From: a phage | Sequence record: PZ049720.1 | Length of the DNA: 4,451 nt | Direction: 5' to 3' (one strand) | In this document: positions 1-4,451 of the stretch, piece after piece | How positions within the stretch are numbered: position 1 is the stretch's first letter | Layout of the letters: the number at the start of each line of letters is the position of its first letter | Notes under the pieces: model-generated | Told to the model about the DNA's origin: nothing | Seen by the model: only the letters and a program-made list of their open reading frames with translations | Databases searched by the model: none | Position numbers and translations under genes: made by a program

Positions 1-28
1 CATGTGAGCCGGCTTCATCACCTGGCAG

Positions 29-400
29 TTGACCCAGACCTTCTGGGTCGGCGGCCTGTGGTTGCTGCAGTTTCTGGTGCTGCCTGCGCTTGGCCGGATC
101 GGCCTGGCACCGCTACTGGTCGAGGAAGTCGCCGGGAGTCTGCGTCCTCTGATGGTCGGCTTCGCCGCGTTCTGCGTGGCGCTGCAGGCGCTGGTGTTGG
201 TCCAGTCTGTCGGTCTTCGCGGTTTGTGGCGCGATGTGCGGGGGCAGCTGCTGCTGGCGGTGATGGCCCTGGCCGGCACTCATCTTTTGATGAATGCCGG
301 CTGGTTCGAGTCCATCTACTGGGCCAGTTTCAGTGTTCTGGCGATGGCGCTGGGCGGTTTGATGCTGGTATTGCAGCCCGTTCCCGGGCGAGAGCAATGA
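29..400 (+). CDS. Small integral membrane protein of unknown function (about 4 predicted TM helices, 123 aa), family not identifiable by eye
   Basis: ORF 29..400 translates to four hydrophobic stretches (TFWVGGLWLLQFLVLPALGRIGL; LMVGFAAFCVALQALVLVQSV; LLLAVMALAGTHLL; SIYWASFSVLAMALGGLMLVL) with strong GC3 codon bias. The only start option is TTG at 29 because an in-frame TGA sits at 5-7. It converges on yhbY. Confidence 0.5.
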   Translation: MTQTFWVGGLWLLQFLVLPALGRIGLAPLLVEEVAGSLRPLMVGFAAFCVALQALVLVQSVGLRGLWRDVRGQLLLAVMALAGTHLLMNAGWFESIYWASFSVLAMALGGLMLVLQPVPGREQ

Positions 401-406
401 CTGACG

Positions 407-424
407 GCGGCAGACTGCTGCCGC
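407..424. terminator. Hairpin between convergent genes (7-bp stem GCGGCAG/CTGCCGC, 4-nt loop ACTG); possible bidirectional terminator
   Basis: Perfect inverted repeat 407-413 / 418-424 in the 31-bp gap between the membrane-protein stop (398-400) and the yhbY stop (432-434). It is followed on the + strand only by a short GGTTT, so the U-tract is weak. Confidence 0.3.
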
Positions 425-431
425 AGCGGTT

Positions 432-743
432 TCACGCCTGGAAGCGATGGATGTTCGACAGCTGTTTGTTCGGCTTCGGATTCCTGCGATAGACCAGCGC
501 CATTTTGCCGATGGTCTGCACCAGTTCGCATTTTCCGATTGCGCACAGCTCTTCCATCAGGGCGCGGCGATCTTCGCGCTCGGTAAGGCGGAACTGGATC
601 TTGATCAGTTCGTGATCGTTCAGGGCTCGCTCCAGTTCGGCTTGAACGCCTTCGGTCAGCCCGTTTTCGGCAACGATCAGCACCGGTTTCAGATGATGGC
701 CGATGGACTTGTACTGTTTCTTCTGCTCGTTGGTGAGCGGCAT
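432..743 (-). CDS. yhbY: YhbY/CRS1-domain RNA-binding protein (ribosome assembly factor), 103 aa
   Basis: Translation MPLTNEQKKQYKSIGHHLKPVLIVAENGLTEGVQAELERALNDHELIKIQF...VQTIGKMALVYRR matches the recalled E. coli YhbY pattern (KQKQHLKGLAHPLKPVVLLGSNGLTEGVLAEIEQALEHHELIKVKI...VQVIGKTLVLYR). Length and the orientation opposite to ftsH fit the conserved gammaproteobacterial arrangement. Confidence 0.85.
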   Translation of the reverse strand: MPLTNEQKKQYKSIGHHLKPVLIVAENGLTEGVQAELERALNDHELIKIQFRLTEREDRRALMEELCAIGKCELVQTIGKMALVYRRNPKPNKQLSNIHRFQA

Positions 744-1357
744 ATTTCGACCCTTGCGTCAGAACCCTTGAAAAACGGCGGCTAGTGTAACCGAGAGGTG
801 CAAGGCCGCACAGGTGAGCGATCGGTTTGGCAGGCTTTAGAGCCAGTCTGTCGTGGTGAACCTTGTGATCGCAAACGCAGCCCCAATATGAGAGCTGTGG
901 GGACTGCCAGCCAGTCGTGACGCAGTGCTTTCTGCGAAACGGCGCGCGATTCGGTCTCCGGATACTGCATTCGGCTCGGTTTTTTTGATCAAGATATTTC
1001 AGGATGCGCGCTCTACGCGTACTTGAAAGCGTTGCGGCAGGCGTTCGAGAGCATGTAGACAAGCAAAGCCGCGGTGGCCTCGCGACCGCTCCAGTGCGCA
1101 ATATCTGCTTGTCCATGGCTTTACGGGTGTGCCGAACGAACAGACCCGTTTGTGCGAAAAGGCCGGTTTGGCGGTCTATTCATGCGGGCGTCGGCCAATG
1201 GACGGCCCCGTACGGCAAGGACTAGGCTGTTTCATGGGGTTACAGACCGACTGCCTGTTCCAGTGCGTTGTGTAGTAAGTTAGGCCGAGCAACCAACCGG
1301 CCGTCATGCGGGCCCGCGGACACGGGTTTGCTCCAGAGGGTAGTTAATTTGAACGAC
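744..1357. promoter_or_regulatory. 614-bp non-coding divergent spacer between yhbY and ftsH; presumed to hold both promoters and the ftsH 5' leader
   Basis: Stop codons occur in all three + frames in the stretches translated by hand. The only ORFs are short with odd composition. An AT-rich island with a T7 run lies at 976-1000. Weak sigma32-like elements (CTTGTGA 862-868, CCCCAATAT 881-889) are present. No confident -35/-10 pair could be assigned. Confidence 0.4.
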
Positions 1358-3271
1358 ATGGCAAAAAACCTGATCCTGTGGCTGATCATCGCCGCCGTCC
1401 TGGTCACGGTGATGAACAACTTCTCCAGCCCGAGCGAGCCGCAGACGCTGAACTACTCGGACTTCCTTGAGCAGGTCAAGGAGGGGCGCGTGGAGCGCGT
1501 GACCGTCGATGGTTTTGTCATCATCGGCAAGCGTAGCGACGGCGACACCTTCAAGACCATTCGCCCTGCGATCCAGGACAACGGCCTGATCGGCGATCTG
1601 CTCGACAACAATGTGCTGATCGAGGGCAAGCAGCCTGAGCAGCAGAGCATCTGGACACAGCTGCTGGTGGCCAGCTTCCCGATCCTGGTGATCATCGCCG
1701 TGTTCATGTTCTTCATGCGGCAGATGCAGGGCGGTGCTGGCGGCAAGGGCGGGCCTATGAGCTTCGGCAAGAGCAAGGCTCGCCTGCTCTCCGAGGATCA
1801 GGTCAAGACCACCTTCGCTGACGTCGCCGGTTGCGACGAGGCCAAGGAAGAAGTGCATGAGCTGGTGGAGTTTCTCCGCGACCCGGGTAAGTTCCAGCGT
1901 CTCGGCGGCCGTATTCCGCGTGGCGTGCTGATGGTCGGTCCGCCCGGTACTGGTAAGACGCTGCTGGCCAAGGCGATTGCCGGTGAGGCGAAGGTGCCGT
2001 TCTTCACCATCTCGGGTTCGGATTTCGTCGAGATGTTCGTCGGTGTCGGCGCCAGCCGGGTCCGCGACATGTTCGAACAGGCCAAGAAGCACGCGCCTTG
2101 CATCATCTTCATCGACGAGATCGACGCGGTCGGTCGTCATCGTGGTGCCGGCCTCGGCGGCGGGCACGACGAGCGCGAGCAGACCCTCAACCAGTTGCTG
2201 GTGGAGATGGATGGCTTCGAGATGAACGATGGCATCATCGTCATCGCGGCTACCAACCGTCCCGACGTGCTCGATCCGGCGCTACTGCGTCCGGGCCGCT
2301 TCGACCGGCAGGTGGTCGTAGGTTTGCCGGACATCCGCGGTCGCGAGCAGATTCTCAAGGTGCACATGCGCAAGGTGCCGGTCAGCGAGAACGTCGAGCC
2401 GGCGGTCATCGCCCGCGGTACGCCGGGTTTCTCCGGTGCGGACCTGGCCAACCTGGTCAACGAGGCGTCCTTGTTCGCTGCGCGGGCCAACAAGCGCATC
2501 GTCGAAATGCGCGAGTTCGAACTTGCCAAGGACAAGATCATGATGGGCGCCGAGCGCAAGTCCATGGTCATGTCCGAGAAAGAGAAACTCAATACCGCGT
2601 ATCACGAGGCTGGGCACGCCATCGTCGGGCGCGTGGTGCCGGAGCATGACCCGGTCTACAAGGTTTCCATCATTCCTCGCGGGCGGGCGCTGGGTGTCAC
2701 CATGTTCCTGCCGGAAGAGGATCGCTACAGCCTGTCGAAGCGCGCACTGATCAGTCAGATCTGCTCGCTGTTTGGTGGTCGAATCGCCGAGGAAATGACC
2801 TTGGGCTTCGAAGGCGTCACTACTGGCGCTTCCAACGACATCATGCGCGCCACTCAGTTGGCGCGGAACATGGTGACCAAGTGGGGCTTGTCGGAGAAGC
2901 TTGGCCCGCTGATGTATGCCGAAGAGGAGGGTGAGGTCTTCCTCGGTCGCAGCGCTGGCAGTCAGCACGCCAACGTTTCCGGCGAGACCGCCAAGCTGAT
3001 CGATGAAGAGGTGCGCAGCATCATCGATCACTGCTATGGCACCGCCAAGCAGATACTCACCGAGAACCGCGACAAGCTGGACATGATGGCCGAAGCACTC
3101 ATGAAGTACGAAACCATCGATGCACCGCAGATCGACGACATCATGGCGGGCCGTCCACCGCGCGAACCGCGTGACTGGGAAGGTGGCGGTACCGGCACGT
3201 CCGGGACGCCGGCCGTGCCGGATGACAATCGTCCGCAGACGCCGATTGGTGGTCCCGCCGGGGAGCATTGA
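1358..3271 (+). CDS. ftsH: ATP-dependent zinc metalloprotease FtsH (AAA+ membrane protease), 637 aa
   Basis: N-terminus [15 protein letters not shown] is the conserved FtsH start. Walker A GPPGTGKT, Walker [10 protein letters not shown], second region of homology [20 protein letters not shown], and zinc-binding HEAGHA are all present, with two N-terminal TM segments. The ORF track start at 1268 (TTG) is an upstream in-frame extension; ATG 1358 was chosen by homology. TTG at 1349 with AGAGGG 8 nt upstream is a possible alternative start. Confidence 0.96.
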
Positions 3272-3319
3272 GGGTAGCGTCGATCGAACATTCATCGGTC
3301 GGCTGTCAAAAGGCTGTAT

Positions 3320-3349
3320 CCAGAAGGGGCGCATAGGCGCCCCTTCTGG
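3320..3349 (+). terminator. Strong GC-rich hairpin (perfect 13-bp stem CCAGAAGGGGCGC / GCGCCCCTTCTGG, loop ATAG) 49 nt after the ftsH stop; likely intrinsic terminator, attenuator or mRNA-stabilising stem-loop
   Basis: Perfect inverted repeat 3320-3332 / 3337-3349 seen directly. The downstream sequence TGTAAATTGTC is only moderately U-rich. On the minus strand the stem is followed by TTTT, so it may act in both directions. Confidence 0.5.
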
Positions 3350-3439
3350 TGTAAATTGTCCACCCCGTTGTGCCATGGTGGTGCAGCTGGCGTGGATCGC
3401 CTGCCCAGGGCGTCCGGCCTGAACGTACAAGGCTTGTGA

Positions 3440-4291
3440 ATGAACAACTCGTCTTCACCTGCTCGACTGGTCTGCGGCAGTCGAGTCCTCGATCTTTCCC
3501 GTCCCCATGTCATGGGGATTCTCAATGTCACCCCCGATTCCTTTTCCGATGGTGGTCGCTTCGCCGAGCGCGATGCCGGCATTGCGGCACGCCCGGGCGA
3601 TGGTTGCAGCAGGGGCTACGCTGATCGATGTGGGGGGGAGTCGACCCGTCCGGGCGCGCGTTCAGTTTCGCCGACCGAGGAGCTGGAGCGGGTTGCCCCC
3701 ATTGTCGAGGCCATTGCTGGCGAGCTGGATGTCGTGATCTCGGTCGACACCTCGACGCCTGCGGTGATCCGCGAGTGCGCGCGGCTGGGCGCCGGTCTGA
3801 TCAACGACGTGCGCTCGCTACGACGGGATGGTGCGCTGGACGCAGCGGCCGACACCGGTTTGCCGGTCTGTCTCATGCACATGCGCGGCGAGCCTGGGGA
3901 TATGCAGGACGATCCGCGCTATGACGATATCACTGCGGAAGTTGCGTCGTTCCTAGGTGAGCGAATGGCGGCGTGCGCAGCGGCAGGCATTCTGGCAGAG
4001 CGCATCGTGCTCGACCCGGGGTTCGGCTTTGCCAAGACGCTGAATCACAACCTCGTGCTGTTCAAGCATATGGAAAAGCTTCACCGACTGGGGCGTCCGC
4101 TGCTGGTGGGCGTGTCGCGCAAGAGCATGATCGGTGGCGTGCTGGGGCGTCCGGTGGGTGAGCGGCTGTATGGCAGCCTTGCGCTGGCGGCCCTGGCCGT
4201 CAGCAAGGGGGCGCAGATCGTGCGGGTGCACGATGTGGCCGAGACGGTTGACGTAATTCGAATGATCGCTGCAGTGCAGGCGGCAGAGTAG
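3440..4291 (+). CDS. folP: Dihydropteroate synthase (FolP), 283-aa uninterrupted ORF, with an internal compensating frameshift pair that puts about 18-20 codons out of frame relative to homologs
   Basis: N-terminal [23 protein letters not shown], then GGESTRPGA...EELERV...ISVDTS...GLPVCLMHM...[10 protein letters not shown]...[12 protein letters not shown]...IVRVHDV all match DHPS motifs. AAGG lies 8 nt upstream of the ATG. Codons 3578-3637 read [18 protein letters not shown] in frame, whereas the +1 frame (3579-3638) reads the expected [20 protein letters not shown]. Confidence 0.85.
3578..3638 (+). other. Out-of-frame segment inside folP, bounded by an apparent +1 insertion (GCCGGC, 3575-3580) and a -1 deletion in a 7-G run (3632-3638)
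   Basis: Hand translation of both frames. Frame 0 gives the DHPS-like [20 protein letters not shown]. The ORF frame gives non-conserved [18 protein letters not shown]. Flanks on both sides are conserved in the ORF frame. Confidence 0.7.
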
Positions 4292-4301
4292 GGAAGACAC
4301 C

Positions 4302-4451
4302 ATGACTAGAAAGTATTTCGGCACCGACGGCATTCGCGGACATGTTGGGCAAGCGCCTATTACCCCGGATTTCATGCTCAAGCTGGGCTGGGCGGCAGGC
4401 ATGGCCTTCCGCAAGCAGGGCAAGTGCCGCATCCTGATCGGCAAGGACACC
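4302..4451 (+). CDS. glmM: Phosphoglucosamine mutase GlmM, 5' partial (first 50 codons; continues beyond the window)
   Basis: Translation [50 protein letters not shown] matches the conserved GlmM N-terminus ([10 protein letters not shown]). Shine-Dalgarno GGAAG at 4292-4296 lies 5 nt before the ATG. Position downstream of folP matches the conserved ftsH-folP-glmM order. Confidence 0.92.

Follow-up and report, generated by a model that had tools for sequence, protein, structure and literature searches.

An apparent TTG start at a sequence edge is an internal leucine codon of a conserved gene downstream of greA

Introduction

Where does the gene begin whose small hydrophobic product is encoded at the left edge of this DNA? 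The stretch analysed here, called the window throughout, is 4451 nt long and opens with C ATG TGA GCC GGC TTC ATC ACC TGG CAG TTG ACC. The first-pass annotation, made from the letters of the window, described a hydrophobic ORF bounded by an in-frame TGA at 5–7 and forced to start at TTG 29; it considered both a genuine TTG-initiated small membrane protein, whose N-terminus would be very short, and the truncated end of a longer gene. Its reading of the letters is accurate: the TGA lies in frame with the ORF (29 − 5 = 24); the codons of positions 8–28 (A G F I T W Q) include no ATG, GTG or TTG; and direct reading gives TTG 29–31 as the first canonical start in the window. From there the ORF runs to the TGA at 398–400 and specifies a hydrophobic product of 123 aa. 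That annotation made no mention of an in-frame ATG at 2–4, which directly abuts the TGA. We compared the locus with its relatives at the levels of DNA, codon usage and predicted protein structure, and we report here that TTG 29 is not the native start and that the gene very probably begins beyond the left edge of the window.

Results

Layout of the window and its close relatives

The exact YhbY protein encoded in the window (Table 1) is on record for Stutzerimonas (Pseudomonas) stutzeri A1501 (CP000304) and for five other genomes; the gene order is identical in all of these, and greA lies directly upstream of the hydrophobic ORF. The yhbY gene served as the anchor in the search for the source locus. 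The comparison covered 87 loci, made up of 80 species-representative loci and seven S. stutzeri loci (L001–L007, of which L001 is A1501). Positions 8–4451 of the window are 98.2–99.8% identical to the seven S. stutzeri loci by BLASTN, and all of these alignments start at window position 8. A1501 and its sister strains (L001–L006) carry, between greA and yhbY, a 143/144-aa gene with 98.7–99.8% nucleotide identity to the window from position 8 onwards; the neighbours greA, yhbY, a decayed rlmE, ftsH, folP and glmM are common to these strains and the window, whereas the window has CATGTGA at its tip where they have CGCGCGC.

Several long ORFs lie off-frame or on the opposite strand, among them 4..492 (+), 316..1116 (−) and 2282..3430 (−); the first of these is GTG-initiated, specifies 162 aa and overlaps the membrane-protein gene. 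Their translations are rich in Arg, Ala and Gly, as expected off-frame in GC-rich DNA, and these alternative frames are not genes. Scanned in full against Rfam at E ≤ 1, the window gave no match.

Table 1. Features of the window, with coordinates in window numbering
Feature	Position	Strand	Remarks
Terminal heptamer CATGTGA	1..7	+	ATG 2–4 and TGA 5–7 in frame; homologous to no relative
Codons 14–143 and stop (398–400) of a conserved 143-codon DUF4149-like gene (probable)	8..400	+	Native 5′ end off the window
Predicted helix 1, in-window part	8..97	+	Residues 10–43; holds A-G-x-I-x-W-Q-L-x-Q-T-F-W-V-G-G
Hydrophobic ORF	29..400	+	Frame open from 8
Internal Leu codon TTG, Leu21 of the 143-aa protein	29..31	+	Not the native start
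Predicted helix 2	110..211	+	Residues 48–81
Predicted helix 3	236..295	+	Residues 90–109
Predicted helix 4	320..370	+	Residues 118–134
yhbY (CRS1/YhbY RNA-binding protein)	432..743	−	Pfam PF01985 CRS1_YhbY, E = 1e-25; convergent downstream neighbour
ORF-free region, ~600 nt	about 785..1357		rlmE remnant at 798–1128 (+)
ftsH	1358..3271	+	
folP	3440..4291	+	
glmM, start of	from 4302	+	

Protein sequence is conserved upstream of position 29

The A1501 locus shows what the frame looks like when it is followed leftwards: TTG TCG AAG TCC GCC ATA TCT GAT CGG CAA CCC GCG CGC GCC GGC TTC ATC ACC TGG CAG TTG, where the last codon corresponds to TTG 29 of the window. In L001–L006 the gene is called at 143–144 aa, from a TTG inside greA that makes the two genes overlap by 23 nt. 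A protein search returned 964 homologs, mostly of 132–156 aa, many of which are named “DUF4149 domain-containing protein” and a few “MFS transporter” or “putative copper export protein” (annotation names in each case).

The alignment of orthologs extends in frame well to the left of position 29. Of the 80 species-representative loci, 78 match in tblastn from the first residue of the query, i.e. from window position 8, and the orthologs share the motif R-A-G-x-I-(S/T)-W-Q-L-(A/T)-Q-T-F-W-V-G-G with synonymous variation at third positions; W6, L8, Q10, T11 and W13–G16, with window position 8 as the origin of the numbering, do not vary among 29 aligned sequences. Many orthologs begin with M-R-A-G, two codons upstream of position 8. 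In 87/87 loci the frame remains open, without an in-frame stop, over the 12 or more codons that precede position 8. The short spacer between the greA stop and position 8 measures 16, 19 or 22 nt in these loci, always 1 mod 3, and indels in it therefore keep the frame.

The individual codons tell the same story (numbered with 0 at window positions 8–10). Codon −3 is Pro in 73/87 loci (mainly CCG, CCC, CCA and CCT); codon −1 is Arg in 77/87 (CGC 31, CGG 22, CGT 15, CGA 8); codon 0 is Ala in 86/87 (GCC 24, GCG 24, GCT 23, GCA 15); codon +1 is Gly in 78/87, written with four codons; and codon +5 is Trp, TGG, in all 87. Conservation at the protein level spans codons −1 to +6, all upstream of position 29, and the supposed very short N-terminus gives way to codons conserved as coding sequence.

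Codon +7, at window positions 29–31, is Leu in 86 loci and Val in one, spelled CTG in 77, TTG in nine and GTG in one. As CTG occupies this position in 89% of orthologs, it is not a conserved initiation codon. Even seven near-identical strains disagree on it: three have TTG, three (L004–L006, 98.7–99.1% identical to the window) have CTG, and L007 has GTG.

This comparison establishes the identity of the gene, the conservation of its frame and the lack of conservation of TTG 29 as a start. The idea of a genuine small membrane protein initiated at TTG 29 does not survive the in-frame alignment of orthologs upstream of that codon; the gene is already annotated in relatives, and the forced TTG start is not a real feature. 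The window ORF very probably corresponds, as judged from the sequences compared, to the final 130 of the 143 codons of an ordinary conserved gene whose start lies to the left of the window. The other suggestion of the first-pass annotation, the end of a longer gene, is right in that all relatives have the longer gene (143–144 aa in the S. stutzeri group, at least 132 aa elsewhere) and that its 5′ end lies off the window; a possible disruption of the gene there is taken up in the Discussion.

A predicted four-helix membrane protein

We modelled the 143-aa ortholog P0002, which is 98% identical to the window translation without indels, with AlphaFold2 and an alignment of 54 sequences. The model has a mean pLDDT of 80.7 and a pTM of 0.71, and it shows four long helices (Table 1). 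Positions 8–28, which had been taken as a leader preceding the first helix, encode conserved residues that belong to helix 1 in this model, and Leu21, the residue of TTG 29, lies 11 residues inside it. On the model, a start at TTG 29 would cost three turns of helix 1 as well as the conserved Arg13 at its presumed cytoplasmic end.

The family to which the protein belongs is less sharply defined. The translation of window positions 8–397 scores 12.7 bits against Pfam DUF4149 (PF13664), below the gathering cut-off of 24.6 bits (E = 0.15), with residues 11–91 matching profile positions 4–82 of 102; sub-threshold matches to PF13664 were obtained for 28 of 29 orthologs, the best at E = 3.6e-4. At Pfam E ≤ 0.01 and NCBIfam E ≤ 10 the ORF was assigned to no family. 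The Foldseek hits in the PDB were all generic helical bundles, none below E = 0.1 (best E = 0.6), and a literature search on bacterial DUF4149 members found nothing. Several features are shared with DUF4149 (TMEM205-like) proteins: the size of about 130–150 aa; the four predicted helices, in that the predicted P0002 model has the architecture of a small polytopic protein with about four transmembrane helices; and the names of the orthologs, many of which NCBI and UniRef assign to DUF4149 (as annotation rather than as tests). The window protein itself stays sub-threshold and is at best a divergent member. An assignment to DUF4149 is plausible but weak on these sequence grounds; a description as a small polytopic inner-membrane protein, conserved in its position downstream of greA in Pseudomonas, Stutzerimonas, Azotobacter, Aquipseudomonas, Serpens and Zestomonas, is supportable.

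The C-terminus of the protein varies among close strains. A1501, L002 and L003 (near 10361) lack one C of a CCCGGG run and end in ...PGESND* (144 aa), and the window, with C at 383, has the consensus ending ...PGREQ*, as do L004–L007 and most orthologs; the 143-aa form is found in L004–L006. We considered the extra C at 383 as a sequencing error and rejected this, given that PGREQ is the ending of L004–L007 and the family consensus and that the deletion lies in A1501, L002 and L003.

A candidate native start embedded in greA

Each of the 87 loci has a canonical start at codon −2 or −3 or further upstream, and two arrangements account for most of them. In 66 loci, a TTG lies within greA, 12–14 codons upstream, in frame and with the frame relation preserved; it is formed by the Ile-Val codons (aTT Gtc) of the GreA tail EYEIVEVRH. 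In 31 loci, there is a canonical start codon at −2, which is ATG in 23. The two arrangements tend to replace one another: among the 21 loci without the embedded TTG, codon −2 is a canonical start in 20 and the remaining one carries GTG at −3, and 55 of the 66 loci with the embedded TTG lack a start codon at −2 (Fisher p = 6e-11 for the anti-correlation over 87 loci, a statistic that ignores phylogeny). At the greA Ile codon from which the TTG derives, ATT is used in 58/87 loci (67%), compared to 20% (233/1187) of other greA Ile codons, a comparison that likewise ignores phylogeny. Both the anti-correlation and the enrichment of ATT would be expected under selection for an embedded start.

We propose the following arrangement for the S. 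stutzeri group. The reading frame of the gene native to these strains runs on upstream of the window; translation would start at the TTG made by the greA codons ATT-GTC (Ile-Val), and this TTG, which precedes window position 8 by 39 nt and lies 32 nt beyond the first base of the window, is most likely the native start, as inferred from the aligned loci. The gene would then share 23 nt with the end of greA and encode the 143-aa product. In other Pseudomonas and Stutzerimonas lineages translation may instead start at the ATG two codons upstream of position 8 (M-R-A-G...). TGA 5–7 takes the place of the conserved Arg codon, and TTG 29 encodes Leu21, within predicted helix 1.

Neither a promoter-like site nor a convincing terminator was found in the interval between greA and the membrane-protein gene, and for this reason we infer that the gene is probably co-transcribed and translationally coupled with greA, as what would be the last gene of a carA-carB-greA transcript.

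Ribosome-binding signals add little to this picture. Calculated Shine-Dalgarno (SD) pairing energies set none of the candidate starts apart across the 87 loci, the upstream TTG scoring little better than internal control codons. No SD signal singles out the upstream TTG, which counts against our preferred start. The upstream TTG of L002 gave −3.2 kcal/mol, similar to ftsH (−3.3 kcal/mol) and folP (−3.0 kcal/mol) and short of yhbY (−4.3 kcal/mol) and glmM (−5.8 kcal/mol). For TTG 29 of the window, the best anti-SD pairing was only −1.7 kcal/mol, the weakest of all starts tested, and this offers the proposed TTG 29 start no ribosome-binding site worth the name. Also counting against the upstream start is L007, in which a gene caller took the GTG at the window-29 position as the start of a 123-aa product; some strains may have an internal start at this position.

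The terminal heptamer does not match any relative

The stop that gave rise to the forced-start reading lies within the first seven bases of the window, and these behave unlike the rest. CATGTGA differs at 4 of 7 positions from CGCGCGC, the sequence of all seven S. stutzeri loci, whereas the other 4444 bases show 0.2–1.8% differences to the same relatives; by our own estimate, the chance of at least four differences in 7 nt at 1.8% divergence is about 4e-6. Given how improbable such a mismatch is under ordinary divergence, the bases that hold the stop must be either spurious or non-homologous. All seven close strains have CGC (Arg) where the window has the TGA, and upstream of it their frame is open.

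Searches for the junction elsewhere were negative. The exact junction 28-mer was absent from genome_contigs (species-representative genomes) and from metagenome_contigs (JGI metagenomes); the JGI metagenome_contigs contained no match to a degenerate ATG-TGA-GCN-GGN ortholog pattern; and window positions 1–430 gave no megablast match to plasmids. We also noticed that CATGTGAGC resembles ACATGTGAGC, a stretch that we take to lie beside the pUC/pMB1 origin; a match of 7–9 nt is not significant, and this likeness was set aside and given no weight.

Sequence quality elsewhere in the window is relevant here. Within folP, the window has one extra base at 3576–3578 (GCCGGC, where relatives have GCCGC or GCGGC, a polymorphic site) and lacks one base at 3625–3631 (a run of G7, where relatives have G8). 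The two changes compensate each other and leave 18 conserved dihydropteroate synthase (DHPS) codons garbled; both are absent from the six close relatives L001–L006, and an exact look-up found no record of the window’s folP product. The pair is most likely a sequencing or consensus error. It indicates that the sequence quality of the window is imperfect, which bears on how far its first seven bases can be trusted.

Taken on its own, the heptamer has a somewhat better than even chance of being a sequencing or assembly error at the end, or the tip of a chimeric contig; a real junction or lesion is the other candidate, with a substantial chance that falls short of even. TTG 29 is not the native start under either of these. 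If the source reads ...CATATCTGATCGGCAACCCGCGCGC directly before GCCGGC upstream of the window edge, the heptamer is an end artefact; if CATGTGA is well covered and continuous with the end of an insertion sequence (IS) or other foreign DNA, the disruption is real.

Discussion

Our comparison suggests that the hydrophobic ORF is the greater part of a conserved gene that starts inside the 3′ end of greA. This arrangement resembles translationally coupled, overlapping bacterial gene pairs, in which the downstream start likewise lies inside the 3′ end of the upstream gene; the frame relation is kept in 87/87 loci. It differs from them in lacking a strong SD sequence. Classic coupled overlaps have the form ATGA or TGATG, and the 23-nt overlap proposed here is longer. 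The start appears to have switched between lineages, from the greA-embedded TTG to an ATG 11–12 codons downstream or the reverse, and the greA Ile codon, ATT or ATC, varies synonymously with whichever start is present.

The alternative with the best standing is a real disruption of this gene, in which the end of an IS or transposon, a rearrangement, a recombination breakpoint or a clustered mutation to ATG-TGA lies upstream of position 8. The gene would then be a 5′-truncated pseudogene without its first 13 codons, silent or weakly re-initiated at TTG 29, which is available as a fallback start. Homology to all relatives stops sharply at position 8, as it would at an insertion or rearrangement junction, and draft contigs often break at repeats; moreover, compared to the lineages that read C ATG CGA GCN (L031, L042 and L052), the window differs only by CGA>TGA, a single transition. 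Set against this, 7 nt are too few to recognise any element; the junction 28-mer and the degenerate pattern are missing from the contigs searched for each; folP shows other signs of sequence error within the same window; and a junction exactly 7 nt from the edge would be a coincidence unless the window is itself a contig that breaks there. We regard a real disruption as possible, a serious minority candidate.

A native start at TTG 29, with a 123-aa protein and TGA 5–7 as the natural upstream boundary of its frame, is very improbable. In the window as given there is no other canonical start, and the domain would survive the shorter N-terminus, as the weak match to DUF4149 sets in only near residue 11 in the 130-aa translation; the L007 gene caller took the equivalent GTG and obtained an identical 123-aa product, which an exact look-up found on record in L007 only, a different strain. 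Much more speaks against it: the codon is CTG in 77/87 loci, three near-identical strains among them; the residues encoded upstream are conserved under synonymous variation; a stop at the position of the TGA occurs in 0/87 loci; the SD-like pairing is the weakest of the starts tested; and three turns of predicted helix 1 would be lost together with a conserved Arg.

Weakest of all, and barely worth entertaining, is the notion that ATG-TGA 2–7 is a functional minimal “start-stop” element controlling re-initiation at TTG 29: the in-frame ATG does abut the TGA and sits at the codon used as a start in 23/87 orthologs, but the arrangement occurs in no relative and in no metagenome contig searched, it would destroy conserved residues of the protein, and it depends on seven terminal bases of doubtful authenticity. 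It is equally far-fetched that an authentic heptamer has replaced the native Met/Arg region by ATG-TGA and that re-initiation at TTG 29 yields a clipped but functional DUF4149-like protein; if this were true, it would be a natural case of a membrane-protein gene rescued or regulated by a start-stop.

That this gene begins beyond the window edge is of little biological weight, and the lesson is one of annotation practice: where a stop and a forced rare start fall within a few bases of the edge of a window or contig, relatives should be checked before gene structure is read from them. Calling TTG 29 as the start here would clip 20 residues, three turns of helix 1 included, off a conserved protein. 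A modest by-product of the work is comparative evidence for a lineage shift of the gene’s start.

Loss of rlmE from the yhbY-ftsH slot

The slot between yhbY and ftsH is occupied in most Pseudomonas by rlmE (ftsJ, the 23S rRNA Um2552 methyltransferase); window positions 785–1357 contain no ORF. In tblastn, P. paraeruginosa RlmE matched window positions 856–1128 with its residues 115–206 (33% identity, E = 7e-7) across in-frame stops, and a second match covered 798–1055 in a different frame. In-frame stops together with matches in two frames indicate a decayed rlmE pseudogene. Within the 80 species-representative loci, rlmE is intact in most, and it is undetectable or fragmentary in several lineages: L009–L019 (S. 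kunmingensis, S. chloritidismutans, P. songnenensis and related loci) and, further, L020, L035, L049, L050, L053, L055, L056, L059, L065, L073, L075, L077 and L087. This distribution suggests that rlmE has been lost repeatedly from the yhbY-ftsH slot, a statement that concerns this locus only.

Follow-up and report, generated by a model that had tools for sequence, protein, structure and literature searches.

In E. coli and Pseudomonas aeruginosa the rRNA methyltransferase gene rlmE lies upstream of ftsH, as a sequence-only reading of the present DNA had stated and as published accounts agree (PMC9927249; PMC6629908), and the question raised by this locus is what has become of that gene in Stutzerimonas stutzeri. 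The window, by which we mean the whole stretch of 4,451 nucleotides analysed here (record PZ049720.1), matches Stutzerimonas (Pseudomonas) stutzeri sensu stricto and was compared with A1501 (CP000304.1), which is 99.6% identical to it, and with nine other S. stutzeri genomes of 98.6-99.8% identity. An rlmE gene is indeed absent between yhbY and ftsH, as the earlier reading had stated; the interval 744-1357 is 614 bp long, its length in every one of the eleven S. stutzeri sequences being 614 or 615 bp, and no gene is called in it in the 10 other S. stutzeri genomes. Stop codons, previously noticed in every plus-strand frame, were found in all six frames, and the longest open reading frame, of 73 aa, varies between strains.

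The window opens inside a small membrane-protein gene, whose 3' end extends to 400. This hydrophobic protein of ~144 aa is encoded between greA and yhbY in all the S. stutzeri genomes and gave only a weak DUF4149 match (E 0.11). The yhbY gene follows on the minus strand (432-743) and encodes a CRS1/YhbY RNA-binding protein of 103 aa (PF01985, E 1.1e-25) that is identical in many S. stutzeri genomes; it is transcribed divergently from the former rlmE. Beyond the interval, the plus strand carries ftsH (1349-3271), encoding an AAA+ zinc protease with FtsH_ext (PF06480), AAA (PF00004) and Peptidase_M41 (PF01434) domains, then folP (3440-4291) and the start of glmM (4302 onward). In folP, the window alone differs from the 10 S. 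stutzeri genomes, having one C more at 3576 and a G8 run (3634-3641) that is shorter by one G. The pair puts 19 codons out of frame and alters a conserved pterin-binding segment; either the second frameshift compensates for the first or both are errors of sequencing.

We find that the spacer is very probably a unitary pseudogene, that is, a dead rlmE eroding in place while regulatory DNA for ftsH is retained. MAFFT aligns it collinearly over its whole length with the rlmE regions of S. frequens, P. lopnurensis and strain 24a75. Its first part (744-826), the upstream region shared by yhbY and rlmE, shows no large gaps when aligned with the sequence upstream of intact rlmE in rlmE-positive Stutzerimonas. 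The former TTG start of rlmE is kept at 827-829 and opens a 5' stub on the plus strand (827-859, as aligned by MAFFT with intact rlmE loci), in which ten codons survive (LAGFRASLSW against LARSKTSPRW in S. frequens) before an in-frame TGA created at a deletion junction at about 855/856. The deletion of ~310 bp removed codons ~11-114, and with them the first catalytic lysine (the K38 equivalent) and the SAM-binding motif VVDLGAAPGGW, which explains why the earlier search for a SAM-motif string in the spacer came back empty. The decayed 3' half of the gene (856-1143, plus strand, codons ~115-210, recognised by tblastn and the clade HMM) contains frameshifts between frames +1 and +2 and internal stops, and it has lost the rlmE stop codon; its translation matches RlmE residues ~115-206.

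The tblastn search that had been proposed for this spacer, run with S. frequens RlmE, gave a best segment of 37 bits, whereas none of 1000 dinucleotide-preserving shuffles scored above 25, and so points to a pseudogene, an outcome that the sequence-only reading had itself named as refuting its observation. An HMM built from 52 intact RlmE sequences matched frame +2 of the remnant with an E value of 2.4e-5, the best shuffle reaching 0.14. FtsJ was the sole Pfam family match on the remnant and fell below threshold (E 0.083; 13 bits, cutoff 24), hence the homology claim depends on the close relatives. Several segments are still readable: VNLVIANAAP stands for the intact VDLVISDMAP and GSVFLIKIFQD for GGDFLIKIFQG, while the remnant AYLKALRQAFESM aligns with the intact AYLKEVRQNFEKV and KPRWPRDRSSAQYLLVHGFTG with a 21-residue segment of intact RlmE. 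RlmE belongs to family PF01728 and has the catalytic tetrad K38, D124, K164 and E199 (E. coli numbering). In the remnant SDMAP has become ANAAP (D to N) and SREQY has become SSAQY (E to A), and of the K-D-K-E tetrad only the lysine of LIKIFQ remains.

The collinear alignment together with the residual RlmE similarity identifies the spacer as an rlmE remnant and not foreign DNA. The disabling lesions sit at the orthologous position and close relatives carry intact orthologues, as is characteristic of a unitary pseudogene; with neither an uninterrupted ORF of 206-216 aa nor a SAM-binding motif, the locus cannot yield RlmE. The gene is accordingly dead in its position rather than missing from it. 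Of the relocation, loss or decayed remnant offered by the sequence-only reading, the remnant and a loss of function in this lineage stand, and relocation is not supported, given the decay in place and the canonical position of every intact RlmE examined. The resemblance in size between spacer and rlmE turned out to be a coincidence, the normal interval being about 300 bp longer than the spacer. The interval should rather be annotated as an rlmE pseudogene plus ftsH leader than as empty intergenic DNA.

To describe how the parts of the spacer evolve, we counted segregating sites among the eleven S. stutzeri sequences. The remnant has 7.0 segregating sites per 100 bp (20 in 287 bp), close to the 5.5 per 100 bp at third codon positions of ftsH; the first and second codon positions of ftsH have 0.3 per 100 bp. 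Downstream of the remnant the leader shows 0.9 per 100 bp (two in 227 bp), and upstream of it the segment 744-836 has a single variable column (813). Indel polymorphisms occur in the remnant at 854 and 914. The remnant drifts at about the neutral rate, with no codon periodicity, and both flanks are conserved. Relative to intact rlmE, the remnant has diverged by 30% at the former first and second positions and by 41% at the third, and the 30% is more than the distance to S. frequens measured on ftsH would predict. We propose that the surviving constraint would be regulatory, comprising the yhbY/rlmE upstream region, a 29-bp two-box element inside the remnant, and the ftsH leader; the downstream genes which this DNA would serve are essential.

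The comparison of synteny across related genomes, also suggested earlier, was made with one scan of a one-genome-per-species collection using YhbY as query. It returned 80 loci, 78 of them with both genes on the contig, and across these 78 Pseudomonadaceae species the yhbY-ftsH interval is bimodal. An intact rlmE lies between the two genes in 52 species (RlmE of 206-216 aa, interval about 836-947 bp), among them P. paraeruginosa (L066), the P. putida group, Azotobacter, S. frequens, P. lopnurensis and strain 24a75. In the other 26 the gene is broken or eroded, with either a near-full-length interval of 797-898 bp containing a broken gene or an interval of 386-735 bp containing no ORF. The S. 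stutzeri state is derived.

In a neighbour-joining tree built from 4.1 kb of ftsH-folP-glmM the dead copies are scattered, and their lesions differ between groups. Dead rlmE is found in S. stutzeri sensu stricto, in the songnenensis/kunmingensis/chloritidismutans group, in S. azotifigens 115A1 (L038), in the MAG L027, and in strain KOS6 (L017), which differs in its deletions and retains the N-terminal 66 codons, now gone from S. stutzeri. Further cases are Metapseudomonas boanensis (L057), whose one frameshift could stem from an error of sequencing, M. resinovorans DSM 21078 (L062), whose copy has three stops and 52% identity, and a clade of 14 Aquipseudomonas/P. alcaligenes-like species that ranges from 885-bp broken genes to 400-bp residues. 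The separate tree positions and the differing lesions of these sequences imply at least about seven independent inactivations. In L015, a kunmingensis-like MAG, a GGGTTGCA tandem repeat at ~226-260 of the interval has expanded directly 3' of the second box (CCCCAATAT) of the two-box element, and this accounts for the longer interval there (514 bp against 476-490).

It should be noted that how many events took place inside core Stutzerimonas, and when, is uncertain, since recombination has made the locus a mosaic and the remnant is more diverged than expected. Between S. stutzeri (L001) and S. frequens (L011), third-position divergence is 7-9% in carA and carB and 26-32% in ftsH, folP and glmM; this jump indicates a homologous-recombination breakpoint near yhbY/rlmE, so that dead and live rlmE alleles may move between species. 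Dating of the S. stutzeri event by divergence was abandoned, as the remnant looks older than the ftsH-based S. frequens split and the flanks are mosaic. Presence and absence of rlmE within species, considered from RlmE proteins labelled S. chloritidismutans and S. azotifigens, was likewise rejected; the loci concerned are ~80% identical to the dead L019 and L038 and hence belong to different species. In the searchable literature we found no account of rlmE loss in stutzeri or of rlmE pseudogenes.

With the relatives at hand the other explanations of the spacer can be weighed. That the organism has an intact rlmE and the record is garbled might be thought of in view of the two private single-base indels in folP of the same window, which look like errors; yet the deletion and the decayed sequence, with ordinary polymorphism, recur in eleven S. 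stutzeri assemblies made independently, several being complete genomes, and an artefact of sequencing or assembly is thereby refuted with near certainty. Equally negligible is the probability that rlmE was cleanly deleted or relocated and that the spacer is unrelated DNA, for example the scar of a mobile element or a newly arisen gene for a non-coding RNA. The missing ORF and SAM-motif string would suit such an origin, as would the outcome of the Rfam 15 search, which at permissive thresholds returned no match at E <= 1 over the whole window. It is refuted by the end-to-end collinearity with rlmE and the significant protein similarity, and neither tandem repeats (none found in 744-1357) nor Rfam matches speak for a scar or an RNA gene.

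A different matter is whether RlmE activity itself has been kept, a xenologue or a non-homologous 2'-O-methyltransferase having made the syntenic copy redundant. This would be compatible with the pseudogene and would change its meaning. Among the rRNA methyltransferases of E. coli, RlmE is the only one that, when lost, leaves growth and 50S assembly severely impaired (PMC9074899, PMC12123411), and repeated loss in free-living bacteria of a gene that cripples E. coli when deleted suggests some buffering. Alternative A-loop enzymes do exist in RlmE-less lineages: RlmR, of the SPOUT family, makes Um2552 in T. thermophilus (PMC12123411), and RlmP makes Gm2553 in B. subtilis (PMC9380741). Against a replacement by a xenologue, every intact RlmE examined occupies the canonical position between yhbY and ftsH. 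Moreover, the best 120 relatives of S. frequens RlmE (at least 85% identity) fall into clusters of at most 49 contigs, and S. stutzeri YhbY is found in 1640 blocks, which argues that no close RlmE accompanies the commonly sequenced S. stutzeri. We therefore regard kept activity as rather unlikely, though it deserves to be taken seriously. With the unitary pseudogene as the preferred reading, we would expect S. stutzeri 23S rRNA to be without RlmE-made Um2552 unless a non-homologous enzyme supplies it.

The two-box element that escaped decay consists of CCTTGTGA (861-868), a 12-nt spacer and CCCCAATAT (881-889); it lies on the plus strand, faces ftsH and is embedded in the former rlmE codons 116-126. 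A regular expression found it in 33 of the 35 dead copies, and the other two have a variant form. Among 19 distinct dead copies conservation is 0.97 in the first box, 0.98 in the second, 0.76 in the spacer and about 0.55 in the flanks, and in many remnants the GAC immediately before the first box has become GGC. Among the 52 intact genes, codons 116-127 read D-L-V-I-S-D-M-A-P-N-M-S and hardly vary at synonymous sites; the stretch uses codons seldom found in the rest of rlmE, namely CTT, ATT, CCC and AGT (51 of 52 genes each) and AAT (50 of 52). In one lineage with intact rlmE, L075, the element is missing and these places are filled by the common codons CTG, ATC, CCG, AAC and AGC, from which it follows that the protein does not need the rare ones. 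Judged by this pattern of conservation, an element acting at the DNA or RNA level is embedded in the coding sequence.

We suggest that the element is a sigma-32 (RpoH)-type promoter for ftsH-folP-glmM, independent of rlmE and with a predicted start near 895-898. Two invariant boxes held at a fixed distance with a free spacer between them have the appearance of a promoter footprint. The remnant reads CTTGTG-N13-CCCCAATAT and the intact genes CTTGTG-N14-CCCCAATAT, and the sigma-32 dnaKp1 scaffold is CTTGAA-N14-CCCCATTTA (PMC10216364). The box spacing of the intact form thus equals that of dnaKp1; by inspection, the -35 box CTTGTG has four of the six bases of CTTGAA, and the -10 box is CCCCAA, not CCCCAT, with a matching CCCCA core. 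In P. aeruginosa, overproduction of RpoH induces ftsH, folP and glmM, genes grouped by that study as the "ftsH operon" (PA4749-PA4751) without mention of rlmE (PMC9866376); the supplement of that study has no gene-level entry for PA4750-PA4753. A scan of 400-1500 with the sigma-70 consensus gave no site. An embedded promoter would explain why the rlmE pseudogene has never been cleanly deleted, and also why this element alone would be preserved across independent decays.

The island 861-889 could instead be another kind of cis element: it might, for example, bind a transcription factor, govern processing or stability of the RNA within a long 5' UTR of ftsH, or serve yhbY. Its -35 box matches any consensus weakly, and transcripts from the old rlmE promoter must cross the region, which leaves room for a role at the RNA level. 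On the other hand, short invariant boxes around a spacer of fixed length and variable sequence are the classical footprint of a promoter, and the CCCC-A motif with its 13-14-nt spacing fits sigma-32. A position-dependent operator agrees poorly with the varying distance of the island from yhbY (~118 to 470 nt) and from ftsH (~230 to 480 nt). A function other than that of a promoter consequently seems unlikely to us.

Returning to the candidate promoter, its length differs between living and dead genes. The island is 30 nt long in 50 of 50 intact genes and 29 nt in 32 of the 35 dead copies. The missing nucleotide came from the C run in 29 of these 32 (28 have C4 for C5, and L034 reads GCCC), and the remaining three lost an A to give CCCCCATAT. 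The three dead copies that still have 30 nt (L017, L038 and L057) are the least-decayed pseudogenes. Once the constraint of the reading frame was lifted, the distance between the boxes may have been cut by 1 nt, in parallel, in many lineages. The shortening is either repeated promoter optimisation after the death of the gene or itself the inactivating frameshift in many lineages. In its strongest form the latter alternative holds that regulation of ftsH has driven the deaths of rlmE: the reading frame would hold the embedded promoter at a suboptimal spacing, and selection for expression of ftsH-folP-glmM would kill rlmE, as a spacing-improving loss of 1 nt necessarily shifts its frame. From these sequences we consider such driven deaths improbable; the three youngest pseudogenes are without the 1-nt loss, which fits optimisation post mortem at least as well.

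Other features of the interval may bear on transcription. At 765-772, in the conserved yhbY/rlmE upstream region, the window contains CCCTTGAA, which we take to agree at every position with the extended -35 consensus of sigma-32; no CCCCAT-like -10 box was found 13-15 nt after it. Three terminator-like hairpins were predicted in 400-1500, compared with 1.1 +/- 1.3 expected by chance. One of them, at 958-974, has the sequence CCGGATACTGCATTCGG and is followed by a T7 run (958-984 for the whole, plus strand); it lies in the remnant ~70 nt 3' of the island. Its T run arose by decay of GGTGATTTCTTG and four of its positions are polymorphic among strains, and on account of this polymorphism the hairpin is probably fortuitous. 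If active, it would attenuate read-through to ftsH.

Between the remnant and ftsH lies the intergenic leader (1144-1348, plus strand, aligned in 38 species), which is present whether rlmE is alive or dead. It contains two boxes that are invariant across the 38 species, GGGTTACAGAC (1237-1247) and TGTAGTAAGTTAG (1271-1283), situated 23-25 nt apart. Folding of each sequence by itself places a GC-rich hairpin between the boxes (1248-1270) and a second one at 1284-1304 (GGCCG...CGGCC or GTTGGT...ACCAGC), the stem sequences differing between species. RNAalifold, applied to the leader of 34 species, gave 4 weak pairs, no compensatory changes and no consensus structure. The boxes might form a promoter, act in attenuation or mark a site of processing.

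The start of ftsH, earlier placed at ATG 1358, is probably the TTG at 1349, 9 nt upstream. The spacing from the Shine-Dalgarno sequence GAGGG (1336-1340) fits this TTG, TTGAACGAYATG at the start is invariant across 38 species save for a synonymous GAC/GAT change, and the resulting 640-aa form of FtsH (MNDMAKNL...) is the one called in 7 of 10 S. stutzeri genomes.

If the count of inactivations is right, free-living pseudomonads with large genomes have discarded rlmE about seven or more times. These lineages would be natural knock-outs standing beside rlmE-keeping relatives, as S. stutzeri does beside S. frequens, and their comparison could show what buffers the loss of Um2552, be it suppressors, alternative enzymes, or differences in the A-loop or in assembly factors. 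The two-box island would further offer a clear case of regulatory DNA that lies within a coding sequence, survives the gene containing it and undergoes parallel re-tuning when the coding constraint ends.

In its neighbouring genes, their order and their orientation the locus is identical to the E. coli rlmE(ftsJ/rrmJ)-ftsH(hflB) heat-shock operon and the arrangement of P. aeruginosa, where greA, a small ORF and yhbY are divergent from rlmE, ftsH, folP and glmM (PMC6629908; PMC9927249) and ftsH belongs to the RpoH regulon (PMC9866376). It differs from both in that the S. stutzeri rlmE is a remnant without its SAM-binding domain, so that the operon effectively opens with a long untranslated leader. 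Like Thermus with RlmR and Bacillus with RlmP, S. stutzeri is an RlmE-less lineage that is nevertheless free-living and fast-growing; those absences are ancient and at the level of phyla, whereas the loss seen here is recent, repeated and within a family that otherwise keeps rlmE. The closest parallel for the proposed promoter is the ftsJ-ftsH operon of Neisseria meningitidis (PMC5449619), which has an ftsH-specific start downstream of the ftsJ promoter and hence likewise transcribes ftsH independently of ftsJ. There the start was mapped experimentally, whereas the S. stutzeri element, inside codons 116-126, is deduced from conservation. Finally, the remnant behaves as other unitary pseudogenes that keep regulatory signals, most of the gene being neutral with islands under purifying selection, but it seems to be unlike them in that the same island has been kept in about seven or more independent decays, with a parallel shortening by 1 nt.

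Follow-up and report, generated by a model that had tools for sequence, protein, structure and literature searches.

Dihydropteroate synthase (DHPS), the product of folP, has an (α/β)8 TIM barrel fold in which the catalytic loops 1 and 2 have a role in pyrophosphate and pABA binding (PMC10328974). Pairs of compensatory frameshift mutations (pCFMs), in which a +1 and a −1 indel lie close by, the frame is restored and the intervening codons are recoded, have been documented in evolution (PMC8935012, PMC8127213). Fixed pairs were reported from weakly constrained genes, in segments of poor conservation, and in a survey of compensatory frameshifts 6 out of 624 candidates passed stringent filtering (PMC8935012). 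Homopolymer or run-length assembly errors (454, Ion Torrent, nanopore, gel compressions, mixed-strain consensus) are single-base changes as well, private to a record and with intact flanks, and their repair results in a known protein. Flow-based and nanopore reads, like gel compressions, are classically prone to errors in the length of G runs.

The window, i.e., the whole stretch of 4,451 bases that was analyzed, contains a folP gene with two indels that can be compared to both types of change. As in pCFMs, a +1 and a −1 indel, neither of them a multiple of three, are close to each other, the frame is restored and the codons in between are recoded. Known pCFMs are shared among lineages and located in poorly conserved segments, whereas the pair in the window was found in one record, in no further independent sequence, and lies in the conserved core of an essential enzyme. 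As in run-length errors, each change adds or removes one base of a run, is private to one record and has intact flanks, and repair alone restores a known protein; unlike the usual errors of this kind, the two changes cancel and no stop codon betrays them. From the sequence comparisons described below, we infer that the folP frameshift pair is very probably an artefact of one sequence record and not biology.

The gene order in the window is the one usually found in gammaproteobacteria. The 3′ part of a gene for a DUF4149-like membrane protein (+ strand, up to 400) is followed by yhbY (432..743, − strand), which encodes an RNA-binding protein of 103 aa, identical in many Stutzerimonas genomes; by exact look-up, the protein of span 435-743 (−) was found to be on record. 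A spacer of 614 bp (744..1357) separates yhbY from ftsH (1358..3271, +) and contains a remnant of rlmE, its decayed 3′ quarter (978..1130, +). The FtsH protein of 637 aa was found identically in 842 blocks of the assembly collection. Further downstream, folP (3440..4291, +) and the 5′ part of the phosphoglucosamine mutase gene glmM (4303..4451, +), cut by the end of the window, complete the ftsH-folP-glmM context that is a feature of FolP; folP is located between these two genes in all relatives too. The closest species-level genomes were those of Stutzerimonas (Pseudomonas stutzeri group). At the DNA identity of about 85% found for these species-representative genomes, indels can be placed, but an error cannot be separated from a lineage trait.

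The folP ORF was described in the initial annotation as uninterrupted over 283 aa, and it is indeed open from 3440 to 4291. When searched against Pfam PF00809 (Pterin_bind), the ORF as written scored 230 bits (cut-off 25.5), covering profile positions 1-244. Following repair of both sites, the score was 277.9 bits, an increase of 48. The chains of E. coli DHPS (PDB 1AJ0, 5U0V) and other solved DHPS structures were alignable end to end (E ~1e-88) except for the stretch around residues 46-64, for which the E. coli counterpart is DAVKHANLMINAGATIIDVGG. This stretch corresponds to folP codons 47-64 (3578..3631, +), 18 codons that are read out of frame in the ORF and take the place of helix α1 and strand β2, while the +1 frame over the same bases is canonical. 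Translations and comparison with 80 species-level relatives agreed exactly with the earlier description of a segment without resemblance to DHPS in the ORF and of the conserved segment in the +1 frame. Across the 18 recoded positions, the residue of the window was shared by 0-3 of the 80 relatives per position, whereas the +1 frame gave the consensus; the mismatch is therefore more than chance. Residues G58 and D63 were invariant (80/80) and both are R in the window ORF, bearing out the reported loss of the conserved Asp from this segment. The family feature preceding loop 2 (A-x-x-H-A...M...AGA-x-[LI]-[IV]-D-[VI]-GG, spanning α1 and β2) is absent from the ORF as written, and present in the +1 frame and after repair. 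Directly downstream of the recoded stretch, the loop 2 motif ESTRPG is in frame again. Judged by its sequence, the gene is an ordinary FolP/Pterin_bind member in its usual context, and the α1-β2 feature fails only in the frame as written.

Both switch points were located by DNA alignment to 12 species and listing of the gaps relative to the nearest species. One extra base was found in GCCGGC (site 1, 3575..3580, +) and one base was missing from a 7-G run (site 2, 3632..3638, +), which places both switch points of the initial annotation correctly to the base. In the same alignment and gap listing, folP and ftsH contained no further frame-changing indels. The +1 indel at site 1 and the −1 indel at site 2 are 57 bases apart, and together they restore the frame. 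Both are changes of one base in the length of a G run, from G to GG at 3578-3579 and from G8 to G7 at 3632-3638. Either indel alone would truncate FolP, to 98 aa for the 7-G run alone and to 161 aa for the extra G alone. The GC content by codon position of the bases between the sites was 0.79/0.58/0.68 in the +1 frame and 0.68/0.79/0.58 in the ORF frame. In the rest of folP it was 0.72/0.48/0.73, a pattern matched by the 57 inter-site bases in the +1 frame and not in the ORF frame.

Conspecific contigs were fetched via the exact FtsH protein of the window, resulting in ten distinct contigs (L091-L100). Six of these were also available with wider flanks (L085-L090), which are not extra sequences. 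All ten were 98-99.8% identical to the window over the whole length, with the same 614-bp yhbY-ftsH spacer and an identical gene order (yhbY, rlmE remnant, ftsH, folP, glmM), and all ten encode an intact FolP. At site 1, each of the ten reads GCCGCA or GCGGCA, i.e., GC(C/G)GCA. At site 2, eight G are present in nine contigs and GGGTGGGG in the tenth. Over the 57 bases between the sites, the window does not differ from the conspecific sequence. The initial annotation had named GCCGC together with an eight-G run as the pattern that would speak against a real mutation and for a simple assembly error; checked in assemblies, this pattern was found, with eight G in nine of the ten contigs and GGGTGGGG in the other. 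Its expectation of homology holds also for this lineage, as the segment GIAARPGDG was in-frame in no close ortholog.

An alignment of the window with the ten contigs had 4,454 columns, of which 172 (3.9%) were variable. Bases 1-7 aside, the only private states of the window in these 11 sequences were the two indels, and the same result was obtained with seven sequences. The number of private substitutions in the window was zero over about 4,450 columns of the 11-sequence alignment. The other contigs had 1-19 private states each, with at most one indel per contig. Both indel sites coincide with columns that carry a population SNP, namely C/G at site 1 and G/T within the G run at site 2. At site 1 the population has GC-C-GCA or GC-G-GCA, and the GC-CG-GCA of the window looks like a tandem of the two alleles; at site 2, where GGGGGGGG and GGGTGGGG occur, the window is one column shorter.

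Removal of one G and addition of one G, as in the repaired reading proposed initially, proved correct, the resulting ORF being identical at 283/283 residues to the catalogued Stutzerimonas stutzeri FolP WP_256068666.1. This protein was found on 30 contigs and on 15 more as a 259-aa call starting from Met25, giving 45 in total. The scrambled protein was absent in both its 283-aa and its 259-aa form among about 15 billion catalogued proteins. Likewise, neither the extra-G site nor the 7-G site had an exact match in 241 million metagenome records, a collection in which the organism is present, as four of the conspecific contigs come from it. In a homolog search with the ORF as written, the best identity was 84% and the recoded stretch occurred in none of the matches; the database used for this search holds one representative per 90% cluster, and conspecific proteins are hence hidden there. 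In several NCBI metagenome-assembled genomes (L085/L091, L088/L094, L098, L099), the call for the same intact folP starts at Met25 (259 aa) instead of Met1 (283 aa), so that one gene appears in databases under two protein lengths. The 90%-identity cluster containing the FolP of the window has a GlmM as its representative and mixes FolP and GlmM among its members, presumably since some assembly contains a product of folP and glmM, fused or read-through, that links them. A literature search on folP in stutzeri yielded nothing relevant.

If the pair is an artefact, folP is most probably ordinary and intact in the source organism, a strain of S. stutzeri. During base-calling, assembly, polishing of the consensus or editing, a G would have been doubled at site 1 (GCCGCA to GCCGGCA) and the 8-G run of site 2 read as 7 G. 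With opposite signs and a distance of 57 bases, the two changes leave the ORF open and gene callers silent, and the 18 intervening codons would merely be translated in the wrong frame. Given the SNPs at both sites, a possible route is a consensus over mixed strains. The coincidence of both indel sites with SNP columns fits such a mixed-strain consensus artefact and is suggestive of it; by our own estimate, the joint coincidence would be expected in a few per cent of cases. Site 1 is not a long homopolymer, which argues against an artefact. The same holds for the coincidence of two errors of opposite sign less than 60 bases apart in a random 4.4-kb window, which is about 1%. This coincidence is estimated to be unremarkable only since oddities were selected and if indel errors occur at about 1 per 2 kb. 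At that error rate, an assembly would be expected, again by our own estimate, to contain dozens of cancelling pairs genome-wide.

Runs of eight G are truly prone to replication slippage as well, and the G8 run of folP is a plausible hotspot. It is conceivable, though unlikely, that the pair is a real, very recent and strain-private compensating frameshift in the only chromosomal folP of an S. stutzeri strain. In that case, a first indel, either slippage from G8 to G7 or the additional G, would truncate FolP, and a second would restore the frame 57 bases off. The second indel would perhaps be selected, as it restores translation to the folP stop or relieves polarity on the essential glmM, located 12 bases downstream; selection for frame restoration would then explain the open ORF. 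In favour of a real pair, bases 1-7 of the window differ from the conspecific contigs, from which it follows that its source is no simple copy of a known assembly. Against a real pair, the indels are private to one record when compared with ten conspecific contigs and are absent from the protein and metagenome collections, and no private substitution accompanies them. Moreover, the recoded stretch, with the invariant G58 and D63, is among the most strongly conserved regions of this essential enzyme. Structure models were compared using AlphaFold. For the window protein, pLDDT was below 50 over residues 32-73, α1 and β2 were lost and the mean pLDDT was 68. For a close intact relative with an equally shallow alignment, a helix (44-56) and a strand (61-65) were modelled, with a mean pLDDT of 82-94 over residues 41-60 and of 81 overall. 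The recoded stretch was thus not modelled as α1/β2, unlike in the control relative. With an alignment of 34 close relatives, the models are weak evidence, and they are blind to the difference between error and mutation. A DHPS without α1 and β2 would probably be inactive or badly impaired, and the strain would need another DHPS (a sul gene) or external folate end-products, unless folate synthesis were covered by a crippled but viable DHPS. A real pair would represent a rare bacterial compensated frameshift inside the conserved core of an enzyme that is essential and a drug target, and it would imply a second DHPS; no result obtained here speaks for such a case. Of the two alternatives offered initially, the ten contigs and WP_256068666.1 thus favour two homopolymer-type errors that cancel, and the real double indel is left without support.

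Other readings of the open ORF have less in their favour. A real and functional remodelled DHPS, for instance an adaptive variant with altered sensitivity to sulfonamides in which the 18-residue segment is tolerated, is very improbable; the points on its side are the open ORF, the return of ESTRPG in frame and the clustering of folP resistance mutations in loops 1 and 2 (PMC10328974). The known resistance changes in folP are point substitutions or short in-frame loop insertions and not the swap of a barrel strand plus helix (PMC10328974). In addition, invariant residues are replaced in the window protein, fold elements are lost in its model, and a second sequence with the segment was found in neither the protein nor the metagenome collections. 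A lineage-specific sequence, with orthologs sharing the in-frame GIAARPGDG segment, deserves next to no credence and is refuted by the canonical segment in 10/10 conspecific contigs and 80/80 species-level relatives; the best database matches were only 84% identical to the ORF as written, and none has the stretch in common with it. The presence of a homopolymer of 7-8 G inside a coding region could suggest phase variation, with the run acting as a contingency tract that turns folP on or off. This is hardly credible for a housekeeping gene, the more so as tract length is constant in the conspecific contigs (8 G in nine, interrupted by T in one, 7 or 9 G in none) and other species are without a G run at site 2, having GGCGGC, GGAGGT and similar sequences. 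Programmed frameshifting was rejected, the conspecific folP being simply in frame.

With regard to data quality, cancelling +1/−1 errors keep an ORF open and thus pass gene callers and pseudogene filters. The pair in the window would in this way put a wrong FolP of 283 aa into protein databases. The sequence can be repaired exactly by dropping one G at 3578/3579 and lengthening the run at 3632-3638 by one G.

At the start of the window, positions 1..7 read CATGTGA and the conspecific contigs have GCGCGCG, homology starting from base 8. The mismatch stems either from an artefact at a contig end or cloning junction, or from a real rearrangement at the 5′ end of the gene for the DUF4149-like protein. 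Judging from the junction, a short record may begin where the window begins.

Outside folP, and as context only, no intact copy of rlmE (ftsJ), the gene for the methyltransferase of U2552 in 23S rRNA, lies between yhbY and ftsH in the window. About 457 bp of the gene are replaced by about 141 bp (837..977), and these are followed by the remnant of about 150 bp, in which the frame changes near 1011 and 1065 and residues have diverged. This state of decay is common to all ten conspecific contigs. At the position between yhbY and ftsH, rlmE was intact in 62 out of 100 fetched loci; at that locus, several further lineages of Stutzerimonas and Aquipseudomonas also lack it or have it in decayed form, among the species concerned being P. 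songnenensis, S. kunmingensis and Aquipseudomonas alcaligenes.

The spacer between ftsH and folP contains a perfect hairpin (3320..3349), formed by a 13-bp inverted repeat (CCAGAAGGGGCGC / GCGCCCCTTCTGG) with a 4-nt loop and not followed by a T run. Based on reverse-strand BLAST matches, a similar inverted repeat is located at the corresponding ftsH-folP position in relatives.
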